Source: Escherichia phage D6. From it: DNA of 64,000 nt. This document shows positions 1 through 64,000 of this stretch, piece after piece. The position numbers and the translations under genes were made by a program. Numbering within the stretch: the stretch's first letter is position 1; every line of letters starts with the position of its first letter. The notes beneath the pieces are model-generated. The model saw only the letters and a program-made list of their open reading frames with translations. It had not been told where the DNA came from and did not search any database. The stretch is from sequence record NC_050154.1; one strand, given 5' to 3'.

Positions 1-538
1 CGCGGTCTACATCTGTGAGTCTTTCTCGCACCAGTACGGGCATAGACATTTGCGAAATTTCGTCAGGATTCAGACCAAACTCTTTCGCATGGTCGATCAG
101 GTACTGGCGATACTCATCCGCCTGTCCTTGCTCATAGGCACGCCAGATACCCATACTCCTTCCGTTGCCGGATTCAACAACGTTGTCCGGACCAACTATC
201 GGCGCTCCGTGGCTGCTCATACCGGAATCCATTAATTGTGCCGGGCGTAAATCGGAGGCAATACGGTTAACCTGGAGTTTGCTGGATAGCCGGGTACGAT
301 CTCGTGGTTGGAGTTCTTCCGGGAAGGCCGGGTTAATCGTACCGTCAAGGTTGTTCGAAATGATCAGACTGCTGGCATCAACGACCTTAAAAGCCGTCTT
401 TACCTCTGCACCTTTGCTGGTGACTACGTAGCTACTTCGCCCCAGGCGTGTTTCTTTCCTCTCTAATGAAGAAACCAGAGCAATGACGCTGTTAATATCT
501 GCGGCCTCGGAAAGCGCAGAAGTAACTGATTTGTTCAA
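1..538 (-). CDS. hypothetical late-operon protein, truncated by window start (N-terminal ~179 codons present)
   Basis: Own translation: minus-strand frame open from about 538 to position 1 with no stop; GGAG 6 nt upstream of a TTG; absent from ORF track because no stop lies in the window. Confidence 0.4.
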   Translation of the reverse strand, partial: MNKSVTSALSEAADINSVIALVSSLERKETRLGRSSYVVTSKGAEVKTAFKVVDASSLIISNNLDGTINPAFPEELQPRDRTRLSSKLQVNRIASDLRPAQLMDSGMSSHGAPIVGPDNVVESGNGRSMGIWRAYEQGQADEYRQYLIDHAKEFGLNPDEISQMSMPVLVRERLTDVDR

Positions 539-577
539 AATACACTCCAACTATAGAGAAAGCTGTGAGTGTAAAAA

Positions 578-590
578 GAGTGTGATTTAT
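578..590 (-). promoter_or_regulatory. candidate late-promoter box (AAATCACA core, read on minus strand)
   Basis: Member of a motif family found upstream of several minus-strand late operons; here upstream of the truncated gene. Confidence 0.4.
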
Positions 591-632
591 GTGAGAACAG
601 AGAAGTGAAAGGGGCATTTCACCCCCTTTTGA

Positions 633-1007
633 TTACCCGGCATAACCGTTGGCTTTCACCCAGCTTATGGTCTGCTCTTTAGCCTGCTCCAACGTAAGGA
701 ATTCACCAACATAGTTTGAGATCCCACGCAGCGCATCAATAAATTCCATTTGTGTGGACTTTGTGAACACGCCGCCCAGGAAGTCAGTCACTATCTTAGG
801 AACTTCATCTGCAACAGGATCAGACTGTGGTTGTGGTTGCGGTTCCGACATCGGTTGAGCGGCAGTACCCAACCCCAGTTTAAGCATCAGATCAACAATC
901 TGCTTACCAATGGCGACGCGTTGTAATACTGGCGCGGTTTTCTGCGCCTGCATTAAATCTGATAGCTCTTTACCCAATTTCAGACGGTCTAAAACAGAGA
1001 TAGTCAT
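633..1007 (-). CDS. hypothetical protein (dar-operon-like small protein)
   Basis: 124-aa ORF; its start abuts the end of the upstream gene (coupled). Confidence 0.55.
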   Translation of the reverse strand: MTISVLDRLKLGKELSDLMQAQKTAPVLQRVAIGKQIVDLMLKLGLGTAAQPMSEPQPQPQSDPVADEVPKIVTDFLGGVFTKSTQMEFIDALRGISNYVGEFLTLEQAKEQTISWVKANGYAG

Positions 1008-2983
1008 TAAGCACCTCCCTGCTGAATTTCAGCCAGAATGTTGATCAGGTAGTCAACTGCTGCGCCAACCGTTGATTCGTTCTCGTCGTATCGACCAGCA
1101 CTGATAAGAGCGTTTGCAGCTTCCTGCACATGGTCAAGTTCGGCACTGATTACCGTCAGATCGCGAGATGTAAACTGCACCGGGACGGATTTAAGGTACT
1201 CCAACGCTTTATCTGCTTCCTGATCAGCTTCAGTTGCCGCTTCTTCAGCGTCTTCCGGCGTTGGCTGTTGCTCTGGTGCTGTTTGTGGGTGTGATTCTGG
1301 CTCAACTACAGGTGCTAATTCAGGATCTGGCGTTACTTCGTTTGAATGATTTTGAAGGGCGTTATATACGTCCATAATGAAAAGGTTCTCCCCATCACCA
1401 AGTGGATACGCCACGTTTGGAAACGCTTTGCGGAAAAGAATTTTCACTTGCGCCTTGAATGTTTTCAGGTCACTGCCAAACAGGTCTACATAGCCATCAA
1501 TATGTTTCGACATGCTGGACACAACCAATTGGCCTGCAAAATCTTTCAGCTCATCTTCATCAGGAAGATAGAGCAACTCGTACTGGCTGACTTCTTCATC
1601 TGTCAGTTTACGGTCATACGTAATGATACCGTGACGAGCATATTCGTAATACTGATCAGCCTGGTCAGGACGATCAAGCACGGCTTTATTTCCATCCGGC
1701 ACAGCACCAACACCAGCCGGGCGAGATAGAAGTGCATAGTGGTATTTACCTACATCCTGGCTCTCTGGTTGTGATACTGGGTTCGTCTCGGGGTCTGTCT
1801 GTGGTGGTTCGGGGTCTTCCTGCTGGCCTGGTAACACATCAACTTTATATTTATCTGCGTTATGCTCTCGGTAGGCTTTAAGTAATTTGGTTGCAGCATC
1901 TGCCAAACTGCCTCCTTTGACAGCACTGGCATTAATACTGAATTTACCTTCAGGTGCTACTATCGTAACGAAATTGTCACTGCCGGACGTGACATAATTA
2001 ACTTCAGCGCCATTATCCAGCACTGTTTTTCCGTCAATGGCAAGATTATGTTTTACATGTCGCAGCTGGTCGCTAAACGCTCGTTCTTTCGTTTTTTCAC
2101 CTTTAGCAGACAACAATTTATCGCGTGTTGCTTGTAATTCCTCGTTGATGGCTTTCTGGGCATCAAGTTTTTTTTGCATCTCCGTAAGAGCAGCACGCTT
2201 TTCAGTCAGCCCACGTTGCGCAACTTCCACCTGATCAATCATTATTGACCGTTCTTCTGCCAGTTTATCTGCTTCATTGAGATAACTCTCAATATCTGCC
2301 TTCATTTTGTCCTGGCGCTCTTTTGCTTTCTTAAATTTTTCGCTGTTACGCTCAATCAAATTAGATAGCGCCTGGCATACCTGGCTTAAAGAAACATCTC
2401 TCCCACCAATCGGGGCGACAACGTGAGTTACGTTACGCTTATTAAGTAAAAACTGAAATGCAACAAGCTCGTCGTTACTCTTTATTTTTGCCCCGTCAGC
2501 TGTTGGAGAGTGGAAAATTATGCTTGTACTCTGCCCGTCAGTAAGCGGTATCTGCGCGGTCAAAACAGGGATATTAGCTACCCGACGTACACGACCGATA
2601 ATCGCACCACCAATACAATTACGTCCATTTTCATCGGTCCCAGCTTCATCAGTCCCTGCCATAATATTCGTACCATTCAGGCCACGATTCAGCGCACGGA
2701 CGAAAGCTCGCATTGTTTGAGCTAACCGAATTCTGGTTGTAGTTATGGACTCAAACATAGCTTCGTCAGACACAACCAGAATTTCATTGCCCATATAGGC
2801 AAGCTCAATATCTTCTAAGGTCGCCGCCTCAAAAATCAGGTCATCTTCGCTTAATTCTTCTGAAGACCAGCGACTTGGCATATAGCCGGGGATCGTATCA
2901 GCAAAAGTAGACTGAATATTAATTCGTAAAGGATTGTTAATCATGCTCATCCTCCAGGCGCGCGATTTCTTCTTTAAGAGCAC
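1007..2983 (-). CDS. large coiled-coil virion protein, DarA-like (name tentative, from size and position next to lyd-like genes)
   Basis: 658-aa ORF, acidic Pro/Glu-rich N-terminus, central coiled coil; position matches the P1 lydA-lydB-darA arrangement. Confidence 0.55.
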   Translation of the reverse strand: MLLKKKSRAWRMSMINNPLRINIQSTFADTIPGYMPSRWSSEELSEDDLIFEAATLEDIELAYMGNEILVVSDEAMFESITTTRIRLAQTMRAFVRALNRGLNGTNIMAGTDEAGTDENGRNCIGGAIIGRVRRVANIPVLTAQIPLTDGQSTSIIFHSPTADGAKIKSNDELVAFQFLLNKRNVTHVVAPIGGRDVSLSQVCQALSNLIERNSEKFKKAKERQDKMKADIESYLNEADKLAEERSIMIDQVEVAQRGLTEKRAALTEMQKKLDAQKAINEELQATRDKLLSAKGEKTKERAFSDQLRHVKHNLAIDGKTVLDNGAEVNYVTSGSDNFVTIVAPEGKFSINASAVKGGSLADAATKLLKAYREHNADKYKVDVLPGQQEDPEPPQTDPETNPVSQPESQDVGKYHYALLSRPAGVGAVPDGNKAVLDRPDQADQYYEYARHGIITYDRKLTDEEVSQYELLYLPDEDELKDFAGQLVVSSMSKHIDGYVDLFGSDLKTFKAQVKILFRKAFPNVAYPLGDGENLFIMDVYNALQNHSNEVTPDPELAPVVEPESHPQTAPEQQPTPEDAEEAATEADQEADKALEYLKSVPVQFTSRDLTVISAELDHVQEAANALISAGRYDENESTVGAAVDYLINILAEIQQGGA

Positions 2984-3572
2984 GTGTCTTAGCTACTTCC
3001 TGAGACAAGGCAGCTTTAACATTACCCGTATCTTGCATTACTTTGTCTGACTTGCTCTGGAGTTTAGACAGTTTGTCGTTAGCATTAGCGATATCTTCAC
3101 GGAGTGCATCACGTGATTCTTTCGCTTCAGCTAATTTCTGAGCGTTAGATTTAACTCCCTGCCGCTTCTTATTTCCGTCATCAATATTTTTTGCTGCACG
3201 AGCAAGTTTTCGAGCTAATGACTTCTGGAAAGAAGTTGCTCCACGATTAAATAAAGCCGCAAGAGATTGCCCCAAAGCCGACATTGTTTTTACTGGCTTG
3301 AACGGTACTGTTTTACCATTCAGTTTGATCCCAGATATATCACCGGTATCGTTAACCTGAACTTCCATTGTCTGTTCATCAATACCAATAAGGGTAAACG
3401 TGCGCGTCATGATCCCATCTTTCTTCCTGCCATTACTTGCAGGGATCACCCTCGCTATCTTGTAACCACCTTTGCTGATTTCTTTGACGAGTTTTGACAG
3501 CCCCTTTTCGTTTAACTCATCATAATTAAGAAGAACATAATTATTTTTATTTGACATCCCAGTCTCCTTCAC
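2937..3572 (-). CDS. hypothetical coiled-coil protein
   Basis: 211-aa ORF in the same operon; coiled-coil C-terminus. Confidence 0.5.
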   Translation of the reverse strand: MKETGMSNKNNYVLLNYDELNEKGLSKLVKEISKGGYKIARVIPASNGRKKDGIMTRTFTLIGIDEQTMEVQVNDTGDISGIKLNGKTVPFKPVKTMSALGQSLAALFNRGATSFQKSLARKLARAAKNIDDGNKKRQGVKSNAQKLAEAKESRDALREDIANANDKLSKLQSKSDKVMQDTGNVKAALSQEVAKTRALKEEIARLEDEHD

Positions 3573-3993
3573 GCTTTTCGATCGTAAACTGGCGCTCTAT
3601 GCAGTCATTGATAGGGAAAATGCGATAAAGCGGATTCAGTCGGCAGTTACCGTTAGTCAATGTGACTTTCAGATCCCACTTCGTTGGCTCAAGATATTTC
3701 GTATCGATGAGCAAATACTCTTCTCTCTCACCGCGTTTTGAGGCGTCAACTGGTCGCGTTTTCCCTGAAATAACCACAGATGGATTTTTCAGGTCTTGCA
3801 ACCAATATTCGATTTGAGCATTGCTCACCCAGCTTCGCTTAACACGTAGCGAAACAGGAAATGCTATAGCGGATTCTTTCACTACAGCGTCACCAATACT
3901 CAAAATCTCAACACTCTTGCGACGAAAAATGAAACGGTCAATGATGGCAACAAATGCCATGATAAAAATGAAATAATTTCCAAAGTTACCCAT
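3547..3993 (-). CDS. putative antiholin/lysis regulator (LydB-like)
   Basis: 148 aa with one N-terminal hydrophobic segment; immediately downstream of the holin-like gene. Confidence 0.45.
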   Translation of the reverse strand: MGNFGNYFIFIMAFVAIIDRFIFRRKSVEILSIGDAVVKESAIAFPVSLRVKRSWVSNAQIEYWLQDLKNPSVVISGKTRPVDASKRGEREEYLLIDTKYLEPTKWDLKVTLTNGNCRLNPLYRIFPINDCIERQFTIEKREGDWDVK

Positions 3994-4319
3994 TATTTCT
4001 CTCCACCTTTTCCCCCATTCGCTATTACGCTTAAGAGATTCAAGACGTTACTAGCTCTGGACTTCAAGCCCTGTAAAATTTCACTACCGTTGTTACTGGC
4101 AATCAGAACAACGCAGAAAATGATACCTTCAGGCCATTCTTGGCTAACCGCCACCCCATACCCCGCAAGCCCGGCTGTTACCGCAGTAAACAATTCACTC
4201 GCAAGATTGAGCAGGGACGCAGAAATGCGCCCGTCTCTAACTCCGAGAAGGAATACGCCGGTTCCACTTAGTAGGGATGTTATGACTACTACAGCCAGAT
4301 TTTCATAATCTGCAAACAT
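3993..4319 (-). CDS. putative holin (LydA-like)
   Basis: 108 aa with several hydrophobic segments and a charged C-terminus; first gene of the late lysis/dar operon. Confidence 0.5.
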   Translation of the reverse strand: MFADYENLAVVVITSLLSGTGVFLLGVRDGRISASLLNLASELFTAVTAGLAGYGVAVSQEWPEGIIFCVVLIASNNGSEILQGLKSRASNVLNLLSVIANGGKGGEK

Positions 4320-4359
4320 ACCCCTCCAGAAATAACATCTAATGCGCCACTAACTTAGT

Positions 4360-4374
4360 CAGTTTGTTATTTCC
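4360..4374 (-). promoter_or_regulatory. candidate late-promoter box (GGAAATAACAAACTG on minus strand)
   Basis: One mismatch to the box seen at 10964 and 44949; upstream of the holin-like gene. Confidence 0.45.
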
Positions 4375-4424
4375 TTACAGGACATCTTCTAGAATCTCCC
4401 CCCTTAACATACAAGGGGGGACAT

Positions 4425-4985
4425 ATGCTTATTGGATACATTCGCGTATCAACTAATGACCAAAACACCGCTTTACAACGAAACGCCCTTGAAAGCGCAG
4501 GATGTGAGCTAATTTTTGAGGATAAGGCGAGCGGCAAAAAGGCTGAACGCCCAGGGTTAAAAAAGGTTCTGCGTATTCTTTCCAGAGGTGACACCCTGGT
4601 CGTATGGAAGTTAGATCGCCTTGGGCGCAGCATGCGTCACTTGGTTGTGCTGGTGGAAGAGCTGCGTGACAGAGGCATTAACTTCCGGAGTCTCACTGAC
4701 TCCATCGACACCAGTACACCAATGGGGCGCTTTTTCTTTCACGTAATGGGTGCGCTGGCAGAAATGGAACGTGAGCTTATCATTGAACGTACACGCGCTG
4801 GACTTGATGCAGCTCGCGCAGAAGGTCGTATAGGTGGGCGTCGGCCTAAATACCAAGAAGAAACATGGCAGCAAATGCGGCGATTGCTGGAGAAGGGCAT
4901 CCCTCGTAAGCAGGTTGCAATCATCTATGATGTGGCTGTTTCCACGCTTTATAAGAAGTTTCCGGCATCATCATTTCAATCCTAA
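4425..4985 (+). CDS. cin: serine DNA invertase, Cin/Gin/Hin/Pin family
   Basis: MLIGYIRVSTNDQNT...LVVWKLDRLGRS...GINFRSLTDSIDTS...IPRKQVAIIYDV; resolvase/invertase N-terminal catalytic motif and C-terminal HTH; AGGGGGG-type RBS. Confidence 0.95.
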   Translation: MLIGYIRVSTNDQNTALQRNALESAGCELIFEDKASGKKAERPGLKKVLRILSRGDTLVVWKLDRLGRSMRHLVVLVEELRDRGINFRSLTDSIDTSTPMGRFFFHVMGALAEMERELIIERTRAGLDAARAEGRIGGRRPKYQEETWQQMRRLLEKGIPRKQVAIIYDVAVSTLYKKFPASSFQS

Positions 4986-5003
4986 ACCTTGGTTTAAGAG
5001 AAC
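4978..5003. other. cix-type crossover site, left, overlapping the cin stop
   Basis: Imperfect 26-bp palindrome AATCCTAAACCTTGGTTTAAGAGAAC sharing ACCTTGGTTTAAGAGAA with the site at 9242. Confidence 0.7.
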
Positions 5004-5597
5004 TCGGTACCAGTGGTGAAAAGATCCCCCTGTTGAGTACGGCTAACACATGGAGTGCGCGCCAGACTTTCAATGGCGGGATCACCGGGGCGCTGATAGG
5101 GAACGCCGACACCGCGACGAAATTGAAAACAGCCATAAACATTAATGGCGTCAGGTTCGATGGTTCGGCTGACATTAATATCAATACTCTGGTATCGCGT
5201 GGTCGCGTAACGGCTCTGGGGGCGAATGCACAGGGGACATCCGGGATTCAGCTGTATGAGGCATACAACAATGGCTATCCTTCCCCCTATGGCAATGTGC
5301 TTCACCTTAAAGGTGCCACCGCTGCTGGCGAAGGTGAATTATTCATTGGCTGGAGTGTCTCGAGCGGTGACCATGCGCCCGTACATATCCGTTCGCGGCG
5401 TGATATTGATTCTGCCAACTGGTCTGAATGGGCACAGGTCTATACGTCAAAAGATTCAGTTCCCGGCGTTAATGCCAAAGGGAATCAGGATACCTCTGGT
5501 AATGCGGCTACAGCGACCAAATTGCAGACGGCGTGTACTATCAACGGTGTCTCGTTTGATGGTTCTAAAAACATTGAGCTAACGGCGGAAGATTTAA
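4997..5597. repeat. ~0.6 kb inverted repeat, left copy
   Basis: Encodes GTSGEKIPLLSTANTWSARQTFNGG...NIELTAEDLNL, near-identical to an internal segment of the 941-aa tail fiber on the opposite strand. Confidence 0.8.
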
Positions 5598-6553
5598 ATC
5601 TTGAGCAAACCGTAGAATTAGCCGCAGGAGCATTGCAGAAAAACCAGAACGGTGCAGATATTCCGAATAAAGATAAATTCATACAAAACACAGGGGCCTG
5701 TCGTGCATTTAGCGGTCAGACTGATATCGATGGTTCACAAGGTGAATGGTCGACAGTTGCATTTATCTCGTGGCTGGAGAATAACGGAGCTTTCCGACAT
5801 CCATACTGGATGTGTAAAGGGTCATGGTCCTATGCCAGAAACAGGGTTATTACGGATACCGGTTGTGGAAATATCTGCCTTGCCGGAGCCGTGATTGAGG
5901 TTATGGGAACCCGCGGCGCAATGACCATACGCGTTACCACGCCGAGCACGTCCAGCGGTGGCGGAATCACTAACGCTCAATTCACTTATATTAATCATGG
6001 TGATGCTTACGCTCCTGGCTGGCGACGAGACTACAACACGAAAAACCAGCAGCCTGCATTTGCTTTAGGGCAAACAGGACGCAGGGTCGCAAATGATAAA
6101 GCTGTTGGCTGGAACTGGAATAGCGGCGTTTATGATGCAGATATCAGTGGCGCATCGACATTAATCCTCCACTTTAATATGAATGCGGGGAGTTGCCCTG
6201 CTGTACAGTTCCGCGTGAATTACAGAAATGGCGGTATCTTTTATCGTTCAGCGCGTGATGGTTATGGCTTTGAAGCTAACTGGTCAGAGTTTTACACCAC
6301 AACACGCAAACCCTCTGCGGGAGATGTTGGTGCATATACGCAGGCAGAATGTAACTCAAGGTTTATTACAGGTATTCGCCTTGGCGGTCTGTCATCTGTT
6401 CAGACATGGAATGGTCCTGGCTGGTCTGACAGGTCAGGTTATGTCGTTACTGGTTCAGTTAACGGAAACCGTGATGAATTAATTGATACAACTCAGGCAA
6501 GGCCAATTCAGTATTGCATTAATGGAACGTGGTATAACGCGGGGAGTATTTAA
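5033..6553 (+). CDS. alternative tail-fiber variable C-terminal cassette (Sv'-type), silent in this orientation
   Basis: N-terminal ~190 aa equal the shared repeat, C-terminus diverges; no RBS or promoter of its own. Confidence 0.75.
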   Translation: MSTANTWSARQTFNGGITGALIGNADTATKLKTAININGVRFDGSADININTLVSRGRVTALGANAQGTSGIQLYEAYNNGYPSPYGNVLHLKGATAAGEGELFIGWSVSSGDHAPVHIRSRRDIDSANWSEWAQVYTSKDSVPGVNAKGNQDTSGNAATATKLQTACTINGVSFDGSKNIELTAEDLNLEQTVELAAGALQKNQNGADIPNKDKFIQNTGACRAFSGQTDIDGSQGEWSTVAFISWLENNGAFRHPYWMCKGSWSYARNRVITDTGCGNICLAGAVIEVMGTRGAMTIRVTTPSTSSGGGITNAQFTYINHGDAYAPGWRRDYNTKNQQPAFALGQTGRRVANDKAVGWNWNSGVYDADISGASTLILHFNMNAGSCPAVQFRVNYRNGGIFYRSARDGYGFEANWSEFYTTTRKPSAGDVGAYTQAECNSRFITGIRLGGLSSVQTWNGPGWSDRSGYVVTGSVNGNRDELIDTTQARPIQYCINGTWYNAGSI

Positions 6554-6555
6554 TT

Positions 6556-7089
6556 ATGATGCACTTAAAAAATATTACTGCTGGCAACCCTAAAACAAAA
6601 GAGCAATACCAGCTAACAAAGCAATTTAACATCAAATGGCTTTATTCAGATGATGGAAAAAACTGGTATGAGGAACAAAAGAATTTCCGGCCAGACACTT
6701 TGAAAATGGTCTATGACCATAACGGCGTTATTATTTGTATTGAAAAGGATGTTTCAGCAATTAATCCGGAAGGCGCAAGCGTCGTTGAATTACCTGATAT
6801 TACAGCAAATCGCCGGGCTGATATTTCGGGTAAATGGATGTTCAAAGATGGCGTAGTGATAAAGCGAACTTATACCGAGGAGGAACAGAGGCAGCAGGCA
6901 GAGAATGAAAAGCAAAGCCTGTTGCAACTTGTCAGGGATAAAACCCAGCTATGGGACTCACAGCTACGGCTGGGTATCATTTCCGACGAGAATAAACAAA
7001 AATTAACCGAGTGGATGCTCTATGCGCAGAAGGTCGAATCCACAGACACCTCCAGCCTGCCAGTAACGTTTCCAGAACAACCAGAATGA
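6556..7089 (+). CDS. tail fiber assembly chaperone, alternative copy (U-type)
   Basis: 177 aa, paralogous to the 176-aa ORF at 7118..7648 ([22 protein letters not shown]...ITANRRAD). Confidence 0.8.
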   Translation: MMHLKNITAGNPKTKEQYQLTKQFNIKWLYSDDGKNWYEEQKNFRPDTLKMVYDHNGVIICIEKDVSAINPEGASVVELPDITANRRADISGKWMFKDGVVIKRTYTEEEQRQQAENEKQSLLQLVRDKTQLWDSQLRLGIISDENKQKLTEWMLYAQKVESTDTSSLPVTFPEQPE

Positions 7090-7093
7090 AACA

Positions 7094-7110
7094 AGGCCCG
7101 CTATCGGGCC
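7094..7110. terminator. bidirectional hairpin between the two convergent chaperone genes
   Basis: GGCCCGCTATCGGGCC followed by a T-run. Confidence 0.6.
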
Positions 7111-7117
7111 TTAATTT

Positions 7118-7648
7118 TTATTCAGGCTTTTGTGGCCATTCAGGATTTGCCGTATCCACACGGCTGACCAGAACACTGTAGCGTTCCCATGACTCCAGTC
7201 GTGCGCGTTCCTCATCCGTCGCCATATTCAGTCTGACAGCGCGTTCCAGTGGCTGAATAACGTTTTCTGCTTCGGAAAGTAACGCGGCCTTTTGTGATTC
7301 GGCCTGTTGTTGTTGCTCGTCTGCCGTATAAATCCGTTTAACCACAGCTCCGTCCTTAAACATCCACTTCCCTGAATCATCGGCACGACGATTGGCTGTT
7401 ATATCTGGAATCTCAACGACGCTAAAGCCTTCGGGATTAAGCGTTGAGGCATCTTTGGTTATGGCAACAATAATATTATTTTCGTCGTATACAATCTTTA
7501 TGGTGTCGTCCTGAAAGTTATTTACTTCTTCATACCAGTTTTTACCGTCTTCGGACCATAACCAGATAACATCAAAATTCTTTGTTAGCTGATATTGTTC
7601 TTTCGTTTTAGGATTTCCAGACTTAATATTTTTTAAATGCTGCATCAT
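7118..7648 (-). CDS. tail fiber assembly chaperone (U'-type), expressed orientation
   Basis: 176 aa directly downstream of the tail fiber gene; paralog of 6556..7089. Confidence 0.8.
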
Positions 7649-10474
7649 TTACACCTGTGCGACGTTATACCATGTGCCATTGATGTATTTTTGTATTGGC
7701 CTGAAGATGGCTTCATCATCGCCATCTACTTCACCAATGATTCTTAATCCGGTAATTGCGTGTCCGGCTTTTTCATAACGACCACCACGCGCCATCAATT
7801 GAACAACACGTGTGCCAAGTCGGACATCTCTCACATAGCGTGAGTCAAAATTGCCATAATTGCCGGGAATAACTTGCGCACCACAAAGCCAGTTACCGTT
7901 ATTATCCATGTACGCCTGACCATCGGTGCCATTGGCTGTCCTTGAGTTATTAATCATGTAGATGCCAAATTGCTTGTTCCCCAGTCCACCTATCATGAAC
8001 TTTCGGTCGGCGTGATTCTGGCGAAGTAACGCCTGAGCGCTATCAGTGTTAACTATATTTTTCCCAAAGATAGCGTTGTTATCGCGCATCTGAATCCACA
8101 TACCATTACTGCTGTTAATAGCAAAACGGTCTGAAAGTGTCTCCCCTGAAACATTAAGACCACGTCCCATCGAAACAGCGCCAGTAGCGTTATTAATCCA
8201 TAATGGCCTTAATCCGTTATAAGTCCCCATGTTGTCACCGGAGTTTGTCAACATGAAGTATGTATTTGAACCATCATTACGAATAAAGAATCCGTAATTA
8301 CCATAAGCAATACGTAGGCCGTTTGCTGATTTTGATATGACTTCGCCATTTACAATGGCATTGACAAGAACATACAAAGCATCCCATTTAAGATTCATCA
8401 GGTCTTTTGTTGTGGTACTTTGTTTGCTTCTCCATTTGAAATATTCATTGCCGTTGTCGCCTGTCTCAAACCACATGTATGAATCAGTATCGCTGTCGGC
8501 ATCATTTTTAAAACCAATCTTCGCCCAGTCAGTATTCCGAATCCAGGCAAGGATTGAGTCGTTTTCAAAAGTAAGTCCACCGGACAAGGTATCGCCTGTC
8601 TTTTGAACCGCGTTATCAGCCTTGTTTACCGTTTCCTGTAGATTTAAATCTTCCGCCGTTAGCTCAATATTTTTAGAACCGTCAAACGAGACGCCGTTGA
8701 TAGTACATGCTATCTGCAATTTGGTCGCTGTAGCCGCATTACCAGAGGTGTCCTGATTCCCTTTGGCATTGACGCCGGGAACTGAATCTTTTGACGTATA
8801 GATCTGTGCCCACTCGGACCATGCCGCAGCAGTGCTATCTCTTTTGGATCGAATGAAAGCAGGTGCATGAGCGCCATTTGTGCCACTCCAGCCAATGAAT
8901 AACTCACCTTCGCCAGCAGCGGTGGCACCTTTAAGGTGAAGCACATTGCCATAGGGGGAAGGGTAGCCATTGTTGTATGCCTCATACATCTGCAATCCAG
9001 TAGCAGCACCTTGCGTTGTACCGGTAAGCGCAGTAACGCGTCCTCTAGACGTAATTGTTGGTATCGAAATGTTCGTAGAACCATCGAACCTGACGCCATT
9101 AATGTTTATGGCTGTTTTTAATTTCGTCGCGGTATCGGCGTTCCCTGTCAGCGCCCCGGTGATCCCGCCGTTGAAAGTCTGGCGTGCACTCCACGTGTTA
9201 GCCGTGCTCAACAGGGGGATCTTTTCACCGCTGGTACCGAGTTCTCTTAAACCAAGGTATTGGATAACGGCCAGTGTGCTTGTTTTAGCCAGAATATCGC
9301 GACCGACTGACGTTAAATCAGTCTGCGCTACCGTATCCTTACCGGTGAAATAAGGCAGTTTGTTTGCACCAGTCGCAAGGCCAGCGAGCGCGGTTAAAGT
9401 TGCATCCAGAGGCTGTTTGCCTGCCAGCGCATTTGTCATTGTTGTCGCAAAGTTCGGGTCATTACCAAGTGCTGCGGCAAGCTCATTCAGGGTATCAAGA
9501 GCTTCTGGTGATGAACCAACCAATGCGGATATGGCAGCTCTTACATAAGCGGTCGTAGCAATCTGCGTGTTATTCGTACCCTGTGCAGCGGTAGGCGCAG
9601 TAGGTATTCCCGTTAATGCAGGACTTGCTAAAGGAGCTTTAAGAGCCAGAGCATTGTTGATAGTTGTGCTGAAATTCGGGTCGTTATTGATCGCAGCCGC
9701 TATTTCTTTCAGCGTGTCCATCGTTCCCGGAGCACCATTGATAAGCGCATTTATAGCAGCATAGACAAAGGCCGCATTTGCGATCTGTGTGTTGTTTGTA
9801 CCGGGTTCAGGTGTCGGCGAAGTCGGCGTACCTGACAGATGCGGACTATCGAGCGGAGCTTTTGTATCAACCAAATCATGGAGAGTTTTGACAGCCAGAG
9901 GTGTAGCCGCTTTTCTTTCTTCTGTACTGCTTATTTCATTAGAGAATTCGACACCAACAGCACGGTTAACCCGGTATTTAAGCACAATCATTTCTTTAGT
10001 CACAGCCGTTGCGCCGTTAGGCACGATAACTCGACATAATTCAATTTGATTCTGCCCAATAGTATTGTCCGTACGCGCGTAAATTCTTGCAGCACTGACA
10101 GAAGATGCGCTATCTACCTGTGTCGTTTTTACACCATGTTCAAAATTGGCTTCCAGCACAATAATGTTGGTAGCCCCAGCCTTTACCGAGACAGTCACAT
10201 CTTCTATTTGCTGAACGGATATCTGAACATTATTTACATCTACTGAAGCAGCCCCTTTACCTTCTGAGTTTTCAGAAGTTATACGAACACTCAACCCTGT
10301 GCCGGGAACTGGTTCAAATCCACAGTAAAAGCCAGGCAAAACAATATTTTTAAGTTTTCTGTTAAGAGCCGAACTACTATAGAGTTCGAAATATTGAACA
10401 TCAGCAAGCAAAGGCTGTGAGACACCAGAGGATAGTGTCATTATGTTGTTCGTTTTATCAGCCCCCATAATCAA
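7649..10474 (-). CDS. tail fiber protein S (constant N-terminal part fused to the currently selected variable part)
   Basis: 941 aa; Gly/Ala/Thr-rich repeats; contains the inverted-repeat segment and the cix site mid-gene. Confidence 0.9.
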   Translation of the reverse strand: MIMGADKTNNIMTLSSGVSQPLLADVQYFELYSSSALNRKLKNIVLPGFYCGFEPVPGTGLSVRITSENSEGKGAASVDVNNVQISVQQIEDVTVSVKAGATNIIVLEANFEHGVKTTQVDSASSVSAARIYARTDNTIGQNQIELCRVIVPNGATAVTKEMIVLKYRVNRAVGVEFSNEISSTEERKAATPLAVKTLHDLVDTKAPLDSPHLSGTPTSPTPEPGTNNTQIANAAFVYAAINALINGAPGTMDTLKEIAAAINNDPNFSTTINNALALKAPLASPALTGIPTAPTAAQGTNNTQIATTAYVRAAISALVGSSPEALDTLNELAAALGNDPNFATTMTNALAGKQPLDATLTALAGLATGANKLPYFTGKDTVAQTDLTSVGRDILAKTSTLAVIQYLGLRELGTSGEKIPLLSTANTWSARQTFNGGITGALTGNADTATKLKTAININGVRFDGSTNISIPTITSRGRVTALTGTTQGAATGLQMYEAYNNGYPSPYGNVLHLKGATAAGEGELFIGWSGTNGAHAPAFIRSKRDSTAAAWSEWAQIYTSKDSVPGVNAKGNQDTSGNAATATKLQIACTINGVSFDGSKNIELTAEDLNLQETVNKADNAVQKTGDTLSGGLTFENDSILAWIRNTDWAKIGFKNDADSDTDSYMWFETGDNGNEYFKWRSKQSTTTKDLMNLKWDALYVLVNAIVNGEVISKSANGLRIAYGNYGFFIRNDGSNTYFMLTNSGDNMGTYNGLRPLWINNATGAVSMGRGLNVSGETLSDRFAINSSNGMWIQMRDNNAIFGKNIVNTDSAQALLRQNHADRKFMIGGLGNKQFGIYMINNSRTANGTDGQAYMDNNGNWLCGAQVIPGNYGNFDSRYVRDVRLGTRVVQLMARGGRYEKAGHAITGLRIIGEVDGDDEAIFRPIQKYINGTWYNVAQV
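8641..9250. repeat. ~0.6 kb inverted repeat, right copy
   Basis: Reverse complement of 4997..5597. Confidence 0.8.
9242..9267. other. cix-type crossover site, right, inside the tail fiber gene
   Basis: TTCTCTTAAACCAAGGTATTGGATAA; shares a half-site with the left site. Confidence 0.7.
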
Positions 10475-10917
10475 CCCTCAACTTGCTCGATTGTCATGAG
10501 AATACTGTAACGTTTACCTTTATAGAGGGTATCTTGCTGGGTGCAAAGCACACCAAAAGCCCGTTCCTCAGCATCAACAAGCACAAGCGTGTTAAAATCG
10601 TAAGGCGTGTTATCCGGCATTCTTTCTTGTGGGAAGGCTGCATTGATAGTGATAATCCCATCCACGCTGGACAATATCAGATCGGACACAGCAAACTGTT
10701 GAGCGTCACTCAATTTAAAATCGAGTGGAATGTCCGCTATATTCCAGCCTCCTGCACCATTAGCAGTTACCAGACTAGATTTGCACCAATACGCCTTAGA
10801 GATAACAAAACGCGCACCTTTGCCGATCGCCGACTCAGCGCGGCGTGAATAATAGTAGGAAAGCAATTGTGCCTTATACAGGCGGTTACCATCTCTTGCC
10901 TTTAAATTTTCAGCCAT
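10471..10917 (-). CDS. tail-fiber-associated protein (P1 R-like position)
   Basis: 148 aa immediately upstream of S with overlapping stop/start; AAGGAG RBS. Confidence 0.5.
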   Translation of the reverse strand: MAENLKARDGNRLYKAQLLSYYYSRRAESAIGKGARFVISKAYWCKSSLVTANGAGGWNIADIPLDFKLSDAQQFAVSDLILSSVDGIITINAAFPQERMPDNTPYDFNTLVLVDAEERAFGVLCTQQDTLYKGKRYSILMTIEQVEG

Positions 10918-10963
10918 ACGAACATAGCTCCTTCATAAGCAATGAACCAAAGGAGAGTATGCT

Positions 10964-10978
10964 CAGTTTGTGATTTCC
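10964..10978 (-). promoter_or_regulatory. candidate late-promoter box (GGAAATCACAAACTG on minus strand)
   Basis: About 45 bp upstream of the R-like start, followed by a CATACT -10-like hexamer. Confidence 0.5.
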
Positions 10979-11011
10979 GTTGTTCTTCCCCCAAATGCGG
11001 GGGAGGAATTA

Positions 11012-11857
11012 TTAAACAGGTTGAAGGTGGTAATCCAAAGGCCACGCATCGAGTGGGGTTACATCAAGATGTAATTGCTTTTCTGCCGTTCGGTTCGGTA
11101 TGGCGTTAAGAGAAATATTGTCTACCTGGCAGGAGGTATCACTACGGGATAGCATATCAGCCATACTCTCAGTAACATAAACACCTTCAATTACCGAAAC
11201 ATCCGTAGACAAGCAATTTAGTATTTCTGCCACTTCAGGGAATACAGCACTAAGCCGAAACGAGACGCCATCAAAAACAATATGCAATGGCAATAAAGGG
11301 GCTATTACTGTTTCGAAGTCAGATAACAATTTCTGTACAGCGGCTTCTTTATCCTGCTCTCCATATGAGCGATATAGCTTGTTCTGATCAACAACGACCA
11401 GCCCCCTTGATGTCAGGAAGAACTCACCGAATTGAGCCTGTGCCGTAGGTATTTCTATTTCGGTCGCAAAATATGAACCATAGGGGTGTTTTTCTATATT
11501 TACAGGTGCATACAGCGGTTCCCAACTAACAGGAATACAACCGAATTCACGCCAGAATGTCTGCTCAATTGGCAAGATAGTGCCTTTAAAGTGCACTTCA
11601 TCTAAACGTTGTGCCAGCAGCATTGGCCTACGAGCCTTATCTTTTTCAGTGATAACGAAAAAACGCCCGTATTCAGCAATGCGGGCATCCATGTCCTCAC
11701 TGTCCATAGTGAAGAAGGATTTTCTGTTACTTATTCTTGTTAATATTGGTTCTACTGCCTCATTCCAGACATCCTGTAAAGCGTCTATAAATGCACTCCA
11801 GAGATGTGAATCCTGTTTTACTTTAGTTAATCGTTCCTTAAGCCAATTATCTTTCAT
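11012..11857 (-). CDS. putative baseplate protein (P1 gene 16-like position)
   Basis: 281-aa ORF in the tail fiber/baseplate operon. Confidence 0.45.
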   Translation of the reverse strand: MKDNWLKERLTKVKQDSHLWSAFIDALQDVWNEAVEPILTRISNRKSFFTMDSEDMDARIAEYGRFFVITEKDKARRPMLLAQRLDEVHFKGTILPIEQTFWREFGCIPVSWEPLYAPVNIEKHPYGSYFATEIEIPTAQAQFGEFFLTSRGLVVVDQNKLYRSYGEQDKEAAVQKLLSDFETVIAPLLPLHIVFDGVSFRLSAVFPEVAEILNCLSTDVSVIEGVYVTESMADMLSRSDTSCQVDNISLNAIPNRTAEKQLHLDVTPLDAWPLDYHLQPV

Positions 11858-11867
11858 GCTAACCTCA

Positions 11868-13298
11868 TTACGGGTAAGAAATGCTGAACGTTGAAGATTT
11901 CACGTCAAGATAAATGAAGTCATTAAAGTAAACTGCATCTTTCATATTTTGTATTGTTATGTCATAAGAGAGAAACATATCCAGCGACTCTATTACTCGC
12001 CAAATATCTTTAACTTTTACCTGTGCATAACATTGCTGAGAATCATCATCACTCTGTAGTAATAAACTGAATGATGACGAATCACGACCAAAATTTTCTT
12101 CCAACGCTGCTTTAATAGCATTTTGAGCGTCGTCTATCAGAACATTTTTACGTGCAATACCTGTAAATTTTATAGTAAATGGTTGTTCATTTGTATCTAC
12201 ATACTCAAACCGCTTGTTCAACTCATTTGGAACATTCTCTAGAGCTTTCAGTATTTCTGATTTTAGCTGAGCCTGGCTTACACCTGGCTTATGTCCGCAA
12301 AAGAAAATCTTGTTGATGTTTCGAACGTCAAACCCAGTTATTTTCTCTTGCAACGCTTCGCCCCAAACGTTCAACCATGAAGTTCCATGAACAACATTCT
12401 GAATGAATTGGCGATAATCACCGCCCCATACCACTTGTTCATCGTATGCAACATAATACTGAGCACGATTTCGAGTTTCTTCTGTAGTTTCCATACCACT
12501 ACCACCGGTAATGATCGAATCAGTTTTAAACTCTAGTGACTCCACATATTGAGCGATATTTCCAGCCGGTTCTAACTTTTGTCCTTCAGCCAAAGTATAG
12601 TCGCCAAGGCTAGCCATAACATCGATTCGAACCTGACAGCCTGCTGGAGGCATCATACCCATAGAACCATCACCAAACTTGACTCCAAGTTGTTCTGTAG
12701 GTTTATATGCCAATGAATAGTGCTTACTCTTGTCTCTGGACATTCTAAATAATGGGTTATATGTCCATTTTTCTTCTACGCCATCTGTAATAACATAAAC
12801 ATCCAGGCTAGAGACTTCTTTTGTTAATTCTCTGGAAAGCAACAATGTCAGAAATAAAGTTTCCTTCTCAATATCAAATGTAACGCTAACAGCTTCATGC
12901 TGTTTAGTTTCTACGCCAGAAACAGTTCCTCCAGCAGGAATTACAACACTGTTAATAATTGCCAAAGGTGTTTGGTCATTGGCAAGCAATTCAGCCCCGG
13001 CTGGTAACGTAATATCCCGATCAGTTTTATTGGTTATAGACGTTGTTCCGTATGAAGCACTAACAAATCGCCCTACGTAGCTACGGTCTTCAGCAACCGC
13101 TAAAATACTTGAGCGGCGCGTAGCCGTTGAAATAAGTCCCTCAGTGAGGCCGCGGCTTGCAAATGTACGGGCAATATAAATAAGCTGTGATCCGAATATA
13201 GCGTGCATCTGCACAAACTGACTATTTACAAATCGTGACCACCATGTGTTTTCATTTAACTTGGCGTTAAATTTGTCCAGTAATTCTGTAATCGTCAC
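11868..13298 (-). CDS. putative baseplate protein (BplA-like position)
   Basis: 476-aa ORF, operon context. Confidence 0.45.
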   Translation of the reverse strand: MTITELLDKFNAKLNENTWWSRFVNSQFVQMHAIFGSQLIYIARTFASRGLTEGLISTATRRSSILAVAEDRSYVGRFVSASYGTTSITNKTDRDITLPAGAELLANDQTPLAIINSVVIPAGGTVSGVETKQHEAVSVTFDIEKETLFLTLLLSRELTKEVSSLDVYVITDGVEEKWTYNPLFRMSRDKSKHYSLAYKPTEQLGVKFGDGSMGMMPPAGCQVRIDVMASLGDYTLAEGQKLEPAGNIAQYVESLEFKTDSIITGGSGMETTEETRNRAQYYVAYDEQVVWGGDYRQFIQNVVHGTSWLNVWGEALQEKITGFDVRNINKIFFCGHKPGVSQAQLKSEILKALENVPNELNKRFEYVDTNEQPFTIKFTGIARKNVLIDDAQNAIKAALEENFGRDSSSFSLLLQSDDDSQQCYAQVKVKDIWRVIESLDMFLSYDITIQNMKDAVYFNDFIYLDVKSSTFSISYP

Positions 13299-13669
13299 GC
13301 GCCCACCCCACTTGATTTCTGCATAACAATATCCATGCTCCCACCTTTCGCATAAAAACTAATTAATAAAGAATCTTCAGAAATTGATGTGCAACGAATC
13401 CCCTGCACATCCAAACCTGGCAAGTCTTGTCGTAGTTTTTTCATCATTCTCCCTTCAATAGCCACTTCAACTATGTGCGAAGTTTCAGAGCCGAATGGTT
13501 CATGCTTAAATTCTTCCATTGGATTCCCCCAAGAGGGTAAACCATAAACACTCCCTTCAGGGGTTCGTAGCCACTCGTCAAGTCGGGCCATCCATGCTGC
13601 GGAACTTCCTTCTGCAATAATGACACCGCTCTCATTCGTTTGAAGTCTTGCGTCTATTTCATAAAGCAT
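13295..13669 (-). CDS. putative morphogenetic protein (PmgA-like position)
   Basis: 124 aa, coupled to neighbours. Confidence 0.45.
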   Translation of the reverse strand: MLYEIDARLQTNESGVIIAEGSSAAWMARLDEWLRTPEGSVYGLPSWGNPMEEFKHEPFGSETSHIVEVAIEGRMMKKLRQDLPGLDVQGIRCTSISEDSLLISFYAKGGSMDIVMQKSSGVGA

Positions 13670-13674
13670 CTTTA

Positions 13675-16600
13675 TTAATCCTCAAGCAGAGCATCCAGCG
13701 ACGGGTCATTAATAGTTGTGCTAGCACGTGGTCGCGGTTGCGGCTGCGATGTTTTGACAACCTTATCCGGATCGCCTTTTGTATTGTTCTTGTTCACATT
13801 CAGAAGATCGTTCAGGATAGAGCAGATGTTATCCAGCGCCTTCAACATAGCAGGATCGTTATTTATAGTGTCAGTAGTTAATGGTTGTCTTATTCCGCTT
13901 CGTGCGAGATCTGTTACAGTAGGAAGCTGTGGTGGCATAGCAAGAAAAGGTTCTTGCACGGCTGACGCAGAGCCAAATATGGCATTATTGGCTTCGTTTG
14001 ATATACCTCTAATGCTATCTGCGGTTTGTTGAATACCATTATTCAGCCAACTACCGGCGCTCCTGGTAAGCGGGCTAATAGCCCTAGCAATTGTTGAGTT
14101 CTGCCCAGTAGCCTGATAAACCAAATCATTAACAATGCCAGTGCCATCTACCCCACCAATAAGTCGTGAAACGTTATCGCCAATTGCAGGTAACACAGCA
14201 GAGCTAATACGTTTCAGACCTGTTAATGACGAGTCAAACAAAGAGCCAAGCACCCCCTTATCTTCACCATCAATTACCTTGTATCCATTGTCATAAACTG
14301 GAATCCCCCTTGAGTTTACAGGGATTTTTTCACTCTCACTTGCCGAAGAAACACCGGAAAGAAGATCCACTGAAGGCATATCGCGTTCAGCTTTTGGTCT
14401 TTTTTGTAAAGCGTCTCTTATATCAGTTACCTGGCTTGCTTTTTGAAATCCAAAAGATTTACCGGTTAAGCTGGATATCTTTTCAGTAAGAGCCTGATCC
14501 ATTCCTTTCGCTTTTTCGGAAAGCGAAGATATAGAACCAAACGAAGTCGCCGACGCAAAATCCTTAATCAGGCCAAGGCTTGTACCAGCAAGGCTGGTAG
14601 CCGCACCTCCAAATAAATTACCTACCCCGCTGTCATTTATAGCGATTAATCTCTCAAGCAGACTTGATGGAGAGCCAGTATTAACATCAACGTTCTCTGG
14701 ATTAATCGGTTGCGATTGATTGCCTGTTTTTTGTGGCTTTTTGACTGCCTGGGCATATTGTGCAACCTCAATTGGCTGTTGTGTTGCTGTCGGAACGGCA
14801 TTCAAAACTGGTTGAGCTGGAGATTTTCCATTAACATATTTTATCTTGCGACCAACACTATATTGCGAATCGCGGGCAATTAGCTGACCACCATTTTCTT
14901 TCTGAATTTTATTAATCCGCGCCAATGTTTCGTCAGAGAATTGTCCCTCCCATCGACCAGTATTTGTGTTAAATGCCCCAAGAGCATTCTTTATGAACTC
15001 ATTGTTAACCGCCGGGTTTCCACCTTCTTTCGTCGCTATTGCACGAACTAATTGCGTCATAACCTCTGGGTTGCTGACGTCTATTTTTTCATTAGGCGAG
15101 ACGCCAAGATATTTGCTGACGTTATCAATATATTGATTAGTATTGTTCTCCTTTGGGGGTGCCCATTTGGAAATAATACTGGATACCGTCTGTAGCTTCT
15201 GATACCCAGCAGCGGCGCTGGTGCCGTTGTAATAGCTTGACACCTGGTTTGCCAGCGCCCTGATCCCTTCTTCAGGCGTGTTAAATCGCGCAAAACGTTG
15301 TTCACCTTTTGCATTTGGTGCTTCCAGCGTCGCCCCTTCCTGATTAGCGAAAACAAGGTTGCCGAGATTATTATTCCGGTAATTGCGGTTTTTGGCGTTG
15401 CTGCCACCAATATTCAGATCCGCTGCAATGGTGTTGCTGGTAGGGGCATTAAATTCAGCCGGGGAAGTATACCCGTGCTCACCAACACCATCTTCACCAT
15501 CACGCCCGCCTTGTAGCTGCTCACCTAAAGAATGAATCGCATCGACAGTTTTTTTGGTGCCGTCTTCAACAGCTTTTTTTACTTGTTTTGTGTTTTCGTC
15601 AGTGGATAAAAATGTATCCTTAAGGCTACCAAAAACAGATTTTGTGATATCTACCGCGCCGTTAACACCACGAGCAATATCTCCGGTATCAAAATTCTGA
15701 AGTTTTTCACCTGCTCTTTCAAATCCTAGCGCAGAAATTCCTTTCCCTATCAAGTTTGTTGCGCCCGACACCAAGCCCCCCATATCGAGCACATTAGCTG
15801 TTGCGTAAGCCGTTTTTTGCTGTTCGGATACAGCATCATCGTCACTTAAACCAAAGGCTGCCTTTTGCGCCTCTGTATCTGTGTAACCATCTATGGCGTC
15901 ATATCCAGCCATTGCCAGCGAACCGATGATAGGGACCGCTCTTGCCGCAGTGGATGCTGCTGATTTAACTCCTATTTTTGCAGCACTTTTGAGGGCTACA
16001 GATTCAGTTTTTTTCTTTGCAATGGCTTCGCCGGTTTTAATGGTGGCATCTTCAGCCACAACACCAGCTGACTTCACGGCCTTAGCAGTATTTTTTGTTT
16101 CCTTTGCAATCCCCTTTGATGTATCGCTGATAGTGCTTACATCTTTGGGTTTGCTGATCTCATTTTTAACTACTTTTGCTGCTCCGACACCAGTGCCAGC
16201 TGCAGCGCTACCGGCAGCAACTTTTTCGCCAACGGAGAGTGCTTTTTTCCCAAGATTGCGGCCTTTCCTTTTCGATTTATTCCGTTTATTTTTTCCCGTT
16301 TGATCACCAATATTGATTTTATTTCTTCTGCTTGCTCGATTTTTCCAGAGATCACTTAAGCCGAACTTATTTCCAGAAGACACTGATTTCCGAAGCTTAA
16401 CTATCTCGTCAGAAACATTTTCCAGACCATCAATTATTTTGTTGTCATTGGTCTGAAGGATTTTGGTTTGCTCTTCTACTGCTTGTGCGGATTTTGTCTC
16501 AACAGCGTTATTGAACGCTTTTGCAGATGTTGCTTTTTGAGAATTCACCGCCGCCGGATAAGTAATTACTGGTGATATCGCTTTCGAGGTTGATGTTTCT

Positions 16601-17457
16601 TTTTTCCCCTTTTCTACCCATTCTTTAAGAGATTCTGCTTTACCTGTGATCTCTTTAGTTATGTCGTACATGCCTCGAGCCGCCATCCATAACGGCCCAC
16701 CAGCACCGACACCAGCTGCATTTGTTAAAGACTCTTCACTGGAAGACTGATTGCCATCTACCCCCATAATGGAACCTAGCTTTCTGAGAAAGCCAGCTTG
16801 TAATTTTGCGTCGGCTTTACGTGCGTTCTGCAATTCTTTTTTTCTGGCTATATCCTCATTGCTTTTTTGGGATACAAAACGTCCATTACTATCCCGCAGC
16901 GGGCCTTTTAGACTTTGGGGGGATTGTGGTTCAAGAGGGGCTGAATTAGCCGCTACCGGTATAAAACCGTCCGATTTTCGGATGGTCTGACGTGATTGCA
17001 CGGAGCGAACACTTTCTGGTGTGTTCGTTGCAACGATAGCGCGGTCCACGGTTTGGTTTATCGGTGCCCTTTCCTTTTTAGCAGGGAGACGTTTTTTATA
17101 TGGGTTAGTTTGGGCATCTCTAACGCTATCAGATGTACTTTGCTCGTAGTCTTTACGCCTGCGTGATAGTCTGTTGCTAACTCTGCCTTGCTTTTCGTCC
17201 TGTTGAGTTATGGTGCCTACCCCAGAAAGAATGGCGTCTTTTACCTCAGCAAGAGCTTTAAGTTCGTTTGTGCTCGCCTCCTGAATAGCGTCAATTATTG
17301 CGATACGGTCTTTATTCTCTTTCAAAATAACCTCTCTTTTACCAGCGCGATCAACGTTTCCCGGCTTGAGCTTTGTATTTTTCTTCCAGGGCTTTTGACA
17401 TATGGAGTGCTCGCCATTGCGGTAATTGTTCAACGTCGCTAACGGGCTGATATCCAT
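13675..17457 (-). CDS. large structural/injection protein, Sit-like (tape-measure-like)
   Basis: 1260 aa, low-complexity Ala/Gly/Ser/Lys-rich, with a globular domain near residues 630-760. Confidence 0.65.
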   Translation of the reverse strand: MDISPLATLNNYRNGEHSICQKPWKKNTKLKPGNVDRAGKREVILKENKDRIAIIDAIQEASTNELKALAEVKDAILSGVGTITQQDEKQGRVSNRLSRRRKDYEQSTSDSVRDAQTNPYKKRLPAKKERAPINQTVDRAIVATNTPESVRSVQSRQTIRKSDGFIPVAANSAPLEPQSPQSLKGPLRDSNGRFVSQKSNEDIARKKELQNARKADAKLQAGFLRKLGSIMGVDGNQSSSEESLTNAAGVGAGGPLWMAARGMYDITKEITGKAESLKEWVEKGKKETSTSKAISPVITYPAAVNSQKATSAKAFNNAVETKSAQAVEEQTKILQTNDNKIIDGLENVSDEIVKLRKSVSSGNKFGLSDLWKNRASRRNKINIGDQTGKNKRNKSKRKGRNLGKKALSVGEKVAAGSAAAGTGVGAAKVVKNEISKPKDVSTISDTSKGIAKETKNTAKAVKSAGVVAEDATIKTGEAIAKKKTESVALKSAAKIGVKSAASTAARAVPIIGSLAMAGYDAIDGYTDTEAQKAAFGLSDDDAVSEQQKTAYATANVLDMGGLVSGATNLIGKGISALGFERAGEKLQNFDTGDIARGVNGAVDITKSVFGSLKDTFLSTDENTKQVKKAVEDGTKKTVDAIHSLGEQLQGGRDGEDGVGEHGYTSPAEFNAPTSNTIAADLNIGGSNAKNRNYRNNNLGNLVFANQEGATLEAPNAKGEQRFARFNTPEEGIRALANQVSSYYNGTSAAAGYQKLQTVSSIISKWAPPKENNTNQYIDNVSKYLGVSPNEKIDVSNPEVMTQLVRAIATKEGGNPAVNNEFIKNALGAFNTNTGRWEGQFSDETLARINKIQKENGGQLIARDSQYSVGRKIKYVNGKSPAQPVLNAVPTATQQPIEVAQYAQAVKKPQKTGNQSQPINPENVDVNTGSPSSLLERLIAINDSGVGNLFGGAATSLAGTSLGLIKDFASATSFGSISSLSEKAKGMDQALTEKISSLTGKSFGFQKASQVTDIRDALQKRPKAERDMPSVDLLSGVSSASESEKIPVNSRGIPVYDNGYKVIDGEDKGVLGSLFDSSLTGLKRISSAVLPAIGDNVSRLIGGVDGTGIVNDLVYQATGQNSTIARAISPLTRSAGSWLNNGIQQTADSIRGISNEANNAIFGSASAVQEPFLAMPPQLPTVTDLARSGIRQPLTTDTINNDPAMLKALDNICSILNDLLNVNKNNTKGDPDKVVKTSQPQPRPRASTTINDPSLDALLED

Positions 17458-17471
17458 ATAGAGTCAGGTTG

Positions 17472-18293
17472 TTAATAATGGTTAGCCATCCATTCAGATC
17501 TAATTGATGGGATAAACTCTCTATTGAGAAAGGGGACGTACAGTGTGGTTGTCACATCTGCACCCTCCTTAGCGTTTTTGCAATGTTGCGGAGGCAGGAT
17601 CAGTCGGCTTGTGCCTCTCTCAATAGACATTTTCAGGCCGTGGCGTAGGTCTTTTTGCATAAGCTGTATGCGAGCCACAAGCGGAGTAAATTCGGTTTCA
17701 AGCGCCATGCTTTCAATGATGTCAAAGCGTCGGTTAGCGGCCTGCGTGAAGTCCTCCGGATCGTCTTCAAGCGCCGTGCATAAAGCGAGTTCAGCAATTC
17801 GCATCCGTGCCACGCCAGCACTGTATTCGGGGCTTTTCATATCAGGAAGTGACGCTCGCATTCGTTCAAGGAGTTCCGCGCCTTTCCCGGTTAATGGTTT
17901 AAGTATCCAGTCAGTTGGTATTCCATTTACTGGTACGTTGGTTTTCACGTAAGGAGGTACAGTGAGTATTTCTACTGTTTGGGCCAGGTCGCTCAGGTTA
18001 ATATCTGCATGATGCGTATTACCGCAGTGACTGCACTCATAGGAGTAGGTCATTACTGCATCGGGGCGCGAATTAACAAATATCCACCAAAGAGCAGTTC
18101 TGCGATCCTGAACTGTCCAGTTAGCACTGTCGTTAATTTCACCATCCTGCATAGAGTTAAGGTACTCTGTAGTAGTTGCCTCATCTTCTGCCGGGTTCAG
18201 GTCAGAATATTTCAGCGCATCCTTCACGGTAGGGGCGTGGAACTGAATTTCTGTCTCAGGACGGGAAGGCAATGGGAATTTTGGAATGTTCAA
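17472..18293 (-). CDS. putative morphogenetic protein (PmgB-like position)
   Basis: 273 aa, first gene of the operon. Confidence 0.45.
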   Translation of the reverse strand: MNIPKFPLPSRPETEIQFHAPTVKDALKYSDLNPAEDEATTTEYLNSMQDGEINDSANWTVQDRRTALWWIFVNSRPDAVMTYSYECSHCGNTHHADINLSDLAQTVEILTVPPYVKTNVPVNGIPTDWILKPLTGKGAELLERMRASLPDMKSPEYSAGVARMRIAELALCTALEDDPEDFTQAANRRFDIIESMALETEFTPLVARIQLMQKDLRHGLKMSIERGTSRLILPPQHCKNAKEGADVTTTLYVPFLNREFIPSIRSEWMANHY

Positions 18294-18339
18294 TTATTCC
18301 TCCGAAAAGCAGGTATCTGTTCATTTTCCAGAGGATAGG

Positions 18340-18355
18340 GAGTGTGTGATTTGCG
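18340..18355 (-). promoter_or_regulatory. candidate late-promoter box (CGCAAATCACACACTC on minus strand)
   Basis: Upstream of the pmgB-like start; same AAATCACA core. Confidence 0.45.
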
Positions 18356-18398
18356 ATGGGGATTGAATGAAGATCTTTGCCGGTCGAGAAGCGATTAT

Positions 18399-18660
18399 TG
18401 AGGGTGATTTTTACACCTTAAGTGACGCTACTCACATATCCACAGAGTATTTTTATAAACCTTTTTCCATTTTTAATCCTTTTTAGATCCTTTTTAGGCG
18501 TCGCTGGAGCCAGTAGTGGCGCGGGCTGTAGAGGAGGCTGGTGTAAGATTTGCCCTCAATTAAATACGATCGGTGTAAGATTTGCCCTCAAAAGGTGTAA
18601 GATTTGCCCTCAAAAGGTGTAGTAATTGCCCTCAAAGTGATGTAAAAATTGCCCTCACCA
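18399..18660. other. origin-like region: inverted iteron, DnaA-box-like TATCCACAG (~18437), AT-rich stretch, five direct iterons
   Basis: Read directly; classic iteron-plasmid origin layout upstream of the rep gene. Confidence 0.65.
18540..18657 (+). repeat. iteron array, 5 direct copies of GGTGTAAGATTTGCCCTCA (last two degenerate), mostly 22-23 bp spacing
   Basis: Copies begin near 18540, 18572, 18594, 18616, 18639. Confidence 0.85.
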
Positions 18661-18681
18661 TTTGAAGGATCACACAGGGTT

Positions 18682-19437
18682 ATGAACAGAGCGGAATTAA
18701 CAGCAAAAGCCGTCAGCCTGATTGAGTCAGCGACACCTATTAGTCGTAGTTTGGCACAAGCCAATGAGATCACGGAGGCTGCTTATCACCTGACTCGCGA
18801 CCAAAAGCGACTGTTGTTTATTGTGGTGGGAAGACTTCGCTATGCTTCTAAGGATGGCGTTCTTGGTTCAGGTGCCTGTGAGTTGACGGTCAACGAATAT
18901 GCAGAGATGTATAATTTGCCCTCTGCTGAAGCCAGCAAGGATATTCGTAAGGCCATTTCAGGTCTTAGCGAGAAGAAAGTTACGATATATAACCCTGATG
19001 AATCGACCGAATCAGAAGACAGTTATGAGTCTTATCCTTGGATGATTAAGGATGCCTATTCACCACGGCGCGGGACTTACATTATTCATCTTAATCCATA
19101 TCTCATGCCGTTTTTTACTCTGCTTGATAAGAGATTCACAAGGCTGAATTTTACCGAAGTATCTCGCCTTACAAATCCTTATTCTATGCGGCTTTATGAG
19201 TCCTTATGCCAGTACAGGAAGGATGATGGAAGCGGCTTTGCCATACTTGGCGTCGAATGGATGCGGGAGCGTTATGGGTTACCAAAAAGCTATCAGCGGT
19301 ATGCCGAATTTAAGAGAAGTTTTTTAACGAAGGCTGTAGCAGAGATTGAAAAAAATACAAAAATGAAAATAGTCTTCTCAGAGGTGACGGAAGGCGGCAA
19401 AGTTACCAGGATAAAATTTACCTATCAGCAGTCTTAA
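18682..19437 (+). CDS. iteron-binding replication initiator, Rep_3-like
   Basis: ANEITEAAYHLTRDQKRLLFIVVGRL N-terminal signature; flanked by iterons; start moved to the ATG at 18682 because the track start lies inside an iteron. Confidence 0.8.
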   Translation: MNRAELTAKAVSLIESATPISRSLAQANEITEAAYHLTRDQKRLLFIVVGRLRYASKDGVLGSGACELTVNEYAEMYNLPSAEASKDIRKAISGLSEKKVTIYNPDESTESEDSYESYPWMIKDAYSPRRGTYIIHLNPYLMPFFTLLDKRFTRLNFTEVSRLTNPYSMRLYESLCQYRKDDGSGFAILGVEWMRERYGLPKSYQRYAEFKRSFLTKAVAEIEKNTKMKIVFSEVTEGGKVTRIKFTYQQS

Positions 19438-19770
19438 GGGCAATTTTTACACCCTTCTCAAGGTGTAGAATTTGCCCTTAACGATCGGCAATTGAGGGCA
19501 ATTTTTACATCTTAATTGCATGTATCTTGTTATTAGCAAGTTGTGTTTTTATATAACGTATTGATATATAAGGGTTATGTAAAAATCACCCTCAACCAAT
19601 ATCGTGCGTATCGTGCATTCTTATTGCGCTTTTTTATTATCATTCACTGTGTTAACTGATTGATATTATTGAAATGTGTAAAGAATGCCTTCATTACAGA
19701 TGAATTGATGATGTAAAAAATGCCCTCAAAATTGCGCTACCTTCCCTACCCGCTATCGTTGAGGGCGTGG
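19437..19770. repeat. downstream iteron-like copies in both orientations within AT-rich DNA (inc-type control region)
   Basis: AGGGCAATTTTTACACC, GGTGTAGAATTTGCCCTTA, TGAGGGCAATTTTTACATC, GATGTAAAAAATGCCCTCA. Confidence 0.6.
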
Positions 19771-19818
19771 GTGCTGACGGGAAATGAGCAACCCTCCAGC
19801 ACACATAATTAAAGCGCT

Positions 19819-20526
19819 TCAGAATTTAATCACTCCACTCACAGCTCCCTTTAACGCACTTGTAGCCATGCCTGCGGCACCGTTGACCAAAGCAGAAACA
19901 CCTGAGCCTGCGGATGTGTATTTCTGGAAAGTGATTGGGTATGACAAGAACTCTGACACCTGATCACGTGAGCGAGTGATTTCCCCAAGTTGTGTAGGAA
20001 ATACGCGCATTTCTTCTTCCAGTTCTTTTCCGCCGTCCTGAGTTACCCGGTAGACACGGATTTTCATCAGATATTCCGGAGGAAGGTTTATTGTTCCATC
20101 AGGATTTGTTACACGAGAACGACGCTCTTTGAACCAGTCCATGATCTTGCCATCTTCGGTATCCCTCACGGTCATAGTGACCGGTCCGGCGCTAACATAG
20201 GTTGGCTTGCTGAATTCTACGCTGCCGATCACCTTGCTTTCTGTCTCGATGTTCCCACTGCTGTAGGTGATATCCTTCACGAACATATCGAAGCCGTTCA
20301 GACCATCCACTTCAACGGTCCACTGCCACCCCTGGGCGTAACGGATACGCATAGCGGCAGCAACAATATTTTTCCCGTAGGCAATATCGCTACTGTAATT
20401 CCCGCTTACCCCGCCGCCTGATATGGCTTTATCAAGAATGTCGCTAATGAGGTTGCTGGTGAATGATTTCGTGTTAAATGACAATGCGGTGGTCAACGTT
20501 CTACCAACGCTGCTGAAAATACTCAC
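19819..20526 (-). CDS. hypothetical virion structural protein
   Basis: 235-aa ORF, last gene of the minus-strand structural operon. Confidence 0.5.
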   Translation of the reverse strand: MSIFSSVGRTLTTALSFNTKSFTSNLISDILDKAISGGGVSGNYSSDIAYGKNIVAAAMRIRYAQGWQWTVEVDGLNGFDMFVKDITYSSGNIETESKVIGSVEFSKPTYVSAGPVTMTVRDTEDGKIMDWFKERRSRVTNPDGTINLPPEYLMKIRVYRVTQDGGKELEEEMRVFPTQLGEITRSRDQVSEFLSYPITFQKYTSAGSGVSALVNGAAGMATSALKGAVSGVIKF

Positions 20527-20541
20527 TCTGCGCCTCCAGCG

Positions 20542-21093
20542 TTAAAAAATGGTAGCCCCCGGAATAATGGCCCGGTTTGAGGACATTTTTTCCTCAATCT
20601 CCTGCACGCGGGCATATAGCGTGGCTTCATCGGGCAGATCGGAGTAGTCAAATTTCCCGTCGATGGATGCTCTACGCTGCCGGGCGACATTTCTTACGTT
20701 GATAAGCGCCTCCAGATATTCCTCCAGCATTCCAATGATTGCAGGAGGCACTTGCCATTCATCCAGCTTTCTGTCGCGTAGATTAACCAGATACAGCATT
20801 CGAAAAGGCCAGCGTTCTGAACCTGTTAGCTCTAATTCAATAAAGCCGGATAATTCATCCGAATAGACCAACAGGCCGTTGTTGTCGGTAACATGAACCA
20901 GAGAGAGATAATCTTCTGGCAACGGGATTGCAGTACCACCAGCTCTTTCAAGTTTTAACGTTTTCACTACCCCTGCCCTGTCCTGATACGTGGTCAGAGC
21001 TTTGATCAGGAATGCTTTCAACGTTTCTTCTTCACGCACAAGCAGCGGATTAAATCGCTCTTTAACGCTTTCTAATAATTCAATTGGTGTCAT
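20542..21093 (-). CDS. hypothetical virion structural protein
   Basis: 183-aa ORF, operon context. Confidence 0.5.
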   Translation of the reverse strand: MTPIELLESVKERFNPLLVREEETLKAFLIKALTTYQDRAGVVKTLKLERAGGTAIPLPEDYLSLVHVTDNNGLLVYSDELSGFIELELTGSERWPFRMLYLVNLRDRKLDEWQVPPAIIGMLEEYLEALINVRNVARQRRASIDGKFDYSDLPDEATLYARVQEIEEKMSSNRAIIPGATIF

Positions 21094-21147
21094 TGTTGCC
21101 TACAACTCAATAACAAGGATGTTCCCGCCACAAGGGCGGGATAGGGA

Positions 21148-21639
21148 TTATTCCGCCCAGTTGTAAACAATGCGCAGGGAAGGTTTAACGACCGCCGTTA
21201 CGTCTTCGGATGAGAAGTCCACGGCGTCGGAATACACTTTGCAATGAGAATATGTGCGGATCAGACCTTTATGGTTACCGCTATTCGATTCAGCCGCCGC
21301 CTGTAAGGTAATTTCCAGATATTCTTTTCCGTATACCATCTGTTTTACAGCGGCGAGAACTGCGCCTTCGATAGTTTCCGCGCATGTGACCTGAAATTCA
21401 CCAGAGTTGCGTAATGGTCCGTGCTGGTTGAATTTCATGCCACCAGGGGCGTAATCCTCCACATCTTCACGTGTCATTTCTGGTAACTGAGCTGTACGAA
21501 CTAGTACAGACAGATGTTCGTAACCCTTAATGGTCATCCAATATTCAGAACCAATAAGTTTTTCGCCTGCAGCCAGGTTTTTATTAAACCGGGATTTTAG
21601 AAAGGCCATATCGGCTTTTGTATTTGCAAAACCGGACAT
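21148..21639 (-). CDS. hypothetical tail protein
   Basis: 163-aa ORF, operon context. Confidence 0.45.
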   Translation of the reverse strand: MSGFANTKADMAFLKSRFNKNLAAGEKLIGSEYWMTIKGYEHLSVLVRTAQLPEMTREDVEDYAPGGMKFNQHGPLRNSGEFQVTCAETIEGAVLAAVKQMVYGKEYLEITLQAAAESNSGNHKGLIRTYSHCKVYSDAVDFSSEDVTAVVKPSLRIVYNWAE

Positions 21640-21647
21640 AAATACTC

Positions 21648-22238
21648 CTACACAAAAACAGATGAGATATTGCTACGGTTGATCGATGTGTTACCGCTGC
21701 ATTGCAGGGTTACCGTGTTATGAGTGAAATAGCCTTCCGGTGTGCGCGGGGCGTCCAGTTGGTAACTCACGCTTTTGATAACAACGTCGGTAAGGGCTAT
21801 GTTCCTACCTATGTTTAACGTTACTGTCTCCGGGCGACGACCGAATGGCGCTACATTGTTCAGTTCCGGCGATTCCATCTTCAGCAATGCTGTAATGGCT
21901 GCGTTCACTTCAAGTTGCGCATTCACTGTCGCCATGAAATCAATTACCAGATTAAATTCAGGCGGTTGCTGACCTTCCCAAACAAGCATTGAGTTGAAGA
22001 GGGTTTTTGTTGTTACGCCGGTTGCGGTCTGAAGCGTATCTGCAAGAGAGCCAGCCGCAGCGCTAATACCGCCAAGCAAACCTCCTACTGACTGGTTTTC
22101 AAATGGTGATTGCCACATTGATGACAGTTCTGCGGTAGATCCTTCACCGATATAACCGACGACCATATCCTCTGAAGAGAGGATATAAACCTTCATTAAC
22201 GGACTTATTCCGTCAGGCATTATCGCGCCGCAAATCAA
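21648..22238 (-). CDS. putative tail tube protein
   Basis: 196 aa, two genes downstream of the sheath-like gene; size matches myovirus tube proteins. Confidence 0.4.
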   Translation of the reverse strand: MICGAIMPDGISPLMKVYILSSEDMVVGYIGEGSTAELSSMWQSPFENQSVGGLLGGISAAAGSLADTLQTATGVTTKTLFNSMLVWEGQQPPEFNLVIDFMATVNAQLEVNAAITALLKMESPELNNVAPFGRRPETVTLNIGRNIALTDVVIKSVSYQLDAPRTPEGYFTHNTVTLQCSGNTSINRSNISSVFV

Positions 22239-22287
22239 ACGCTATTTCTCCCAGGTAGAGGCCACCTTTGCAGGCGGCCTGTGTCAC

Positions 22288-23028
22288 TTACAAACCGCGT
22301 TTTTTGCGAATGCGCATTGATTTTTTGCGGTTGATATTCGCTACGGATGTATGTGCTTTGCGGCGTGCTTTTTTCAGCGCCTGTTTTTGCAATGACGTCA
22401 TGCGGCGAGGACGCGGGCGTTTACGGATGATGGTAACCTTGCCATCACGAACCACTTTTTTACGTACCGCTTCCAGCATTGCGCTATCACCACCAGCAAC
22501 GGTGTAAATGGCAATAGCTGTTTCCATCATGTCGGTGTCGCTTTCGGAAAGAGCGTCATAAACACGTTCGGCAGCTGAGTCATCTTCATCGTCGATCATT
22601 TCGGTTACATCGTCCTGATCAGCGCCAAGCGCAACAGCTGCATCAGCAAGAGCTGCGAGAGCATCGTTATAAGCATCGATTTGCTCATCGGTGAAATCGG
22701 TGTCTTCATCGATATCAGCCAGGCCAGCCATAGTGATTGCTAATGCATCAAATGAGTCAGCCTCCGGATCACCATCTTCAACCCAACCAGCAAGCATGGA
22801 AGCTGCCAGGCTGCGCATATCACCTTGTGCACGGGATTCAACCGCTTCCATCATCGCGGTTTCAATGTCGTCTTTGGGCTTTGGTTGAGTGTCCTTTCCT
22901 TTCTGTCCTGCGCTTTCCAGCATGGCGTTATCATTATTGTCCTGCGTGGATTTATCACCGCTTTCAAAGCAGCCAGAACCGAAAATCGCACGCATAAAAG
23001 GATCAGCAGTATAATTTTTCATATTCAA
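22288..23028 (-). CDS. acidic protein with basic C-terminal tail (scaffold/internal-protein-like)
   Basis: 246 aa, Asp/Glu-rich core and KKARRKAH...RKKRGL tail. Confidence 0.45.
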   Translation of the reverse strand: MNMKNYTADPFMRAIFGSGCFESGDKSTQDNNDNAMLESAGQKGKDTQPKPKDDIETAMMEAVESRAQGDMRSLAASMLAGWVEDGDPEADSFDALAITMAGLADIDEDTDFTDEQIDAYNDALAALADAAVALGADQDDVTEMIDDEDDSAAERVYDALSESDTDMMETAIAIYTVAGGDSAMLEAVRKKVVRDGKVTIIRKRPRPRRMTSLQKQALKKARRKAHTSVANINRKKSMRIRKKRGL

Positions 23029-23065
23029 ACCTCTCTCCCCCGCATCATTTAGCGGGGGTTATAAA

Positions 23066-24724
23066 TCAGCGCATCAGAATTGGCTTACCGACGATTCGGC
23101 GAGCTGTACCGGTCGGACAAACAGACCAGGACACTTCCCACAGATCGATGTCCTTTTGGACAACCTGAACAACATATGGATCTTCACCCTGGGACTTGTC
23201 ACGTGGAGTAACCAGCGCACCGGCTGCAACGTAACGGTCAAGCAATTCAGTCATTGCTTTCATTAGCGTTTCTTTGGTAATGCCATCCGGTTCGTGCTTA
23301 ATCGCCTGAGCTACTTCATAGAAATCTCTGGCGATGGCGTTCATCAAGGAAGACACATGCTGGAATCGCAGATAGTTGTTTTTGCTGTAAGTTGTTAAAG
23401 AGTCGTCAATGTAAACGGACCCGTCAGCAGCAACTGAAACTGGATTAATGCGCGCAAGAACGAACGCTTCACGATCAACTGCACCGATATTTGGAATTCG
23501 GGCAATGTTCTGTCGATCAATAATCGCGCGTGATATACCTGCCGGTGCGTAATGCCAACCACCAACATCCGGTACCAGCGCCACTCCTTTTGCTTTCGCT
23601 ACGAATGCGTCGCAGCTAATGCCATAGACGACATTCATTCCAGTGAAAGTATCTCGGCAGGAGAGCGGGAAGTAGTAACGGCTTGGTTGATGTGAGCCGC
23701 CAAAACTATGGCTTTTCGCTTCTGAAATAGCGTTTTCAGGTGTCTGGTTGCCCTTCAGGTCATAGAACATGTCTACGCGAACATCTTCAGCCAGCTTTTT
23801 GATTGCGGCTAAGGCGGATGCGTCATAACAACCCAGTGACAGCAATGCGGTGTAATTAACCTCTGAAGCTTCGAGAACCTTTAATGCTTCCAGATAGTCT
23901 TCAGTGTCAATTTCGGACAGATCTCCATCAGTACCACCTTCAAAAGCTACATCCTCAAAAATGAGTTGAGCAGCGGATGCTTCTGCATTATCTGCCAGTA
24001 CGGCACCAATGCGAGTGGACTGGCTTTCAAGCAGTGTCGGAATCCATGCTGGTTGGCCCATGTCGTTAGTGCCTTCTGGATTGAAAGACACTTGGTGGCT
24101 TTCCAGCACCTCAATGGACCCATCGGTTTGTTTTTCTTTCAGCGTCAGCGTAAAGAGTTCGCTTTCTTCATCATCGCGAGTTAGTGATAACGTGCGATTT
24201 TGAGATGCATCACCATCTTTGATGAAGAATAATGCCTTCTCTTCACCTTTAATCTGGGGCGTCTCTTTGGGTGTGAAGGACACTGATTGAGTCGTTGCAG
24301 TTGAAGCAACACCAACGCTTAATGTGTCACCTGGATTTACTGTGGTTTCAGTAGGTTCAACGGAAAGTTCTTTGCTCGCCTTTGCCGCTTTTGCTTTGCC
24401 CACAACGGAAACAGAAATACCCGGCACCTTCATGTCTTTAGCGCAAACTCGAACGACATATCCAGATCCGCCTTTTACTGCACGCTCCACGTGGCGATAT
24501 GGTTCAAATGCCGCGCCCTGGCGAGGGTGAATCGGTGAACCTAATACGCTTTGATAAGTCGTATCGTCAACTTTCAGTACCTTACCCGGTGCGCCACGAC
24601 GCGATATTACAAGCCCAGCAAAGACGGATGCGCCACCGCTGGTATTGGTGAGGGTAGCGTCAGCATTTACTGACATTACAGCAACGCCAGCTGCCTGCCC
24701 TACCGAAAAACTAATCTTATTCAT
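23066..24724 (-). CDS. putative contractile tail sheath protein
   Basis: 552 aa next to the largest structural gene; assignment by size and order. Confidence 0.45.
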   Translation of the reverse strand: MNKISFSVGQAAGVAVMSVNADATLTNTSGGASVFAGLVISRRGAPGKVLKVDDTTYQSVLGSPIHPRQGAAFEPYRHVERAVKGGSGYVVRVCAKDMKVPGISVSVVGKAKAAKASKELSVEPTETTVNPGDTLSVGVASTATTQSVSFTPKETPQIKGEEKALFFIKDGDASQNRTLSLTRDDEESELFTLTLKEKQTDGSIEVLESHQVSFNPEGTNDMGQPAWIPTLLESQSTRIGAVLADNAEASAAQLIFEDVAFEGGTDGDLSEIDTEDYLEALKVLEASEVNYTALLSLGCYDASALAAIKKLAEDVRVDMFYDLKGNQTPENAISEAKSHSFGGSHQPSRYYFPLSCRDTFTGMNVVYGISCDAFVAKAKGVALVPDVGGWHYAPAGISRAIIDRQNIARIPNIGAVDREAFVLARINPVSVAADGSVYIDDSLTTYSKNNYLRFQHVSSLMNAIARDFYEVAQAIKHEPDGITKETLMKAMTELLDRYVAAGALVTPRDKSQGEDPYVVQVVQKDIDLWEVSWSVCPTGTARRIVGKPILMR

Positions 24725-24791
24725 GCTGGTTCTTATCCTCTAAAGCGAGAGAACGAGGCAAGGCTACCCACGGTTAATGGGCAGCCTCTGA

Positions 24792-25070
24792 TCAGGATTC
24801 GCTTACCGTGAAGTTGTCGCCTACGGTTACTTCTTTCGTAGTTGGTTCAACACTGACGGCGCTTACGCTTTTAGGTGCCTCCCTAACAGTGACTGTGCAC
24901 TGTGCGGTTTTATTGCCGTCATTTGTTTTGATTGTCAGCACTGCCTGCCCGGCCTTAAGAGCGGTACATGTAGTGCCATCAACCTGGACAATTTCAGGGT
25001 GATCTGACTCAACAGTGAAAGATTTGTCTGTTGCGTCAGATGGCGTGATAGTTACTTGAATGTTTGCCAT
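24792..25070 (-). CDS. Ig-like domain protein (decoration/accessory)
   Basis: 92 aa, Thr/Val-rich beta-strand pattern. Confidence 0.45.
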   Translation of the reverse strand: MANIQVTITPSDATDKSFTVESDHPEIVQVDGTTCTALKAGQAVLTIKTNDGNKTAQCTVTVREAPKSVSAVSVEPTTKEVTVGDNFTVSES

Positions 25071-25217
25071 TCTTTTCTCCTGAACGCCCCTTATTCAGGG
25101 GCGTGTTTTTGCCTTACTTCTGCTTTGTTTTTTTCTGTGCCTTTGAAGTGTTCGCGGCGATAGTTTCACCTTCATCTACGTCAAGTGACGTTGGTGATAC
25201 CGACACGTTCGCCACCA

Positions 25218-26915
25218 TCACTTTTTTTCGTTAACCTTGCCTGTCAGCATGTCGATAGCACCTTCTTTGGCACGAGTCAGACGCAGGCGGGTGAAGTAGT
25301 TTTCACCGTTGCGAGGATGTACTTCGTTGATGGCACTGCCCCAGAGAGTGGTACGGTTAACGAGAGACGGATTGGTTTCGTGCACGTAAGGGATTGCTGG
25401 GACTGCATCACCAGCAATCAGACCGGCTTTACCGATGCCTTCGCCACGCCCATAGAAGAAGATGTCATCCAGCCCGAAGTCATATCCCTGTGCCTGGAAT
25501 TGCTCACAGACAGGTTGCGGCACTTCGTAAATACGAATCGTGCCAAACAGGGTGCCGATGTACTGTACATACGGCGACTGAACGTAACCTGGTGCGATCT
25601 GGAAGTGCTGTGGAGGCAGAGAGCGCAGGAAGTTCGCGGCGTCACCACCAGCAAAGCCGCCACGAATACCCGTTGTCAGGGTACGATTTGCCATTTCTTG
25701 AGACAGAGCGTTTACTACGTGACGCAGGAGGCCGACCCAGGACTCATAGTTTTGAGCTTCCGGCAGAGCCACATCAAATTCACGACCATAAACGGTATGG
25801 AATACCAGGGTGCGCAGACGCATGATGTCGGTTTCATGGGAGATCCAGTTACGCATCGCGGAGAACTGAAGTGCCGCTAATTCAAGGCCGTGCTCACGGC
25901 TTAAATCGGATGCGGACATTACCGTGTGTTCGGAAGCAATTACGTACTGGGACGGACGAACTTCGTACTTACGCATAGCCTGGTTGATCACCGGAATCAG
26001 GCTTGGATTGCGCTCGATGTTAATTTCGACCTGAACAGCAATTTCAGTACCTTCTGGCGGAGCCTGGGTAAATGTAATGTCAATGACACCAGTGTCATAG
26101 GCAACTTTGGCAGTCGCTGAGAAAGCATTACCTTTGCTGTCTTTAGCATTGAAATAAAGGTTGCCATCGCCGTCGTCAACTTTGGACGGTTTGCGGTTGA
26201 TCAGCAGTTTGTTATAACCAGCGCGAAGCGGGCAGGATTGTCCCTCAAAATTTTGGATGTCGAACTGGAAGGTTTTGGTGCTGCCATCCCCTTTAGTGGA
26301 AAGGGTATACAGGCGCTTCATTTGAGAATAAACACCAGCTGACTGCATATTCAGTTCGTCACCTTGTTTGAAGGTGCCGAATTTTGTGCCTGCTACGTTG
26401 ACCAGTTCATAAATATTTGACTCGTCACGATCACAAGGAACAAAAGTACAGGCATCACTGGTAGCAGCGCCCAGAGAGGCAGGCAGAATTAGAGCAGCAT
26501 ATTGAGCAACTTTCATTACGCCGTCAGAGCTACGCATTGATTGCGCGACAGACTCAAACATTGCCTTACCCGTGCCTTCATGGGTATCACTGGCACATTC
26601 AGTCATCAAGCGTTCAAGAGCCATGTGTGCGTTCGCCAGGATGTCACTTGCCGGGTAATGACCATGTTGACGTTTATACTCATGCAGAGACATAGCCCAC
26701 CCACCAGTGATCTGACGAGCGACCTCTGGATTTACGCCTTCAAACATAGGCACTTTCTGGATTGCTTTATCCAGGTTTTCCATCATTACTGCCTGGTCAG
26801 CAATCATGTTTCCTGCTGCATCGGTGGTCGGATCGACGGTCATAGCCATGACGCTTGCCGCCCGATTCATAATCTCGCGCTCGCGATCACGAGCTGGCTG
26901 AATGTTTTTATTCAC
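25218..26915 (-). CDS. putative major capsid protein
   Basis: 565 aa, first gene after a late-promoter box; assignment by size and order. Confidence 0.45.
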   Translation of the reverse strand: MNKNIQPARDREREIMNRAASVMAMTVDPTTDAAGNMIADQAVMMENLDKAIQKVPMFEGVNPEVARQITGGWAMSLHEYKRQHGHYPASDILANAHMALERLMTECASDTHEGTGKAMFESVAQSMRSSDGVMKVAQYAALILPASLGAATSDACTFVPCDRDESNIYELVNVAGTKFGTFKQGDELNMQSAGVYSQMKRLYTLSTKGDGSTKTFQFDIQNFEGQSCPLRAGYNKLLINRKPSKVDDGDGNLYFNAKDSKGNAFSATAKVAYDTGVIDITFTQAPPEGTEIAVQVEINIERNPSLIPVINQAMRKYEVRPSQYVIASEHTVMSASDLSREHGLELAALQFSAMRNWISHETDIMRLRTLVFHTVYGREFDVALPEAQNYESWVGLLRHVVNALSQEMANRTLTTGIRGGFAGGDAANFLRSLPPQHFQIAPGYVQSPYVQYIGTLFGTIRIYEVPQPVCEQFQAQGYDFGLDDIFFYGRGEGIGKAGLIAGDAVPAIPYVHETNPSLVNRTTLWGSAINEVHPRNGENYFTRLRLTRAKEGAIDMLTGKVNEKK

Positions 26916-26971
26916 GGTTAAGCCCTAAATTCGGGCGCGGCGTGAAGGTTCTTTTGACGGGCTAACAATAC

Positions 26972-26987
26972 CTACTTTGTGATTTAG
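26972..26987 (-). promoter_or_regulatory. candidate late-promoter box (CTAAATCACAAAGTAG on minus strand)
   Basis: Upstream of the capsid-like gene, followed by TATTGT. Confidence 0.45.
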
Positions 26988-27044
26988 TCAATAGGTTTAG
27001 TAAAATAAAATCTATTAACACTCATGTTGTTATGTGATTTAATT

Positions 27045-27067
27045 TTGGTTTTCTAACACAAATCATT
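27045..27067 (+). promoter_or_regulatory. candidate C1-type operator (TTTCTAACACAAA)
   Basis: Member of a recurring TGTGTTAGAAA family; directly upstream of the ATG at 27074. Confidence 0.5.
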
Positions 27068-27073
27068 AGAGTT

Positions 27074-27466
27074 ATGGCGTATCGAATCTTTGTTTCGTAT
27101 AAAAATGGCGCTAAGAGCCACTCTCTGAACACAACAAGTCGCTTTCTTGTTGAGGCGCAGTTGGCATCAATTCTTGCCGAAAGTGAGATACTCTCGCTCG
27201 CTGAACGGATCGTTATCCAGTTTTCTGGTAGAGATATACTCAATGCCCCCGCCCTCACTCCGGCCTCCGAAGTTATGGAATCAATTAAATGGCCTGTATG
27301 CGGATGTCCTGCCAGGGTTGAAGAGCCGGTAACAGCAACGCTCTACATGCCGAAAGCAGTAAGAGATTGGCTTGCTATGGTTGGTAATGGGAAAGTCAGT
27401 GCTGGACTTCGCAAGTTAATTGAAATGGCAGATATTCCTGAGTTAAAAAATGCATGGCGACAATGA
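27074..27466 (+). CDS. hypothetical protein, operator-controlled
   Basis: 130-aa ORF right after the operator-like motif. Confidence 0.55.
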   Translation: MAYRIFVSYKNGAKSHSLNTTSRFLVEAQLASILAESEILSLAERIVIQFSGRDILNAPALTPASEVMESIKWPVCGCPARVEEPVTATLYMPKAVRDWLAMVGNGKVSAGLRKLIEMADIPELKNAWRQ

Positions 27467-27482
27467 GTAAACAAGGGACAAA

Positions 27483-27941
27483 ATGAGTCACGTTAACCCA
27501 TCAAAAACACAATATCGCTTAATGCTGGCGATCGCGTCAGCTATACCAACCAGCCTGAATCCCCCGGCAGGCTATCCCGCTGTTGTTGATGATTGTTTTC
27601 AGTATTACGGAGAAGACATCCTGAGCCAGTCAAAAGCGCTCAAGCAGTTATGTAAGGCAGGTATTCTTCACTGTATCGGAGATCCGGACGATTTTGTTGT
27701 TATGCTGGCGGATCGTGACTCTTTTCTACTGTCCTGGAAAGCTGGTGCGCGCGAAGCACGTTTGGGGAATGGTATTGGTTACATAGACTATAGCGATTGT
27801 CCGCTGGCATTTGCTGGTGGATATATGCATTGGCATGAGCGAAATAGGGGCCGTCAGCGTCAGTATCGTTTGAGTGACTTTAACGTCTGTCACGGTTTCG
27901 AAGAAGCTGACAGCCAGGACATCTGGCTTCAGGAGCCTTGA
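27483..27941 (+). CDS. hypothetical protein
   Basis: 152-aa ORF, second gene of a plus-strand cassette inside the late region. Confidence 0.55.
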   Translation: MSHVNPSKTQYRLMLAIASAIPTSLNPPAGYPAVVDDCFQYYGEDILSQSKALKQLCKAGILHCIGDPDDFVVMLADRDSFLLSWKAGAREARLGNGIGYIDYSDCPLAFAGGYMHWHERNRGRQRQYRLSDFNVCHGFEEADSQDIWLQEP

Positions 27942-28240
27942 TCCCCCTTCCCTTCCCAAATCTCCCTGTTTCTTTGGTTATTCAGTGCGTTTCGTTGGTT
28001 GCATTCGTCGATCGTGCTGAATAACTGTTCAGCGTATGTCGGATACTTGTTTAACAGCACTGGCGTGTCTTCTGGCACTAAACAAGGGGAGTAATCAATC
28101 AGATTTGCCTGCGGCTTGCTGGTGGCTTCTACGGTAATTTTCACTGGCACGCTGGTTGATGGCTTTTGCCCGTTCCCGCTGCATCCTGATAACGTCATCA
28201 GGCACACGCACATCGTTAATCCCAGCACGGCGTAACGCAT
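27929..28240 (-). CDS. o-spanin (outer-membrane lipoprotein), overlapping the i-spanin 3' end
   Basis: Signal peptide with lipobox LMTLSGC, Pro-rich body; start chosen at MRYAVLG. Confidence 0.65.
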   Translation of the reverse strand: MRYAVLGLTMCVCLMTLSGCSGNGQKPSTSVPVKITVEATSKPQANLIDYSPCLVPEDTPVLLNKYPTYAEQLFSTIDECNQRNALNNQRNREIWEGKGDQGS

Positions 28241-28568
28241 TTTCAAGGCGAGTGATTTCATTCTGGCTTTCCTCTCGTTGTTTGATTAGGTTGGCATTCA
28301 GTTCTGCTGTTTTGCGCTGGTACTCCTTTTCCAGTGCTTTAATTCTTTCGTTTTCGGTCAGCATGGCTGAGCGAGCGTTCTCACTTAACTGTAATGCGGT
28401 AGAAAGCGTGTTGTTCGTGCTTTCCAGTTGTGATTTTGAGTCTTCAAGCGATCGGACATACCTGATGTGTTCGATAACTGCCGTCGTTGTTCGGTAAATT
28501 CCAGAAATGGCTAAAAGCGCAATTACAATCAAAATTATCTTTTTCAAAACCATCCTCTTCAGGTTCAT
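28095..28568 (-). CDS. i-spanin (inner-membrane, Rz-like)
   Basis: 157 aa, N-terminal TM anchor then long coiled coil; overlaps the o-spanin gene. Confidence 0.7.
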   Translation of the reverse strand: MNLKRMVLKKIILIVIALLAISGIYRTTTAVIEHIRYVRSLEDSKSQLESTNNTLSTALQLSENARSAMLTENERIKALEKEYQRKTAELNANLIKQREESQNEITRLENALRRAGINDVRVPDDVIRMQRERAKAINQRASENYRRSHQQAAGKSD

Positions 28569-28623
28569 TTTCGGTGTTAAACATGTACCAAATTACATCC
28601 TTTTGTGTGCCTAAGTGGTGTTG

Positions 28624-29430
28624 CTATGGTTCCTTTTTGGTGTTCTTTTGGAGCGCATCGATAACGCCTTGTGGCATGATTAAACTGATTGCCGGACTCA
28701 TTACTGCATCATCCAGTAGAGAACCAGTTAACGTGATGGCGACAGCGTTCTCTAAACCTTTGGTTGCCTGAGTGGTTGACGTTTTAATGCGACCTGTAAG
28801 GGCTACGACACTCTCACTTGCTGAGTTAATTTCGGAGAGTAAAGCTTCGGCGGCTGTCACTGCTTCCCGTAAAGCATCAATTTCATCCTGAGTAATGACT
28901 GGAGCCTGAGCGCCCCCAGCACCACCCTGTCCACCATTGCTATCACCACCACCAGCACTTCCGGCAGCTTCAATTTTTGCGTTAATGGCGTTCATGGCGG
29001 TTTTCAGAGCATCAAGTTTTAGCGCCGTCAATGCGTCCGTTAGAGATTGCGGAATGGAAACATTCCCCATTCCCTCAACAAGGGCGAAAGCAGGTATGGG
29101 GGTCAGCTCGTTACCTTTTGCGTAGCATTCCCAGCCAATCTTCATCTGTAACAGCTCTGATGGCTTGGTGTATGGGGAAAGAGAATCAGCCAGTAATGAA
29201 GACGCTTTGCTGGCCTCATTGAGCTGTTCAGAAAAGCCAAGCAATTGAGTAGTCCAGGCCGAAACAGAATCAGGATAGGTTTTATCGGCGTGAACTATTC
29301 CCTGTATGGCGCTGGCGAGCGATGAGGCTTTTACAGAAGCTGCTCGGCTTATGGTTATAGATTCTGGTGTAGAGATACCGGCATCTGACAGAATTTTGAA
29401 GGCTTTAACTTCACCTATTGAATCAAGCAT
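28624..29430 (-). CDS. hypothetical structural protein
   Basis: Start moved to MLDSIG; its ATG overlaps the TAA of the upstream gene. Confidence 0.5.
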   Translation of the reverse strand: MLDSIGEVKAFKILSDAGISTPESITISRAASVKASSLASAIQGIVHADKTYPDSVSAWTTQLLGFSEQLNEASKASSLLADSLSPYTKPSELLQMKIGWECYAKGNELTPIPAFALVEGMGNVSIPQSLTDALTALKLDALKTAMNAINAKIEAAGSAGGGDSNGGQGGAGGAQAPVITQDEIDALREAVTAAEALLSEINSASESVVALTGRIKTSTTQATKGLENAVAITLTGSLLDDAVMSPAISLIMPQGVIDALQKNTKKEP

Positions 29431-29714
29431 TATGCAACCTGAAAAATATCCTCGCCGTTGGCGATAACAGAACCACAAGAAAGCAGATCGCCTACACAGA
29501 CAACTCCCTTTCCACCTATCGAAAACCATGCTCGCGTCGATACAGCTGCCCCTGGATGTGCACTGTTACCGTCAGTGTGACTGGGAAACATGGCACCATC
29601 TACAACAACTGGCTTACCGTTAACGGTGAACCAGGGAACGGTTTCAGCTACCAGTCGCGGCGGAAATCCTCCGTGACCAGAACAAAGGGTGTCGCTGGTG
29701 GCTATTGCGCTCAT
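29430..29714 (-). CDS. PAAR-like spike-tip protein
   Basis: 94 aa with Gly/Cys pattern (CSGHGG, VNGKPVVVDGA, VCVGDLLSCGSVI). Confidence 0.55.
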   Translation of the reverse strand: MSAIATSDTLCSGHGGFPPRLVAETVPWFTVNGKPVVVDGAMFPSHTDGNSAHPGAAVSTRAWFSIGGKGVVCVGDLLSCGSVIANGEDIFQVA

Positions 29715-29789
29715 TCTTCACCTCCTGGTTATCCTTCTATTGTCATCACTTTGTTATTTCGTCATTCAAACGGAGAGTTAAATTTCGGA

Positions 29790-29965
29790 ATATTTTTGTA
29801 TTCTCAATTCGCTCTCAAATTTATCTCACTATCAGACCATCATTCGGTGGGTGATTAAGATATTCTCAAAATAAACTCAACAAGCGCCCTTTTTTATCTC
29901 GTTTGGTGTGGATTTTTGGGGGCTTCTCTTTTAAAATTACATTTTGATTCTCAAATGTGTCTCAG
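29790..29965 (+). repeat. parC-like centromere candidate, 5-7 copies of (A/T)TTCTCAAA
   Basis: GTATTCTCAATT, GCTCTCAAATTT, ATATTCTCAAAAT, GATTCTCAAATG, GTCTCAGAAG in the 190 bp before parM. Confidence 0.4.
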
Positions 29966-29980
29966 AAGTGGAGCAAGAAG

Positions 29981-30937
29981 ATGCGCATTTTTATCGATGA
30001 TGGTTCAACCAATATCAAAATGCTGTGGGAGCACGACGGGGAAACTCGCACTCACATCAGCCCTAACAGCTTTAAGCGCGGATGGTCAGCAACATTTGGT
30101 GCGGGCAAGCCGTTTAACTATGTCATTGACGACGAAAAGTATTCATACGACTTGATATCGCCAGATGTTCTGCCGACGAATAATGTGGAATGGCAATACA
30201 GCCCGCTTAACGTCCTGGCTGTTCACCATGCCCTGCTGACAAGCGGTATTGAGCCGCAGGAAGTAGAAATTGTGGTCACGCTGCCTCTGGCAGAGTTTTA
30301 CGACGACGACGCGCAATACAATCTCGATAACATCGAGCGCAAGAAAGCCAGTCTTATGCGCCCCGTCACGCTGAATAAAGGCAATGTATTCACTATTAAG
30401 AAAGTTACGGTACGCCCGGAGTCTATCCCGGCGGGAATTAGCCTGTGCGACAATCTGAACCCTGCCCACTCTGTTCTTATCGTCGATTTGGGTGGAACTA
30501 CCCTTGATGTTTCAATGGTCGCTGGACAAATGACGGCAGTTTCCCGTGTTTTTGGCGATTCGAATCTTGGTGTATCACTGGTCACCAGGGAAGTAAGGCA
30601 AGCACTTGCAAGGGCCAATACCGAAACGTCAAATTACAATGTTGATCAGCTCATTATTAACCGCCACGATGAAGATTATCTGAACGACAATATCAATGAC
30701 CCATCAGCGATTGGTGATGTGAAAAAGGCCATTGCCGCAAGCATTGACCGTCTGCGTACCCGCGTTCTTGATGTGATTGGCGACTTTAAAGGATATACGC
30801 ATGTCATGGTGATCGGTGGTGGCGCACCGCTGGTGGCAGATGCAATTCGCGAGCAAGTTAATATTCGTGATGACCGTTTCTTCGTGGCGGATGACCCGCA
30901 ACTTGCTCTTGTTCATGGCCTGAAAGCAATCGGTTAA
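29981..30937 (+). CDS. parM: actin-like partition ATPase ParM/StbA
   Basis: MRIFIDDGSTNIK...ISPNSFK...AVHHALLTSG...LIVDLGGTTLDVS; start moved to the RBS-supported ATG. Confidence 0.9.
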   Translation: MRIFIDDGSTNIKMLWEHDGETRTHISPNSFKRGWSATFGAGKPFNYVIDDEKYSYDLISPDVLPTNNVEWQYSPLNVLAVHHALLTSGIEPQEVEIVVTLPLAEFYDDDAQYNLDNIERKKASLMRPVTLNKGNVFTIKKVTVRPESIPAGISLCDNLNPAHSVLIVDLGGTTLDVSMVAGQMTAVSRVFGDSNLGVSLVTREVRQALARANTETSNYNVDQLIINRHDEDYLNDNINDPSAIGDVKKAIAASIDRLRTRVLDVIGDFKGYTHVMVIGGGAPLVADAIREQVNIRDDRFFVADDPQLALVHGLKAIG

Positions 30938-30943
30938 CGAGGT

Positions 30944-31288
30944 ATGTCCATGTCTCAGGAACGTAAGAAAGTGATGATTTATCTTCGCCCAGAGGCTTAT
31001 GCCAATGAAAAGGCGGCGAGCGAGAAGATAAAAAAACATAGCGATATGGCAAGAACTGCATTGTTGGCAGGGCTTGCGCTGGGAGAAGTCGATAGCAGGC
31101 TTCCAGGATTACTGGCTTCCCTGCTGACCGAAGACAATAACCCGGAGCTGATCCGAAAAATGCTGGCATCCTTCTTGGAACTACCAGCTGCGGTTGAGGA
31201 GCGCCCTGCCTCCATTGAGCCAGTGAAGGAGCAATTTGTTGCCAAAAGCGCGTCGGCGCGCAATCTGGCTGACTCTCTACCTGATTGA
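30944..31288 (+). CDS. parR: ParR/StbB-like centromere-binding protein
   Basis: 114 aa immediately after parM; N-terminal RHH-like region, acidic C-terminus. Confidence 0.6.
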   Translation: MSMSQERKKVMIYLRPEAYANEKAASEKIKKHSDMARTALLAGLALGEVDSRLPGLLASLLTEDNNPELIRKMLASFLELPAAVEERPASIEPVKEQFVAKSASARNLADSLPD

Positions 31289-31307
31289 CAGAAGATGTGC
31301 TGGTTTA

Positions 31308-31333
31308 AGGCTGCAAATTGCAGCCTTTTTTAT
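31308..31333 (+). terminator. intrinsic terminator after parR
   Basis: AAGGCTGCAAATTGCAGCCTT followed by TTTTT. Confidence 0.7.
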
Positions 31334-31344
31334 GCCTTAATGGT

Positions 31345-31420
31345 GTCTAATTAGTGTTAATCTGGCACCAGTTAGGTGCTGTTATGGTGCAATTTTGTAT
31401 CTGGTTCCAATTTGGGGCTG
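31345..31420. repeat. GGTGC(A/T) and GGTTCCAATT boxes upstream of the parA-like gene
   Basis: CTGGCACCAGTTAGGTGCTGTTATGGTGCAATT...CTGGTTCCAATTTGG; same motifs recur after the RHH gene. Confidence 0.45.
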
Positions 31421-31575
31421 CTTTCGTGTTAAATAGGATGCAATATAAGGTGTATTTGGTCTGATTGATGTTATACTTTGCCAAACATTCATGACTCCAT
31501 TATAGAGCCTGTCCCGCATCAAAAAGGCTCTTATCTGGAACCGTTTTGATACCAAAATCACACCGAGGAACGGAT

Positions 31576-32217
31576 ATGATTATATTGGTAGTCAGCCAAA
31601 AAGGTGGCTGTGGAAAATCAACCACAAGCGTAAACATCTGTGCGGAGCTTGCCCGCGAAAATAAGGATGTAGTGTTACTAGATGCAGACAAGCAAGGAAC
31701 AGCTGCCCGCTGGGCAGCTGACCGTAACACGGCAGAGGTTTCTCCTGTAATTCATTGTGTCCAGAAGTTTGGTAATATTCGAGAAACACTTCTCGATCTG
31801 GATAAGCGTTATGAATTTGTAGTTGTTGATACAGCCGGGCGCGATAGCAAAGAGATGCGTACAGGCATAACCGCTGCAGATATTGTGTTGGTCCCATTCA
31901 GACCATCTCAACCAGATTTAGACACGCTGGCACACTTTGTTGAAGTGTTTGAAGAGGCTTTGGACCTGATGCCTAATCCTAGCATCAAGGCGTTCGCAGT
32001 CTTAACAATGGCCCCATCCAATCCGGTTGTGAATGAAACCAATGAGGCCAAAGAGTACCTGGCTGAATATCCGCAACTGAAGTTGCTGAAAACCATCATT
32101 CGTGATCGTAAGGTTTACCGCGATTGCATGGCTGAAGGGAAGGGCGTTGTTGAGATGGACAACGGGAAAGCTAAAGGTGAAATCCAGATGTTGGTTAAGG
32201 AGTTATTAAGTGATTAA
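31576..32217 (+). CDS. small Walker-type partition ATPase (ParA/ParF-like, type Ib)
   Basis: deviant Walker A VVSQKGGCGKST; about 213 aa; GAGGAA RBS. Confidence 0.85.
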   Translation: MIILVVSQKGGCGKSTTSVNICAELARENKDVVLLDADKQGTAARWAADRNTAEVSPVIHCVQKFGNIRETLLDLDKRYEFVVVDTAGRDSKEMRTGITAADIVLVPFRPSQPDLDTLAHFVEVFEEALDLMPNPSIKAFAVLTMAPSNPVVNETNEAKEYLAEYPQLKLLKTIIRDRKVYRDCMAEGKGVVEMDNGKAKGEIQMLVKELLSD

Positions 32218-32497
32218 GCCTCGTAAATCGGTAAAAGCCCCCGAAGTAAAAGACCCTGATCTTGAACGCCGAATTGAGGATTTTGCCAGTAAGGCTGATT
32301 TGGTGCCGGGTGAGCAACCAGAAGACAACAAAGTGCTCGATAAGGACGCTCCACGTGATTTTAAATCTATTCGTGTTGGTTTCAATGAATACGAGTACCA
32401 AGTACTTGATGCGTTAAGTAAAAAGCATAATCGCAGCAAATTGAATATGATCCGCCATGCTATCCTCATGTTAGCGGAGTCTGAGGAAGCAAAATAA
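32210..32497 (+). CDS. ParG-like RHH centromere-binding protein
   Basis: 95 aa overlapping the ParA stop; C-terminal RHH-like FKSIRVGFNEYEYQVLDALSKKHNRSKLNMIRHAILMLAE. Confidence 0.55.
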   Translation: MIKPRKSVKAPEVKDPDLERRIEDFASKADLVPGEQPEDNKVLDKDAPRDFKSIRVGFNEYEYQVLDALSKKHNRSKLNMIRHAILMLAESEEAK

Positions 32498-32539
32498 AGT
32501 CTTTCAGGTTGGTTTTAGAACTTAAAAAGTCTTGAACCA

Positions 32540-32620
32540 AAGGTGCACCAATACACCACTAATTTGGTGCACCTTTACATCCTTTTTGGTTCCAATTGTG
32601 TACCATTTGTCATTAATTTA
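32540..32620. repeat. 13-bp perfect inverted repeat AAAGGTGCACCAA plus a GGTTCCAATT box
   Basis: Palindrome with 13-bp spacer; matches the boxes upstream of the parA-like gene. Confidence 0.5.
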
Positions 32621-32765
32621 CTTATGCGCAAAAGTGGGCTTCATGAAAAAGCTCATTATTGAAATAACGATAGAAAGCAATTTCTAATCAACTAGTGGTT
32701 GTCAGCCTATTCGGCTTATAAGATCATACGCTGTTATACGTTGTTTACGCTTTGAGGAATCCACA

Positions 32766-34427
32766 ATGAGTGAGGCAGAAGCCCGCCCGACTAACTTTAT
32801 TCGTCAGATCATCGATGAAGATCTGGCCAGTGGTAAGCACACCACAGTACATACCCGTTTCCCGCCGGAACCGAATGGCTATCTGCATATTGGTCATGCG
32901 AAATCTATCTGCCTGAACTTCGGGATCGCCCAGGACTATAAAGGCCAGTGCAACCTGCGTTTCGACGACACTAACCCGGTAAAAGAAGATATCGAGTACG
33001 TCGAGTCGATTAAAAACGACGTTGAATGGTTAGGTTTTCACTGGTCTGGCAACATCCGTTACTCCTCCGATTATTTTGACAAACTCCATGCCTATGCTGT
33101 TGAACTGATCAACAAAGGCCTGGCGTATGTTGACGAACTGACGCCGGAACAGATCCGCGAATACCGCGGCACCCTGACGCAGCCGGGTAAAAATAGCCCG
33201 TACCGCGATCGCAGCGTTGAAGAGAACCTGGCGCTGTTCGAAAAAATGCGTGCCGGTGGTTTTGAAGAAGGTAAAGCCTGCCTGCGTGCGAAAATCGATA
33301 TGGCTTCGCCGTTTATCGTGATGCGCGACCCGGTGCTGTACCGCATTAAGTTTGCTGAACACCACCAGACTGGCAACAAGTGGTGCATCTACCCGATGTA
33401 CGACTTCACCCACTGCATCAGCGATGCGCTGGAAGGTATTACGCACTCTCTGTGTACGCTTGAGTTCCAGGACAACCGTCGTCTGTATGACTGGGTACTG
33501 GACAACATCACCATTCCTGTTCACCCGCGCCAGTACGAATTCTCGCGCCTGAATCTGGAATACACTGTGATGTCCAAGCGTAAGCTGAACCTGCTGGTGA
33601 CCGACAAGCACGTTGAAGGCTGGGATGACCCGCGTATGCCGACCATTTCCGGTCTGCGTCGTCGTGGTTACACTGCTGCTTCTATTCGTGAGTTCTGCAA
33701 ACGCATCGGCGTGACCAAGCAGGACAACACCATTGAGATGGCGTCGTTGGAATCCTGCATCCGTGAAGATCTCAACGAAAATGCGCCGCGCGCAATGGCG
33801 GTTATCGATCCGGTGAAACTGGTTATCGAAAACTATCAGGGCGAAGGCGAAATGGTCACCATGCCGAACCATCCGAACAAACCGGAAATGGGGAGCCGTC
33901 AGGTGCCGTTTAGCGGTGAGATTTGGATTGATCGCGCCGATTTCCGCGAAGAAGCTAACAAGCAGTACAAACGTCTGGTGCTGGGTAAAGAAGTGCGTCT
34001 GCGTAATGCTTATGTGATTAAGGCAGAACGCGTCGAGAAAGATGCCGAAGGTAATATCACCACCATCTTCTGTACTTATGACGCCGATACCTTAAGCAAA
34101 GATCCGGCAGATGGTCGTAAAGTCAAAGGTGTTATTCACTGGGTGAGCGCGGCACATGCGCAGCCGGTTGAAATCCGTTTGTATGACCGTCTGTTCAGCG
34201 TGCCGAACCCAGGTGCTGCGGATGATTTCCTGTCGGTGATTAACCCGGAATCGCTGGTGATCAAACAGGGCTTTGCTGAACCGTCGCTGAAAGATGCGGT
34301 TGCGGGTAAAGCATTCCAGTTTGAGCGTGAAGGTTACTTCTGCCTCGACAGCCGCCATTCTACGGCGGAAAAACCGGTATTTAACCGCACCGTTGGGCTG
34401 CGTGATACCTGGGCGAAGTTAGGTTAA
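32766..34427 (+). CDS. glnS: glutaminyl-tRNA synthetase, host-like
   Basis: 553 aa with class I HIGH motif and VMSKR (KMSKS) motif; full-length match to E. coli GlnRS as I recall it; the upstream leader ends in TTTACGCTTTGAGGAATCCACA as in the E. coli glnS leader. Confidence 0.97.
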
Positions 34428-34451
34428 TAGGTATTTCGCCACATAAAAAAG

Positions 34452-34477
34452 TAAACGCCGCTACTGCGGCGTTTTTT
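34452..34477 (+). terminator. glnS intrinsic terminator, overlapping the last codons of the convergent methyltransferase gene
   Basis: AACGCCGCTACTGCGGCGTT followed by TTTTTAC. Confidence 0.8.
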
Positions 34478-35477
34478 ACTTCATTATTGCAATTATATCG
34501 TTAGCAACTACACGTGTTGACGCCTTGCAGGACACCGACCGTCTGGCTGCCATATGATGTACTTTAAACCCGTTTCCTTCATATAGTTCACGGATGTTTG
34601 GCGCACCACTATTTGTTATCACTACCTTAGCGCCGCGCTGGTGGGCTTCCACCAATAGAGATACCAGCCGTTTCTGTTCGTCGAAACGGAAGCTATTTCC
34701 TGAATAACTGGTAAACCCTTCTGTATCCGGCAGCGGTTCATACGGCGGATCGCAAAAAATCACATCGCCTTCACCAGCCGCCTCGATGACGCCAGCAAAG
34801 TCACCTGATACAAAGGACGTGTTTTTGAGTACGTCATCAGCCAAAAATGCCTCCATCTCTGCATGTGGGAAGTAGGGCGCTTTGTATTTGCCATACCCCA
34901 CGTTGAACTCGCCATTTTGGTTGTACCGCGTTACGCCATTAAAACAGTGCCGATTAAGGTACAAAAAGGCGGCAGCATGATGTAGCTGGTCATACTTTCC
35001 TCTGTTAAATGCCTCACGCACTTCGAGGTAAGCGTCAGCGTTGTTGTAATTTTGGAAAAAACTATATGACAGCGTGACGAGCGAATGTCCTTCTCGCTGC
35101 AATGTCTGATAGAAGTTAATCAGGTCACCGTTAATATCATTAAGCAGGTTGTGGCGAAATCCTGCATTCGTAAATACGGAACCGCCACCAACGAATGGTT
35201 CTATTAACCGCTTACCGTGTGGTAGATGCTCAAGCACTGTAGGCAATTCTGAGAATTTACCACCTACCCATTTGAATATCGGACGCTCATATTCATCCGG
35301 AGTCCGAATGGTGCGCATATAGCTAATTTCAGCCATCGTATCCTGTTTTTCTATGGCTATGCTTGCTATAGATTTACTCATAGAGCACCCCCTTATTCGC
35401 TTCGAAAACTGCCTTTGCGAATCCATGTGGAGTAGCACTTCGAAAATTAGCCCTGTCAGGCCCTGGTGGCGCGGCAT
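34476..35477 (-). CDS. Dam-family N6-adenine DNA methyltransferase domain protein (C-terminal half of a dmt-like locus)
   Basis: FKWVGGK AdoMet motif and DPPY catalytic motif. Confidence 0.85.
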   Translation of the reverse strand: MPRHQGLTGLIFEVLLHMDSQRQFSKRIRGCSMSKSIASIAIEKQDTMAEISYMRTIRTPDEYERPIFKWVGGKFSELPTVLEHLPHGKRLIEPFVGGGSVFTNAGFRHNLLNDINGDLINFYQTLQREGHSLVTLSYSFFQNYNNADAYLEVREAFNRGKYDQLHHAAAFLYLNRHCFNGVTRYNQNGEFNVGYGKYKAPYFPHAEMEAFLADDVLKNTSFVSGDFAGVIEAAGEGDVIFCDPPYEPLPDTEGFTSYSGNSFRFDEQKRLVSLLVEAHQRGAKVVITNSGAPNIRELYEGNGFKVHHMAARRSVSCKASTRVVANDIIAIMK

Positions 35478-36054
35478 GGATTCTGTTATCTGGCTTGCCT
35501 AATGATTCGTCCATTAGGGCATCAGGCATGACAAAGCCCTGGCCGCTCCAGAGGCATGTTTTTTTGGTGTAGTTATCTTCCTGACAATATGCAGTGAAGA
35601 AGTAAGGGTGAAAGATGTGATCTGGCTTACGCCAGAATGTCGATATTTTGCTGACCGGATTTTCAATCATGTACGGACAACCGATCATCTTTGCAATGTC
35701 ATAACACTGCCAGACAACCTGCATTGCTTTGAACTGGAAAACCGGATCTTTATTAGCCTTGTCCGAAAACCAGCGCGCGCCGGAAACAGCCAGGTCAGTA
35801 CACGGTGGGAACCCGGCCAGAAACACGATGCGCTGCAAATTCTTACGGAGAAAAGCGTATACTTCATCGCTATCGATGATCGCACTAATACGCGTCAGAA
35901 CGGCACCTGATTGCATCCGCTCGTCACTGGTCGATAAGTGCTGTGGATCGACGATAGCGGCATCGACACCGTATTCCAGCCAGGGGGCAACCATTGCCCC
36001 CGTAAAATCACAAAGACTCACAACAAGCGGTCGGTTATTATCGTTCTGCTTCAC
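35374..36054 (-). CDS. C5-cytosine methyltransferase-like domain ORF (N-terminal half of the dmt-like locus); overlaps the Dam ORF in another frame
   Basis: GFPPC (PC motif) and IENP (ENV-like) motifs; start moved to a GTG with GGAGG RBS because the track start would overlap hrdC by ~90 nt. Confidence 0.5.
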
Positions 36055-36943
36055 CGCCAATGGCCTCCACCAGCGCGTTAAACAGTGCAGATAATTCGCC
36101 CGTAAAGAGCACGAAATCAGCATCAAATCGTTGTGCTACATCCTCCCGGTCGATATCGTCGTTCTGGTCATAGAGATCATCACAGAATGTCAGGGCTTTG
36201 ATACTCATATCATCGTTGACTCTGAACGACGCGCGGTCCATCCAGTTAATTGCAACGGTCGTAGCTACTTTCCCCGCCTCAATGTGAGACATAATCTCGT
36301 CGGACTGTAGATCAACTTTGTTGCAGCGAACGGCACCACCATTATCGAGCAGACCCTTTAATGTGGCGTCTTCACCTGCTGTAAATCCGGCAGGGAAGCC
36401 GTTTTTAAACCACTCGGTCATTGTAATTTCCAGCGGTTCGCGTGGTGTGAATGGAATGACAGGCAGGCTGCCGAGCGATTTTCGCAATAAAGCCAGCTGG
36501 TCCTCTGCCTTTTTGGCGCTGCTTGCCTCAACGAATACCAGATGGTTTCTGCGGTCGATCAGGATTTTGGCGAGTGATTTTCTCGTGAAAGCACGAGGAA
36601 GAAGAGAGTGAAGCACTTCATCCTTCAGCGAATCTTTTTCGGTCTTCTTCAGCTTTCTGTCTTGCTCTTCTTCAAGTGTCAGGATTTTTTTCTGTAACTC
36701 TTCTTTGAGCACTTGAGAAGGTAGGATTTTTTCCTCTCGTTTATGCTGTATCAGAAGAAAACCCTGGTATTCATGGGTGAGGTTGTCACCAAGAACGGAG
36801 GTCCAACCAGCTTTAGCCATATCCTGAGAACCGCATGGGGTAAACACAAACTTGCTAAGGGCTGCATTTACTTCTGCAGTATCCCAGCTAACTTCGCGTG
36901 AAAGACGATAGATGAAGATATTTTTGAAAGCGACTGATCTCAT
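36038..36943 (-). CDS. hrdC: RdgC-family recombination-associated protein (P1 hrdC-like)
   Basis: Near-colinear with E. coli RdgC: [91 protein letters not shown]. Confidence 0.9.
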
Positions 36944-36950
36944 GTCTCAC

Positions 36951-36992
36951 CATTTGTGTTAGAAAATACATATTAATTATCTAACACAAATG
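36951..36992. promoter_or_regulatory. palindromic pair of candidate C1-type operators just upstream of hrdC
   Basis: CATTTGTGTTAGAAAATACATATTAATTATCTAACACAAATG. Confidence 0.55.
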
Positions 36993-37002
36993 GGTGCATT
37001 TT

Positions 37003-37656
37003 CTATCCTTTCTTGAAATCGAAGTTGCCAGCAGTGGCCTGAAAGGTTCCTCCTGCCTTGAAAGCTATGTCTCCGTTAGCGGTGACAGCTATATTTTCCC
37101 CATTAACATTGATGTTGTTGGCTGATTTGACGTTAACACTCCCTCCTGCATTCACGATTACATCAGCCGGACCAATGATATATATCTGCCCGGACTCATT
37201 CATGCCAATCCTTGCGCCTGCTGCCGTATTGGCAATTTCATAGCCGCCACCAGCAGTTCGTACTTCAAGAATATTGTTGCGGTGAATAACGAAGTCTTTC
37301 GTTGCTGAGATTTGGGGGCGGGGAGGTGCTCCATCTACTTCCGGCGGCGTCCAGCCGTTGCCTTTGCCAGATGCTTCTGGTGCAACGTTTGGAATTCCTC
37401 CCGGTGCATCCTGAGCGGCACCAACTATCATTGGGCGTCTGGTGTCTATTCGACCGTTAACATCTAAATAAGGAAACTCTACCCAGACCAGGTCACCTTT
37501 GACTGTGGGTACAAAAGCGTTTCCGATGGGTAACAGGTATTCCGCCCAGGGTAGATCGTCATCAGGAACGCCATTCCAGTCAGGTAAAACACGGACTTGA
37601 GCACGCATAAGCCCTGCCGGGTGCACAGTTCCAACAATTTGCGCTCTACGCTTCAT
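37003..37656 (-). CDS. hypothetical protein with beta-helix-like repeats
   Basis: 217 aa; C-terminal VNAGGSVNVKSANNINVNGENIAVTANGDIAFKAGG repeats. Confidence 0.5.
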   Translation of the reverse strand: MKRRAQIVGTVHPAGLMRAQVRVLPDWNGVPDDDLPWAEYLLPIGNAFVPTVKGDLVWVEFPYLDVNGRIDTRRPMIVGAAQDAPGGIPNVAPEASGKGNGWTPPEVDGAPPRPQISATKDFVIHRNNILEVRTAGGGYEIANTAAGARIGMNESGQIYIIGPADVIVNAGGSVNVKSANNINVNGENIAVTANGDIAFKAGGTFQATAGNFDFKKG

Positions 37657-38633
37657 TTGTTCGGCACTCCCAATATCATTCGTGTTGTGTAGCCTACGCG
37701 GTCTTCAAAGTGCGCAACATTTTTTACTATCAGCTTACGGGGCATTGATTCATCAATGCGGTTTTCCTGGTCATAGCGGTATACGATAATCTCTATCACC
37801 ATCCCCGGTTTTATATCAGGATTGCCTGCGACTTCTATATCCATTTTGGGGACGAGAGACAGCTGCATATTGCGAAGAGTTTCCATATCAGAGTCGGATA
37901 TATAACGCACTGGGAGTGAGCTATCGCCATATTCGACGTAGCCATCGGTCATGGAATACCCAACAAAACGATATTGATTCTTTGCTGTTGTCGCATGTTC
38001 CTGTTGGAGTAGGCGCATTTTGGACAAAGTGTATTCTGCTTTAGGGTTATTCCCCTCGTAGGTAAATGATGGCGTTTGCTTCATCAGATCAGCCAGGGTG
38101 TAAAAGTTAAATTCCCCCCGGCATACCCAACATAATGCACCTTTGTCTCGCGCTATCTCCGAAAGCATTTTTGACGGTTTGTCACCGGCATTCAGATGAT
38201 ATGTAACTGCGCGTTTTAGCACGCTGCTGGTAATTTTAAGCTTGCCGGAATATGCCTTGAATATAGCGTCTGGTGTTTTGTTGGTATGTAAATTTGTGCG
38301 CGGGGAGGGGATCTTAAACCTGCGCACGTCTTCACTGACAGCAATAACGGTAACAACATCACCAGCCAGCATTGCAGACGTAACAAAGAAATCTGTTTTA
38401 AAAGTGCCTGCATTACCGTTTGGATCGCCCATTTCAGCCACCAGCGATGCACCGTATTTGGCTTTCCAGTCATCAATTACGGTGCCGGTAGCGTCATGAA
38501 TTTCCAGTTTTAGCAAAGGGGCTTTGAGGCTGGTTTTTTCTACATATACTGCGGTAAAAATCCAGTCTCGTGGCACTTTGTTATCGTTAATGAGCACTGA
38601 CTGTAGAAAATATTGTTGTAACTCCTGGGCCAC
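37653..38633 (-). CDS. hypothetical protein
   Basis: 326-aa ORF coupled to neighbours. Confidence 0.5.
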   Translation of the reverse strand: MAQELQQYFLQSVLINDNKVPRDWIFTAVYVEKTSLKAPLLKLEIHDATGTVIDDWKAKYGASLVAEMGDPNGNAGTFKTDFFVTSAMLAGDVVTVIAVSEDVRRFKIPSPRTNLHTNKTPDAIFKAYSGKLKITSSVLKRAVTYHLNAGDKPSKMLSEIARDKGALCWVCRGEFNFYTLADLMKQTPSFTYEGNNPKAEYTLSKMRLLQQEHATTAKNQYRFVGYSMTDGYVEYGDSSLPVRYISDSDMETLRNMQLSLVPKMDIEVAGNPDIKPGMVIEIIVYRYDQENRIDESMPRKLIVKNVAHFEDRVGYTTRMILGVPNK

Positions 38634-38636
38634 TTA

Positions 38637-39404
38637 TCACCCCATAGATATCGAGGTTTCGGTAATAATACGTTTTGCGTCCAACTCCCATGCTGTGATC
38701 ACGTCTGCAATCACACTTATCGGCGCTTGTGTGGCATAAATACGCTCTTCTCCAATTGGTGCTGAAACATCCGTAAAGCCGACTTCTTTGGCATCCTGTA
38801 TCGAGCAAATCAGCGGGACCGGGACACGAACAAGGTGAGTGGTTGCTTCAAATTGTGTACCTGTCATCAGGCGAAGCCGTGCGCCCAGCGAATTACACAT
38901 CAGACTCATGGTCGCTTTATCAGTTGCCATTAACGTAACGTCATACGTCAGAATAGCCTGGGTGTATTCCAGTTCTGCTAAAGGCATTCCGGTATCCGGT
39001 TCGCAAAAACTGGCTACTTTTTTGCGGTCAATCTGCTGATCATCGTTGATATAATTGATATCCATAGTGCGTGAGATATTGACCAGGGGGAGAGCATCCC
39101 GGTTAATGTTCTGGTTTTCAGGTTTTCTCCCTTGCCCGGCATTTGCGCGACGAACTGCTTTAAGAAACTCGATCGCATTGTCGAAACGGGCCACATAAAC
39201 ACGCTCTGCTGGTGGACGATTCAGGAATGACGCAAAGCGTTTTTCTTCCGGCGCGGGGGCCACCAGTAAGATATCAGAAAAAATGTTGCTGATTAGCGTC
39301 GCAAACGCGTTATCCACGTTTTCAAAGCCCGTGGTCTGGAATTTTCCTGTGCGTGAGGTTTGCCATTCACCTGTTCGCGCCAGGAGGGTTTTATTTGAAG
39401 TCAT
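38637..39404 (-). CDS. hypothetical protein
   Basis: 255-aa ORF. Confidence 0.5.
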   Translation of the reverse strand: MTSNKTLLARTGEWQTSRTGKFQTTGFENVDNAFATLISNIFSDILLVAPAPEEKRFASFLNRPPAERVYVARFDNAIEFLKAVRRANAGQGRKPENQNINRDALPLVNISRTMDINYINDDQQIDRKKVASFCEPDTGMPLAELEYTQAILTYDVTLMATDKATMSLMCNSLGARLRLMTGTQFEATTHLVRVPVPLICSIQDAKEVGFTDVSAPIGEERIYATQAPISVIADVITAWELDAKRIITETSISMG

Positions 39405-40204
39405 TCGATCACTCCGTTTTGAGTCGTATCAAAATTCCTGGCAGGTATGCAGTAGTAAAGCGAACCAACATGCTGTGTGCCGTAGCTAAAAATACGGTGC
39501 ACGTACCACCAGCGGCGCGCTACGCCGTTTACCATCTCTTCATTCCATTCAAGAATTGAGCCGACGGGGACGTTATTTGCTGCAATACGCAGAATCAGAA
39601 CATCATCGGTTAAGCCATCCTGCTCACCGTCTGCGTCAATCGCATGGAAAGAGTCACGCCCGTCAGGGTTATCCAGCACATAAACGATTTCAGGTTCCTG
39701 GTAAGTCAGTTCGCGTTGGTTGTTATCCAGTTCAGTGAATGACTCTTCTCCTGTTTCGTCGCTGACTACCCCATATGTGCCAACATCTGGTCGATATAAG
39801 AGAGCCTGAAACGCGTCTGGGCTGGATTCAATAATCAGCATCCAGTCTGCGCGGATTTGGTCGTTAAAGGCTTTATGCCCGTTATAGCGTGCTTTTAGCT
39901 GTGGAGTTGATTCTCTGCCAGCCAGGGAAGGTGGAAGTATGGCTATATCTGATTCGCCAGCATCCGGAGTAAGGCCACCGTTGCTATCAGCAAAATTATC
40001 ATGGCTATCAGCTTTGGCGGCGGGTTGCTCTTCCAGAATGCTGAATGAATCCGAACCGGTATTGCCATGTTCCGGCGCGCCTCCTGCATTCACTTCAATC
40101 GGCGCTGGCGTTTCTCTCTGCGTGCTGTCATGTTCTGACTCCTTACTTGCCAGGTTTGCATCGTCAGCAAACCATTCGTCAAAACGGCCCATAAGCATCC
40201 TCAA
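39401..40204 (-). CDS. hypothetical acidic protein
   Basis: 267-aa ORF; an AAATCACAA-type box lies ~40 bp upstream (40242..40257). Confidence 0.5.
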   Translation of the reverse strand: MRMLMGRFDEWFADDANLASKESEHDSTQRETPAPIEVNAGGAPEHGNTGSDSFSILEEQPAAKADSHDNFADSNGGLTPDAGESDIAILPPSLAGRESTPQLKARYNGHKAFNDQIRADWMLIIESSPDAFQALLYRPDVGTYGVVSDETGEESFTELDNNQRELTYQEPEIVYVLDNPDGRDSFHAIDADGEQDGLTDDVLILRIAANNVPVGSILEWNEEMVNGVARRWWYVHRIFSYGTQHVGSLYYCIPARNFDTTQNGVIE

Positions 40205-40354
40205 AGGTCGATCTGTCAGGTATCGAAAGGAAGATTTTCGGGAGATTGTGATTTTGGATGAAGGAGGGGGAATTCATAAAATGCACTTGCGCACAGTGCA
40301 ACGGTGCGCTATAGTTATGGCATTCGGTAATCATCACGGAGGATCAAATGACTA

Positions 40355-40657
40355 ATGACCAAAAAAATTAACATAAAGGATTTCAGGGATGCGTGGCTTG
40401 ATGATTTTTTTGAATTTTCAACACCACATAGAAAGATACCTCCTGATATTCATATGACATTGTCACGGAAGTTGGACATTATCAATGCCGCAACTACCTG
40501 TAAGGATTTAAGATCACCACCAGGTAATCGGTATGAGGAACTGTCAGGGAAGCTAAATGGCTATTCATCAGTAAGGGTGAATAAGCAATATAGGTTAATT
40601 TTTAAGTGGGTTAACGGAAAGGCCGAGGACTTGTATCTCGACCCTCACAAATACTAA
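40355..40657 (+). CDS. higB: HigB-type toxin (RelE/ParE superfamily, plasmid killer)
   Basis: 100 aa, C-terminal YRLIFKWVNGKAEDLYLDPHKY; toxin-first order with an HTH partner. Confidence 0.75.
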   Translation: MTKKINIKDFRDAWLDDFFEFSTPHRKIPPDIHMTLSRKLDIINAATTCKDLRSPPGNRYEELSGKLNGYSSVRVNKQYRLIFKWVNGKAEDLYLDPHKY

Positions 40658-40727
40658 AACAGATACCCGGTTACGGACCGGGTTCTGACCAGAGTCCACT
40701 TAATACGCACGCTAGTAAGGGCAAAAA

Positions 40728-41066
40728 ATGAAACAGGCAACCAGAAAACCGACGACCGTAGGTGATATCCTGCTGTACGAATACCTGGAGCCGTTAGAGC
40801 TGAAGATCAACGAGTTAGCAGAAATACTTCATGTTCATCGTAACACCGTAAGTGCTCTTGTTAATAATAATCGTAAGCTAACGATGGATATGGCATATCG
40901 CCTGGCAAAAGCATTCGATACTTCTGTAGATTTTTGGATTAATCTTCAGACCGCAGTAGATCTGTGGGAAGTCGAAAATGATATGCGCGTTCAGGAAGAG
41001 TTAAGTCGTATCAATACTGCTGAAAAATTTATTTCTCAGCGTAACCTGAATAAAAAAGCAGCCTGA
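40728..41066 (+). CDS. higA: HigA antitoxin (XRE HTH)
   Basis: GDILLYEYLEPLELKINELAEILHVHRNTVSALVNNNRKLTMDMAYRLAKAFDTSVDFWINLQ. Confidence 0.8.
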   Translation: MKQATRKPTTVGDILLYEYLEPLELKINELAEILHVHRNTVSALVNNNRKLTMDMAYRLAKAFDTSVDFWINLQTAVDLWEVENDMRVQEELSRINTAEKFISQRNLNKKAA

Positions 41067-41085
41067 TATAGTAAAACACATACAA

Positions 41086-41110
41086 AAAGCCCACTTAGCA
41101 AGTGGGCTTT
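41086..41110 (+). terminator. intrinsic terminator after higA
   Basis: AAAGCCCACTTAGCAAGTGGGCTTT. Confidence 0.7.
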
Positions 41111-41122
41111 CCTTTGTAATTA

Positions 41123-41482
41123 ATGAACATTAAACCTATCCGTACAGAACAAGATTATGAGGCCGCACTGCGTGCGGTCGAACCGATGTTCGATAACGAA
41201 CCGGAAATGAATACTCCGGAAGGTGATTTCTTTGAGGTTATGAGTCTTCTCATTGAGGAGTACGAGAAGAAACATTACCCAATTGAGCCACCATCACCTA
41301 TTGAGGCCATTAAATTCCGTATGGAACAGCAAGGGCTGACCGTGAAGGATCTGGAACCGGCGATTGGTAAGTCAAATCGTGTTTACGAAGTGCTAAATGG
41401 GACACGAAATTTGACGTTACCTATGATTCGCCGTTTACATTCCCAGTTTGGCATTCCTCTTGAAAGCTTGGTTGGTATTTGA
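41123..41482 (+). CDS. second HigA-like antitoxin-type HTH protein, no adjacent toxin
   Basis: 119 aa; C-terminal HTH IGKSNRVYEVLNGTRNLTLPMIRRLHSQFGIPLESL resembling E. coli HigA-type antitoxins. Confidence 0.65.
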   Translation: MNIKPIRTEQDYEAALRAVEPMFDNEPEMNTPEGDFFEVMSLLIEEYEKKHYPIEPPSPIEAIKFRMEQQGLTVKDLEPAIGKSNRVYEVLNGTRNLTLPMIRRLHSQFGIPLESLVGI

Positions 41483-41544
41483 GTTTGGCGGTCTGGATGA
41501 CCGCTATTTTCATAAAATAGATATTAGAAATCACGGTAGTTTAT

Positions 41545-42273
41545 ATGAATACAGATTCATCAACAGAAAAATTGACTGAAAATGATCTAATCAAAGTATC
41601 TTTTGGAGATGCCATAAAAGACAAGCTTTTTAATAAAGTGTTTGCATATATATTAATTTCTTTTCTAATTATTAATTGGAAAGATATACTAATATTGATG
41701 AAGTCAAAGGATGATATCCTATATACTTTATCTGTAACATTTGTTGGAGGTAAGATTCCTCTAGTTTATGAAGGCGTTTTGTCTCCTTGGCTTTATCATT
41801 TTTGCTTGCCATTTATTTTTGGAATTATTGCATCAATTGCAGCTCCGATTGTCACTCTTTGCGTATCAAAGCTAACAAGTAAAATATATACAGAGATAAG
41901 GTATTTGGATGCCGACATGGATCAAAATAAAAGAAAGGCGTTGCAAATAAAAGAGACTGAAATAATAAAAAGTATTAATGATACACAATTCAACAAAAGA
42001 ATTATGGATGAAAATAAAAATGAACTTGAGAGATTGCTTAGGCAGCAAAAAGAGATTATGGCGGCAATAAAGTTATTATATGATGATGTTGGAGTTATCA
42101 TTGAGCTTTTTAAAAGTAGAGGGGTTGGTATTGACTCCCCAGAAAAGTTATATGATTTTGTAATGGCAATAAAGAAGACTTCGCTTTATAATGGCGATCA
42201 TGATTTTAATAAATTGGTTGCTGATATTTCAAATTTATTTGATAAAACGGAAATTGATTTTTCAAAAAGATGA
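41545..42273 (+). CDS. AT-rich hypothetical membrane protein (2 TM segments plus coiled-coil C-terminus)
   Basis: 242 aa, visibly lower GC than flanks; 62 bp after the orphan HigA-like gene. Confidence 0.65.
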   Translation: MNTDSSTEKLTENDLIKVSFGDAIKDKLFNKVFAYILISFLIINWKDILILMKSKDDILYTLSVTFVGGKIPLVYEGVLSPWLYHFCLPFIFGIIASIAAPIVTLCVSKLTSKIYTEIRYLDADMDQNKRKALQIKETEIIKSINDTQFNKRIMDENKNELERLLRQQKEIMAAIKLLYDDVGVIIELFKSRGVGIDSPEKLYDFVMAIKKTSLYNGDHDFNKLVADISNLFDKTEIDFSKR

Positions 42274-42274
42274 A

Positions 42275-42297
42275 AGCCTAGCCTAGGCAGCTAGGCT
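42275..42297. terminator. hairpin between convergent genes
   Basis: AGCCTAGC...GCTAGGCT palindrome. Confidence 0.5.
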
Positions 42298-42306
42298 ATG
42301 TGTAGT

Positions 42307-43500
42307 TTATGCTTTTTTTACATACTCCATGAACATTTTTTCAGCTTGTGCTGGTGGTGTTCCAGCCATGACAAGCGCATCAATGAACGCCTGCTTCTTC
42401 AGTGCGAACTGATCGGCAAGGCGTTGCTGAAGCTCCTTGTTTTTCTGTTTCTCACGTTGCAAGGCCGCTTCTTTTGCTGCCGCCCGTTTTTTCTGTGCAT
42501 CTGACAACTTTCTGGCCTTGGTCAATTGGTCACGTAGTTTGTCGATCTTGCCGTTGTCCTTTGCCAGTTTTGTACTTAAAGCTGCCTGGCGCTTCTGATA
42601 GAGCCTCCATTCGCGTTTGGCGGCTTCAACGTTCGTTTTACTGCTACGATTGCGATTAAACTCCTTCTCGTCTTCTTTTGAGAAGTGTTTGGTTGTACGG
42701 CGGCGATCGTCACCAAATGCAATTTGCGTTGCAGCCTTTTGTAGCGCACGAGCAATACTCATTTGCCAACTGGCGGACTGTAACCGCGTCATTGAGTGGA
42801 TCACGTGTTTACAGGCGACGCCTTGCAGCTTCGGGTTGCGAACTTTTGGATAGGCGTATTCTTTTGGCGGTGCCAGGGCAAAGTTACCCGCAGTGGCGAT
42901 GTAACGATACCAGTATTGATGACGACCACAGTCACAATCGAAAGACACTCGCCCGGCGCACAGTGATTTAGTGATTTTGAGAGCTGATTTATCGTCTTCT
43001 GCGATGTCATCAACCATCTGATCCCATTCTTCAAAGCGTATCCGGACGATATGGTGCTGGTGGACGGATATATCCGATGCTTCTACGCGGATATTAATCA
43101 CATTGTGGCGAAGAGATACGGGTGTAGCTCTTTTGATACCAGATCCGTCATCCACGGCGTTATTTGCACGCTTAATATCGATTGCCTGGCTGGATGCCAC
43201 CAGCTGGGCGTATGTGATGCCAGCCGTCTTGCTGTCATATTTTTCGCGCGTTTTACTCCGTAGCTTTTCGAAACCTTTCAGGTCGTCTCGCGTGAAGAAC
43301 GTGCCGCCTTTTTTCTTCCCTAACTTGAGAATATCTTCGGCGGATTTGTTCCTCAGTCTACTTGGCGTCAGCGTCCGGTGAGCTTGTCGGCGCTTACGGG
43401 TTTGTTCTTTCCTGATAAGCTCGAATAAACGCGTGAAGTCCTTAGAGGACAGGCCGTCAGTGATATAGCGCCCGTCCTGGTTTTTCAGGAAATCAGGCAT
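42307..43500 (-). CDS. hypothetical protein with SWIM-type zinc finger and Lys/Arg-rich coiled coil
   Basis: 397 aa; CDCGRHQ...GVACKHV (CxC...CxH). Confidence 0.55.
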   Translation of the reverse strand: MPDFLKNQDGRYITDGLSSKDFTRLFELIRKEQTRKRRQAHRTLTPSRLRNKSAEDILKLGKKKGGTFFTRDDLKGFEKLRSKTREKYDSKTAGITYAQLVASSQAIDIKRANNAVDDGSGIKRATPVSLRHNVINIRVEASDISVHQHHIVRIRFEEWDQMVDDIAEDDKSALKITKSLCAGRVSFDCDCGRHQYWYRYIATAGNFALAPPKEYAYPKVRNPKLQGVACKHVIHSMTRLQSASWQMSIARALQKAATQIAFGDDRRRTTKHFSKEDEKEFNRNRSSKTNVEAAKREWRLYQKRQAALSTKLAKDNGKIDKLRDQLTKARKLSDAQKKRAAAKEAALQREKQKNKELQQRLADQFALKKQAFIDALVMAGTPPAQAEKMFMEYVKKA

Positions 43501-43822
43501 TTTCTATCTCCGGTTCCGCGCTCGCGTAATCACGGATCTTGTTCCTCAGCCATGCCACATCAGGAAGAGTTAACGTGGTCCCGGCGGGCATTTCTTCCAT
43601 TTCTGACTCATGGCCCACCAGCACCCGGAATACCCAGCGCAAATCTGCATTGCCATACGCCCTGTAGGCTGCAAGGTCTGAACGATATACTTCATCAATC
43701 TTTATCGTGTACTGGAAATTATCAGAGTGATACTCCGATACCCGCTTAATCATTTCCTGGTGAAACAGCGCACGAAAAATATCGTCTTCAATGTACCTAT
43801 CGTCGAGTCTGCTATAGCCCAT
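43493..43822 (-). CDS. hypothetical protein
   Basis: 109-aa ORF coupled to the downstream gene. Confidence 0.5.
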   Translation of the reverse strand: MGYSRLDDRYIEDDIFRALFHQEMIKRVSEYHSDNFQYTIKIDEVYRSDLAAYRAYGNADLRWVFRVLVGHESEMEEMPAGTTLTLPDVAWLRNKIRDYASAEPEIENA

Positions 43823-44015
43823 AACAAAGCCTCTCAGTCATAACCTGGGGGAAACTGTATGCAGGGTGTGAAATGCGAGAAACAGACAGGCCACCAGTTC
43901 AGGGGGATGTGGTTCATAAATCCCCTCACTGGTGACAAGTGACTTTCATTAATCTTTATGCGTGGGCCAGCTTCATTTGCTGGCATTAGATTAAAAATTA
44001 AACGGAGTGAATGAC

Positions 44016-44150
44016 ATGGATGTTATCTTCGAATTATTAATGCTAATTGATCTGTTTATGAACGCTTCATTGACCACGCAAATACTGGCGTCAATATTTT
44101 TGTTACTCTTCTACCTGGTATTGAGGGAGTTAACAAAGCTACTAATGTGA
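44016..44150 (+). CDS. small hydrophobic peptide (44 aa)
   Basis: Own translation MDVIFELLMLIDLFMNASLTTQILASIFLLLFYLVLRELTKLLM with GGAG RBS; not in ORF track. Confidence 0.35.
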   Translation: MDVIFELLMLIDLFMNASLTTQILASIFLLLFYLVLRELTKLLM

Positions 44151-44804
44151 TCAAAGTATCACGGTATCTTCATCAACTTCTTTCCCAGCCAGTGACTTTG
44201 GCTGGGAGGTGCCTGCTTTAACTTTTTCATGCCCAATAATGGAAAGGAACGAAGCGAGTATGCCTGTTTTTTGCTCTTTCTCGACTGTACCGATCATCTG
44301 CTCTACGTAATCCGCACTGGCAACGTTGTGGTATACGGTCGCGTAGCAACACAGGATCATCAGAATATGCTCCGGCCTGATATCCTGCCAGTTCACCCTG
44401 TAGACTTCTTCTCCGTTACCGTTGTATTCGGTATCAACGATAGAGTCGGGGATTTCGAAAGCACCTTTGTTATTTTGCGGCAGGGATAATAGTTTCTGGA
44501 GTTTTAACTCTCTGTATCTTTCCATCCCGACGATGATTGCTGCTCTACCATCGGCATGACGGGTCTTGAGAGTCACCTGGCTTGCTCCGGTGCCAGCGGA
44601 GATCGTTGGCGTAATTTCGTCTACTAGAACCTTGAATTTGCTTTTCCGCAGGGCTGCTATAGCTGGAGGAATTTTTTGCTTTTGCTCCAATGCTGACGCA
44701 GGAAGGGGTTTTACTTCGTTAATAATGAGAGCACCGTCTTTCAGTATTGCAGTGAGCATTTGAGGCTTGCTGGTGGTCAGGCTGAATATTGCGATCTTTT
44801 CCAT
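44151..44804 (-). CDS. hypothetical protein
   Basis: Start moved to MEKIAIF with GGAGGAAGG RBS. Confidence 0.55.
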   Translation of the reverse strand: MEKIAIFSLTTSKPQMLTAILKDGALIINEVKPLPASALEQKQKIPPAIAALRKSKFKVLVDEITPTISAGTGASQVTLKTRHADGRAAIIVGMERYRELKLQKLLSLPQNNKGAFEIPDSIVDTEYNGNGEEVYRVNWQDIRPEHILMILCCYATVYHNVASADYVEQMIGTVEKEQKTGILASFLSIIGHEKVKAGTSQPKSLAGKEVDEDTVIL

Positions 44805-44822
44805 TGTCCTTCCTCCACGGAT

Positions 44823-44856
44823 GACGGATACAAAAAAAGGCCGCACATGGCGGCCT
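44823..44856 (-). terminator. intrinsic-terminator-like hairpin in the 5' leader of the 44804 gene
   Basis: Minus strand: AGGCCGCCATGTGCGGCCT followed by TTTTTTT, between the late box and the RBS. Confidence 0.5.
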
Positions 44857-44948
44857 GCTTTGGCGTTATGACTCCCTACCGCGCTTCGGCTGAAAGTTAA
44901 TCGTCAAAAGAACCTTCAACGGGAGCCGTTAGCGCGATGGATTATGTG

Positions 44949-44963
44949 CAGTTTGTGATTTCC
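44949..44963 (-). promoter_or_regulatory. candidate late-promoter box (GGAAATCACAAACTG on minus strand)
   Basis: Identical 15-mer to the one at 10964; followed by CATAAT. Confidence 0.5.
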
Positions 44964-45149
44964 AAAATAGTGTCAACCACTTTTTGTGGATTTTATTTTT
45001 TGACAGAAATTTGGCCTAAATCATGTTGATTTGGCTGATTATTTTTATAACATAAAAGTCATTTTGATTGCATGAAGGACGGTGCAGTGAAGTTAATGGT
45101 TTTAGGGACCGCGCTCGCGGCTAAGATGGTAAGGTATGGAGTTAATGAA

Positions 45150-45983
45150 ATGTTTTTTATAAAAAATGGAAAAAGATTTTCCTCAACAATACTAGCTACT
45201 GTTGTTGCTCTTTTTGTTCCCACACTCACCTTTGCTTATGATTTTAGCAAAATTGACTGCAATTCCCCTAAAACTAGGCAGATGTTAATCGATGATTATA
45301 ATGAACTGCTGAAGGACGAGCAGGAAGCAATCTCTGTAATTGATGCTTATAATCAGATCAATGAGATAAGAGAAAACAATAAGCTCCAATGCCTGGGAAC
45401 GTATGAATTCTCAGATGGAAGTGCGCTTAGGGTTAGATATAAGTTATATTTAAATAGCCTCGGCACACCCATATATGAATTTGCTCCAGTTGAGGAATTA
45501 ACGCAAGATGATGTAAGCGCATCTATTCATAATTCCCCTGCAACTCCTGCAAGCATGGCTGGACATGATAAAAAAAATAATGGTGAAACGTATGCCTGTA
45601 AGGTGGCTGTAACTTACAAGGGGGAGCGTTCTAACTATATGGGGGATTCCGGAACATGGGATCGTGTGATTACTGACTATGGCACTTATTTTTCATGGGA
45701 TTTGCCACGCGGAAACCGAGGCAACAGCACAGGTCAGGATGCTTTTAGTGGCATGGACGAATCAAAGCCTGTATTAGAAAATCAGCTAGTGAGAAAGGAA
45801 ACTGAAAAAGATGGTAGCGTGGTTGATGAATTTAGGACTGATGTAAGTTATGGGGAAAAACAACCAGTTCATAAGTTTGTATATGCTCGTAGAATAAAAC
45901 CTACAGGCATGAGAGAGTATTATGTTACGGATTTAACAGACAAGCGGGCGTTTATGTTTCTGAATTGTCAGAGAGATTCGTGA
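45150..45983 (+). CDS. hypothetical secreted/periplasmic protein
   Basis: Signal peptide MFFIKNGKRFSSTILATVVALFVPTLTFA; moderately AT-rich; start moved to the RBS-supported ATG. Confidence 0.6.
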   Translation: MFFIKNGKRFSSTILATVVALFVPTLTFAYDFSKIDCNSPKTRQMLIDDYNELLKDEQEAISVIDAYNQINEIRENNKLQCLGTYEFSDGSALRVRYKLYLNSLGTPIYEFAPVEELTQDDVSASIHNSPATPASMAGHDKKNNGETYACKVAVTYKGERSNYMGDSGTWDRVITDYGTYFSWDLPRGNRGNSTGQDAFSGMDESKPVLENQLVRKETEKDGSVVDEFRTDVSYGEKQPVHKFVYARRIKPTGMREYYVTDLTDKRAFMFLNCQRDS

Positions 45984-46022
45984 TTGACATAGCAGGCTTA
46001 CTATTAAGCCTGCTTTTTGGCT

Positions 46023-46382
46023 TTACTCGGTAATAGTTTTGCAGTTGTTTTGATTTAATGACAATCCTAGCTTGCTAGCAGCCAACTCATTTTCTGTGTG
46101 AGAACCAGCAAAAATGAAGCCTTGTTTTATCTTATTTACGGTGAAATATTTATTATACATGAACGCCCAGATAAATGAGGCAATCCACGGGCCAATTCCG
46201 GCTGTGAGGAATGCCAGTATCAGCATCACTACAAATACCCCAATAAAAGTTATAAAGTCTTTCCTGAACAAAGCTGGAAAAGCACCAAACAAGAATGTAG
46301 TCCAGGAAAAACCATAAAAACCGGTGATTGATTCGCCAGTTTGAGGGTTTTCAAGTTTAATTTTAGTAGCCACGATTATCAT
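46023..46382 (-). CDS. small inner-membrane protein (2 TM)
   Basis: 119 aa, GFSWTTFLFGAFPALF...FIGVFVVMLILAFLTAGIGPWIASFIWAF. Confidence 0.55.
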   Translation of the reverse strand: MIIVATKIKLENPQTGESITGFYGFSWTTFLFGAFPALFRKDFITFIGVFVVMLILAFLTAGIGPWIASFIWAFMYNKYFTVNKIKQGFIFAGSHTENELAASKLGLSLNQNNCKTITE

Positions 46383-46518
46383 CCTTTTACATAAAAAACA
46401 TATAGTTATAGTGCTGTGTGAGATTCTAATGTTACTAATTTACACTTTGTAATGCAATTAAATAACTTTAGGCAGTGGAAGTAACTATTCGTGGCAGACT
46501 ATCGTTAAGATCTTTCAA

Positions 46519-46803
46519 TTATGGTTGCTGTAAGTGGAGGGGAACAGCCTGTTCTATCATCTCGCGTATCAAGCCAACTTCAAGTAGTTCCTCGTATTCC
46601 CAGTATCTGTTTGTCACCAGATCCAGGCTGGCTATGACCTTGTGCCGGTCATTCGGCATAGCCAATTTTTCTGCTATAACCATCAGTGAAAACTCTTCAT
46701 CCAGTAGAATTTGATAGCAGTTTTTTGATAGTTCCACTTCCCTTATGAGACTGAAACGTCGCTGGATTGTGGCAGCAGAGTAAGTGAAATCTATTTTCTT
46801 CAT
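46519..46803 (-). CDS. hypothetical protein
   Basis: 94-aa ORF. Confidence 0.45.
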   Translation of the reverse strand: MKKIDFTYSAATIQRRFSLIREVELSKNCYQILLDEEFSLMVIAEKLAMPNDRHKVIASLDLVTNRYWEYEELLEVGLIREMIEQAVPLHLQQP

Positions 46804-46835
46804 CGTGCGGAGAATCCGGTTATTTAGTAGTTAAA

Positions 46836-46854
46836 GCCCCGGACAGGCCGGGGC
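46836..46854. terminator. hairpin after the ant-like gene
   Basis: GCCCCGGACAGGCCGGGGC. Confidence 0.6.
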
Positions 46855-46862
46855 AACAGTAA

Positions 46863-47804
46863 TTAACTAACAATCCAGTCCGTAGCAACAACATCCTCTG
46901 GAGCTAAATCAATCGCATGGATTTTCCCATCCCGGATAGTGCGCCAGTGCTTTCGTGATCCACCTTCGGGCCACACCCATACACCTTCAGGCCAGGATGC
47001 TCGACGGCATACGATTGCATAGCCTGTTTTAATCCTCTCTCTGGCGGTATGCAACGACAGGTTTGCCTTTGGACTTTCAGGCACAGGATGGTGGATTGCC
47101 TGAAACATCCCCATCTTTGGATGATACCAGCGTTTATTGCGTGGTTCTGCCTCCGACATCACCTGCTTAAAGGCTTTCCGGAAGGGGGCCAGGGCCACAA
47201 TGGAGCGTTGCGCAAGCAAACCATCGGGAGTTAAAAACTCATGCGTATCGGTGGGAATCCGGTAAGCGTTAACCAGGTTTCGGCATTTGGCTTCAGTCAG
47301 GCCACATTTCGCCGCCAGCTGGCGGTAGCCAATGTAGCCTTCCGGAATATTGCCTTTCTTTATTTGCTCGAGTGTTTCAGCGACCATCGATACTTGTGCT
47401 GATACCTCGGCTACCTGGGCATTTACGGCGTTGATCCGGCGTTCATGCTCAAGATGCATTTGCGCCATTTCAGCCAGAATTTCGGCTTTTGATTTTAACT
47501 GTACCCGGGCATTCTCCAGTTCGCGCCAGCGGTCCACCAGCCGGGCGGTGAATTCGGGAGAGAGCTGCGCGACGACAACAATGCTGTCTCGTTTGCCTTG
47601 CTCGCCTTCGAAGACATAGACCGGATCTTTGACAACCTTCCCTAAGTTATTGATTCTTTCGACGAACTCATTTTGAGTTTCTCGGATGACACCGCTAGCC
47701 ATCATATTGCGAATGGTACGTAAAACATTGCCGTGACGACTACCAACTAACTCTGCAATATCTAGGCTACTCATTGTCGCTTTTTGAGAGATGGACAGAT
47801 TCAT
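46863..47804 (-). CDS. antirepressor-like protein (Rha/Ant-type N-terminus)
   Basis: 313 aa; N-terminal SSLDIAELVGSRHGNVLRTIRNM; sits downstream of an icd-like ORF and a c4-like RNA. Confidence 0.55.
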   Translation of the reverse strand: MNLSISQKATMSSLDIAELVGSRHGNVLRTIRNMMASGVIRETQNEFVERINNLGKVVKDPVYVFEGEQGKRDSIVVVAQLSPEFTARLVDRWRELENARVQLKSKAEILAEMAQMHLEHERRINAVNAQVAEVSAQVSMVAETLEQIKKGNIPEGYIGYRQLAAKCGLTEAKCRNLVNAYRIPTDTHEFLTPDGLLAQRSIVALAPFRKAFKQVMSEAEPRNKRWYHPKMGMFQAIHHPVPESPKANLSLHTARERIKTGYAIVCRRASWPEGVWVWPEGGSRKHWRTIRDGKIHAIDLAPEDVVATDWIVS

Positions 47805-48019
47805 CAGCGCACCTCCACGCAGTTCATCGGCAGATTCCAGTAATTGAGGATCTCCATCGCATCAAGAGTGAAGCGAGCAGCAAAAATGCAGGGTTCTTCG
47901 GGAAGGTATGAGCGCGCCTCTGATTCGGTAGCAGCCATGACGCAGATATACAGGTGCTTTTGGCAGGAATAGAAACGCCAGATAAATTCAGAATGAGTTG
48001 GGGTAGGGATAGTAGCCAT
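47804..48019 (-). CDS. Icd-like small protein
   Basis: 71 aa, stop overlaps the ant-like start; AAAAGGAGG RBS. Confidence 0.45.
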   Translation of the reverse strand: MATIPTPTHSEFIWRFYSCQKHLYICVMAATESEARSYLPEEPCIFAARFTLDAMEILNYWNLPMNCVEVR

Positions 48020-48079
48020 ATTGGCAGCCTCCTTTTGCTAATTTAAGGAGCTACCGCGTGAGGTCTCAATCTCAATGGC

Positions 48080-48155
48080 GGTAGCACTGGCTGGGTTGAG
48101 ACTACCGGCGCAAAAGGGAACCGGCCTGCCTTTCGGCAGCCCAGCCAGCACTACC
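48080..48155 (-). ncRNA. candidate c4-type antisense regulatory RNA (~76 nt)
   Basis: 16-bp closing stem with two G-U pairs enclosing a GAAA-looped hairpin; a loop GUCUCAA is complementary to two UUGAGAC sites, one just before the icd-like RBS. Confidence 0.4.
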
Positions 48156-48206
48156 ATTGATCTTGGAGCTATACGCTACGTATGGCTGTGCGATGGCATG
48201 ACACAA

Positions 48207-48228
48207 AAAAAGACGCTTTCGGCGTCTG
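48207..48228 (-). terminator. intrinsic terminator upstream of the c4-like RNA
   Basis: Minus strand GACGCCGAAAGCGTC followed by TTTTTTT. Confidence 0.6.
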
Positions 48229-48817
48229 TGTCGCCTTTTGCATTATCCGGGGTCTCAATCCCGGCACCCGTTTTTCTAAGGTGCCGTAGAAATATACCCC
48301 ACGATAATGCCAGGGCGCAACAGTCAGTATTTTATGCTTTGGCGGATTTCTTCCGGGCTTGCTTGCAGGCGTAGGCCATTGCTTTAGCTTTCACTTCATC
48401 CAGCTTCCCGGTGATCACTTCTTTTCCGAGAGTGACAAACCAGTCATAGCAACCGCCAGTGATGTTCTGGATTTGAAAGTTGAGGTAGCGAACTGTCATT
48501 TTGACCCCCCCAGCGCGAGTAAAGAATGCAGATTATCGCGTGAGTGGCGGACAACGAGTGATGGGAAAAGACAGTAGCTGTTCATAGTGTAGTGACTCCT
48601 TGCTTTCGGAGCCGCCATCGACTGTTCCACGGTCTGGTGGCGGCGCAATAAAGGCTGGAACACCGTGAGTCAACGGGGGCTTTTCAGCCACCTATATTGC
48701 ACCGCCATAGGTATAGCGGCGGCAATAATACGAAAAACTAAACAGTTTGTCTCAAAAAGTTGACCGGTGTGCCAATCGGTAGTGAATGTACATCGGAGAA
48801 ATTTACAATTCAACTTA

Positions 48818-48839
48818 AAATGTTAGAAAACTAATTTAT
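48818..48839. promoter_or_regulatory. candidate C1-type operator upstream of the immI-like unit
   Basis: AATGTTAGAAAACTAATTTAT, 17/19 identical to the motif at 62787; overlaps the ref-like stop. Confidence 0.5.
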
Positions 48840-49409
48840 CAATTCAATCGCCATCTGATACAACGTCATTTCATCGGCATTGTGCCGCATGAAATCTGCT
48901 TTTCCGCCTATTTTTCCGTCAGCATGAACAGGGACCAGCCAGGGATATTGTTCTCGGACCTCGGCTGGCGCTGCGTACTGGTGGTGCCATTTACACAAAG
49001 GGAGGACATATTTATGCGCGTTCTCTGCCGTTCTCCCGAAGATATGGTGCAGGGATACCACTGGGCTATGTTGCCCGTGAATATGGCAGGCAATGCAGGG
49101 GAGAGCACCGATAGCGGTCTGTATCCGGCGTTCATCGGCTGTGAGTGATCTGCCTTTCAGGCCGCGTGACGTGCGTGTTTTTTTGGACGGAGCGGATACA
49201 GCTTTATCTTTTCTCCGCTGTTCATATTGCTTTGCTTTTTCAATTTTCTTTTGCCGATATTCAGGCGATGCGGCTTTTTCTCTCGCTCGCTGCTGCTGGC
49301 GTTGAGCTTGTTGAAGGCACTTTGCCCTTTGTTCCTCTCGCCAGGCTGGGTCAGCCAATTTTTGCATGGCTTTTTGTCTCTGTTTCTCCCAATAGCTCTG
49401 TTTCTGCAT
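48831..49409 (-). CDS. HNH-type endonuclease with Lys/Arg/Gln-rich N-terminal extension (P1 Ref-like)
   Basis: 192 aa; CIACHIHGQHSPVVSLHHIFGRT...LPLCKWHH; operator-like motif ~60 bp upstream. Confidence 0.55.
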   Translation of the reverse strand: MQKQSYWEKQRQKAMQKLADPAWREEQRAKCLQQAQRQQQRAREKAASPEYRQKKIEKAKQYEQRRKDKAVSAPSKKTRTSRGLKGRSLTADERRIQTAIGALPCIACHIHGQHSPVVSLHHIFGRTAENAHKYVLPLCKWHHQYAAPAEVREQYPWLVPVHADGKIGGKADFMRHNADEMTLYQMAIELIN

Positions 49410-49472
49410 GATGGCTGCCTCTTACTTTTCAGCGATTTTTCTATGATTGATCAAAATGATTAGATATTCAAA

Positions 49473-49493
49473 ATTGATTTTCTAACACAAAAC
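49473..49493. promoter_or_regulatory. candidate C1-type operator in a divergent promoter region
   Basis: ATTGATTTTCTAACACAAAAC. Confidence 0.55.
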
Positions 49494-49681
49494 ATTAATA
49501 TCATTCCTGATAACTGTTTGGAGGACATGATGCTTATAGCTTTAAGTGCGATCCACCAGCCATCTGTGAATGAGATTGGCCTGTTCTATGTGTTGTTTTT
49601 CGGGGCGTTGGCGCTACTTGAGCTTGGTATTGAGCTTTTCGCAGTGCTTATGTTTTGCGTCACGATTTTGGGGAAATTTTG

Positions 49682-50293
49682 ATGGTGAAACGTGTTTTGA
49701 AAATTTACATCGCGGGGCCGATGACTGGTTATCCAGATTACAACCGTGCTGCGTTTAATGCGAAAGCGAGCGAGCTGATGGCTGAAGGGCATATCGTTCT
49801 GAATCCAGCTGTGTTACCTGGTGGCCTTTGTCAGAGTGAATACATGGATATTTGCCTGGCAATGGTGCGTTCTGCTGATGCGATCTACTTGCTCAATCGA
49901 TGGGAGGAATCGATTGGTGCTCGTGCAGAGCACGCGCTGGCTGAAAAGCTGGGGCTGACTGTAATTTATGAGTCACCAACCAACATTGAATGCCAGGTTG
50001 CTCCGCATATTTACCGGGAACTGGTCAATGCACTGTGTGATATCGCTGCTGTATATCACGGCACAGAACAGCTTCGTGAGCGTTTAGCCCATACCATTTC
50101 CTATTACCTGTCTTTATCTCATGAGCACAAGCTCCGCCAGAAGGTAATGATCAAATTTATCATGAGGTTATCGAAATCCCTGGCAAACGCCGATCCAAAG
50201 AATCCATTACCGAAAGAGGCAATGAATTACCTGAAGTCCTGCAACGTTGTTTCTGAAGATGGCGTGCTTTTGGTTAGAAGGAGTTCTGCGTGA
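49682..50293 (+). CDS. DUF4406-like protein with C-terminal extension
   Basis: KIYIAGPMTGYPDYNRAAF N-terminus; C-terminal HIYRELVNALCD...GTEQLRERL module also present in the 56427 ORF. Confidence 0.6.
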   Translation: MVKRVLKIYIAGPMTGYPDYNRAAFNAKASELMAEGHIVLNPAVLPGGLCQSEYMDICLAMVRSADAIYLLNRWEESIGARAEHALAEKLGLTVIYESPTNIECQVAPHIYRELVNALCDIAAVYHGTEQLRERLAHTISYYLSLSHEHKLRQKVMIKFIMRLSKSLANADPKNPLPKEAMNYLKSCNVVSEDGVLLVRRSSA

Positions 50294-50607
50294 GCTGGCG
50301 GGGATGGGGAAGGGCAGAAATCATGATACTCCGCCAGTGCGCCGGGACTATGACAGTCGAGAGTATTGGGAGGCTGATCGGGCGTACCGGTAGTGCTGTC
50401 AGAACCAAAGCGCGGCAACTGCGGATCTGCATGATTCTGAAAGGAGACTTTCACCCGTCAGCCAAATACCGGCAGGGCGATATAGAACTGGCACGGCAAC
50501 TTCATCGGTGTGGTGTTCCCCGCCGTGAGATCGCGGAAAAACTCGAAATGCCCCTAGGCATGATTAATCAGTACGTTTATTTCGAAAGGAGAGTGTATGA
50601 AGTCTGA
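50290..50607 (+). CDS. putative HTH DNA-binding protein
   Basis: 105-aa ORF coupled to the upstream gene. Confidence 0.5.
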   Translation: MSWRGWGRAEIMILRQCAGTMTVESIGRLIGRTGSAVRTKARQLRICMILKGDFHPSAKYRQGDIELARQLHRCGVPRREIAEKLEMPLGMINQYVYFERRVYEV

Positions 50608-50953
50608 AGGTTTAACGCCCGCACAACTGGCAGAGCGTAACGCTGAGTATGTAACGGAAATTTCCCGACTTGAGAAAGCGTGTGCTGCGCTGGCGGCGGA
50701 GAATGCTGGGCTGAAACATGCAATGGCTGTAACTCTTGAGCATGTGTCGGTCACGGATGCAGGTCAGGCCGGAGTTGCTGCAATGATTATCAACGATGCC
50801 CTGCACCACAGCGAAACTCCAGCCACCGATGATTTTCTGGCTGAAGTACGTGCGCAGGGCGTGGAGATGTTTGCTGAGTGCGCATACACACTTGAACATC
50901 ATGATCACGCAGTAGCTTTTGCCGCTGAGCTTCGTACAGGAAATAAACAGTGA
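50597..50953 (+). CDS. hypothetical protein (paralogous module family)
   Basis: 118 aa; LAEVRAQGVEMFAE module similar to [13 protein letters not shown] in the next ORF. Confidence 0.5.
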   Translation: MKSEGLTPAQLAERNAEYVTEISRLEKACAALAAENAGLKHAMAVTLEHVSVTDAGQAGVAAMIINDALHHSETPATDDFLAEVRAQGVEMFAECAYTLEHHDHAVAFAAELRTGNKQ

Positions 50954-51618
50954 ATGAGATTTACTACCTGACGTTACGTGAACGTTATTCACCAAAACCA
51001 GCGCCTAAATGCTCTGTTTGTGGCGAGGAAATGTCAATGCAGCGCATATCTGGATCACATGTTGTTTATGCCTGTTCTGGCATGGAGGATGACGGATGCT
51101 TCAAAACTGGACGAACTTATGCTGACGAGCATTACAAAAAATCGCGCATAACAGTAGTTGATGATAGCGATCCTGATGTGATTGAACTGCTGGACGAGAA
51201 CGTGGAGATGGCTCTAACGCTTGAGAATCTGCGTGTTGAGCTGGAAGCCGCTAAAAAGTGTATTGCAGAGCTGGAAAGCAATTGCGGGGCGCTGGTGGCG
51301 GAATGCCAAAACAAAAAAGCAGCACTTGAGGAAATTCTTAGCCATCTCCCAATTAATCATCCAGATATAGACATCGCATGTGTAGCGAACATAGCTCATA
51401 ACAAATTAGGCGAGGCGAAAAGCACTACATCTGAAGCTTACCTTGTTGAAATACAGGCTCAGGGATTGGAGGCATTCGCTTTGACGATGCGCGATACCGG
51501 AGATGATCCATTTTTTGATTCCGTTGCTTCTGCTTGCGCGGATGCGGCTGACAGGTTCGCAGCCCTGCTTCGTAAAGGACAATCCTGCCTGCGCCCGAAC
51601 TTTGAAGGGAAAAGATGA
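50950..51618 (+). CDS. hypothetical protein with N-terminal Cys cluster and coiled coil
   Basis: 222-aa ORF, overlapping stop/start. Confidence 0.5.
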
Positions 51619-51938
51619 TGACCACATCGCATTCTGCAATTACCCAAGAAAAAGCCTTCAACATACTCGAACGACTAGAGACGCTCGCTACGGAGGAGGA
51701 TATATCCCCGGAGAAACTGGTTGAGTTCAGCCGTGTGATATTGCGTCGCAAGAACGATATGGAGCGGCTGACATCTGGCGCTCCATCCTTATCAGTCAGT
51801 CCAGCGCTTTATTGCAGCTTCTGCAACAAATCCCAGCACACCGTTAAAAAGTTAATTGCTGGGGACGCCGTTTTCATCTGCGACGAGTGTGTGGATGCGT
51901 GCAACAACGTTATCCGGGAAGAGGGCTTAAGAAAATGA
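51615..51938 (+). CDS. small protein with ClpX-type N-terminal zinc-binding domain at its C-terminus
   Basis: [39 protein letters not shown], near-colinear with the E. coli ClpX zinc finger as recalled. Confidence 0.75.
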
Positions 51939-52029
51939 ATGACGAATTTGACCGCTTTGAATTTTAACGGGGCGCACCGTCGCCCCGCATGGGAGGGGGA
52001 TACGATGAAAAAAGATGAGGCAGAATCCA

Positions 52030-52305
52030 ATGAATATCGACACGACAATAACGATCGATACGCTCCTAAATTCCGGTCTGGCACTTCTCGGTTGGTTTTA
52101 CATCATGTTCAGTGCGGGGAAGTGGGCGGCCTCTGTTTTTCTAAAGCAGTGGGGAAAGCGCCGCAAACAGGAAAAACGCCAGAAAGCGTTGGAGGCGTTC
52201 TATGACGCATTTGAACTTAGCCGCATTGAACCAGGCACAACAGCCAGGATAGCGACAAAAGGCGACCTGATGATAGTGATGTTCAGACAGGAGAAAACCA
52301 AATGA
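52030..52305 (+). CDS. small membrane protein
   Basis: Hydrophobic LALLGWFYIMFSAGKWAASVF then basic tail; coupled to the next gene. Confidence 0.45.
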   Translation: MNIDTTITIDTLLNSGLALLGWFYIMFSAGKWAASVFLKQWGKRRKQEKRQKALEAFYDAFELSRIEPGTTARIATKGDLMIVMFRQEKTK

Positions 52306-52526
52306 CAGAACAGACGATGACAAATCGCGAACTTGTTGATGCCGCGATTGAACTTGCTGGCGATTTTTATTCCATGATGGGGTACACGCATCGCCCAGGC
52401 TTCAAATATTGGGAGTCTCCGCACCCGCAAGAGCAACGGGTATTTCAAATGGCCTGTCGCGCTTTTGAAGTTATTCGCGGTTCTGATGTGATGGACGCGG
52501 TTGCTGATTTGGAGGATGAAGAGTGA
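52302..52526 (+). CDS. hypothetical protein
   Basis: 74-aa ORF. Confidence 0.5.
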   Translation: MTEQTMTNRELVDAAIELAGDFYSMMGYTHRPGFKYWESPHPQEQRVFQMACRAFEVIRGSDVMDAVADLEDEE

Positions 52527-52834
52527 ACACAATTAAAGAAATGCCGGTAGAACGTGATGAATATGGCTGCTGGACACATCCGGAGTATGAAAAGTTTTGC
52601 GCAGGTCGTGAATATATATCCACTGAGGAATTTGACGCCTGGATGAAGGAAAATAATCTTCAGTGGACTATTCGCAGTATGGATGAAGATGATTTTGATC
52701 TGGACGCAGCTGGTCCCGATATTGCCGTCTGGGAACCGGAGCGACCAGAGGGTGAAGGCTGGTTTGTTGGCTCTATTCATGACACTGAAGATGGTCCAGT
52801 TTGTATCTGGCTGCGGGAGAAGGTTGCCGCATGA
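52523..52834 (+). CDS. hypothetical protein
   Basis: 103-aa ORF. Confidence 0.5.
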
Positions 52835-53523
52835 TCCAGACTATGCATGAAGTGAATTTATATAGCCGTATTGATGGTTCTGGCTACAGAAACATATGGG
52901 TTGTTGGTGATCTGCATGGTTGCTACACCAGACTGATGTCCGAACTCCATCGTGTGGATTTTGACCCGGCGCAGGATTTACTGATATCTGTTGGCGACCT
53001 TATCGATCGCGGTACTGAAAATGTCGAATGTCTGGAACTATTGCAGATGCCCTGGTTCAGGGCAGTAATGGGGAACCATGAGCGGTTGATGCTTGATGCG
53101 TTAAGTCCTGATGGCAACGTGAATAACTGGCTAATGAATGGCGGACAATGGTTCTTCATGCTGGACACTGATCAGGAAATATTAGCCTGGGCGCTGGTGG
53201 AGCTGGTAAAGCGTCTGCCATATATCATTGAGTTGAACACCGGGCATGAAACTATCGTTATAGCCCATGCCGACTATCCAGGTGGAGAGTACCAGTTCGG
53301 TAAGGATGTGTCGCTTTTTGATGTTGTCTGGTCGCGCAGTCGCGTCGGTGATTCGATAGATGGCATTGGTGGAGAAATCACAGGCGCAGATCGCTTTATC
53401 TTTGGGCACACACCGGTACGAAGACCAAAAGCATACTGGAATCAGCACTACATAGACACGGGCGCGGTTTTTTGCGGAAATCTGACGCTAATGCAGGTGA
53501 AGGGAGGGCAGCTTAAAGTCTGA
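52831..53523 (+). CDS. Ser/Thr protein phosphatase, lambda-phosphatase/PrpA family
   Basis: GDLHGC, GDLIDRG, GNHE metallophosphatase motifs; colinear with E. coli PrpA as recalled. Confidence 0.9.
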
Positions 53524-53550
53524 TCAAATCATTTACGCACTCAAAATTAC

Positions 53551-53580
53551 GTTAGAACATTGATTTTAGTTTTCTAACAT
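53551..53580. promoter_or_regulatory. inverted pair of candidate C1-type operator half-sites
   Basis: GTTAGAACATTGATTTTAGTTTTCTAACAT, ~40 bp upstream of the 53622 ATG. Confidence 0.5.
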
Positions 53581-53621
53581 ATTATTTTACCGCTCGGAAC
53601 AAAACAGAGTCGGTATACATT

Positions 53622-54617
53622 ATGAGTGCAATAATCACACCTCATTTCGTAAACGGAGCTGGTGTGGCTGTCTTTCCGGTAGACAAGCCCACCAGTAACT
53701 ACATTGGCGCAGGTCGCCGTTTCATTATCTCCCCACTTCCGCGTGAACAGGCTGAAAACACGCCAGATGGCGTAGTGGATCTGAATTATTCGCTGGTTGC
53801 CAACCAGTCTCTGAAACCGTTTTTTCAAAGCGAGCGCGTATTTAACGCGTTAGGCGGTGAAGATTCGCTTGTTCATTGGGTAAGTTCCAATATCCACGAT
53901 TGCCAGGCGCACGATAAGCGCGATTGTAGCCACCAGCTAACCACTCATTTCTATAACGGCTCTGCCGTTCGCCTGTGCTGGAAGCATGATGCGGAATACA
54001 TGATGAAGGGGTACAGCAAGCTGGACGACCAGTTATCCCTGAATCGCGCCAACTGGGTTATGAACTGGGCTGCGAGCGAGTTAAAACTACCGCCAGAACG
54101 CGATCTGAGCATGGTTGAACTCACTTTTTGGGCCATTCGCCGGAATCTGAAAGATGAGCTGCCAGATGAAGCCGGTCGCATTGCATTTTGTCAGCCAAAA
54201 ACTGAAATCCCTACCGGTACGCTGAAAGAATCAGATATCACTTGGGAGCACAGTACCCGCGAGCTGGTGGACATAACCGCAGAGCAGATCGTCAACCTGT
54301 CTGTAGATGAGGATTCCGGCCTGCTTTATATGCGCCGACCAAAAGTGGTCCTCGGTAAAAGCCCAGCTTATCTCCGGTTTGTGGTTTCTCGTCCGTGCAT
54401 CGGATGCGGTGGCAAAGTTAACCACCCGTTCATGTACCGCGTCCGCTCGTTAAACGAACACGACCGCTGGGCTGTTCCTCTTTGCGATGACTGCGCCAGA
54501 AGCGCAGAAAACGATGTCCGGGCATGGGAAAAAGCACATGGCATACGACTTTATGTAGCCGCTAACCAGCTTTTCGACTTCGCCATCGAGCGCGGAGTGA
54601 TCACGTTTAATAACTGA
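53622..54617 (+). CDS. hypothetical protein with C-terminal zinc-ribbon-like Cys motifs
   Basis: 331 aa; PCIGCGG...PLCDDC. Confidence 0.5.
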   Translation: MSAIITPHFVNGAGVAVFPVDKPTSNYIGAGRRFIISPLPREQAENTPDGVVDLNYSLVANQSLKPFFQSERVFNALGGEDSLVHWVSSNIHDCQAHDKRDCSHQLTTHFYNGSAVRLCWKHDAEYMMKGYSKLDDQLSLNRANWVMNWAASELKLPPERDLSMVELTFWAIRRNLKDELPDEAGRIAFCQPKTEIPTGTLKESDITWEHSTRELVDITAEQIVNLSVDEDSGLLYMRRPKVVLGKSPAYLRFVVSRPCIGCGGKVNHPFMYRVRSLNEHDRWAVPLCDDCARSAENDVRAWEKAHGIRLYVAANQLFDFAIERGVITFNN

Positions 54618-54630
54618 TGGGAACAACGCA

Positions 54631-54930
54631 ATGAGTCAAGGTAACGGTGACGGAGCTGCAAAGTGCAGAATCTCCACTTGTTTGATTAATGGCAGAAAAA
54701 TAGAACCGTGCGCGGCGCTGGCACAATCTCTGGAGCAGGATGCTGAATACACGACGCGAAAAGGCCTGCTGAAATACAAAGTCTATAACCATGAATTAAT
54801 TCATTCACAGGACCTGATCATGCTGCGGTCTGGTGAATTTTCTAAATCGCCTATTCGAGTTTCATTTTGCCCATTCTGTGGTGAAAGTCTGAAAACGTGG
54901 GAAGCGGAGGCAACCAGTGAGCAAGATTGA
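54631..54930 (+). CDS. hypothetical zinc-ribbon protein
   Basis: 99 aa; C-x4-C ... CPFCG. Confidence 0.45.
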   Translation: MSQGNGDGAAKCRISTCLINGRKIEPCAALAQSLEQDAEYTTRKGLLKYKVYNHELIHSQDLIMLRSGEFSKSPIRVSFCPFCGESLKTWEAEATSEQD

Positions 54931-55564
54931 TTATCAAAAGCTTCGTGAAATCGCTGAAAAAACAAAAATTGCTGGTGAAGCACCTGTAATGCCTTTCGAT
55001 CAGCGAATTAATGCGCTTAACGATTTTATGAAGCACTTTTCGCCAGATATCGCGCTGGCATTGTTGGATGAACGGGAAAGAAACCTGCAATACATCAAAA
55101 GCCGCGATCAGGAGAACGAGGATATTGCGCTAACGGTAGGGAAGCTGCGTGTTGAGCTGGAAGCAGCAGAGAACAACCTTATTGATAGTGAATGCCATGT
55201 TGCTGAACTGGAAGAAGCGCTACGCGATAAGCAGGCGTTACTTGAAGCATCAGAAAAGCGCATAGCAGAACTGGAAGCACGGGAAATAAAACCAGCCAAA
55301 GGTGAAGTTCTTGTCGTTGTTTCTGGTTTTACTGGTTGCGGAAAAAGCGCCATCGCCGGGGAAATAGAAATCGCGATGAAGGCTATTGGTGTACCGGTTA
55401 AGTGGACTAATGGCGATGCAGAAAAGCGCATGACTGGCGCTGACTGGCTGACAGCGATTGAGATGTACAAACCAACAGTGCGCATCGTGGAAGTTAATGT
55501 GCCACGCGTCGCTGGCATTTGCATCAAAGGAGACGCAGGAGAGCAAAACGATGAAAAACCGTAA
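54917..55564 (+). CDS. hypothetical coiled-coil protein (paralogous module family)
   Basis: [14 protein letters not shown] resembles [14 protein letters not shown] in the 50950 ORF. Confidence 0.5.
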   Translation: MSKIDYQKLREIAEKTKIAGEAPVMPFDQRINALNDFMKHFSPDIALALLDERERNLQYIKSRDQENEDIALTVGKLRVELEAAENNLIDSECHVAELEEALRDKQALLEASEKRIAELEAREIKPAKGEVLVVVSGFTGCGKSAIAGEIEIAMKAIGVPVKWTNGDAEKRMTGADWLTAIEMYKPTVRIVEVNVPRVAGICIKGDAGEQNDEKP

Positions 55565-55742
55565 AGCTAAGATGCTTATCTCCCGTGTATACAGACTTTG
55601 CTATCCCAGCCAGTGGTTGAGAGTTAGCAATCGTCGTGTGGTGTTGTTTTCATTTTCTGGAATTGCCAGAGAGGGAGTCCGAGATAAGGGCAGCGCGGCG
55701 CAAAACCGCTGGAAAAACCACCTGCGCACTAAAGGAGACTGA
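55551..55742 (+). CDS. hypothetical small basic protein
   Basis: RBS-supported ATG inside a longer track ORF. Confidence 0.4.
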   Translation: MKNRKAKMLISRVYRLCYPSQWLRVSNRRVVLFSFSGIAREGVRDKGSAAQNRWKNHLRTKGD

Positions 55743-55743
55743 T

Positions 55744-55959
55744 ATGGCTATTGCCGCAAGTTACACCATGCATCTCTACTGTGATTGTCGCCAGTGTACA
55801 AATGGTAAATATCAAACGCCAGACTTCGGTGAGTATATCGGTACGTCATGGGCTGGCTGTGCAAAAGAGGCGCGTAAGGATGGCTGGCGAATAAGCGCCG
55901 ACAAAACGCGTGCTTTTGCGCCAGGTCATAAAATTTTGAGGATCAACAAAGGAGAGTGA
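55744..55959 (+). CDS. hypothetical Cys-rich small protein
   Basis: AAGGAG RBS before MAIAASYTMHLYCDCRQC. Confidence 0.45.
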   Translation: MAIAASYTMHLYCDCRQCTNGKYQTPDFGEYIGTSWAGCAKEARKDGWRISADKTRAFAPGHKILRINKGE

Positions 55960-55960
55960 T

Positions 55961-56416
55961 GTGCCGACATTATTCAGAAAAGAATATCCGCGAAGAAGCA
56001 GGGCTATAGAACTCTTGTTTCTCATTCTGTTTATCGTGCTGCTGATACCGATATCCTCAATATTAGTGACTGTTCTAGTGGGGAAAGCATTTGAACCGTT
56101 AGTTGACCTGTATATCGATATAGTGTGTAAACCATTCGGGGCACTACACAATAAAATTAACCCATACAAGGAAACTGATATGGCAACTTTGACAAAAGAA
56201 GAGAGTTTTACCAAAAAACAAATCGCCGAGGCAAAAATCCTCGACAATAACGGAACCTACTTTATCAACGGCTCCATCCTTCCTGTTTATATCAATGAAA
56301 ATGGCGACACTTACCTTATTGAAGAGTACGAAAAAGGCAAGCCGAGCGAACACCTCATTAAAGACTTATTCGCCGACGGCGTTCTTGTTGCTGTTAATCC
56401 GATTGGCTACAACTGA
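55961..56416 (+). CDS. AT-rich hypothetical protein with N-terminal TM segment (possibly two short genes)
   Basis: GTG start after GGAG; an internal Met at MATLTKEE could begin a second product. Confidence 0.45.
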   Translation: MPTLFRKEYPRRSRAIELLFLILFIVLLIPISSILVTVLVGKAFEPLVDLYIDIVCKPFGALHNKINPYKETDMATLTKEESFTKKQIAEAKILDNNGTYFINGSILPVYINENGDTYLIEEYEKGKPSEHLIKDLFADGVLVAVNPIGYN

Positions 56417-56426
56417 GGCATAAATT

Positions 56427-57509
56427 ATGACCGTTTTAACCGACAAAGAACTGATTAAAGAAATCAAAGAGCGCATAGGCAGTCTGGACGTTCGAGACAA
56501 TATTGAGCGCCGTGCTTATGAAATTGCGCTGGCATCGCTGGAAGCAGAGCCTGTTGGTGAGTTTTATGAATACAAACCGGGTGACTGGTATCAGCGTTCG
56601 GTCGGGGATAAAGCACCAAAGTGGGTGCCGTTATATGCTACTCCGCCAGTTCGGGAATTGCAGGCTGATGTCGCGCAAGCAATTGAAAATCTCAAGCAGA
56701 AGTTAGTGGAATGCAATCGCTATAACTACTGCGCAGATGCCGTTAAAGGTGTTGAGGATGCCAGCCGCGTCTTGGCACTCCAAAATCAAAATATGTCAGC
56801 GCCGATAACGCCGGAGGCCATTGAAAACGCAATTGAATACATCCGCAGTATCGCTTTTCACATCGATGAAGACGATTACCACGGCAAACATATTGCGTAT
56901 TTCATGCGACAAGCATTGGCCTGGCTGGAAGGGCATTCATGCAGCAACGACAGACTGGGTAAAGCCGATAATCAACCAGTACGCGGCAACCAGGCTGCCG
57001 AATCCAATCGCGGTAATGAGTGGACCGGCAATCCTGATATTGATAACGCCATCATCATGCTCGATCGCATAGATACGCTGGAAAATTGCGATGATGACCG
57101 TATTGAGGCTGTTAAGGCCGTTTTGCGTAGACTGGCTGGCAACTATCCGGATATTCCGGATAGTTCGGTGCCAGCGCCAGGAAAGGGCGTCACCGGTGAA
57201 CGTATCCGAATTAAGCCGCATGTTTATCGCGAACTGGTTAACCGTCTCCACGATACAGCGATCAAGAGTGCGGGCACCCAGCAATTACGAGAAAGAATTA
57301 GCCGTGTTTTGGGCGACGTTATTACACCAGATCATCATAAACAAGCCGAGAAAAGTGGCTTGGAAAGGTGTCACCTTGAGGCGGCATTAAACATTAAGCC
57401 GGGGCATACGCTTGGCATTATTGATGCACTATTGGTTCATAAGATGGCCAGGGCTTTATTGCCGCTGGTGGCTGAAAAGCATGAGGCGGACCATGCCAAC
57501 GAAAGCTGA
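56427..57509 (+). CDS. hypothetical protein, mosaic with the 49682 ORF
   Basis: 360 aa; shares the HVYRELVNRLHD...GTQQLRERI module. Confidence 0.55.
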   Translation: MTVLTDKELIKEIKERIGSLDVRDNIERRAYEIALASLEAEPVGEFYEYKPGDWYQRSVGDKAPKWVPLYATPPVRELQADVAQAIENLKQKLVECNRYNYCADAVKGVEDASRVLALQNQNMSAPITPEAIENAIEYIRSIAFHIDEDDYHGKHIAYFMRQALAWLEGHSCSNDRLGKADNQPVRGNQAAESNRGNEWTGNPDIDNAIIMLDRIDTLENCDDDRIEAVKAVLRRLAGNYPDIPDSSVPAPGKGVTGERIRIKPHVYRELVNRLHDTAIKSAGTQQLRERISRVLGDVITPDHHKQAEKSGLERCHLEAALNIKPGHTLGIIDALLVHKMARALLPLVAEKHEADHANES

Positions 57510-57645
57510 ATTACAGGTGCGCGTAGATGAGCTTGAAAAAGAGAACGCGAGCCTCAAAAAAATGCTGTCGCGGGATTATCAGGCAAATTATTGCCAGAAG
57601 AACTGCCACCAGCAGATATACCTGATCGAGTGTCCTGGTGGATGA
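57493..57645 (+). CDS. hypothetical small protein
   Basis: Start chosen at MPTKAELQVRVDELEKENASLKK. Confidence 0.4.
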   Translation: MPTKAELQVRVDELEKENASLKKMLSRDYQANYCQKNCHQQIYLIECPGG

Positions 57646-57751
57646 AGTATTTCCGTGCACCGTGGGAGGCGTTTTGGTGCTACGACCATCGCAGATGGTG
57701 TGATGAACTTGATAGCAGTTTTCCCTACTTTGCGGAAGGGAACACCTGCCC

Positions 57752-58102
57752 TCAATGCAGGGGATAGCATTTGACGAAATCGATCACCCTATCCTGAACT
57801 TCAGAAAGAAGGTCTTTTTCACGCGCCAGGACGTCAGGATATTGACGTTCTGGCCTTACTAGATGCCGGAGCTTCCCATTAAGCAGAATGGCCTCAGAAA
57901 ACACTTTTACGCTGTGCTTTATCCCCTCTGTTTCACTTTTCAGCGTCAAAATAAAGCGCAATTGCTTATTAGCCTGATTCAGATTCAATACACGAATTTG
58001 CAGTTCGTCTATGCTGTTTCGCAATGGGATTGATGCCACCACACTGGTGCAGTCTCTGATTGTCTGAATTGAACGGCTAACATTGAGAACGTTATTGTGC
58101 AT
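57752..58102 (-). CDS. hypothetical protein
   Basis: 116-aa ORF, divergent from the hot/humD promoter region. Confidence 0.45.
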   Translation of the reverse strand: MHNNVLNVSRSIQTIRDCTSVVASIPLRNSIDELQIRVLNLNQANKQLRFILTLKSETEGIKHSVKVFSEAILLNGKLRHLVRPERQYPDVLAREKDLLSEVQDRVIDFVKCYPLH

Positions 58103-58134
58103 GTGCCTGATCCACTAACTCCTGGAGGTTTCTT

Positions 58135-58281
58135 GTGTCAGATCGAAATATAGCAGCTAAAAGCCAGGAAGAGCGAGACAAGGTGAACGTAGACCTTGCC
58201 GCCAGCGGCGTTGCTTACAAACCCCGCTTTCACAAACTATGCCTTTTCAATGTATACTGTATGAATAAACAGTATCATTGA
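58135..58281 (+). pseudogene. hot: truncated hot (homolog of Pol III theta, HolE) remnant
   Basis: GTG after GGAGG; ERDKVNVDLAASGVAYKPRF aligns with HolE DKVNVDLAAAGVAFKERY, then homology stops and the frame ends inside the LexA box. Confidence 0.5.
58255..58274. promoter_or_regulatory. LexA box (SOS operator) upstream of humD
   Basis: TACTGTATGAATAAACAGTA, perfect CTGT-N8-ACAG. Confidence 0.8.
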
Positions 58282-58292
58282 GGTAAAACGCT

Positions 58293-58682
58293 ATGGGCTT
58301 CCCTTCTCCTGCGGCGGATTATGTTGAAAGCCGAATTTCTCTTGATCAGCAACTAATTAGACATCCATCAGCAACCTACTTCATGCGGGCAGCTGATAGC
58401 CATCACCGTGAGGGAATATTGCAGGGTGCTTTGCTGGTGGTTGATTCCTCACTTACTCCGGTTGATGGCTCACTGCTTATATGCGCTATGGAGGGGGAAT
58501 ATCGCGTAAAAAGATACCGGAAGTATCCGCGCCAGCACCTGGAGGATTTAAGCACCGGGAAGAAAGAGGCGTTACCAGTAGATGACGATGGTTACACGGG
58601 TAGTAATGCTGTTTTTGGTGTGATCACCCACATTATCAATGACGCCAGGGGCGGTGAATTTGATGATAGTCCTGCTATATGA
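58293..58682 (+). CDS. humD: UmuD'-like S24 peptidase-fold protein
   Basis: 129 aa; SATYFMRAADSHHREGI...GALLVVDSS; lacks the UmuD N-terminal arm. Confidence 0.85.
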   Translation: MGFPSPAADYVESRISLDQQLIRHPSATYFMRAADSHHREGILQGALLVVDSSLTPVDGSLLICAMEGEYRVKRYRKYPRQHLEDLSTGKKEALPVDDDGYTGSNAVFGVITHIINDARGGEFDDSPAI

Positions 58683-58816
58683 TTTGTTTTCAGAGAAACC
58701 ATAGAGAGGCATGACTGGATCTATATCGCCCTGGCCATTTAAATGATTCCTCCCATTAGACGCGGTTACTCACTTGAAGATAAGATGAGGTTATAATTCT
58801 CTTTTTAGGTACGCGA

Positions 58817-59239
58817 ATGAGTTCGTCTGCTTTTGTCACTGTTGTCACTGGAGTAAGCGTTTTTGTCCTAGGTCGACTCATCATCAAGGGGGTTGAGTCT
58901 TACATTTCATTCAAGGAACAGTTGGGGGAAATATCGCATCTGTTATTGTCTAACCAAGCAAAGCTATCGAATCCCCGCTCTGACTTAAAACAAGAAATCA
59001 TCCATGATTTGAAAGATGCGGCAGCACAGTTACGGGTGAAGTACGAACTATTACCTTTCTATATCAAAATGTTACACATCGGTTTTCGCCTTGTTCCATC
59101 AGAAACTGAAATTCGTAAAGCGGCGCAAGAATTGAATCTGATAGCCTCGATACATGACGGTAAAACCGGAGAGCTGCCATATGAGCACATAGCCAAGATT
59201 GGATTACTGCTCAGAATTCCAACCACTTATTCTGCTTAA
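58817..59239 (+). CDS. AT-rich hypothetical membrane-anchored protein between humD and phd
   Basis: 140 aa, N-terminal TM FVTVVTGVSVFVLGRLII; lower GC than flanks. Confidence 0.55.
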   Translation: MSSSAFVTVVTGVSVFVLGRLIIKGVESYISFKEQLGEISHLLLSNQAKLSNPRSDLKQEIIHDLKDAAAQLRVKYELLPFYIKMLHIGFRLVPSETEIRKAAQELNLIASIHDGKTGELPYEHIAKIGLLLRIPTTYSA

Positions 59240-59347
59240 TCCCAGCAATTGCAAGACTGCATCTCGAGGATTTAAGGCACCAAGAAGTGGTATTCAGCAT
59301 CATTAAAACCTATAATTGCGTACACATAACGAGCACACGAGGTGTTT

Positions 59348-59569
59348 ATGCAATCCATTAACTTCCGTACCGCGCGCGGCAACCTTTCTGAAGTGCTCAA
59401 CAATGTTGAAGCCGGGGAAGAGGTTGAAATCACCCGCAGAGGCCGTGAGCCAGCAGTAATTGTTAGCAAGGCTACTTTTGAAGCCTACAAAAAAGCGGCG
59501 CTGGATGCCGAATTTGCATCCCTGTTTGACACCCTGGACTCCACCAACAAGGAACTGGTTAACCGATAA
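59348..59569 (+). CDS. phd: Phd antitoxin
   Basis: [73 protein letters not shown], matches P1 Phd as recalled. Confidence 0.97.
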
Positions 59570-59949
59570 TGAGGCATATATCACCGGAAGAACTTATTGC
59601 GCTTCATGATGCGAATATAAGCCGCTACGGTGGCCTGCCGGGAATGTCAGATCCGGGTAGGGCAGAGGCCATTATCGGGAGAGTTCAGGCCAGAGTTGCC
59701 TACGAAGAGATCAGCGACCTTTTCGAAGTCTCCGCCACCTACCTGGTGGCTACAGCGAGAGGGCATATATTCAATGATGCCAATAAGCGTACCGCGCTAA
59801 ACAGTGCGCTGCTATTTCTACGCCGTAACGGGGTTCAGGTATTTGATTCACCTGAACTGGCAGACCTTACTGTAGGCGCTGCGACTGGCGAGATATCTGT
59901 ATCTTCTGTCGCCGACACGTTACGTAGATTGTATGGTTCTGCGGAGTAG
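59569..59949 (+). CDS. doc: Doc toxin (Fic-fold kinase)
   Basis: [11 protein letters not shown] Fic-type motif; full-length match to P1 Doc as recalled. Confidence 0.97.
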
Positions 59950-59953
59950 ATTA

Positions 59954-60151
59954 ATGGCACGTAAATACAACAAGTTGTCCCGTGAAGCGTTAAAGATGCT
60001 TCTTGATGGCGTGAGTCGCCGCGAGGTAAAGCAATACCTGGTTGGTAAGCAAATTGGTGCCAGGACCGCTATTGCTGTGTTATGCCGTCAGGAAATGGTT
60101 GTGCTTAAACAGAGAATGCTTGGTAGCAGACAAAGTGCTTCCAGTATTTGA
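59954..60151 (+). CDS. hypothetical small protein downstream of doc
   Basis: Start chosen at MARKYNKL. Confidence 0.4.
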   Translation: MARKYNKLSREALKMLLDGVSRREVKQYLVGKQIGARTAIAVLCRQEMVVLKQRMLGSRQSASSI

Positions 60152-60156
60152 AAAGA

Positions 60157-60179
60157 AGCCCGCCATACCAAGCGGGCTT
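60157..60179. terminator. bidirectional terminator
   Basis: AAGCCCGCCATACCAAGCGGGCTT flanked by A- and T-runs. Confidence 0.7.
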
Positions 60180-60183
60180 TTTG

Positions 60184-60960
60184 TTATTCCACCTCTTCTG
60201 CCGCTGTATCATTGGACTGTTCTTCTTTGGCCCGTTCTGCAATCGCCGCACGGCATTTCGCCCTGGCTGTAGCGATTGCTTCTGCTCGCACATCGTCTGG
60301 AATCGTTGACGTGATATACATATCCAGTTCTTCGGCACGGAATACTGTTTGGTCCAGATATTCGCGTAGCATCCAGGTAAATTCGAAATCACACGCGATA
60401 ATCTCTGCGCTACCTTCTGCACCATTTGGGAAATGAATAAATGCCTGTTTAGCCAAACCGATAACACGACATGCGGTTGCCAAAACAGCGACAACCAGGT
60501 TTACATTTTCACACGCTACGGGCTGATTAACGCCGGAGATTACTCCATTTAACTGTCGGTTATATGGAAGGTAGTTTGAGATGCGTTCTACGCGCCATGT
60601 GCCAGTCAGGCTGCCATTCTTAAAGATAATTGGTGTAACGGATAGCCCAAGCTCGCGTATAAGTCGTTGCGCTATAGCAGGATCATTAAACATGTCTAAT
60701 GCTACACATTCGAAAGACTGTGCAAGGGTAAACAGTTCTTCCAGAGAGTAGTCTTTGCCCCTGGCGGTGATGTAACGATGAACGCCGCTTTCTGCATCGC
60801 TCCATATAGCTACGCCATGCTCTTCATTCAGTTCTTCATTAAAGCCGAGATATGTCATGATAGTGCGTTCAATCGTGTCAAACGGCAGTGACATGTCGGC
60901 GTTAACAGCCACCAGCAGGCCATTACGCAAGCGGTATTGAATTGCTTTAGTATTTTCCAC
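60184..60960 (-). CDS. hypothetical protein
   Basis: 258-aa ORF. Confidence 0.55.
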   Translation of the reverse strand: MENTKAIQYRLRNGLLVAVNADMSLPFDTIERTIMTYLGFNEELNEEHGVAIWSDAESGVHRYITARGKDYSLEELFTLAQSFECVALDMFNDPAIAQRLIRELGLSVTPIIFKNGSLTGTWRVERISNYLPYNRQLNGVISGVNQPVACENVNLVVAVLATACRVIGLAKQAFIHFPNGAEGSAEIIACDFEFTWMLREYLDQTVFRAEELDMYITSTIPDDVRAEAIATARAKCRAAIAERAKEEQSNDTAAEEVE

Positions 60961-60966
60961 GTTAAA

Positions 60967-61407
60967 TCACTCCACCACAAACCAGTCACATGCCAGTAAG
61001 TCGCCTACAGAAGGAACCCACGGAACAACTACACCTTGTGCATTTTTTAAGGCGAAATAAGCACCATACGGAACGAGGTCGCCGGGGAAATATCCCTTAA
61101 TGGCTTCCATTCGTGCCGGGTACTGTCCTTCAGGAACCAGCCAGCAGAATTGGTTTTCGCCGTTCCACCCGCGTCGAGCAACTTTCTTGCCATCCTTCAG
61201 CCACATCAGCGCGTCAGAAAAGTCGGCTGCTTCAAGGTCGATTTCTTCTTGCTGGGTGGTGATGCCACCAGCAGAAATAGTTACGCTCCCGGTAAGATTA
61301 ATCATCACGCCGTTGTCATCCGTAATGATGACCGTGGTTCCATTTTTTTTGTGAGCTTTGTATTTTGGAAGGAACTTAAAAAGCTCTTTCGTTGCCATGT
61401 TATTCAT
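60967..61407 (-). CDS. DUF2829-like protein (Tad2-type fold candidate) with N-terminal extension
   Basis: FSDALMWLKDGKKVARRGWNGENQFCWL in the C-terminal ~85 aa. Confidence 0.55.
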   Translation of the reverse strand: MNNMATKELFKFLPKYKAHKKNGTTVIITDDNGVMINLTGSVTISAGGITTQQEEIDLEAADFSDALMWLKDGKKVARRGWNGENQFCWLVPEGQYPARMEAIKGYFPGDLVPYGAYFALKNAQGVVVPWVPSVGDLLACDWFVVE

Positions 61408-61421
61408 AGTCTTTTCTCTGC

Positions 61422-61916
61422 TTATAACTTTTCGTACTGAAGCGGTGAACGCTTAATTTCAAAGTGGCCTTCCGATGTGCTACCAAAGCCACCATCACCA
61501 CGTTCCGTTTCGTTGAGTTCCTCAACCTCGACTAGTGAGACTTGTTCAACACGCTCAAAAATTCCTTGCATGACAGCCATTCCAGGCTTGAGACAAACGC
61601 CTTCCCCGCCGGGATCAGTAATCAGTTTTGCCATGATTTCGCCGCGATAATCGGAGTCGATAATTCCTACGCAGTTAGCCAGGCGAGTATGTTTTTTGCA
61701 GCCCAATCCGGATCGCGGATAGAGTTTCAGACACCAGCCGGGCGGGATCTCCATAGCCAATCCGGTGTACACCCACCAGCTTGAGGAAATTGCACCATTG
61801 CTATCGACACATGGTTTTATTTCAACAGCCTCAAAATCCATCGCCGCCGATCCGGAGGTGGCATAAGCTGGAAGTTTTGCTGCCGGATGTAGGCGTTTCA
61901 CTTTTACGTAAATCAT
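61422..61916 (-). CDS. dut: dUTP diphosphatase
   Basis: GIIDSDYRGE and RGDGGFGSTS dUTPase motifs. Confidence 0.92.
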   Translation of the reverse strand: MIYVKVKRLHPAAKLPAYATSGSAAMDFEAVEIKPCVDSNGAISSSWWVYTGLAMEIPPGWCLKLYPRSGLGCKKHTRLANCVGIIDSDYRGEIMAKLITDPGGEGVCLKPGMAVMQGIFERVEQVSLVEVEELNETERGDGGFGSTSEGHFEIKRSPLQYEKL

Positions 61917-62389
61917 TGTTTTTTAGCTCTCTGCGTGAAGGTGTAAACCCGACGTTTGATATGTGGAACGGTTGGAACAGGAAGACAGGAACTTTCAATA
62001 ACTCCTTGCTCCTCCAGCGATCGCACCGCCCGCAAGAACTGCGACGTGTCGCCGCCAAACTGGCGGGCATAGGTGCTGCCGTTATGAAGTATTTGAGCTA
62101 TTACCCGAGCTTTTGTCTGGCTGTCACGATATGCGAATAGCCGCACGGCCTCTTCTGGCGCAATCGATAACTGATAGCCTTTACCGGCACGGTGTCGAAT
62201 GAATCCATGCGCCAGTAGGTTTTTGAGTTCGTTACGAGTGCGAACAGATCCGTAATCCAGGAAGTGTGGATTGATAACGACTGGCTTAAACCATTCCGTA
62301 GGTGCTTTAGCTAATAGAGCTAACAGCTTCCCGGACAATCCTGGATAGGAAGACGGGTAACAATTCAGAGATGGGTAATAAGTTTTCAC
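61913..62389 (-). CDS. hypothetical protein
   Basis: 158-aa ORF coupled to dut. Confidence 0.5.
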   Translation of the reverse strand: MKTYYPSLNCYPSSYPGLSGKLLALLAKAPTEWFKPVVINPHFLDYGSVRTRNELKNLLAHGFIRHRAGKGYQLSIAPEEAVRLFAYRDSQTKARVIAQILHNGSTYARQFGGDTSQFLRAVRSLEEQGVIESSCLPVPTVPHIKRRVYTFTQRAKKQ

Positions 62390-62742
62390 CGACGCCCCCT
62401 TGCCGGATATCGACCTGCATTAGTATCCGGTGCAATAAAGCCGGTAGTGGGGCGAGTGAAAGCGAGATTAATCTTCTCGACCATAGTGCGATAATTTTCC
62501 TGATAGTGGGCCAGGAGTTTTTCGGCGGCAATGATGGTTACTTTCCGGACGTAGCTTTCTGCTTCCTCCAGATTTCGCCAGTTTTTTTCGAGGGTAAACA
62601 CAGGGACGGCCTCAAGCCCGGTCATGATGCCGAATACAACGACAGCATGACTGTTCTTAACACCAGCGGCGAAGGTTACGGTGTAACCATCCACCGTGAA
62701 GCGTCTTGATTCCGTGATTTGACTCTGCAAAGCACCCTCCAA
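62386..62742 (-). CDS. hypothetical protein
   Basis: 118-aa ORF, first gene after the operator-like motif. Confidence 0.5.
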   Translation of the reverse strand: MEGALQSQITESRRFTVDGYTVTFAAGVKNSHAVVVFGIMTGLEAVPVFTLEKNWRNLEEAESYVRKVTIIAAEKLLAHYQENYRTMVEKINLAFTRPTTGFIAPDTNAGRYPARGRR

Positions 62743-62786
62743 AATAGGCGAGGGTACTTTACAGCAAAGATATCAATCTAAAAAGA

Positions 62787-62807
62787 TGTGTTAGAAATTT
62801 AATTTAT
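62787..62807. promoter_or_regulatory. candidate C1-type operator, overlapping the recombinase stop
   Basis: TGTGTTAGAAATTTAATTTAT. Confidence 0.5.
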
Positions 62808-63832
62808 GAATCCATCAAGCGGCTATTAGCCCCCACAGACACACCGCCACGGCGCAGATACCGCATAAGTGTTTCCGGTTTCTTCCAGGTTCCTTCCTGC
62901 ATAATCTCCACCATAGACACCTGCTTTTCAGCCATATCGATAGCGGCCCCGACACGAGCACTATGCCCGGTCCACGTCCGGTATCTCCCTTTGTTTGGCG
63001 TGGCATCCCTTTTATTCAGCAACACCCAGGCGTCGCTGAATATTTTCTCCATTGCAGGTGCAGTAAGGGGCGTTGTCGTAATCCTGGCCTTATTGCTACG
63101 GTGTATCGGCGGGAACAGCACCGCGTCAGGATGTTCACGAAGCCCGGAAACATCCAGCCAGTCATTCAGCACAGCAGTAGTGCGACGGGAAAGCACCTTA
63201 TCAAGCCCGGCGGCGGTCGTTATTGTCTTCGTGTGTGAAATATGTAGCGTGACAGTGTCACCTGTTTGGTCCAGATCTCCTACACGAATACGCGAGATTT
63301 CCGACATACGCATCAGCGTATTGTATGCAACAAAGAGAAAAGCCCGGTTGCGCAGGTCCACCAGCCGTTCTGACCTGGACAACAGGACGTCGAGCAGTTT
63401 CAGGTCGTCCCATCGCAGCGGTATAGCCTGGCCTGTTCGTTCGCCTTTTTCCGTTGCCGCTTCGCGCCGGATACGCCGCATAGCCAGAGAAACACTTTTA
63501 TCATCCGAAAGTGGCGGAAGGCCACAATGAGAAAGCAGCATGTTAAGCATGGCGTAGTGCTTATCAATGGTGGTCGAAGCCAGATCGGCATCATGCAACT
63601 GAAGAAAATACTCGCGGGCCATTTCTGGTGAGATCGGAAACCAGGCAAGCTGGCGAGCGTGACACCAGCGCGCCCAGGAATGAAACACCAACCGGAGGTC
63701 GCGCAGAGTATTCGGCGCATAAGCACCCTGATCATTCATGAACCGCATAAAGTTTTCTGCGGCTTCCTGGTACTCTTTGCCAATGTTGCGCAGAAAACCA
63801 CCGGAACTGCCAGAGATAATTAATTCACTCAT
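62804..63832 (-). CDS. Cre-family tyrosine recombinase (Dre-like)
   Basis: 342 aa colinear with P1 Cre at reduced identity: HSWARWCHARQLAWFP, SVSLAMRRIRRE, GHSARVGAAIDMA; rox-like half-site follows. Confidence 0.9.
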   Translation of the reverse strand: MSELIISGSSGGFLRNIGKEYQEAAENFMRFMNDQGAYAPNTLRDLRLVFHSWARWCHARQLAWFPISPEMAREYFLQLHDADLASTTIDKHYAMLNMLLSHCGLPPLSDDKSVSLAMRRIRREAATEKGERTGQAIPLRWDDLKLLDVLLSRSERLVDLRNRAFLFVAYNTLMRMSEISRIRVGDLDQTGDTVTLHISHTKTITTAAGLDKVLSRRTTAVLNDWLDVSGLREHPDAVLFPPIHRSNKARITTTPLTAPAMEKIFSDAWVLLNKRDATPNKGRYRTWTGHSARVGAAIDMAEKQVSMVEIMQEGTWKKPETLMRYLRRGGVSVGANSRLMDS

Positions 63833-63984
63833 GAAACCATTTCACCTCTATATACAGATGACGCTACGCGAAAAATATAAAAATGACAGGGTAGCTATAA
63901 GTTAATTTTCAAAATACAAGCCTTTGATTGGAGGTACGTATTTTCAGTGATGTCAATACTGTTCATCTACACATGATTATAGCC

Positions 63985-64000
63985 TAACTTTAAATAATGC
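63985..64000. other. partial rox-type recombination site (first 16 bp, cut by window end)
   Basis: TAACTTTAAATAATGC equals the first 16 bp of rox (TAACTTTAAATAATGCCAATTATTTAAAGTTA) as I recall it. Confidence 0.6.

Follow-up and report, generated by a model that had tools for sequence, protein, structure and literature searches.

A variable accessory region of a D6-like plasmid prophage, apparently assembled from shuffled temperate-phage genes in two putatively C1-type-repressed operons

A densely packed run of small genes lies at positions 49474 to 57680 of the 64,000-nucleotide stretch of Escherichia phage D6 DNA analyzed here (NC_050154.1; the window), and it raises the question of what kind of element carries it and how it was assembled. 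The initial annotation had described a lambdoid-like accessory block. This holds for the gene content (g12 to g16 are colinear with the Ea22...EaA array of an Stx phage) but not for the host element, which is not a lambdoid phage but a D6-like plasmid prophage, within the P1 supercluster, of E. coli and Salmonella. The block is 97.6% to 99.0% identical, across 86% to 88%, to ~90-kb non-mobilizable plasmids, among them pYU39_89, pYU07-18_89, and pSL26_91, and these have been described as D6-like plasmid prophages (PMC6799933). The window also encodes RepB, ParM, RdgC, HumD, Doc, a Cre-like recombinase, and a C4 antisense RNA, and the order of the block's right flank is hot remnant, humD, phd, doc. 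With a probability of roughly 0.78, we interpret the block as the variable early accessory region of such a prophage, consisting of two C1-type-repressed operons that carry genes shuffled from a common pool.

The 18 genes of the block (19 when the DUF4014 part fused to g15 is taken as a gene of its own) span positions 49527 to 57645, all on the plus strand, and form two tightly coupled operons. Strand and coupling agree with the initial annotation, which had counted about 20 genes. The start of the block, previously placed at 49682, lies further upstream, at a promoter near 49474 followed by a small gene (49527 to 49682). Ten of the 17 gene junctions overlap (ATGA/GTGA, or 11 to 17 nt), and the remaining gaps are 1 to 29 nt, except for 76 nt between g05 and g06 and 140 nt holding the second operator. 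A terminator-like hairpin with a T run (57650 to 57680, plus strand; consensus scan only) is located directly 3' of g17. The two operons, g00 to g09 and g10 to g17, are predicted to be translationally coupled, and their genes are probably nonstructural, originating from a pool common to enterobacterial temperate phages that includes lambdoid exo-xis "ea" genes, a nin-type phosphatase, and DUF4406, DUF968, and ClpX-finger proteins.

Operon 1 begins with g00 (49527 to 49682), a 51-aa hydrophobic small protein (phrog_8890, E 3e-35) that is annotated in sister plasmid pSL26_91 and shares 1 nt with the start of g01. The DUF4406 protein noted earlier was confirmed as g01 (49682 to 50293), in which the DUF4406 domain (residues 7 to 96; PF14359, 116 bits) is followed by a PmgU-like helical hairpin (residues ~108 to 150; DNA 50003 to 50131) and a C-terminal tail. 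It matches phrog_355 (nucleoside 2-deoxyribosyltransferase), and most other DUF4406 homologues are 112 to 120 aa long and lack this extension. The conserved anchor g02 (50323 to 50607) encodes a small DNA-binding (HTH) protein (phrog_323, transcriptional regulator, E 8e-23), and its counterparts in sister plasmids are annotated as DNA-binding protein. g03 (50597 to 50953) has the coiled coil and C-terminal domain of the Ea22 family without the N-terminal domain; phrog_492 and phrog_368 match it by their C-terminal parts only, and it carries the AQGxExFA module at residues 22 to 93 (DNA 50660 to 50875). Its first ~16 codons are a leader common to any gene filling that slot, including the ClpX-finger gene of L001 and the Ea22-like P0001. 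The Ead/Ea22-like g04 (50950 to 51618; PF13935, 43.6 bits) consists of a Cys4 N-terminal domain, a conserved joint (residues 83 to 110; DNA repeat 51196 to 51251), a coiled coil, and a C-terminal domain, predicted to be entirely helical, with AQGxExFA at residues 105 to 177; AlphaFold2 modeled residues 100 to 222 as four helices (pLDDT 77). The ClpX-zinc-finger protein, also noted earlier, is g05 (51615 to 51938), a stand-alone C4 zinc finger protein of 107 aa (PF06689, 62.5 bits, residues 66 to 102) whose match to the NCBIfam ClpX models is confined to model residues 5 to 44.

Operon 1 is closed by the conserved anchor genes g06 to g09 (52015 to 53523), with matches in Pfam and PHROG: g06 (52015 to 52305), a DUF4752 protein, g07 (52302 to 52526), g08 (52523 to 52834), and the Ser/Thr phosphatase gene ppp, g09 (52831 to 53523). 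The proposed PrpA-type phosphatase was recovered, as g09 matches Metallophos and the NCBIfam PrpA/PphA model PRK11439 (E 1.7e-82). Of the several zinc-ribbon proteins previously suggested, g04, g05, and g10 have clear C4-type cysteine patterns, and g11 and g14 are possible cases.

Operon 2 starts with g10 (53664 to 54617), a DUF968 zinc-binding protein (PF06147, 153.7 bits) that is a paralogue of P1 PdcB (38% identity, E 2e-71); the alignment is offset by 14 residues, and the true start of g10 may be the ATG at 53622. It is followed by g11 (54631 to 54930; 99 aa; phrog_4030, E 7e-41), with CxxxxC and CxxC motifs, and by the Ead/Ea22-like g12 (54917 to 55564; PF13935, 79.9 bits), whose conserved joint comprises residues 66 to 84 (DNA repeat 55112 to 55167) and which is 93% identical in nucleotides to ea22 of Stx phage P32 over 55048 to 55270. 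Pfam thus assigns two genes of the block to Ead_Ea22, and DUF4752 and DUF968 were also confirmed. The small exo-xis-type genes g13 (55551 to 55742) and g14 (55744 to 55959) and g15L (55961 to 56416), in which a DUF4014-like part is fused in frame to g15, all have PHROG matches and are linked by repeated AAGGAGAnTGAtATG junctions spaced 217/219 nt apart. The same junctions also occur in the Stx phage and in phiV10, and RefSeq calls the DUF4014 part a pseudogene in a sister plasmid. The EaA-type mosaic protein g16 (56427 to 57509) has more than 5000 homologues (237 to 582 aa) under the names Eaa prophage protein or DUF551 protein, and different stretches of it are matched by 13 PHROG families. 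Its PmgU-like hairpin module is located at residues ~264 to 306 (DNA 57216 to 57344), and residues 248 to 348 are 93% identical to P1 PmgU. The last gene, g17 (57493 to 57645), encodes a 50-aa coiled-coil/leucine-zipper-like protein (phrog_21843, E 9e-41) with weak bZIP-like Pfam matches, under the cut-off.

A 16- to 17-bp motif, AATTArTTTTCTAACA, is dispersed over the element at intergenic sites, three of which are 30-nt inverted pairs, and one copy lies ahead of each operon. The exact 10-mer core TTTTCTAACA occurs five times in the window versus 0.19 expected, a count reached in none of 100 shuffles. The operator-like motifs reported earlier at 49473 and 53551 coincide with sites of this motif. 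Site A (49472 to 49487, plus strand), which reads AATTGATTTTCTAACA with one mismatch to AATTARTTTTCTAACA, overlaps a putative -35 element (TTGATT, 49474 to 49479) with a putative -10 element (TAATAT) at 49496 to 49501; it is kept in four sister plasmids, where the inverted left half TGTTAGAT is intact as well, whereas this half is degenerate in the window. The bivalent site B (53550 to 53579) consists of two inverted sites (53550 to 53565, minus strand; 53564 to 53579, plus strand), covers a putative -35 element (TTGATT, 53560 to 53565), is identical in four sister plasmids, and has the 30-nt geometry of the pair at 36957 to 36986. The promoter hexamers of both operons were picked by eye and match at 8 of 12 positions, which is under the scan threshold, and neither promoter was flagged by the sigma-70 scan.

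The P1 operator consensus gave no match at up to three mismatches, and the AAATTAATT half of the motif is identical to P1 Oppp. In a sister plasmid, a copy of the motif sits ~15 nt ahead of the start codon of a C1 homologue that is colinear with P1 C1 (21% identity, 240 aa, E 2e-8) and matches the NCBIfam model phage_rep_C1 (E 9e-6) with 25 bits, weak against the cut-off of 500. The c1 homologue of the present element would be just past the window end, its presence being deduced from sister plasmids that are 98% to 99% identical. The motifs thus look like putative sites of the distant C1-type repressor of this lineage and not like P1's own operator. We infer that the start of each operon is a weak promoter of the sigma-70-like type, which the lineage's own asymmetric operator (bivalent at the second promoter) overlaps, that through these operators the repressor would keep both operons silent in the lysogen, and that both would be transcribed early after infection or induction.

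These putative operators bear on another explanation, according to which the block serves chiefly as a cargo island (moron, defense, or counter-defense) expressed in the lysogen and owes its variability to diversifying selection on interactions with host or phage, not to neutral shuffling of early genes. P1-like phage-plasmids have known accessory hotspots (PMC9603915), the contents are small proteins that look host directed (the candidate ClpX-finger decoy, the phosphatase, and Ea22), and Ea22 favors lysogeny in lambda and Stx phages (PMC7093339). However, the putative repressor-type operators precede both operons like their P1 counterparts, the scan shows no strong internal promoters or moron-typical flanking terminators, and the defense models of PADLOC, which does not include anti-defense models, match no protein of the block. 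We therefore consider a cargo island unlikely.

The initial annotation had proposed that ORFs of the block share modules in different combinations, and an all-against-all comparison with composition-corrected E-values ranked three pairs at the top: g01 residues 100 to 154 with g16 residues 256 to 309 (42% identity, E 1e-9, shuffle z 14.2), g03 residues 22 to 93 with g04 residues 105 to 177 (35%, E 2e-7, z 13.1), and g04 residues 83 to 127 with g12 residues 66 to 110 (42%, E 6e-5, z 7.5; 84% DNA identity over 56 nt). All three are significant, and every other pair had a z of at most 5.3. The modules are genuine homologous subdomains. The g04/g12 module is the joint between the N-terminal domain and the coiled coil of the Ea22 family, and the g03/g04 module (AQGxExFA...LRKG) one of its alternative helical C-terminal domains. 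The HxYRELVN module of g01 and g16 is the core of P1 PmgU, a ~40-residue helical hairpin (helix-loop-helix) that behaves as an autonomous add-on domain. Pfam has no model for it; a hairpin profile reached 991 protein clusters at an E of 1e-3 or less, at any position in proteins of 50 to 463 aa, with near-invariant P, H, R, E, L, V, N, and G..QLRE. Stand-alone forms of 50 to 67 aa exist, and elsewhere the hairpin is fused to many domains, including nine different Pfam families among the best 150 matches. AlphaFold2 predicted two helices in the hairpin (core pLDDT 85 to 92). Neither the monomer models nor the fold searches yielded a functional clue. We infer that the coiled coil and the hairpin may serve oligomerization or docking and the effector domains host modulation.

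The modules could instead be recent paralogues that arose by duplication and divergence within the block, as might be suggested by the adjacent g03 and g04, which have a coiled coil and C-terminal domain in common, and by the two Ead_Ea22 genes in one block. This origin was rejected as improbable: the internal copies are only 35% to 42% identical in amino acids, with DNA similarity across merely 56 nt, but each has relatives at least 90% identical in nucleotides elsewhere and therefore seems to have been drawn separately from a shared pool. Closer kin are found in a sister plasmid for g04 (95.5%), in an Stx phage for g12 (93%), and in P1 for the g16 module region (94.7%), identities that already suggest that, for each module, the nearest relative of a window copy is not the other window copy, and sister plasmids hold other combinations. 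A chance or compositional resemblance (coiled-coil heptads, small-protein bias), to which the location of the g04/g12 match in a coiled coil with score-inflating composition and the weak coiled-coil Pfam matches might point, is refuted, and thus highly improbable, by the E-values and z values above, by the scores of g04 and g12, each above the Pfam Ead_Ea22 gathering score, and by the hairpin profile.

The proposed domain shuffling was borne out, as each module recurs with other partners in databases and sister plasmids. A total of 107 plasmids cover at least 80% of the anchor segment g06 to g10 (52015 to 54617), whereas the window's version of slot A occurs in 3 plasmids and that of slot B in 8; sister plasmids retain the anchors and exchange the slots between them. 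Two sister plasmids have an in-frame fusion of the g03 leader to g05. Of 120 g04 homologues, the N-terminal domain is common to 107 and the C-terminal domain to 21, with both present in only 9; C-terminal-domain sharers begin at residue 83 and N-terminal-domain sharers stop at ~110 to 135, which makes residues 83 to 110 the common joint. The match between g12 and two sister plasmids breaks off at 55163, at the end of the DNA repeat. Breakpoints, as read from four sister loci, the 120 protein matches, and BLAST rows sampled across the results, seem to cluster at two kinds of place, the conserved coiled-coil joint of Ea22 and the ribosome-site/stop/start junctions. New combinations probably arise when short conserved stretches recombine in frame, namely, the joint, the first ~16 codons past an overlapping stop/start, and these junctions, with occasional stop-codon loss at a junction also producing fusions. 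Of 5426 complete E. coli genomes, 2108 contain pieces of g12 to g15, and only one has at least 80% of the segment in one place.

Mosaicism of this type has been described before, and the block is a well-documented case of a known phenomenon and not a new system. D6-like plasmid prophages (pYU39_89 and relatives) are 99% identical through most of the block and have the same backbone (RepB, ParM, HigBA, Phd/Doc, Cre/lox, and c1), but members differ in what fills slot A (g03-g04-g05) and in parts of slot B, and the window's combination occurs in few records. In P1, the block corresponds to the region of ppp and the pmg genes, with the C1-controlled operons pmgN-ppp-pmgQ, pmgR-pmgS-pap, and pmgT-pmgU-pmgV. 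The two regions share ppp (89% nucleotide identity), the pmgU part (94.7%; protein, 93%), the right-side neighborhood (hot, lxr, humD, phd, and doc), and an operator-promoter ahead of each operon (C1 operators Oppp, OpmgRa/b, and OpmgT in P1), and P1-like phage-plasmids have eight hypervariable regions, one of which is the P1 counterpart, pmgT-humD (PMC9603915). However, most genes are unlike those of P1, pmgO/P/Q/R/S and pap are missing, and the left flank is ref and an immI-like region where P1 has baseplate genes.

Comparison with the lambdoid ea and nin regions placed g12 to g16 with the exo-xis array and the phosphatase with the P1 Ppp/lambda NinI type. The exo-xis region of lambda and Stx phages has the same order of an Ea22-like gene, three or four genes of ~65 to 95 aa, and an EaA-like gene, with the same ribosome-site/stop/start junctions; in P32, Ea22, genes of 189, 216, 219, and 288 nt, and EaA, located between exo and xis, are colinear with g12 to g16 at 81% to 93% nucleotide identity in stretches. 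Here, by contrast, the array is carried by a circular plasmid prophage that has myovirus genes of the P1 type, with no int, xis, or exo nearby, and it lies behind a putative C1-type operator instead of pL/N. The tripartite architecture with a variable C-terminal domain is that of Ea22 (PMC7093339, PMC10834534), although this domain is mixed alpha-beta in lambda and predicted to be all-helical in g04. The annotation of P1 Ppp gives 64% identity to the lambda phosphatase; g09 matches the PrpA/PphA model over its full length at 276.7 bits, below the equivalog cut-off of 326, and thus belongs to the family without being the same protein, and the neighboring nin genes of lambda are missing around it.

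Eighteen plus-strand genes were identified between positions 49474 and 57680, arranged as operon 1 (g00 to g09) and operon 2 (g10 to g17). The gene families named in the initial annotation were recovered, but its count of about 20 genes was too high, and the true block start lies upstream of the position 49682 it had proposed. Ten of the 17 gene junctions overlap (ATGA or GTGA, or by 11 to 17 nt), and the remaining gaps measure 1 to 29 nt, except for 76 nt between g05 and g06 and 140 nt before g10. Operon 1 encodes a 51-aa hydrophobic protein (g00; phrog_8890), a DUF4406 protein (g01; PF14359, 116 bits), a small helix-turn-helix protein (g02; phrog_323), an Ea22-type coiled coil and C-terminal domain lacking the N-terminal domain (g03), an Ead_Ea22 protein (g04), a stand-alone ClpX C4 zinc finger (g05; 62.5 bits), a DUF4752 protein (g06), two proteins with no functional assignment (g07 and g08), and a metallophosphoesterase (g09). 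The last was matched over its full length by the PrpA/PphA model PRK11439 (residues 6 to 223, E 1.7e-82), with a score under the equivalog cut-off, and its metallophosphoesterase domain was matched by PF00149 at 59.5 bits. Operon 2 encodes a DUF968 protein with 38% identity to P1 PdcB (g10), a protein with no functional assignment (g11), a second Ead_Ea22 protein (g12), small exo-xis-type proteins (g13, g14, and g15L, the last being a long ORF at 55961 to 56416), a 360-aa EaA-type protein (g16), and a 50-aa zipper-like protein (g17). The RefSeq start of g10 (GTG, 53664) may miss the first 14 codons: PdcB aligns from its residue 15 onwards, and there is an in-frame ATG at 53622.

A Cys4 pattern is evident in each of g04, g05, and g10; g11 and g14 may also have one. 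The product of g05 is not ClpX, as the AAA+ ATPase body is absent and only the finger is present (residues 64 to 103 of 107 aa). The P1 antitoxin Phd is degraded by ClpXP. PADLOC defence models did not match any of the 18 block proteins or the product of the adjacent minus-strand ORF (57752 to 58102), and no NCBIfam model matched the mosaic proteins. The functions of the block proteins are predicted ones, and many of the "hypothetical" proteins are composites, which is of use for annotation.

The block showed 97.6% to 99.0% identity over 86% to 88% of its length to ~90-kb non-mobilizable plasmids of E. coli and Salmonella, among them CP011430 (pYU39_89; 99.0% over 86% of the block), CP035549, and CP032492. 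These plasmids, here called sister plasmids, have been described as D6-like plasmid prophages (PMC6799933). Elsewhere in the window are genes for a Rep3/RepB initiator, ParM, RdgC, a glutaminyl-tRNA synthetase, a HumD-like S24 peptidase, Doc, a Cre-like recombinase, an Ant anti-repressor, and a Ref nuclease, together with a C4 antisense RNA. A lambdoid phage as the host element was rejected on the basis of the near identity to D6-like plasmids and the plasmid backbone genes shared with them; the element is a plasmid prophage of a P1-supercluster myovirus. The glutaminyl-tRNA synthetase gene (32766 to 34427, plus strand) encodes a full-length class I enzyme of 553 aa (Pfam tRNA-synt_1c, E 6e-130). 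The end of the window (63979 to 64000) lies inside a lox-like site, which reads CTAACTTTAAATA-ATGCCAAT-TATTTAAAGTTAT in a sister plasmid and is located between the Cre-like gene (62804 to 63832, minus strand) and a putative c1 homologue just past the window end.

Three similarities between block proteins were significant both in all-against-all BLASTP and in shuffle tests, in which the Smith-Waterman score was compared with those of 1000 shuffles, and the shared modules reported previously are therefore confirmed. Residues 100 to 154 of g01 matched residues 256 to 309 of g16 (42% identity, E 1e-9, z 14.2), residues 22 to 93 of g03 matched residues 105 to 177 of g04 (35%, E 2e-7, z 13.1), and residues 83 to 127 of g04 matched residues 66 to 110 of g12 (42%, E 6e-5, z 7.5). 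For every other pair in the block, z was at most 5.3. Similarity at the DNA level was found only for the g04/g12 module (51196 to 51251 versus 55112 to 55167; 84% over 56 nt).

The g04/g12 module is a joint of the Ea22 family. Both proteins passed the 27-bit gathering cut-off of PF13935 (Ead/Ea22-like), with 43.6 bits for g04 and 79.9 bits for g12; g03 had no Pfam match, and phrog_368 and phrog_492 matched it in C-terminal parts only. Homologue coverage, an alignment of g04 relatives, and a structural model all revealed the tripartite layout of Ea22 proteins, consisting of an N-terminal domain, a coiled coil, and a variable C-terminal domain. Among the best 120 homologues of g04, the N-terminal domain was common to 107 and the C-terminal domain to 21, and only 9 shared both. 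Because alignments covering the C-terminal domain start at residue 83, and alignments covering the N-terminal domain stop at about 110 to 135, residues 83 to 110 constitute the common joint. In the alignment of g04 relatives, at least six unrelated N-terminal domains precede a single type of coiled coil and C-terminal domain. This coiled coil and C-terminal domain of g04 were modeled as four helices (pLDDT 77), and a fold search with the model yielded no PDB neighbour at E ≤0.001. PDB sequence searches with g01, g04, g12, and g16 gave nothing below E 1e-4 other than spurious repeat matches. The solved C-terminal domain of lambda Ea22 is a mixed alpha-beta dimer (PMC10834534), whereas that of g04 is predicted to be all-helical; with neither a fold match nor a PDB sequence match, we rejected the lambda type for g04. 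The all-helical model is in keeping with the idea, already published, that Ea22 proteins come with alternative C-terminal domains (PMC7093339). Lambda Ea22 has a pro-lysogenic effect on phage development (PMC7093339).

Ea22 proteins end in a conserved K/RGE tripeptide, the significance of which has been left open in the literature. It is encoded by AAAGGAGAG or AGAGGTGAG just before stop/start overlaps, as in Stx phage P32 (locus L010, 5520 to 5680) and in the window (55949 to 55961). These codons look like the ribosome-binding site of the coupled downstream ORF, which would offer a simple explanation for the tail. The downstream ORF has 51 codons and is unannotated in P32 and annotated in phiV10.

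The gene content of the block is lambdoid-like, as previously suggested. Between exo and xis, Stx phage P32 has a TraR-like gene, Ea22, genes of 189, 216, 219, and 288 nt, and EaA, and this array is colinear with the run from g12 through g15L into the first part of g16, at 81% to 93% nucleotide identity. The epsilon15-like phage phiV10 contains similar pieces. Of 5426 complete E. coli genomes, 2108 carried pieces of the region 54917 to 56416 at ≥80% identity, distributed over 2636 chromosomal and 518 plasmid places; only one of these genomes had at least 80% of the region in one place. The block contains the junction sequence AAGGAGnnTGAtATG, and the junction AAAGGAGAGTGATATGGC, which comprises a ribosome site, a stop, and a start, occurs in three copies spaced by 217 and 219 nt and is conserved in the Stx phage, in phiV10, and in one sister plasmid. 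The sequence AAGGAAAACTGAAATG, intact in P32, has lost one A in the window, and therefore a DUF4014-like ORF continues in frame into g15, resulting in the 151-aa g15L. RefSeq annotates only its distal 78 codons and labels the first part as a pseudogene in a sister plasmid.

Comparison of the sister plasmids located the exchange. The genes g00 to g02, g06 to g10, and the end of g16 onwards are kept and serve as anchors, and the plasmids differ in slot A (g03 to g05) and slot B (g11 to g16). In PLSDB, 107 plasmids cover at least 80% of the anchor segment g06 to g10; slot A of the window was found in three PLSDB plasmids and slot B in eight. Two sister plasmids lack 50647 to 51638, and in them the first ~16 codons of g03 are fused in frame to g05; the g03 leader, MKSEGLTPxQLAE, also heads Ea22-like proteins elsewhere. 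In two sister plasmids, the match to g12 breaks off at 55163, which is the end of the DNA repeat, and in a spread sample of chromosomal matches several have their ends at 55163 to 55184. Duplication in situ would be another source of the repeated modules. However, the copies inside the block resemble each other much less than they resemble their relatives elsewhere, which argues against it. The swapped slots, the fusion of the g03 leader to g05, and the mixed Ea22 domains agree with the domain shuffling proposed in the initial annotation, and these sequence comparisons give good support to a mechanism of diversification in which conserved joints and junctions recombine in frame.

The operator-like motifs noted earlier at the block belong to an over-represented family, AATTArTTTTCTAACA, the exact 10-mer core of which occurs five times versus 0.19 expected, a number reached in 0 of 100 shuffles. 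Its sites are intergenic and lie at 27043, 36957 (minus)/36971 (plus), 45037, 48821 (minus), 49472, 53550 (minus)/53564 (plus), and 62789 (minus); further copies are present in the sister-plasmid region beyond the window. In the inverted pairs at 36957 to 36986, adjoining rdgC, and at 53550 to 53579, the two sites overlap by 2 nt and together span 30 nt. This arrangement is also seen in sister plasmids at 49458 to 49487, where the left half is degenerate in the window. Both block sites are kept in four sister plasmids with differing neighbour genes. P1 operators, and with them P1 immunity specificity, were rejected since the 17-bp consensus ATTGCTCTAATAAATTT had no match in the window within three mismatches. 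The P1 operator Oppp (AAATTAATTAGTGCATG) has the AAATTAATT half in common with the motif. In the sister plasmid NZ_CP122910, a gene for a 345-aa protein adjoins pacB, where P1 has c1, and a motif copy precedes the start codon of this gene by ~15 nt. Its product is colinear with P1 C1 (21% identity over 240 aa, E 2e-8) and matched NCBIfam phage_rep_C1 at E 9e-6 (25 bits, far under the cut-off). This putative c1 homologue would start about 230 nt past the window end.

We infer from the sequence that each operon has a weak putative promoter overlapped by a candidate site for a C1-type repressor. The promoters, TTGATT-16 nt-TAATAT at 49474 to 49501 for operon 1 and TTGATT at 53560 for operon 2, were read by eye, and a scan for sigma-70 and terminator consensus sequences flagged neither. 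Repressor control and early expression of the block are suggested by the statistics and conservation of the motif and by analogy with P1, and the dispersed motif copies outline a candidate regulon of the C1-type repressor of the element. The D6 operator motif may already have been published (Gilcrease & Casjens 2018, D6 genome; Lobocka et al. 2004, P1 genome). The region adjoining the block is a P1 immI-type immunity module, in which Rfam identified a C4 antisense RNA (48074 to 48161, minus strand, 76 bits) and an isrK-like RNA (48206 to 48284, minus strand, 59 bits); both lie upstream of the Icd-like and Ant genes (46863 to 47804, minus strand) and downstream of the operator copy at 48821.

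The module shared by g01 and g16, HxYRELVN, is a helical hairpin. A profile built from the two sequences retrieved 991 clusters, counted as 50%-identity representatives, at E ≤1e-3; of these, 136 reached E ≤1e-10. The clusters with the hairpin are almost all unnamed. The module occurs at any position in proteins of 50 to 463 aa and also stands alone (50 to 67 aa), with nearly invariant P, H, R, E, L, V, N, L, D, A, G, Q, L, R, and E. Among the best 150 matches, most proteins had no Pfam domain, and no Pfam model covered the module. The Pfam partners in this set were DUF551 (5), Ead_Ea22 (4), DUF3850/ASCH (3 + 2), DUF5490 (2), and, one each, dATP/dGTP pyrophosphohydrolase, DUF4406, Rv2179c-like exoribonuclease, and DUF1382. 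Most of the other DUF4406 homologues found are 112 to 120 aa long and lack the hairpin extension. AlphaFold2, with a 25-sequence alignment, predicted helices at residues 14 to 30 and 37 to 48 connected by a loop (core pLDDT 85 to 92), and the fold search gave no meaningful PDB neighbour (no match at E ≤0.001). Two helices of this length would probably not make a stable hairpin by themselves, and therefore a role in oligomerisation or docking is suggested. A tentative reading, less likely than not, is that the hairpin PHxYRELVN...GTQQLRE, which makes up the core of P1 PmgU, could be an autonomous mini-domain that has so far escaped classification and could serve as a common tag for docking or oligomerisation, bringing differing "heads" (DUF4406 nucleoside-transferase-like, dATP/dGTP pyrophosphohydrolase, ASCH/DUF3850, Rv2179c-like exoribonuclease, Ead_Ea22, and DUF551) to one shared host or phage partner. 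If so, temperate enterobacterial phages would swap effectors on a fixed adaptor. This PmgU-type hairpin is the only block element that might merit follow-up.

Overall, the observation and interpretation in the initial annotation stand, with corrections to the gene count, the start, and the host element. The block provides a base-by-base view of how temperate-phage accessory proteins are rebuilt, with a conserved coiled-coil joint, a shared N-terminal leader, and ribosome-site/stop/start junctions as exchange points, all in frame. It also yields three handles: a candidate operator motif for the C1-type repressor of the D6 lineage, a widespread helical hairpin of ~40 residues without a Pfam family, and the simple explanation offered above for the K/RGE tail of Ea22 proteins.

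In P1, the counterpart of the block reads [Oppp] pmgN-pmgO-pmgP-ppp-pmgQ, [OpmgRa/b] pmgR-pmgS-pap, and [OpmgT] pmgT-pmgU-pmgV, followed by upfM-upfN-upfO, hot, lxr, humD, phd, and doc. Nucleotide similarity between the window and P1 is minimal outside the tail-fibre segment and the block. The shared genes are ppp (89% nucleotide identity), the pmgU frame (94.7%; residues 248 to 348 of g16 are 93% identical to PmgU), and, on the right flank, a hot remnant followed by humD, phd, and doc, and these are syntenic. Direct comparison of g16 with P1 PmgT revealed no similarity, the common DNA being the pmgU frame. The P1 pmgT and pmgU genes overlap by 196 nt in different frames (P1 locus L002, 8672 to 9741) and may be one frameshifted gene; PmgU is essentially the hairpin module and a tail, and database relatives include ASCH/DUF3850 domains fused to the module. 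P1-like phage-plasmids have eight hypervariable regions, among them the P1 stretch from pmgT to humD (PMC9603915). The block also shows one gene pool serving lambdoid phages, an epsilon15-like phage, and plasmid prophages of the P1/D6 type. [quoted passage not shown]

Follow-up and report, generated by a model that had tools for sequence, protein, structure and literature searches.

A ClpX-type zinc-binding domain without the ClpX motor, joined to a predicted helical hairpin, in the phage-plasmid D6 and related prophages

Background

Escherichia phage D6 encodes a small protein of 107 amino acids which ends in a zinc-binding domain (ZBD) of the ClpX type: the match is far beyond chance and the domain is a true member of the ClpX zinc fingers, the protein as a whole not being a ClpX. 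The ZBD is preceded by a predicted two-helix hairpin which, as far as sequence comparisons can tell, is specific to this family and has no known homolog outside it. The family is already present in databases, as PHROG 6797 and under a RefSeq product name, and a natural motor-less ZBD provided with a dedicated partner domain is uncharacterised.

ClpXP governs sigma-S, SOS and mutagenesis proteins, antitoxins (Phd of P1), initiators of the lambda-O type and the transposition of Mu, and its selectivity is achieved largely via the ZBD of ClpX. Both the domain and the interference of phages with host proteases have been known before. About 2% of the complete genomes of E. coli carry the gene described here, in most cases on P1-like phage-plasmids; it could bear on stress responses, plasmid addiction, the induction of prophages and the competition between phages.

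In this work we have followed up computationally a reading of the D6 DNA made from the sequence alone. The stretch analyzed, called here the window, comprises 64,000 nucleotides of the sequence record NC_050154.1.

Results

The gene and its translation signals

The open reading frame pointed out by the sequence-only reading at 51615-51938 proved exact: it is initiated by ATG, runs on the plus strand for 107 codons and opens with ATGATG, the second in-frame ATG (51618) being the start in many homologs (MTTSHSA...). The protein can be divided into three parts, listed below with the elements of the gene.

51615..51938, plus strand: coding sequence of the 107-aa protein, stop codon within (ORF list and sequence)
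51604..51609, plus strand: Shine-Dalgarno-like GAAGGG, 5 nt before the ATG (read from the sequence)
51645..51773, plus strand: two-helix hairpin, residues 11-53 (AF2 secondary structure, HMMER, dN/dS 0.29)
51774..51803, plus strand: flexible Ser/Pro/Ala-rich linker, residues 54-63 (pLDDT, dN/dS, alignments)
51804..51923, plus strand: ClpX-type ZBD, a treble-clef C4 zinc finger, residues 64-103 (Pfam, PDB sequence match, superposition, conservation, dN/dS)
51813-51815, 51822-51824, 51879-51881 and 51888-51890, plus strand: predicted zinc ligands C67, C70, C89 and C92

The start ATG overlaps the TGA of an upstream Ead/Ea22-like gene in the ATGA at 51615-51618, and this overlap suggests that the two genes may be translationally coupled.

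The C-terminal domain is a ClpX zinc finger devoid of the motor

Residues 66-102 match the Pfam model PF06689 (zf-C4_ClpX) at profile positions 2-39 of 39 with E=3.4e-17, the score being 62.5 bits against the curated gathering cut-off of 27 bits. An ungapped alignment pairs residues 64-103 with the ZBD of E. coli ClpX (chains 2ds5 and 1ovx; E ~2e-17), 30 of the 40 residues (75%) being identical. The CxxC-18-CxxC pattern (C67, C70, C89, C92) is intact, and the four Cys ligands are invariant in all 28 unique ZBD sequences of the family. The presence of a C-terminal ClpX-type ZBD with its full set of Cys residues, noticed previously from the sequence alone, rests on the profile match, on the 75% identity to the host domain and on the structural superposition given below.

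The ClpX equivalog models of NCBIfam, TIGR00382 and PRK05342, gave only 43.8 and 45.5 bits versus cut-offs of 370.75 and 359, and they were matched solely at profile positions 5-47, the protein ending at residue 107. Since the equivalogs are matched only at their first positions, within the ZBD, and stay so far under their cut-offs (about 45 bits against values near 360), there is no AAA+ module, just as the sequence-only reading had maintained.

The AlphaFold2 (AF2) model, a monomer with mean pLDDT of 72.5 obtained from an 18-sequence alignment of the family, shows in the ZBD (block pLDDT 75-88) two strands, at residues 80-82 and 87-89, and a helix at residues 90-106. The modeled ZBD superposes on the crystal structures 2ds5, 2ds6, 2ds7 and 2ds8 with an rmsd of 0.5 A over 38 residues, and the Foldseek comparison with 2ds6, 2ds8 and 2ds5 returned target TM-scores of 0.83-0.92. 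The Cys spacing, named beforehand as a point on which the assignment could fall, is compatible with the ClpX zinc-finger fold (0.5 A on 2ds5, 2ds6 and 2ds8). That the 107-aa protein binds zinc, forms dimers, interacts with clients or influences ClpXP in any way is our inference.

The N-terminal part is a hairpin typical of the family

Two helices are predicted by AF2 at residues 11-27 and 32-53 (hairpin block pLDDT 65-79), followed by the linker, whose sequence varies in the family alignments and in which pLDDT falls below 50 at residues 57-61. The first ~63 residues gave no match in Pfam, NCBIfam or among PDB sequences, which bears out the earlier statement that the N-terminal half is unrelated to ClpX, and Foldseek retrieved no solved structure resembling the hairpin of the AF2 model. 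The exhaustive HMMER search with residues 1-63 over 1.84 billion representatives returned just 10 proteins at E<=0.001, and these comprise members of the family (P0001, P0048), proteins with the same helical part (P0050-P0055) and long proteins with multiple stretches (P0049, P0056). The layout of hairpin plus ZBD is kept in P0050, P0055 and gp19 of phage P88, the hairpins of which are only 40-52% identical to that of D6.

The hairpin was also inspected for an XB-like docking motif. The candidate was rejected: LRRK, otherwise invariant in helix 2, becomes [LI]RR[KE] in the P88 clade and is unlike LKxh or LRVVK.

Two constrained modules on a neutral tether

Selection was estimated as pooled pairwise Nei-Gojobori dN/dS for 21 unique coding sequences, and the values are rough, the pairs being non-independent and the region recombining: 0.29 for the helical hairpin (residues 9-53), 1.27 for the linker (residues 54-63) and 0.55 for the ZBD (residues 64-103). 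The protein is clearly built of two modules constrained by purifying selection, the hairpin and the ZBD, connected by a neutral tether.

The DNA encoding the ZBD is 66% identical to clpX of K-12 overall and 50% identical at third codon positions; of the 30 amino acids shared with ClpX, 15 are specified by the same codon in both genes. Recent capture from the host clpX is ruled out by these nucleotide and third-position identities.

The peptide-binding pocket is conserved and the adaptor loop is altered

For the comparison of surfaces, residue n of mature ClpX corresponds to residue n+53 of the 107-aa protein. Two sets of residues are considered:

Plus strand: pocket markers F69 (ClpX F16) and V99 (ClpX I46), from the per-position conservation table
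51858..51869, plus strand: beta-hairpin turn A82-G83-D84-A85, counterpart of A29-G30-P31-S32 of E. coli ClpX

[quoted passage not shown] Among the 28 unique ZBDs of the family, F69 is invariant and the position of V99 is occupied by I in 14 and by V in 12.

In human CLPX the adaptor-docking loop was assigned to residues 120-123 (SSTR), and its mutation abolished docking of the adaptor and left peptide binding unchanged (PMC7647994). We confirmed the sequence of this human segment on PDB chains; as its Cys residues are spaced identically, SSTR aligns without gaps to A29-G30-P31-S32 of the E. coli protein and to A82-G83-D84-A85 of the phage one. The D6 loop AGDA differs from the host AGPS at two of four positions. 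The form [A/T]-G-[D/E]-x, with D or E in place of P31 and a variable residue in place of S32, is found in 24 of the 28 ZBDs, and AGPS is kept only in the P88/P0050/P0055 clade. Other systematic departures of the family from ClpX concern G18, E23, R25, Y34, L42 and D45. The peptide-binding pocket is thus conserved and the adaptor loop has become acidic in the clade of the D6 protein, and because the docking loop is altered the protein may have clients other than the canonical adaptors SspB and RssB.

The family occurs in three phage backbones

The whole protein matches PHROG 6797, a family of unknown function (E=2.6e-57, residues 2-106 versus profile positions 1-105 of 107), and its homologs bear the RefSeq product name "ClpX C4-type zinc finger protein". 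Older GenBank records mislabel homologs as "carboxylate--amine ligase". The literature search, in which most subscription journals were outside coverage, found no study of a phage-encoded stand-alone ZBD; to the same extent, the earlier remark that no characterised member of this architecture is known holds good, with the family itself already catalogued.

Of 5,426 complete E. coli genomes, 111 contain homologous DNA, and 105 of the 112 places are on plasmids; the neighbouring ref allele is present in 101 E. coli genomes. Members more than 60% identical carry, where the source is named, only Escherichia or Salmonella names. The scan of one genome per species gave only ZBD matches, presumably to clpX itself, and no full-length relative. 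The collection of viral contigs contains 36 full-length homologous loci, and a tblastn search of annotated phage genomes yielded 43 records, none of them named P1 or P7.

The gene is a mobile accessory one, carried by three backbones: P1-like phage-plasmids, lambdoid-type prophages and P2-like prophages. In the lambdoid-type prophages Ead_Ea22 stands immediately upstream, with DUF551 and DUF4942 close by. The P2-like prophages include the isolated phage P88 (gp19, 47% identical), and here the gene is placed between the replication gene A and the portal gene Q, coming after ParM and StbB-like genes. In P2 this gap houses old and tin, and it is a known hotspot of accessory and defence genes.

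Several loci are mosaic. The mosaics P0001 and L036-L038 open with the N-terminus of an Ea22-N-like ORF, and in P0027 a different Ea22-like coiled coil is joined to the same linker and ZBD; such variants testify to recombination in the region. In two of the 36 viral loci (L031 and L042) the ZBD stops after the third Cys and is fused to a downstream ORF, and since the ZBD is broken there the gene is dispensable and can be lost.

The D6 accessory block

The window represents a P1-like phage-plasmid, the 40-64 kb part of which is 98% identical to ~90-kb plasmids of E. coli and Salmonella; in one homologous plasmid the annotation places Ref, Icd-like, Rha-family and ash-family genes about this block. 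Phd of P1 (100% identity), Doc and a UmuD'-like HumD were located by tblastn at 58.3-59.9 kb, and the matches bear out the queries used. The ZBD gene is part of a block of genes on one strand:

49655..54617, plus strand: same-strand accessory block holding the gene (ORFs, Pfam/NCBIfam, RefSeq annotation of the homologous plasmid)
50950..51618, plus strand: Ead/Ea22-like gene, 222 aa (Pfam PF13935, E=5.8e-11)

The order of products within the block is DUF4406, a small DNA-binding-like protein, the Ea22-N-like ORF, Ead/Ea22, the ZBD protein, DUF4752, two small hypothetical proteins, a PrpA-like Ser/Thr phosphatase and DUF968, and P1-like viral contigs retain this block. In the 222-aa Ead/Ea22-like protein a coiled coil comes after the N-terminal CxxC...C..C motif. 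A gene of the Ead/Ea22 kind adjoins the ZBD gene in all genomic contexts, as judged from synteny, and the 107-aa ZBD protein itself gave no match to PF13935 (Ead_Ea22) at E<=1.

The defence profiles of PADLOC-DB gave no match at E<=0.01 for the ZBD protein and its five nearest neighbours, so that an assignment to a known defence system finds no support among these six proteins. The P1 C1 operator ATTGCTCTAATAAATTT is absent from the 64-kb window with up to 3 mismatches allowed, and the sigma-70 scan found no plus-strand promoter within 48.7-55 kb. A specific association with known ClpXP substrates, suggested earlier as something to look for around homologs, is not supported: phd/doc and humD are present in the window but are core P1 genes, and no such substrates occur among the called genes of the P2-like and lambdoid contexts.

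Stand-alone ZBDs in other phages

Complete ZBDs without a ClpX motor are also encoded elsewhere. Pseudomonas phage phi1 has a ZBD-only ORF of 65 aa between the replication gene P and ninG; in Caulobacter phage Cr30 a complete ZBD lies in an open frame extended upstream of the annotated CDS; and the viral contigs L047-L049 have one 69-aa ZBD ORF each. Two further PHROG families, phrog_12435 and phrog_5259, match the ZBD. Gp170 of Cr30 as annotated (41 aa) spans only half a ZBD, and short phage ORFs of this kind, also uncharacterised, are often mislabelled as Clp protease or its ATP-binding subunit. The ZBD gene comes after replication genes in both P2-like and D3-like phages, a position that would fit a role in protecting replication proteins.

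Discussion

The proposed decoy

As the most likely mechanism, though with a confidence that stays somewhat below even, we propose by analogy with the host domain that the 107-aa protein may be a decoy competing with ClpX for the clients which dock on its N-domain. The sequence-only reading had already suggested that the protein could titrate adaptors, pair with host ClpX or redirect ClpXP, and so protect phage proteins. The protein would form ZBD dimers as the host domain does, and being motor-less it would compete for those clients which need docking on the N-domain before ClpXP degrades or remodels them. Candidate clients would be of two sorts: cargo delivered by adaptors, such as sigma-S brought by RssB or ssrA-tagged proteins brought by SspB, and substrates that depend on the N-domain in the manner of lambda-O, MuA or UmuD. 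The outcome would be a selective damping of N-domain-dependent ClpXP activity, with direct degradation of substrates recognised by the pore going on, and the hairpin on its flexible linker could add a second, family-specific interaction, either extra oligomerisation or a further partner.

[quoted passage not shown] XB-containing peptides bind the immobilised ZBD with KD of 35-82 nM (PMC12373786). The decoy is favoured by the retention of the pocket markers F16 and I46, by the purifying selection on both modules, by the complete ZBD-only ORFs of unrelated phages (phi1, Cr30 and three viral contigs), by the persistence of the hairpin plus ZBD layout in relatives whose hairpins are no more than 40-52% identical, and by the precedent of other phage proteins that block host proteases. 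The molar excess needed in vitro counts against it, as does the broken ZBD of L031 and L042. The AGDA loop counts against simple titration of adaptors, since SspB or RssB may not bind to it, and a pure mimic is disfavoured by the ZBD being less constrained (0.55) than the hairpin (0.29) in the close family; as the hairpin is at least as constrained as the ZBD, the protein would be more than a bare decoy.

These observations can be joined in a broader and more doubtful reading, in which stand-alone ZBDs would be a recurrent phage strategy, evolved repeatedly (Escherichia, Pseudomonas, Caulobacter), of reprogramming the choice of clients by ClpXP, the acidified loop and the hairpin of the present family making it a decoy of switched specificity or a bridge that traps one basic XB-like tail or one replication or transposition protein. 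If this were true, the ClpXP-sensitive proteins of the phage itself could be stabilised, and competitors which need the ClpX N-domain, e.g. Mu-like phages, could be excluded.

Other explanations

The protein might instead target ClpX itself, poisoning it as a subunit or serving it as a novel adaptor: a ZBD-ZBD heterodimer, or another mode of docking on the hexamer, would put the hairpin on ClpX and so recruit a specific protein of phage or host, to be degraded or remodelled, or block access to the pore. The arrangement resembles that of an adaptor, in that a flexible, neutral linker connects a conserved module for binding with one for docking, and the hairpin is the most constrained part of the protein (dN/dS 0.29), which would suit the recognition of one specific partner. 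Against this reading, the hairpin lacks homologs beyond the family that would point to such a partner. ZBDs dimerise, as shown by cross-linking (PMC7226468) and, for the human ZBD, by size-exclusion (PMC7647994). Identity of 75-78% to the host ZBD would favour mixed dimers, but position 42, L in ClpX and possibly part of the dimer interface, is V, A, D or L in the family. Host ZBD dimers were reportedly described by Wojtyra et al. in 2003 as very stable and constitutive, which argues against the exchange of subunits, and on balance we regard an action on ClpX itself as unlikely.

An explanation independent of ClpX is improbable to a lesser degree. The ZBD would here be a compact, zinc-stabilised module for dimerisation or peptide binding in an accessory factor of the Ead/Ea22 (exo-xis-like) kind, acting through the hairpin as a modulator of, for instance, the lysis-lysogeny choice, replication or host physiology. 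The adjoining Ead/Ea22 gene in every context, the mosaics (P0001, L036-L038, P0027) in which the ZBD behaves as an exchangeable C-terminal module, and the divergence of the docking loop from the host all speak for it, and zf-C4_ClpX has been found outside ClpX as well, e.g. in cyanobacterial sigma-factor architectures (one paper). It is difficult to reconcile, however, with the 75-78% identity to the host ZBD, including F16 and I46, maintained across clades whose N-terminal parts are 40-50% identical, and the bare ZBD-only ORFs of other phages are hard to explain without ligands of the ZBD. Decay of a captured 5' end of clpX to a functionless remnant is very improbable: the broken ZBD fused downstream in two of 36 viral loci and the presence in only 111 of 5,426 E. 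coli genomes would suit it, but the ORF is intact, its folded parts are under purifying selection and its linker is neutral, the ZBD is C-terminal and stands behind a conserved domain foreign to ClpX, the gene has been kept in three unrelated phage backbones, and synonymous sites are saturated relative to the host clpX.

Comparison with known systems

The E. coli ClpX ZBD has the same fold (0.5 A over 38 residues) and CxxC-18-CxxC pattern, 30 of 40 residues in common, and F16 and I46 kept as F and V/I; the phage ZBD, in contrast, is C-terminal, has no AAA+ motor, follows a hairpin and has the loop AGDA for AGPS. The ZBD-only ORFs of phi1, Cr30, L047-L049, phrog_12435 and phrog_5259 likewise comprise a complete four-Cys ZBD without AAA+ and lie among early or accessory phage genes, but they have no hairpin, share ~45-48% identity in the ZBD and come from other hosts.

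Among the nearest functional analogues is the recombinant free ZBD of ClpX, a motor-less ZBD dimer which inhibits RssB-dependent degradation of sigma-S (PMC7226468), the very activity proposed for the phage protein. That construct is, however, a laboratory one with the native host sequence, whereas the phage protein is larger by one domain and its docking loop is changed. The decoy, if true, would be of potential use as a genetic tool shutting off the adaptor-dependent branch of ClpXP alone. The anti-adaptors IraD, IraM and IraP of E. coli are similarly small and prevent RssB from handing sigma-S over to ClpXP. On RssB, the site proposed for docking of the ZBD overlaps that of IraD (PMC7226468), and because of this overlap a free ZBD would act where IraD does; the anti-adaptors differ in being encoded by the host, specific for RssB and unrelated in fold.

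Phage-encoded inhibitors of host proteases include RexB of lambda, directed against ClpP proteases, and PinA of T4 and gp4.5 of T7, directed against Lon (PMC10286901). They share with the 107-aa protein the proposed logic of dampening host proteolysis, e.g. to stabilise phage proteins or antitoxins; their sequences and mechanisms are unrelated, and none of them mimics a domain of the protease. Should the decoy be true, it would be the first interference of a phage with a host AAA+ protease through mimicry of its docking domain.

Neighbours and exchange of the ZBD gene

The accessory block of same-strand genes around the ZBD gene, which encodes a ClpX-type zinc-binding domain, includes the following neighbours:

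49655-50293 (+), DUF4406 protein
50950-51618 (+), Ead/Ea22-like protein with its own CxxC...C..C motif (CSVCGEEM...) at the N-terminus, followed by a coiled coil
52801-53523 (+), PrpA/PrpB-like Ser/Thr phosphatase (NF008516, E=2e-82)

The phosphatase and the DUF4406 protein are accessory genes of a host-physiology type, and they may act jointly with the ZBD protein. The N-terminal motif of the Ead/Ea22-like protein is probably a zinc ribbon, in which case this gene and the adjacent, apparently translationally coupled ZBD gene would both supply small zinc modules.

Mosaic structure was found in the homologous proteins P0001, P0004, P0008, P0011 and P0027 and at the viral loci L036-L038. Some of the mosaic homologs share their N-terminus (MKSEGLTPAQLAERNAEL...) with the Ea22-N-like ORF located at 50597 in the window. 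P0027 has the same linker and ZBD behind another Ea22-like coiled coil, whose last residues are ...AAENAGLKS. It appears that Ea22-type coiled-coil sequences are the joints at which recombination transfers the ZBD cassette. At two of the 36 full-length homologous loci (viral contigs L031 and L042) the ZBD ends after the third Cys (…ICDECGCVQQNY…) and the frame reads through into a downstream ORF of ~175 aa, representing either decay or a new fusion.

Other contexts and annotation of ClpX-type ZBDs

In phage P88 and at six further loci (L051-L056) the ZBD gene is directly preceded by genes for a ParM/StbA-like actin ATPase and a Plasmid_stab_B protein, a plasmid-type partition pair within an integrating P2-like phage; the site corresponds to the A-Q gap of P2-like prophages. 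A further non-canonical architecture is that of the metagenomic protein P0025 (142 aa), a single chain with two tandem ClpX-type ZBDs and no AAA+ module.

Many members of the family (among them P0001, P0004, P0005 and P88 gp19) carry the GenBank/RefSeq product name 'carboxylate--amine ligase', which nothing in their sequence supports and which is apparently an annotation mistake passed on from record to record. At the ZBD locus of Caulobacter phage Cr30 (81470-81709 of its record), gp170 is annotated with 41 aa and begins partway through a ZBD. Following the open frame upstream of this start gives a complete ZBD with all four Cys (about 72-79 aa), so the gene has probably been annotated too short in the database record.

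ClpXP-linked genes and immunity

Degradation of Phd by ClpXP has been published. UmuD and UmuD' are also clients of this protease. Genes for such proteins are present in the window, with humD a short distance upstream of phd/doc:

58293-58682, UmuD'-like humD
59348-59946, phd and doc, Phd being 100% identical to P1 Phd

One element therefore combines a ZBD copy with ClpXP-linked proteins, although phd, doc and humD belong to the P1 core and are no special feature of the cassette.

The P1 C1 operator consensus ATTGCTCTAATAAATTT had no match at ≤3 mismatches in the whole 64-kb window of this P1-like element, which suggests that the immunity specificity of its lineage differs from those of P1 and P7.

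Follow-up and report, generated by a model that had tools for sequence, protein, structure and literature searches.

A probable mobile accessory membrane-protein gene in the variable slot downstream of humD of a D6-like phage-plasmid

ORF140, an open reading frame of 140 codons between humD and phd-doc in the 64,000-nucleotide stretch of DNA analysed here (the window), is very probably a mobile accessory gene for a membrane protein; we put the probability of this reading at about 0.9. We propose that it is a stand-alone, horizontally exchanged cassette of the moron type, carried in a hot spot after the humD gene of a D6/P1-like phage-plasmid. Accessory genes in hot spots are a well-known kind of genetic element, and the protein family to which ORF140 belongs, phrog_7512, is uncharacterised and unnamed despite its breadth.

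ORF140 runs from an ATG start to a TAA stop at positions 58817-59239 (+ strand, as for every feature given coordinates below), exactly where the first-pass annotation had placed a 140-amino-acid reading frame between humD and phd-doc. An SD-like TAGGT (58806-58810) lies 7 nt upstream. The gene is flanked on the left by humD (58293-58682), which encodes a UmuD'-like S24 peptidase (Peptidase_S24 match, 9e-9), and on the right by phd (59348-59569; PhdYeFM match, 3e-13) and doc (59569-59949; Fic/DOC match, 5e-9), with spacers of 134 bp upstream and 108 bp downstream. The Phd protein is identical to that of P1, and Doc has a single changed residue (S49 here, T49 in P1). The GC content of ORF140 is 42.1%, compared with a window mean of 46.5% (SD 4.2%, 423-bp windows), which places it about one standard deviation low, at the 14th percentile. 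The lower GC behind its earlier description as AT-rich is real yet unremarkable, and a composition so little distinct makes a weak argument for a foreign gene.

The element is best described as a D6-like (Dre/rox) phage-plasmid, a relative of P1 rather than P1 proper, because positions 61609-64000, the right end of the window, match the dre/rox/dut fragment of phage D6 at 100% identity and positions 40000-64000 match P1-type phages over only 10-15% of their length at the megablast level. This replaces the P1-type framing of the first pass, which had nevertheless stated correctly that humD and phd-doc are adjacent in P1-type genomes. The two genes are separated by 72 bp in P1, compared with 665 bp in the window. 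A megablast search with positions 58200-60000 against 50,697 phage records recovered humD and phd-doc at about 96% identity in P1, P7, SJ46, RCS47 and JL22, always as two pieces with the ORF140 segment skipped, and tblastn of the ORF140 protein against 50,697 phage genomes returned no match.

In PLSDB the segment 58683-59341 is present in 34 plasmids, 30 of them at 99% identity or higher. These carriers measure ~75-169 kb, are non-mobilizable and all come from E. coli or Salmonella. Two seemingly diverged plasmid copies (pSa1423, 89-93% identity) were discarded as frameshift-ridden assemblies. The P1-type juxtaposition of humD and phd without ORF140 was seen in about 17 of 60 evenly spaced rows of 1437 PLSDB matches, which extrapolates to roughly 400 plasmids with phd-doc and without ORF140. 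Because 115 PLSDB plasmids cover at least 80% of the D6-type segment 60184-64000, the cassette is limited to a minority even of the D6-like lineage. Two D6-like plasmids, CP123682.1 and CP148392.1, are 98-99.9% identical to the window over the adjacent 3.8 kb (60184-64000), yet have the plain order humD-phd-doc-pdcA, with a humD-phd distance of 72 bp and no ORF140. Comparison of the interval across relatives, which the first pass had proposed, thus reveals a gene that P1-type phages and near-identical D6-like plasmids both lack, and that is neither conserved at this position in all relatives nor a known structural or regulatory gene.

Alignment to P1 and CP123682.1 delimits the variable segment, or cassette, to ~640 bp (58673-59310) standing in place of ~45 bp of the spacer that separates humD from phd in P1-type genomes. 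On the left it joins in the humD stop region at about 58673; on the right the junction lies somewhere from about 59271 to 59310, a little before the phd -10 box. The last ~10-60 nt of the window humD diverge from P1-type alleles, and the stop region matches an arrangement found in further D6-like plasmids, in which humD is followed by a 70%-identical paralogue of 139 aa (ORF139) and then by genes of 200 or 266 aa, without phd-doc. The window and the humD-ORF139 arrangement have the humD stop region, the upstream spacer and the promoter-like motif in common. In pTB423 the slot holds a 364-aa gene on the opposite strand, and phd-doc is absent. The slot has at least four alternative contents, and the cassette is shared at 100% identity by at least 22 plasmids with humD alleles up to 5% apart. 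These alignments mark the slot as a mosaic hot spot of recombination, which in P1-like phage-plasmids falls at the margin of 'variable region 8' (PMC9603915). The direction of any insertion is ambiguous, because a 70%-identical relative follows humD in plasmids that have no phd-doc. Two histories are equally compatible with the alignments, one in which ORF140 was inserted between humD and phd, and one in which phd-doc-pdcA was joined after a humD-ORF unit. The earlier description of a gene inserted between humD and phd-doc therefore stands as regards an extra gene in a variable slot, and its direction of insertion becomes one of two equally good histories.

In the definition of Juhala and Hendrix, a moron is a transcription unit of its own that has been added between two genes which related phages have side by side. 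The moron reading offered by the first pass is supported by the presence or absence of ORF140 between genes that adjoin one another in relatives, even in those of 98-99.9% identity. Like the morons of temperate phages, ORF140 is an extra gene between its relatives' neighbours, has spread among unrelated phage and plasmid backbones and has a candidate promoter-like site of its own. Two hallmarks are weaker, in that terminators are found only in the contexts of its homologues, the window copy having none of its own, and in that its composition barely stands out.

Conservation indicates that ORF140 is a real gene, more than a chance reading frame. Compared pairwise with homologues of 66-74% identity, taken from three other replicon types, the gene has a dN/dS of 0.15-0.29 and is evidently under purifying selection. 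A word-indexed search found 18 relatives in Enterobacteriaceae. An exhaustive profile search of 1.84 billion cluster representatives returned 1004 clusters (counted at 50% identity) at E<=1e-3, among them 226 at <=1e-10; almost every one is 135-155 aa long and aligned end to end. In PHROGs v4, residues 1-140 of ORF140 align to profile positions 1-141 of 141 of phrog_7512 (E 1.2e-77), an unannotated PHROG that is also matched by all 71 sampled relatives; the family extends well beyond phages, to plasmids and chromosomes. The exact protein is present on at least 1000 public contigs and is named 'hypothetical protein' in every source. A family member is detectable at the DNA level in 333 of 5426 complete E. 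coli genomes (about 6%), in which 336 of 340 family places are on plasmids, and 20 IMG/VR viral contigs carry one. A GTDB scan with a 10-sequence alignment yielded six loci only, including a Citrobacter plasmid, Arsukibacterium, Marinobacter and Bowmanella.

The first-pass annotation had recognised no domain in ORF140, and neither did searches of Pfam, NCBIfam and PADLOC-DB 2.0.0 (2023), which gave no match to the protein at E<=1. Across the 71 relatives, Pfam, NCBIfam and PADLOC produced no matched family common to more than one of them, the PADLOC 2.0 results being scattered single matches at E>=0.0045. A sequence-profile search of the PDB returned one noise match only. Full-text literature searches found no paper naming the protein or phrog_7512, and among the literature on P1 hot spots and defence there was no paper naming ORF140.

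Hydropathy bears out the single N-terminal transmembrane (TM) helix that had been proposed. Residues 5-23 (AFVTVVTGVSVFVLGRLII, codons at 58829-58885) have a Kyte-Doolittle 19-residue mean of 2.19, a value equal to the family median for this helix, and no 19-residue segment in the rest of the protein rises above 0.5. The N-terminal tail of family members averages 2.9 residues and 0.08 K/R per sequence, and the 17 residues that follow the helix contain 2.9 K/R on average. This charge bias predicts an N-out/C-in topology with the remainder of the protein in the cytoplasm. An N terminus of ~3 residues would then face the periplasm, ahead of the one TM helix of a bitopic inner-membrane protein. 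The helix would display a conserved small-residue face (T8, G12, G19) together with the near-invariant Q20, and would lead directly, with no linker, into a cytoplasmic four-helix bundle that is compact and devoid of catalytic residues.

Structure prediction, also suggested in the first pass, gave a confident four-helix bundle, with a pLDDT of 92 and a pTM of 0.83 for AlphaFold2 with a 71-sequence alignment and a pLDDT of only 83 with a 14-sequence alignment. The modelled helices comprise residues 2-45, 59-77, 96-112 and 121-132, of which the first holds the TM segment and runs straight into the bundle. The near-invariant positions of the family are G12, V13, Q20, P28, L44, P94, N107 and L132. 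No His/Asp/Cys/Ser constellation and no catalytic motif were found among the conserved positions, which makes an enzymatic role unlikely and a binding or oligomerising role likelier. The structural neighbours of the model are generic helical bundles, the best being 2huj. The Lin2004/YppE-type four-helix bundles to which it belongs (2huj, 2hfi; function unknown) are soluble Firmicutes proteins that, unlike ORF140, have no TM helix. Their match scores are close to those of designed helical bundles and cytochrome b562, indicating that the match reflects a generic fold and carries no functional information.

A spurious or decaying reading frame without function might be suspected from the uniform 'hypothetical protein' annotation and from the window allele, which is off at two near-invariant positions (R20, where 94% of the family have Q, and S28, where 97% have P). 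Against this stand the low dN/dS, the more than 1000 homologous clusters of the same length, the occurrence of the exact protein on so many contigs, and a confident, co-evolution-supported model that improves with a deeper alignment. Conservation effectively refutes this explanation, to which we assign a negligible probability.

A candidate sigma-70 promoter of ORF140 lies at 58757-58786 (TAGACG-N18-TAAGAT, 8/12 to consensus; not called by the scanner). The homologous site is called as sigma-70-like in an IncFII-type phage-plasmid (L004, TAGACA-18-TAAGAT) and in a virulence plasmid (L010, TAGACA-17-TAGGAT), both at 9/12, and in alignment the motif TAGAC(A/G/T)-N17-18-TA(A/G)GAT is kept upstream in the window, in L004 and L010 and in another D6-like plasmid (L032). 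The upstream spacer that the first pass had ascribed to the gene itself thus contains a promoter-like site kept at the homologous position in different replicons. A second, perfect TATAAT (58792-58797) lies upstream of ORF140 without a usable -35. A P1 late (Lpa-type) promoter was also considered here and rejected, since the distance between its -22-like element and the perfect TATAAT is wrong and an F-type plasmid without Lpa keeps the upstream motif as well; the sigma-70 reading is preferred for these reasons. No match to a P1 C1 operator consensus within 3 mismatches was found anywhere in the window.

The promoter-like site of humD (TTCACA-18-TATACT, 58229-58272) is overlapped by a LexA box (CTGTATGAATAAACAG, 58257-58272), which is the only one in the window and coincides with the LexA site annotated in P1. 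The humD promoter is a possible SOS-inducible source of read-through into ORF140, and the window scan found no terminator-like site between the two genes. Nor did it find one between 59240 and phd, so the transcript probably continues into phd-doc. Hairpin terminators are present 3' of the homologues in L004, L010 and L016. Alignment to P1 places the retained phd -10 box (TATAAT, 59311-59316) and the Phd/Doc operator within 59311-59341; compared with P1, two T->C changes fall in the palindromic half-sites of the operator, and the P1 -35 region is replaced. Taken as a whole, these signals suggest that ORF140 probably has its own constitutive promoter, from which it would be transcribed in the plasmid-prophage state, with possible SOS-induced read-through from humD and a transcript that extends into phd-doc.

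Relatives of ORF140 occupy varied genomic contexts, and comparison of neighbours across more than ten of these found no recurrent partner gene; the family always stands alone. A relative of 74% identity is found on phage-plasmids of ~48 kb that carry IncFII RepA, ParA and tail-fibre genes, where it is divergent from a 90-aa HTH gene and near a Gp49/HTH_37 (HigBA-like) toxin-antitoxin pair. The commonest E. coli variant of the family (66% identity) lies in the cargo region of sitABCD/iutA virulence plasmids (ColV-type), next to sitABCD and iutA and flanked by IS1. A relative of 43% identity is carried by lambdoid prophages of Atlantibacter and relatives, where in 5 of the 5 places shown it lies between replication genes (lambda P-like or DnaB-like) and ninB, antisense to the operon. 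Further afield, a Shewanella member adjoins a prophage cI repressor, together with PIN- and pentapeptide-repeat genes, a Litchfieldella member is a lone gene in an island with a transposase, and an Oceanospirillales member is beside an integrase fragment. The other distant members are lone genes among ordinary chromosomal genes of marine Gammaproteobacteria. None of these distant chromosomal members sits in a recognisable defence island; their neighbours are metabolic genes or have no assigned function. Pfam and PADLOC gave the scanned neighbours no identity, except for a Tad2-like protein and two marginal PADLOC matches of no weight. Placement antisense to an operon, beside cI and in cargo regions is typical of prophage-expressed cargo, and suggests that ORF140 belongs to this class.

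What ORF140 may do is drawn from its architecture and location. The protein would benefit the carrier cell or element through protein-protein contacts at the cytoplasmic face of the inner membrane, and could do so by excluding incoming phage or mobile DNA, either through a block to genome entry or through membrane-acting abortive infection that depends on oligomerisation of the TM helix. We favour such an exclusion or defence function over the alternatives below, tentatively and at less than even odds. Sie2009-type lactococcal proteins, which act in membrane-anchored phage exclusion, have one N-terminal TM helix and are thought to face outwards, and P22 SieA is a polytopic membrane Sie protein. 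ORF140 resembles both, by description, in being prophage-borne, single-gene, membrane-anchored and placed in a presumably lysogeny-expressed slot (compare PMC10883804); its domain is, however, predicted to be cytoplasmic rather than outward-facing as in the Sie2009 type, and it is single-pass whereas SieA is polytopic. HK97 gp15, an inner-membrane protein encoded by a moron, brings about superinfection exclusion by blocking genome entry (PMC3594210). It offers a functional analogy, as ORF140 too is a small protein with a predicted inner-membrane anchor and no enzymatic motif. Homology between them was rejected on the basis of an hhalign comparison of the 71-sequence family profile with HK97 gp15 (gp15/YebO family), which gave a probability of 0.9% over 17 aligned columns, and the 62 aa of gp15 contrast with the 140 aa and predicted folded cytoplasmic bundle of ORF140.

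The first pass had also read the locus as a potential defence insertion. This part of its interpretation gained no direct support, there being no PADLOC match of weight for the protein, its 71 relatives or the scanned neighbours. Because of this lack of a link to catalogued defence, the ordinary chromosomal contexts and the abundance on virulence plasmids, the defence reading is plausible rather than established. A broader version of it, in which phrog_7512 is an unrecognised, widespread family of stand-alone exclusion or abortive-infection proteins on temperate phages, phage-plasmids and virulence plasmids that is absent from defence catalogues, is in our view possible but less likely than not.

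The same three facts are what keep a role in host physiology under consideration, as an unlikely alternative that still merits some weight. Here ORF140 would be an envelope modulator, a membrane-tethered cytoplasmic adaptor that binds an inner-membrane or division/envelope component of the host and adds to carrier fitness, for example in stress tolerance or colonisation. Its architecture is indeed that of small bitopic adaptor proteins, its commonest E. coli variant is ColV-type cargo beside sitABCD and iutA, its distant members are lone genes among housekeeping genes in marine Gammaproteobacteria, and the family has no association with known defence genes. However, we can point to no host partner, searches of Pfam and NCBIfam gave no resemblance to a named envelope family, the Enterobacteriaceae copies are almost all on mobile elements (the 336 of 340 plasmid-borne places given above), and the family occupies classical moron slots of temperate phages.

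Involvement in plasmid maintenance or addiction appears improbable. ORF140 might act as a membrane-acting toxin-like or modulator protein tied to toxin-antitoxin modules, or its promoter might add unregulated transcription into phd-doc, given that it lies directly upstream of phd-doc with no intervening terminator, that the phd -35 region is replaced and that the two operator changes co-occur with the cassette. Relatives in other replicons are also near HigBA-like, HicAB or dqlB type I toxin genes. These toxin-antitoxin families vary with the context, a pattern to be expected of shared accessory regions and not of a functional unit, and a folded bundle in a protein of 140 aa is unlike the type I membrane toxins. 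Co-occurrence with phd-doc is not consistent in either direction: phd-doc occurs without ORF140 in P1-type phages and in the roughly 400 PLSDB plasmids estimated from the sampled rows, and in most contexts the family occurs without phd-doc, namely on IncFII-type phage-plasmids, virulence plasmids, lambdoid and Shewanella prophages, the ORF139-bearing D6-like plasmids and chromosomal islands. The independent distributions of the two contradict a role within the phd-doc module. A contribution to the lytic cycle, as an antiholin-like regulator of lysis timing or as a membrane factor in DNA ejection, entry or assembly, is similarly hard to credit. Antiholins and i-spanins likewise combine one N-terminal TM helix with a helical domain, the family forms a PHROG, and the region is partly late-expressed according to the P1 annotation (LPhot upstream of hot). 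Yet ORF140 is outside any lysis cassette, is dispensable in P1, P7 and near-identical D6-like plasmids, has relatives antisense to early/late operons in lambdoid prophages, and belongs to a family found also on non-phage virulence plasmids and chromosomes; dispensability, antisense placement and non-phage carriers contradict such a role. Identity as an i-spanin was rejected specifically. Rz is N-in/C-out and is encoded in a lysis cassette with an o-spanin gene, whereas ORF140 is predicted to be N-out/C-in and has humD and phd as neighbours. No lipobox-bearing, o-spanin-like frame is embedded within its +1 or +2 frames, and the model folds as a compact bundle instead of an extended coiled coil.

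Should ORF140 prove to be a minor physiology gene, it would be one more conserved hypothetical. If it protects against phages or plasmids, it would be a compact single-gene addition to the defence repertoire, and one that clinically relevant replicons, P1/D6-like phage-plasmids and ColV-type virulence plasmids, commonly carry already. The site after humD would then be a cargo hot spot worth mining, since its other occupants (364, 266 and 200 aa) are equally uncharacterised. Whatever its function, ORF140 illustrates cleanly how a single accessory gene moves between phage-plasmids, integrative prophages and conjugative-type plasmids, and the loss of its terminator in the window may rewire transcription of the phd-doc addiction operon.

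At the sequence level, the element from which the window derives is a D6-like (Dre/rox) phage-plasmid rather than P1 itself, since nucleotides 61609-64000 are 100% identical to AY753669.1, the GenBank phage D6 fragment carrying dre, rox and dut. P1-type phages match only 10-15% of nucleotides 40000-64000 at the megablast level. Adjacent to dut, which encodes dUTPase (61422-61916, minus strand), is a 146-amino-acid protein gene (60967-61407, minus strand) with a Tad2-like/DUF2829 (Thoeris anti-defence 2-like) domain (PF11195, E = 7.7e-23), flanked on its other side by a conserved gene of unknown function encoding 258 amino acids (60184-60960, minus strand). The presence of this domain between the two flanking genes suggests a possible counter-defence role for the cargo in this part of the element.

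The region to the left of humD (56427-58102) differs from P1, and this divergence fits 'variable region 8' of P1-like phage-plasmids (PMC9603915). It contains a 360-amino-acid ORF (56427-57509, plus strand), for which Pfam gave no significant match, and a 116-amino-acid ORF (57752-58102, minus strand) at the position occupied in P1 by the 190-amino-acid lxr. The only LexA box of the form CTGT-N8-ACAG in the 64-kb window (58257-58272) overlaps the humD promoter-like site (58229-58258), an overlap that is also present in the P1 annotation.

To the right of ORF140, the Phd protein matches that of P1 at every residue, and the Doc protein has a single difference (S49 in the window, T49 in P1). The Phd/Doc operator (59317-59341) has two T-to-C substitutions, one per palindromic half-site, so that it reads TGCGTACACA...GAGCACAC in the window and TGTGTACACA...GAGTACAC in P1, phi456 and the D6-like plasmid CP123682.1, which lacks ORF140. 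Both changes are found together with the ORF140 cassette, and transcription from this terminator-less cassette may continue into phd.

The ORF140 allele in the window has R20 (codon 58874-58876) where 94% of 71 sampled phrog_7512 family members have Q, and S28 (codon 58898-58900) where 97% have P. It also lacks one residue beside the conserved E-P motif that follows the TM helix. In the 231-amino-acid member P0014, which comes from short Logan contigs, the C-terminal third is replaced by a tail of about 110 residues resembling a group II intron maturase, possibly through an intron or other insertion in the gene. Litchfieldella anticariensis has two copies at least 90% identical on different contigs of one genome (P0179/P0244; L026 and a second contig), with a DDE transposase near one, which suggests that its gene is borne on a repeated mobile element. 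Plasmids pSa1423-90k and pSa1423-160k (L021 and L022; PLSDB) owe their reduced identity to the cassette (89-93%) solely to the frameshifting indels that fill these records; they are low-quality assemblies and not diverged alleles.

In related D6-like plasmids the slot downstream of humD holds other minus-strand genes encoding proteins of unknown function, of 364 (L031, 2890-3984), 200 (L032, 5718-6320) and 266 amino acids (L034, 5519-6319), none with a Pfam or PADLOC match. With this alternative cargo, the slot stands out as a hot spot for accessory genes that are uncharacterised.

Follow-up and report, generated by a model that had tools for sequence, protein, structure and literature searches.

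The window, the whole 64,000-nucleotide stretch of DNA under analysis, has an open reading frame on the minus strand at positions 60967-61407 that consists of an ATG start, 146 codons, and a stop. The encoded protein is identical to RefSeq WP_001557736.1, a "DUF2829 domain-containing protein" of E. coli plasmid NZ_CP122910.1, and belongs to PHROGs families phrog_872 and phrog_1048, neither of which has an assigned function. This Tad2-like gene is the fourth in a cluster of five minus-strand genes with the order orf114, orf158, dut, Tad2-like, and IsaA-like, which are joined by 4-bp overlaps or separated by gaps of 6 and 14 bp. The cluster begins with orf114 (D6 orf2; 62386-62730), which has a TTG start after GGAGGG and no family match, and continues with orf158 (D6 orf3; 61913-62389), which overlaps dut by 4 bp. 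The dut gene (61422-61916) encodes a 164-residue dUTPase (PF00692, E = 6.5e-15; phrog_135, E = 5.5e-62). The last gene (60184-60960) lies 6 bp downstream of the Tad2-like gene and encodes a 258-residue protein (phrog_2326, E = 5.6e-136) with 48% identity to P1 IsaA across 231 residues. It is followed on the same strand by a weak terminator-like hairpin (60158-60173), detected in a consensus scan whose terminator count did not exceed that of shuffled sequences. Searches of NCBIfam and PADLOC gave no match to the Tad2-like protein or its four neighbors, and the Pfam and PDB sequence searches with orf114, orf158, and the IsaA-like protein were also empty. Co-transcription is a natural inference because the genes are so tightly packed. 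The first-pass annotation had placed the Tad2-like gene in a dut operon, and its start indeed lies 14 bp past the dUTPase stop.

The cluster is flanked by the Dre recombinase gene (62804-63832, minus strand) and phd/doc (59342-59949, plus strand), and a humD-like gene is also among the neighbors in the window. The edge of the window upstream of dre has GCATTATTTAAAGTTA (63985-64000, minus strand), which presumably resembles half of the rox recombination site. Non-mobilizable plasmids of approximately 90 kb in E. coli and Salmonella match a 2.9-kb region at 100% identity. The region also matches the phage D6 immC record, which comprises c1, rox, dre, orf2, orf3, and dut, with rox placed between c1 and dre. 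The neighboring genes, the identity to the ~90-kb plasmids, and the immC match identify the window as part of a D6-like phage-plasmid of the P1 family; its phage-plasmid origin is certain. The match to the immC record (AY753669) ends inside dut and the record closes with a duplicated segment, so it is silent on a D6 Tad2 gene. The duplicated dut stretch after position ~7316 of AY753669 (L004 7331-7644) shortens the dut ORF of that record to 148 residues and has the look of an artefact of cloning or assembly.

A candidate operator upstream of the cluster

The cluster had also been described as operator-controlled. The P1 C1 operator consensus, ATTGCTCTAATAAATTT, has no match in the window at up to three mismatches, so the P1 motif offers no basis for operator control. 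Another sequence does recur. The 17-mer TGTTAGAAATTTAATTT (62789-62805) is located 59-75 bp upstream of the orf114 start, where it overlaps the dre stop, and is present in four copies in the window compared to 0.37 expected. The other copies have two or three mismatches and are found at 48821-48837 and, on the minus strand, at 49471-49487 and 36970-36986. The copy at 48821 sits upstream of icd/ash immI-type genes, and a further copy is located 79-95 bp upstream of an lpa homologue on the same plasmid (L007 4406-4422). P1 presumably has C1-controlled operators at comparable places (Op51 and Op88). The recurrent 17-mer upstream of the cluster makes operator control plausible and may be regarded as a putative D6-type C1 repressor operator. 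A sigma-70 consensus scan of positions 59900-64000 found fewer promoter-like sites than in shuffled sequences and none that was convincing upstream of the cluster. The operon packing and the operator-like 17-mer together suggest that the Tad2-like gene would be expressed early. The repeated 17-mer TGTTAGAAAWTTAATWT is distinct from the P1 C1 consensus yet has its AT-rich half.

The Tad2 domain and its ligand pocket

The C-terminal part of the protein had been assigned to DUF2829, the Tad2 fold, from the motif ALMWLKDGKKVARRGWNG, which is present at residues 66-83. Profile HMM searches and a predicted structure, two of the checks proposed in the first-pass annotation, bear this assignment out. 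The domain occupies residues 62-146 (60970-61224, minus strand) by Pfam, PDB, and Foldseek evidence. PF11195, the "Thoeris anti-defense 2-like domain" formerly called DUF2829, matched residues 62-145 over essentially the full profile (positions 2-73 of 73; E = 7.7e-23) with a score of 81.3 bits compared to the Pfam cut-off of 25 bits. The match is far above chance level. A phmmer search of all PDB sequences returned Tad2 proteins exclusively: ModTad2 from a Myroides odoratus prophage (9eib/8v3e, E = 2e-20), HgmTad2/AcrIIA7 (7e-11), SPO1 Tad2 (3e-9), and SptTad2 (1e-8).

AlphaFold2 was used to model the 146-residue protein as a monomer from an alignment of 60 relatives. The pLDDT is approximately 90 across most of the Tad2 domain and approximately 60 in a variable loop at residues 101-110. 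The 61-residue N-terminal segment is modeled with low to moderate confidence overall, including moderate values of 67-77 for residues 21-55. All 24 of the matches returned by a Foldseek search of the PDB at E ≤ 0.001 were Tad2 structures, and the best was ModTad2 with bound His-ADPR at 46% identity. By homology, the window protein is almost certainly a Tad2-family member. Stand-alone homologues of 85-90 residues with 65-77% identity occur in enterobacterial sequences, for example in a 609-kb Klebsiella aerogenes contig.

The ligand contacts W25, N26, W73, S76, and D79 of SPO1 Tad2 align with W81, N82, W130, S133, and D136 of the window protein, and the HgmTad2 contacts W21, N22, G23, W87, S90, and D93 map onto equivalent conserved positions. 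Across the 60 aligned relatives W81, W130, and D136 are invariant and S133 is nearly so. Peripheral SPO1 Tad2 contacts on the adenine side and in the water network are changed (T78 to G135, T65 to N122, D67 to Q124, and H71 to V128), and specificity is therefore not readable from the sequence.

Tad2 was first defined in phage SPO1 as a tetrameric 3'cADPR sponge, and among its homologues the ligands are His-ADPR, 2'cADPR, N7-cADPR, cUMP/cCMP, or cyclic dinucleotides, frequently held in two separate pockets. The closest solved relative of the window protein, with its 46% identity spanning the entire domain, is ModTad2 (MoTad2; PDB 9EIB and 8V3E), which sequesters His-ADPR (the type II Thoeris signal), 2'cADPR, and cUMP/cCMP. 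The two proteins are alike in having a short β2-β5 insertion of the same length and the motifs PSV(S/G)D and GWNG. ModTad2 is a stand-alone protein of 88 residues, whereas the window protein has the additional 61 N-terminal residues. They also differ in several residues that line the pocket, at window residues 122-129, which read T/V/D/N/D/I/A/T in ModTad2 and N/A/Q/G/V/V/V/P in the window protein, and at ModTad2 S78, which is G135 in the window protein. The founding member SPO1 Tad2 (gp34.65; PDB 8SME, 8SMF, and 8SMG), which acts against type I Thoeris, has the same fold and the same core contacts, but it is a stand-alone Bacillus phage protein with 33-35% identity to the window domain. HgmTad2/AcrIIA7 (PDB 8KBI-8KBM) has the domain and the gcADPR pocket motif in common with the window protein. 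Its 41-residue insertion, which binds cGG and cGAMP, is missing from the window protein, and the alignment shows that the residues contacting cyclic dinucleotides are not conserved there, e.g. R31 aligns with V91.

The N-terminal extension is a deletion remnant

The first-pass annotation had described the Tad2-like domain as fused to an N-terminal extension of approximately 60 residues. The extension is present, with 61 residues preceding the domain, but it is no fusion partner in its own right. At the equivalent position, most related plasmids have a gene for a protein of 206-233 residues. Examples of this long form are QMJ35006.1 of CP057521 (L002 2568-3245) and J46_0048 of SJ46 (L006 3536-4381). 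Compared to the 678-bp allele of CP057521, the window allele lacks 237 bp in frame, and residues 21-99 of the long form are gone. The deletion falls between two directly repeated CAAAAA motifs in the long allele, and DNA alignment places the junction at 61345-61352 of the window. Residues 1-20 (61348-61407, minus strand) form an N-terminal leader common to the long allele. The beta-rich residues 21-55 (61243-61347, minus strand) are probably what remains of a module related to the phage L decoration protein Dec and align just after its OB fold. The segment can be placed more closely through the long form, whose residues 100-126 align with Dec 96-122 and correspond to window residues 21-47 (pLDDT 67-77), a possible counterpart of the beginning of the Dec spike. 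The OB-fold domain itself, homologous to Dec residues ~12-90, is absent from the window allele, which retains merely the first 20 residues and the post-OB segment of the N-terminal module. Judging from these alignments, the extension is a remnant left after loss of the core of a Dec-like domain.

An 80-nt probe spanning the deletion detected the same junction in 21 plasmid records, whose hosts are E. coli, Salmonella, and Shigella dysenteriae. Sequence near the junction has diverged among the carriers to 97.5% identity. At least 80% of the long gene is retained in 193 of 229 matching records. The Tad2 domain is in frame in independent rearranged alleles, namely the 146-residue deletion form (21 plasmids, three genera) and a dUTPase-Tad2 fusion. 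The fusion is a 241-residue protein (P0054) with 15 member sequences on four contigs from several isolates, in which dut up to ...NETERG is joined in frame to the Tad2-like gene at AGGITTQQEEIDL. It was apparently made by a deletion, as a second deletion allele that keeps the Tad2 domain.

A Dec-like OB module in the long forms

Over its N-terminal ~130 residues the long form shows homology to Dec, the capsid decoration protein of phage L, in a region that covers the OB fold and the start of the spike. In Dec, an OB-fold domain that binds the capsid is followed by a C-terminal segment, and in the trimer these segments build a three-stranded spike (PMC6449081, PMC11398494). The match to Dec had E = 0.0057 with a single sequence, E = 1e-5 with a full-length profile, and E = 9.6e-7 with a profile of the N-terminal region alone, which covered Dec residues 14-121. 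This last profile had no significant match in the PDB besides Dec. Lockin, Acb5, and TadIV-1 were considered as identities for the OB-like domain and rejected; their descriptions offer no link, and the N-domain profile matches Dec alone in the PDB. The literature search found no mention of this Dec-like module.

A HMMER scan of 1.84 billion representative sequences with the 135-residue N-terminal query (E ≤ 0.001) matched 2,129 clusters, and the matches listed mainly cover the OB-like part of the query. Many of these relatives are stand-alone proteins of 85-105 residues (e.g. P0139 and P0140). The domain is fused to Tad2 in P0135 and P0169 and, in one protein among the matches listed (P0138), to the Acb4-family domain PF13876. 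It has no Pfam family, and its PHROGs have no assigned function.

Tad2 has previously been seen fused to Acb4 and to PF21825 (Sequestin), and it was through fusions of this kind that Sequestin was discovered. Tad2 domains often carry a second small domain, and enterobacterial relatives of the window protein do so as well. P0061, P0070, and their relatives are close Tad2 homologues (~80% identity) from enterobacterial elements that have PF21825 at the C terminus, and they are dual-sponge fusions of the known type. The window protein has neither PF13876 nor PF21825; the partner in its long-form relatives is the Pfam-less OB-like domain. Since this domain is widespread, often stands alone, and occurs fused to Tad2 and, in one protein, to an Acb4-family domain, a pattern of the sort that revealed Sequestin, it is conceivable, as a tentative suggestion, that the lost OB domain is itself a ligand-binding sponge or scaffold domain. 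In that case the common 225-residue P1/D6 protein would be a dual-function counter-defence protein, and the 146-residue allele, as a natural derivative with Tad2 alone, could be used to tell the two activities apart. Alternatively, the OB-like domain may bind capsids.

Alleles and distribution

The long-form P1/D6 proteins are products of the same gene, located next to isaA, and their Tad2 domains are identical or nearly identical to that of the window allele; they keep the ~95-residue N-terminal OB-like domain, which the window allele has lost. In the P1-like element SJ46, the long-form gene lies between ssb and isaA with no dut nearby. The ssb gene of P1 is under the C1 operator Ossb. The Tad2-like gene and isaA travel as a pair in P1-like and D6-like elements. 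Comparison of window positions 60970-61347 with SJ46 revealed a sharp mosaic boundary: the Tad2 domain has two synonymous changes in 279 nt and no others, whereas the adjacent ~100 nt have 28 non-synonymous and eight synonymous differences. A near-identical domain beside a diverged segment argues for recent exchange of the Tad2 domain between the lineages.

Three versions of the Tad2 domain exist among the P1/D6 alleles, which are the window type, a type with a longer β2-β5 insertion, and an EWKG type, with EWKG in place of GWNG and VWLPSVDD in place of PWVPSVGD. The β2-β5 insertion is the most variable part of the domain in this set. The allelic changes sit in or beside the two ligand pockets described for Tad2 proteins, which suggests that the alleles may reflect diversification of ligand specificity.

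The window-type domain (at least 90% nucleotide identity) was found in 188 of 5,426 complete E. coli genomes, and 187 of its 193 places were on plasmids. In a 2025 preprint that applied DefenseFinder to 2,304 phage-plasmid contigs, "Tad2 AcrIIA7 (anti-Thoeris)" was reported for 93% of the D6-like elements and for 56% of the P1-like ones (10.1101/2025.09.12.675607). The D6-like copy is thus an uncharacterized new member of a well-described family that has already been annotated and catalogued. No experimental test of ligand binding or defence with any P1/D6 allele was found in the literature.

Discussion

The best overall explanation of the locus, at a probability of roughly 0.7, is a Tad2-family sponge that is co-transcribed with dut and encoded by an in-frame deletion allele with an intact Tad2 domain. 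The conserved pocket residues make the candidate signal sponge of the first-pass annotation the best reading of the gene, and the protein probably acts as a sponge for immune signals. The persistence of an in-frame Tad2 domain in the rearranged alleles, and its near identity between the window and SJ46, also speak for this reading. Solved Tad2 proteins suggest, by analogy, a homotetramer with pockets between subunits. These pockets would bind and sequester the nucleotide alarm signals of host TIR-type (Thoeris-family) defence, and with the signal removed the defence effector would never fire. The gene would be transcribed with dut in the five-gene cluster downstream of the Dre gene from a probable repressor-controlled promoter, and the product would be made early upon infection or induction. 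Since the nearest relatives of the domain belong to the ModTad2 clade, whose ligands include His-ADPR and 2'cADPR, ADPR-derived signals are the most likely ligands. The N-terminal remnant could disturb the tetramer, which Tad2 builds along helix α1.

In a related reading, the sponge mainly captures signals outside Thoeris in the second pocket, the one built with the β2-β5 insertion; these signals would be either Pycsar cCMP/cUMP or CBASS cyclic dinucleotides. The second pocket of ModTad2 also sequesters cUMP and cCMP, and the protein blocks Pycsar of E. coli; HgmTad2 binds cGG and cGAMP in the corresponding site; and the insertion is the region in which the three P1/D6 domain types vary most. 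However, the cyclic-dinucleotide contacts of HgmTad2 are not conserved in the window protein, and the insertion is short as in ModTad2 and SPO1 Tad2, whereas cyclic-dinucleotide binders have insertions of 35-41 residues. A mainly non-Thoeris sponge is rather unlikely on this balance. That the 146-residue allele is a decaying, non-functional remnant of a two-domain protein, with an ORF that persists since the deletion happened to be in frame, is unlikely too. The junction was found in just 21 plasmid records against the 193 of 229 that retain most of the long gene, the remaining N terminus is poorly structured in the AlphaFold model, and the dUTPase-Tad2 fusion and truncated forms reveal a locus prone to deletion. 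These observations are set against a Tad2 domain that is intact and keeps every conserved pocket residue, in a family whose canonical functional form is a stand-alone protein of 85-90 residues. The presence of the allele in three genera and the divergence near its junction also argue that it has been inherited for some time.

Two further readings were considered. The position of the gene adjoining dut fits a nucleotide-metabolism accessory of dUTPase, such as a deoxynucleotide binder, in place of an immune-signal sponge, and so does the in-frame dUTPase-Tad2 fusion of some isolates. In Bacillus phages JL and Shanette, the features under the tblastn match include dUTPase, which puts a DUF2829-type sequence at or beside the dUTPase gene. 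Such a role is nevertheless very improbable: the same gene in SJ46 lies between ssb and isaA, away from any dut; the dut part of the fusion is cut short at its C-terminal end where the Tad2 domain follows, which has the appearance of a further deletion; and no metabolic role for any Tad2-family member was found in the literature. Least credible is an AcrIIA7-like anti-CRISPR protein, a reading that draws on the sequence match to AcrIIA7 (8kbi, 9kzr), which has the same DUF2829 domain. To our knowledge, E. coli and Salmonella have no type II CRISPR-Cas, which counts against it. The anti-Cas9 activity of AcrIIA7/HgmTad2 was also not reproduced in vitro or in vivo by Li et al., who showed the protein to be a sponge.

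E. coli, Shigella, and Salmonella, clinical lineages included, commonly carry P1/D6-type phage-plasmids, and a Tad2-type sponge would aid the establishment of these elements in, or induction from, hosts with TIR-based signaling defences. The conceptual gain is small in that the family, its mechanism, and its occurrence in P1/D6 elements have been described. The added findings are modest: the extension arose by deletion, relatives have a Dec-like partner domain, the pockets vary among alleles, and reference P1 lacks the gene; some of them concern relatives and lie partly outside the window's own allele. The OB-like partner domain is uncharacterized and hence of possible use. The natural allelic series, which comprises the long form, the 146-residue deletion, the dUTPase fusion, the three insertion-loop types, and the GWNG-to-EWKG change, could serve to map ligand specificity.

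Reference P1 (NC_005856, L005 21569-22531) lacks the Tad2-like gene exactly, with the SJ46-type leader running straight into isaA, and therefore offers a ready knock-in chassis. A search of P1 IsaB and the surroundings of IS1 for a Tad2 remnant found none. P1 IsaA is annotated with a 57-residue leader at its N terminus, and the same sequence stands ahead of the Tad2-like gene in SJ46, so the start assigned to isaA in the P1 annotation probably lies too far upstream.
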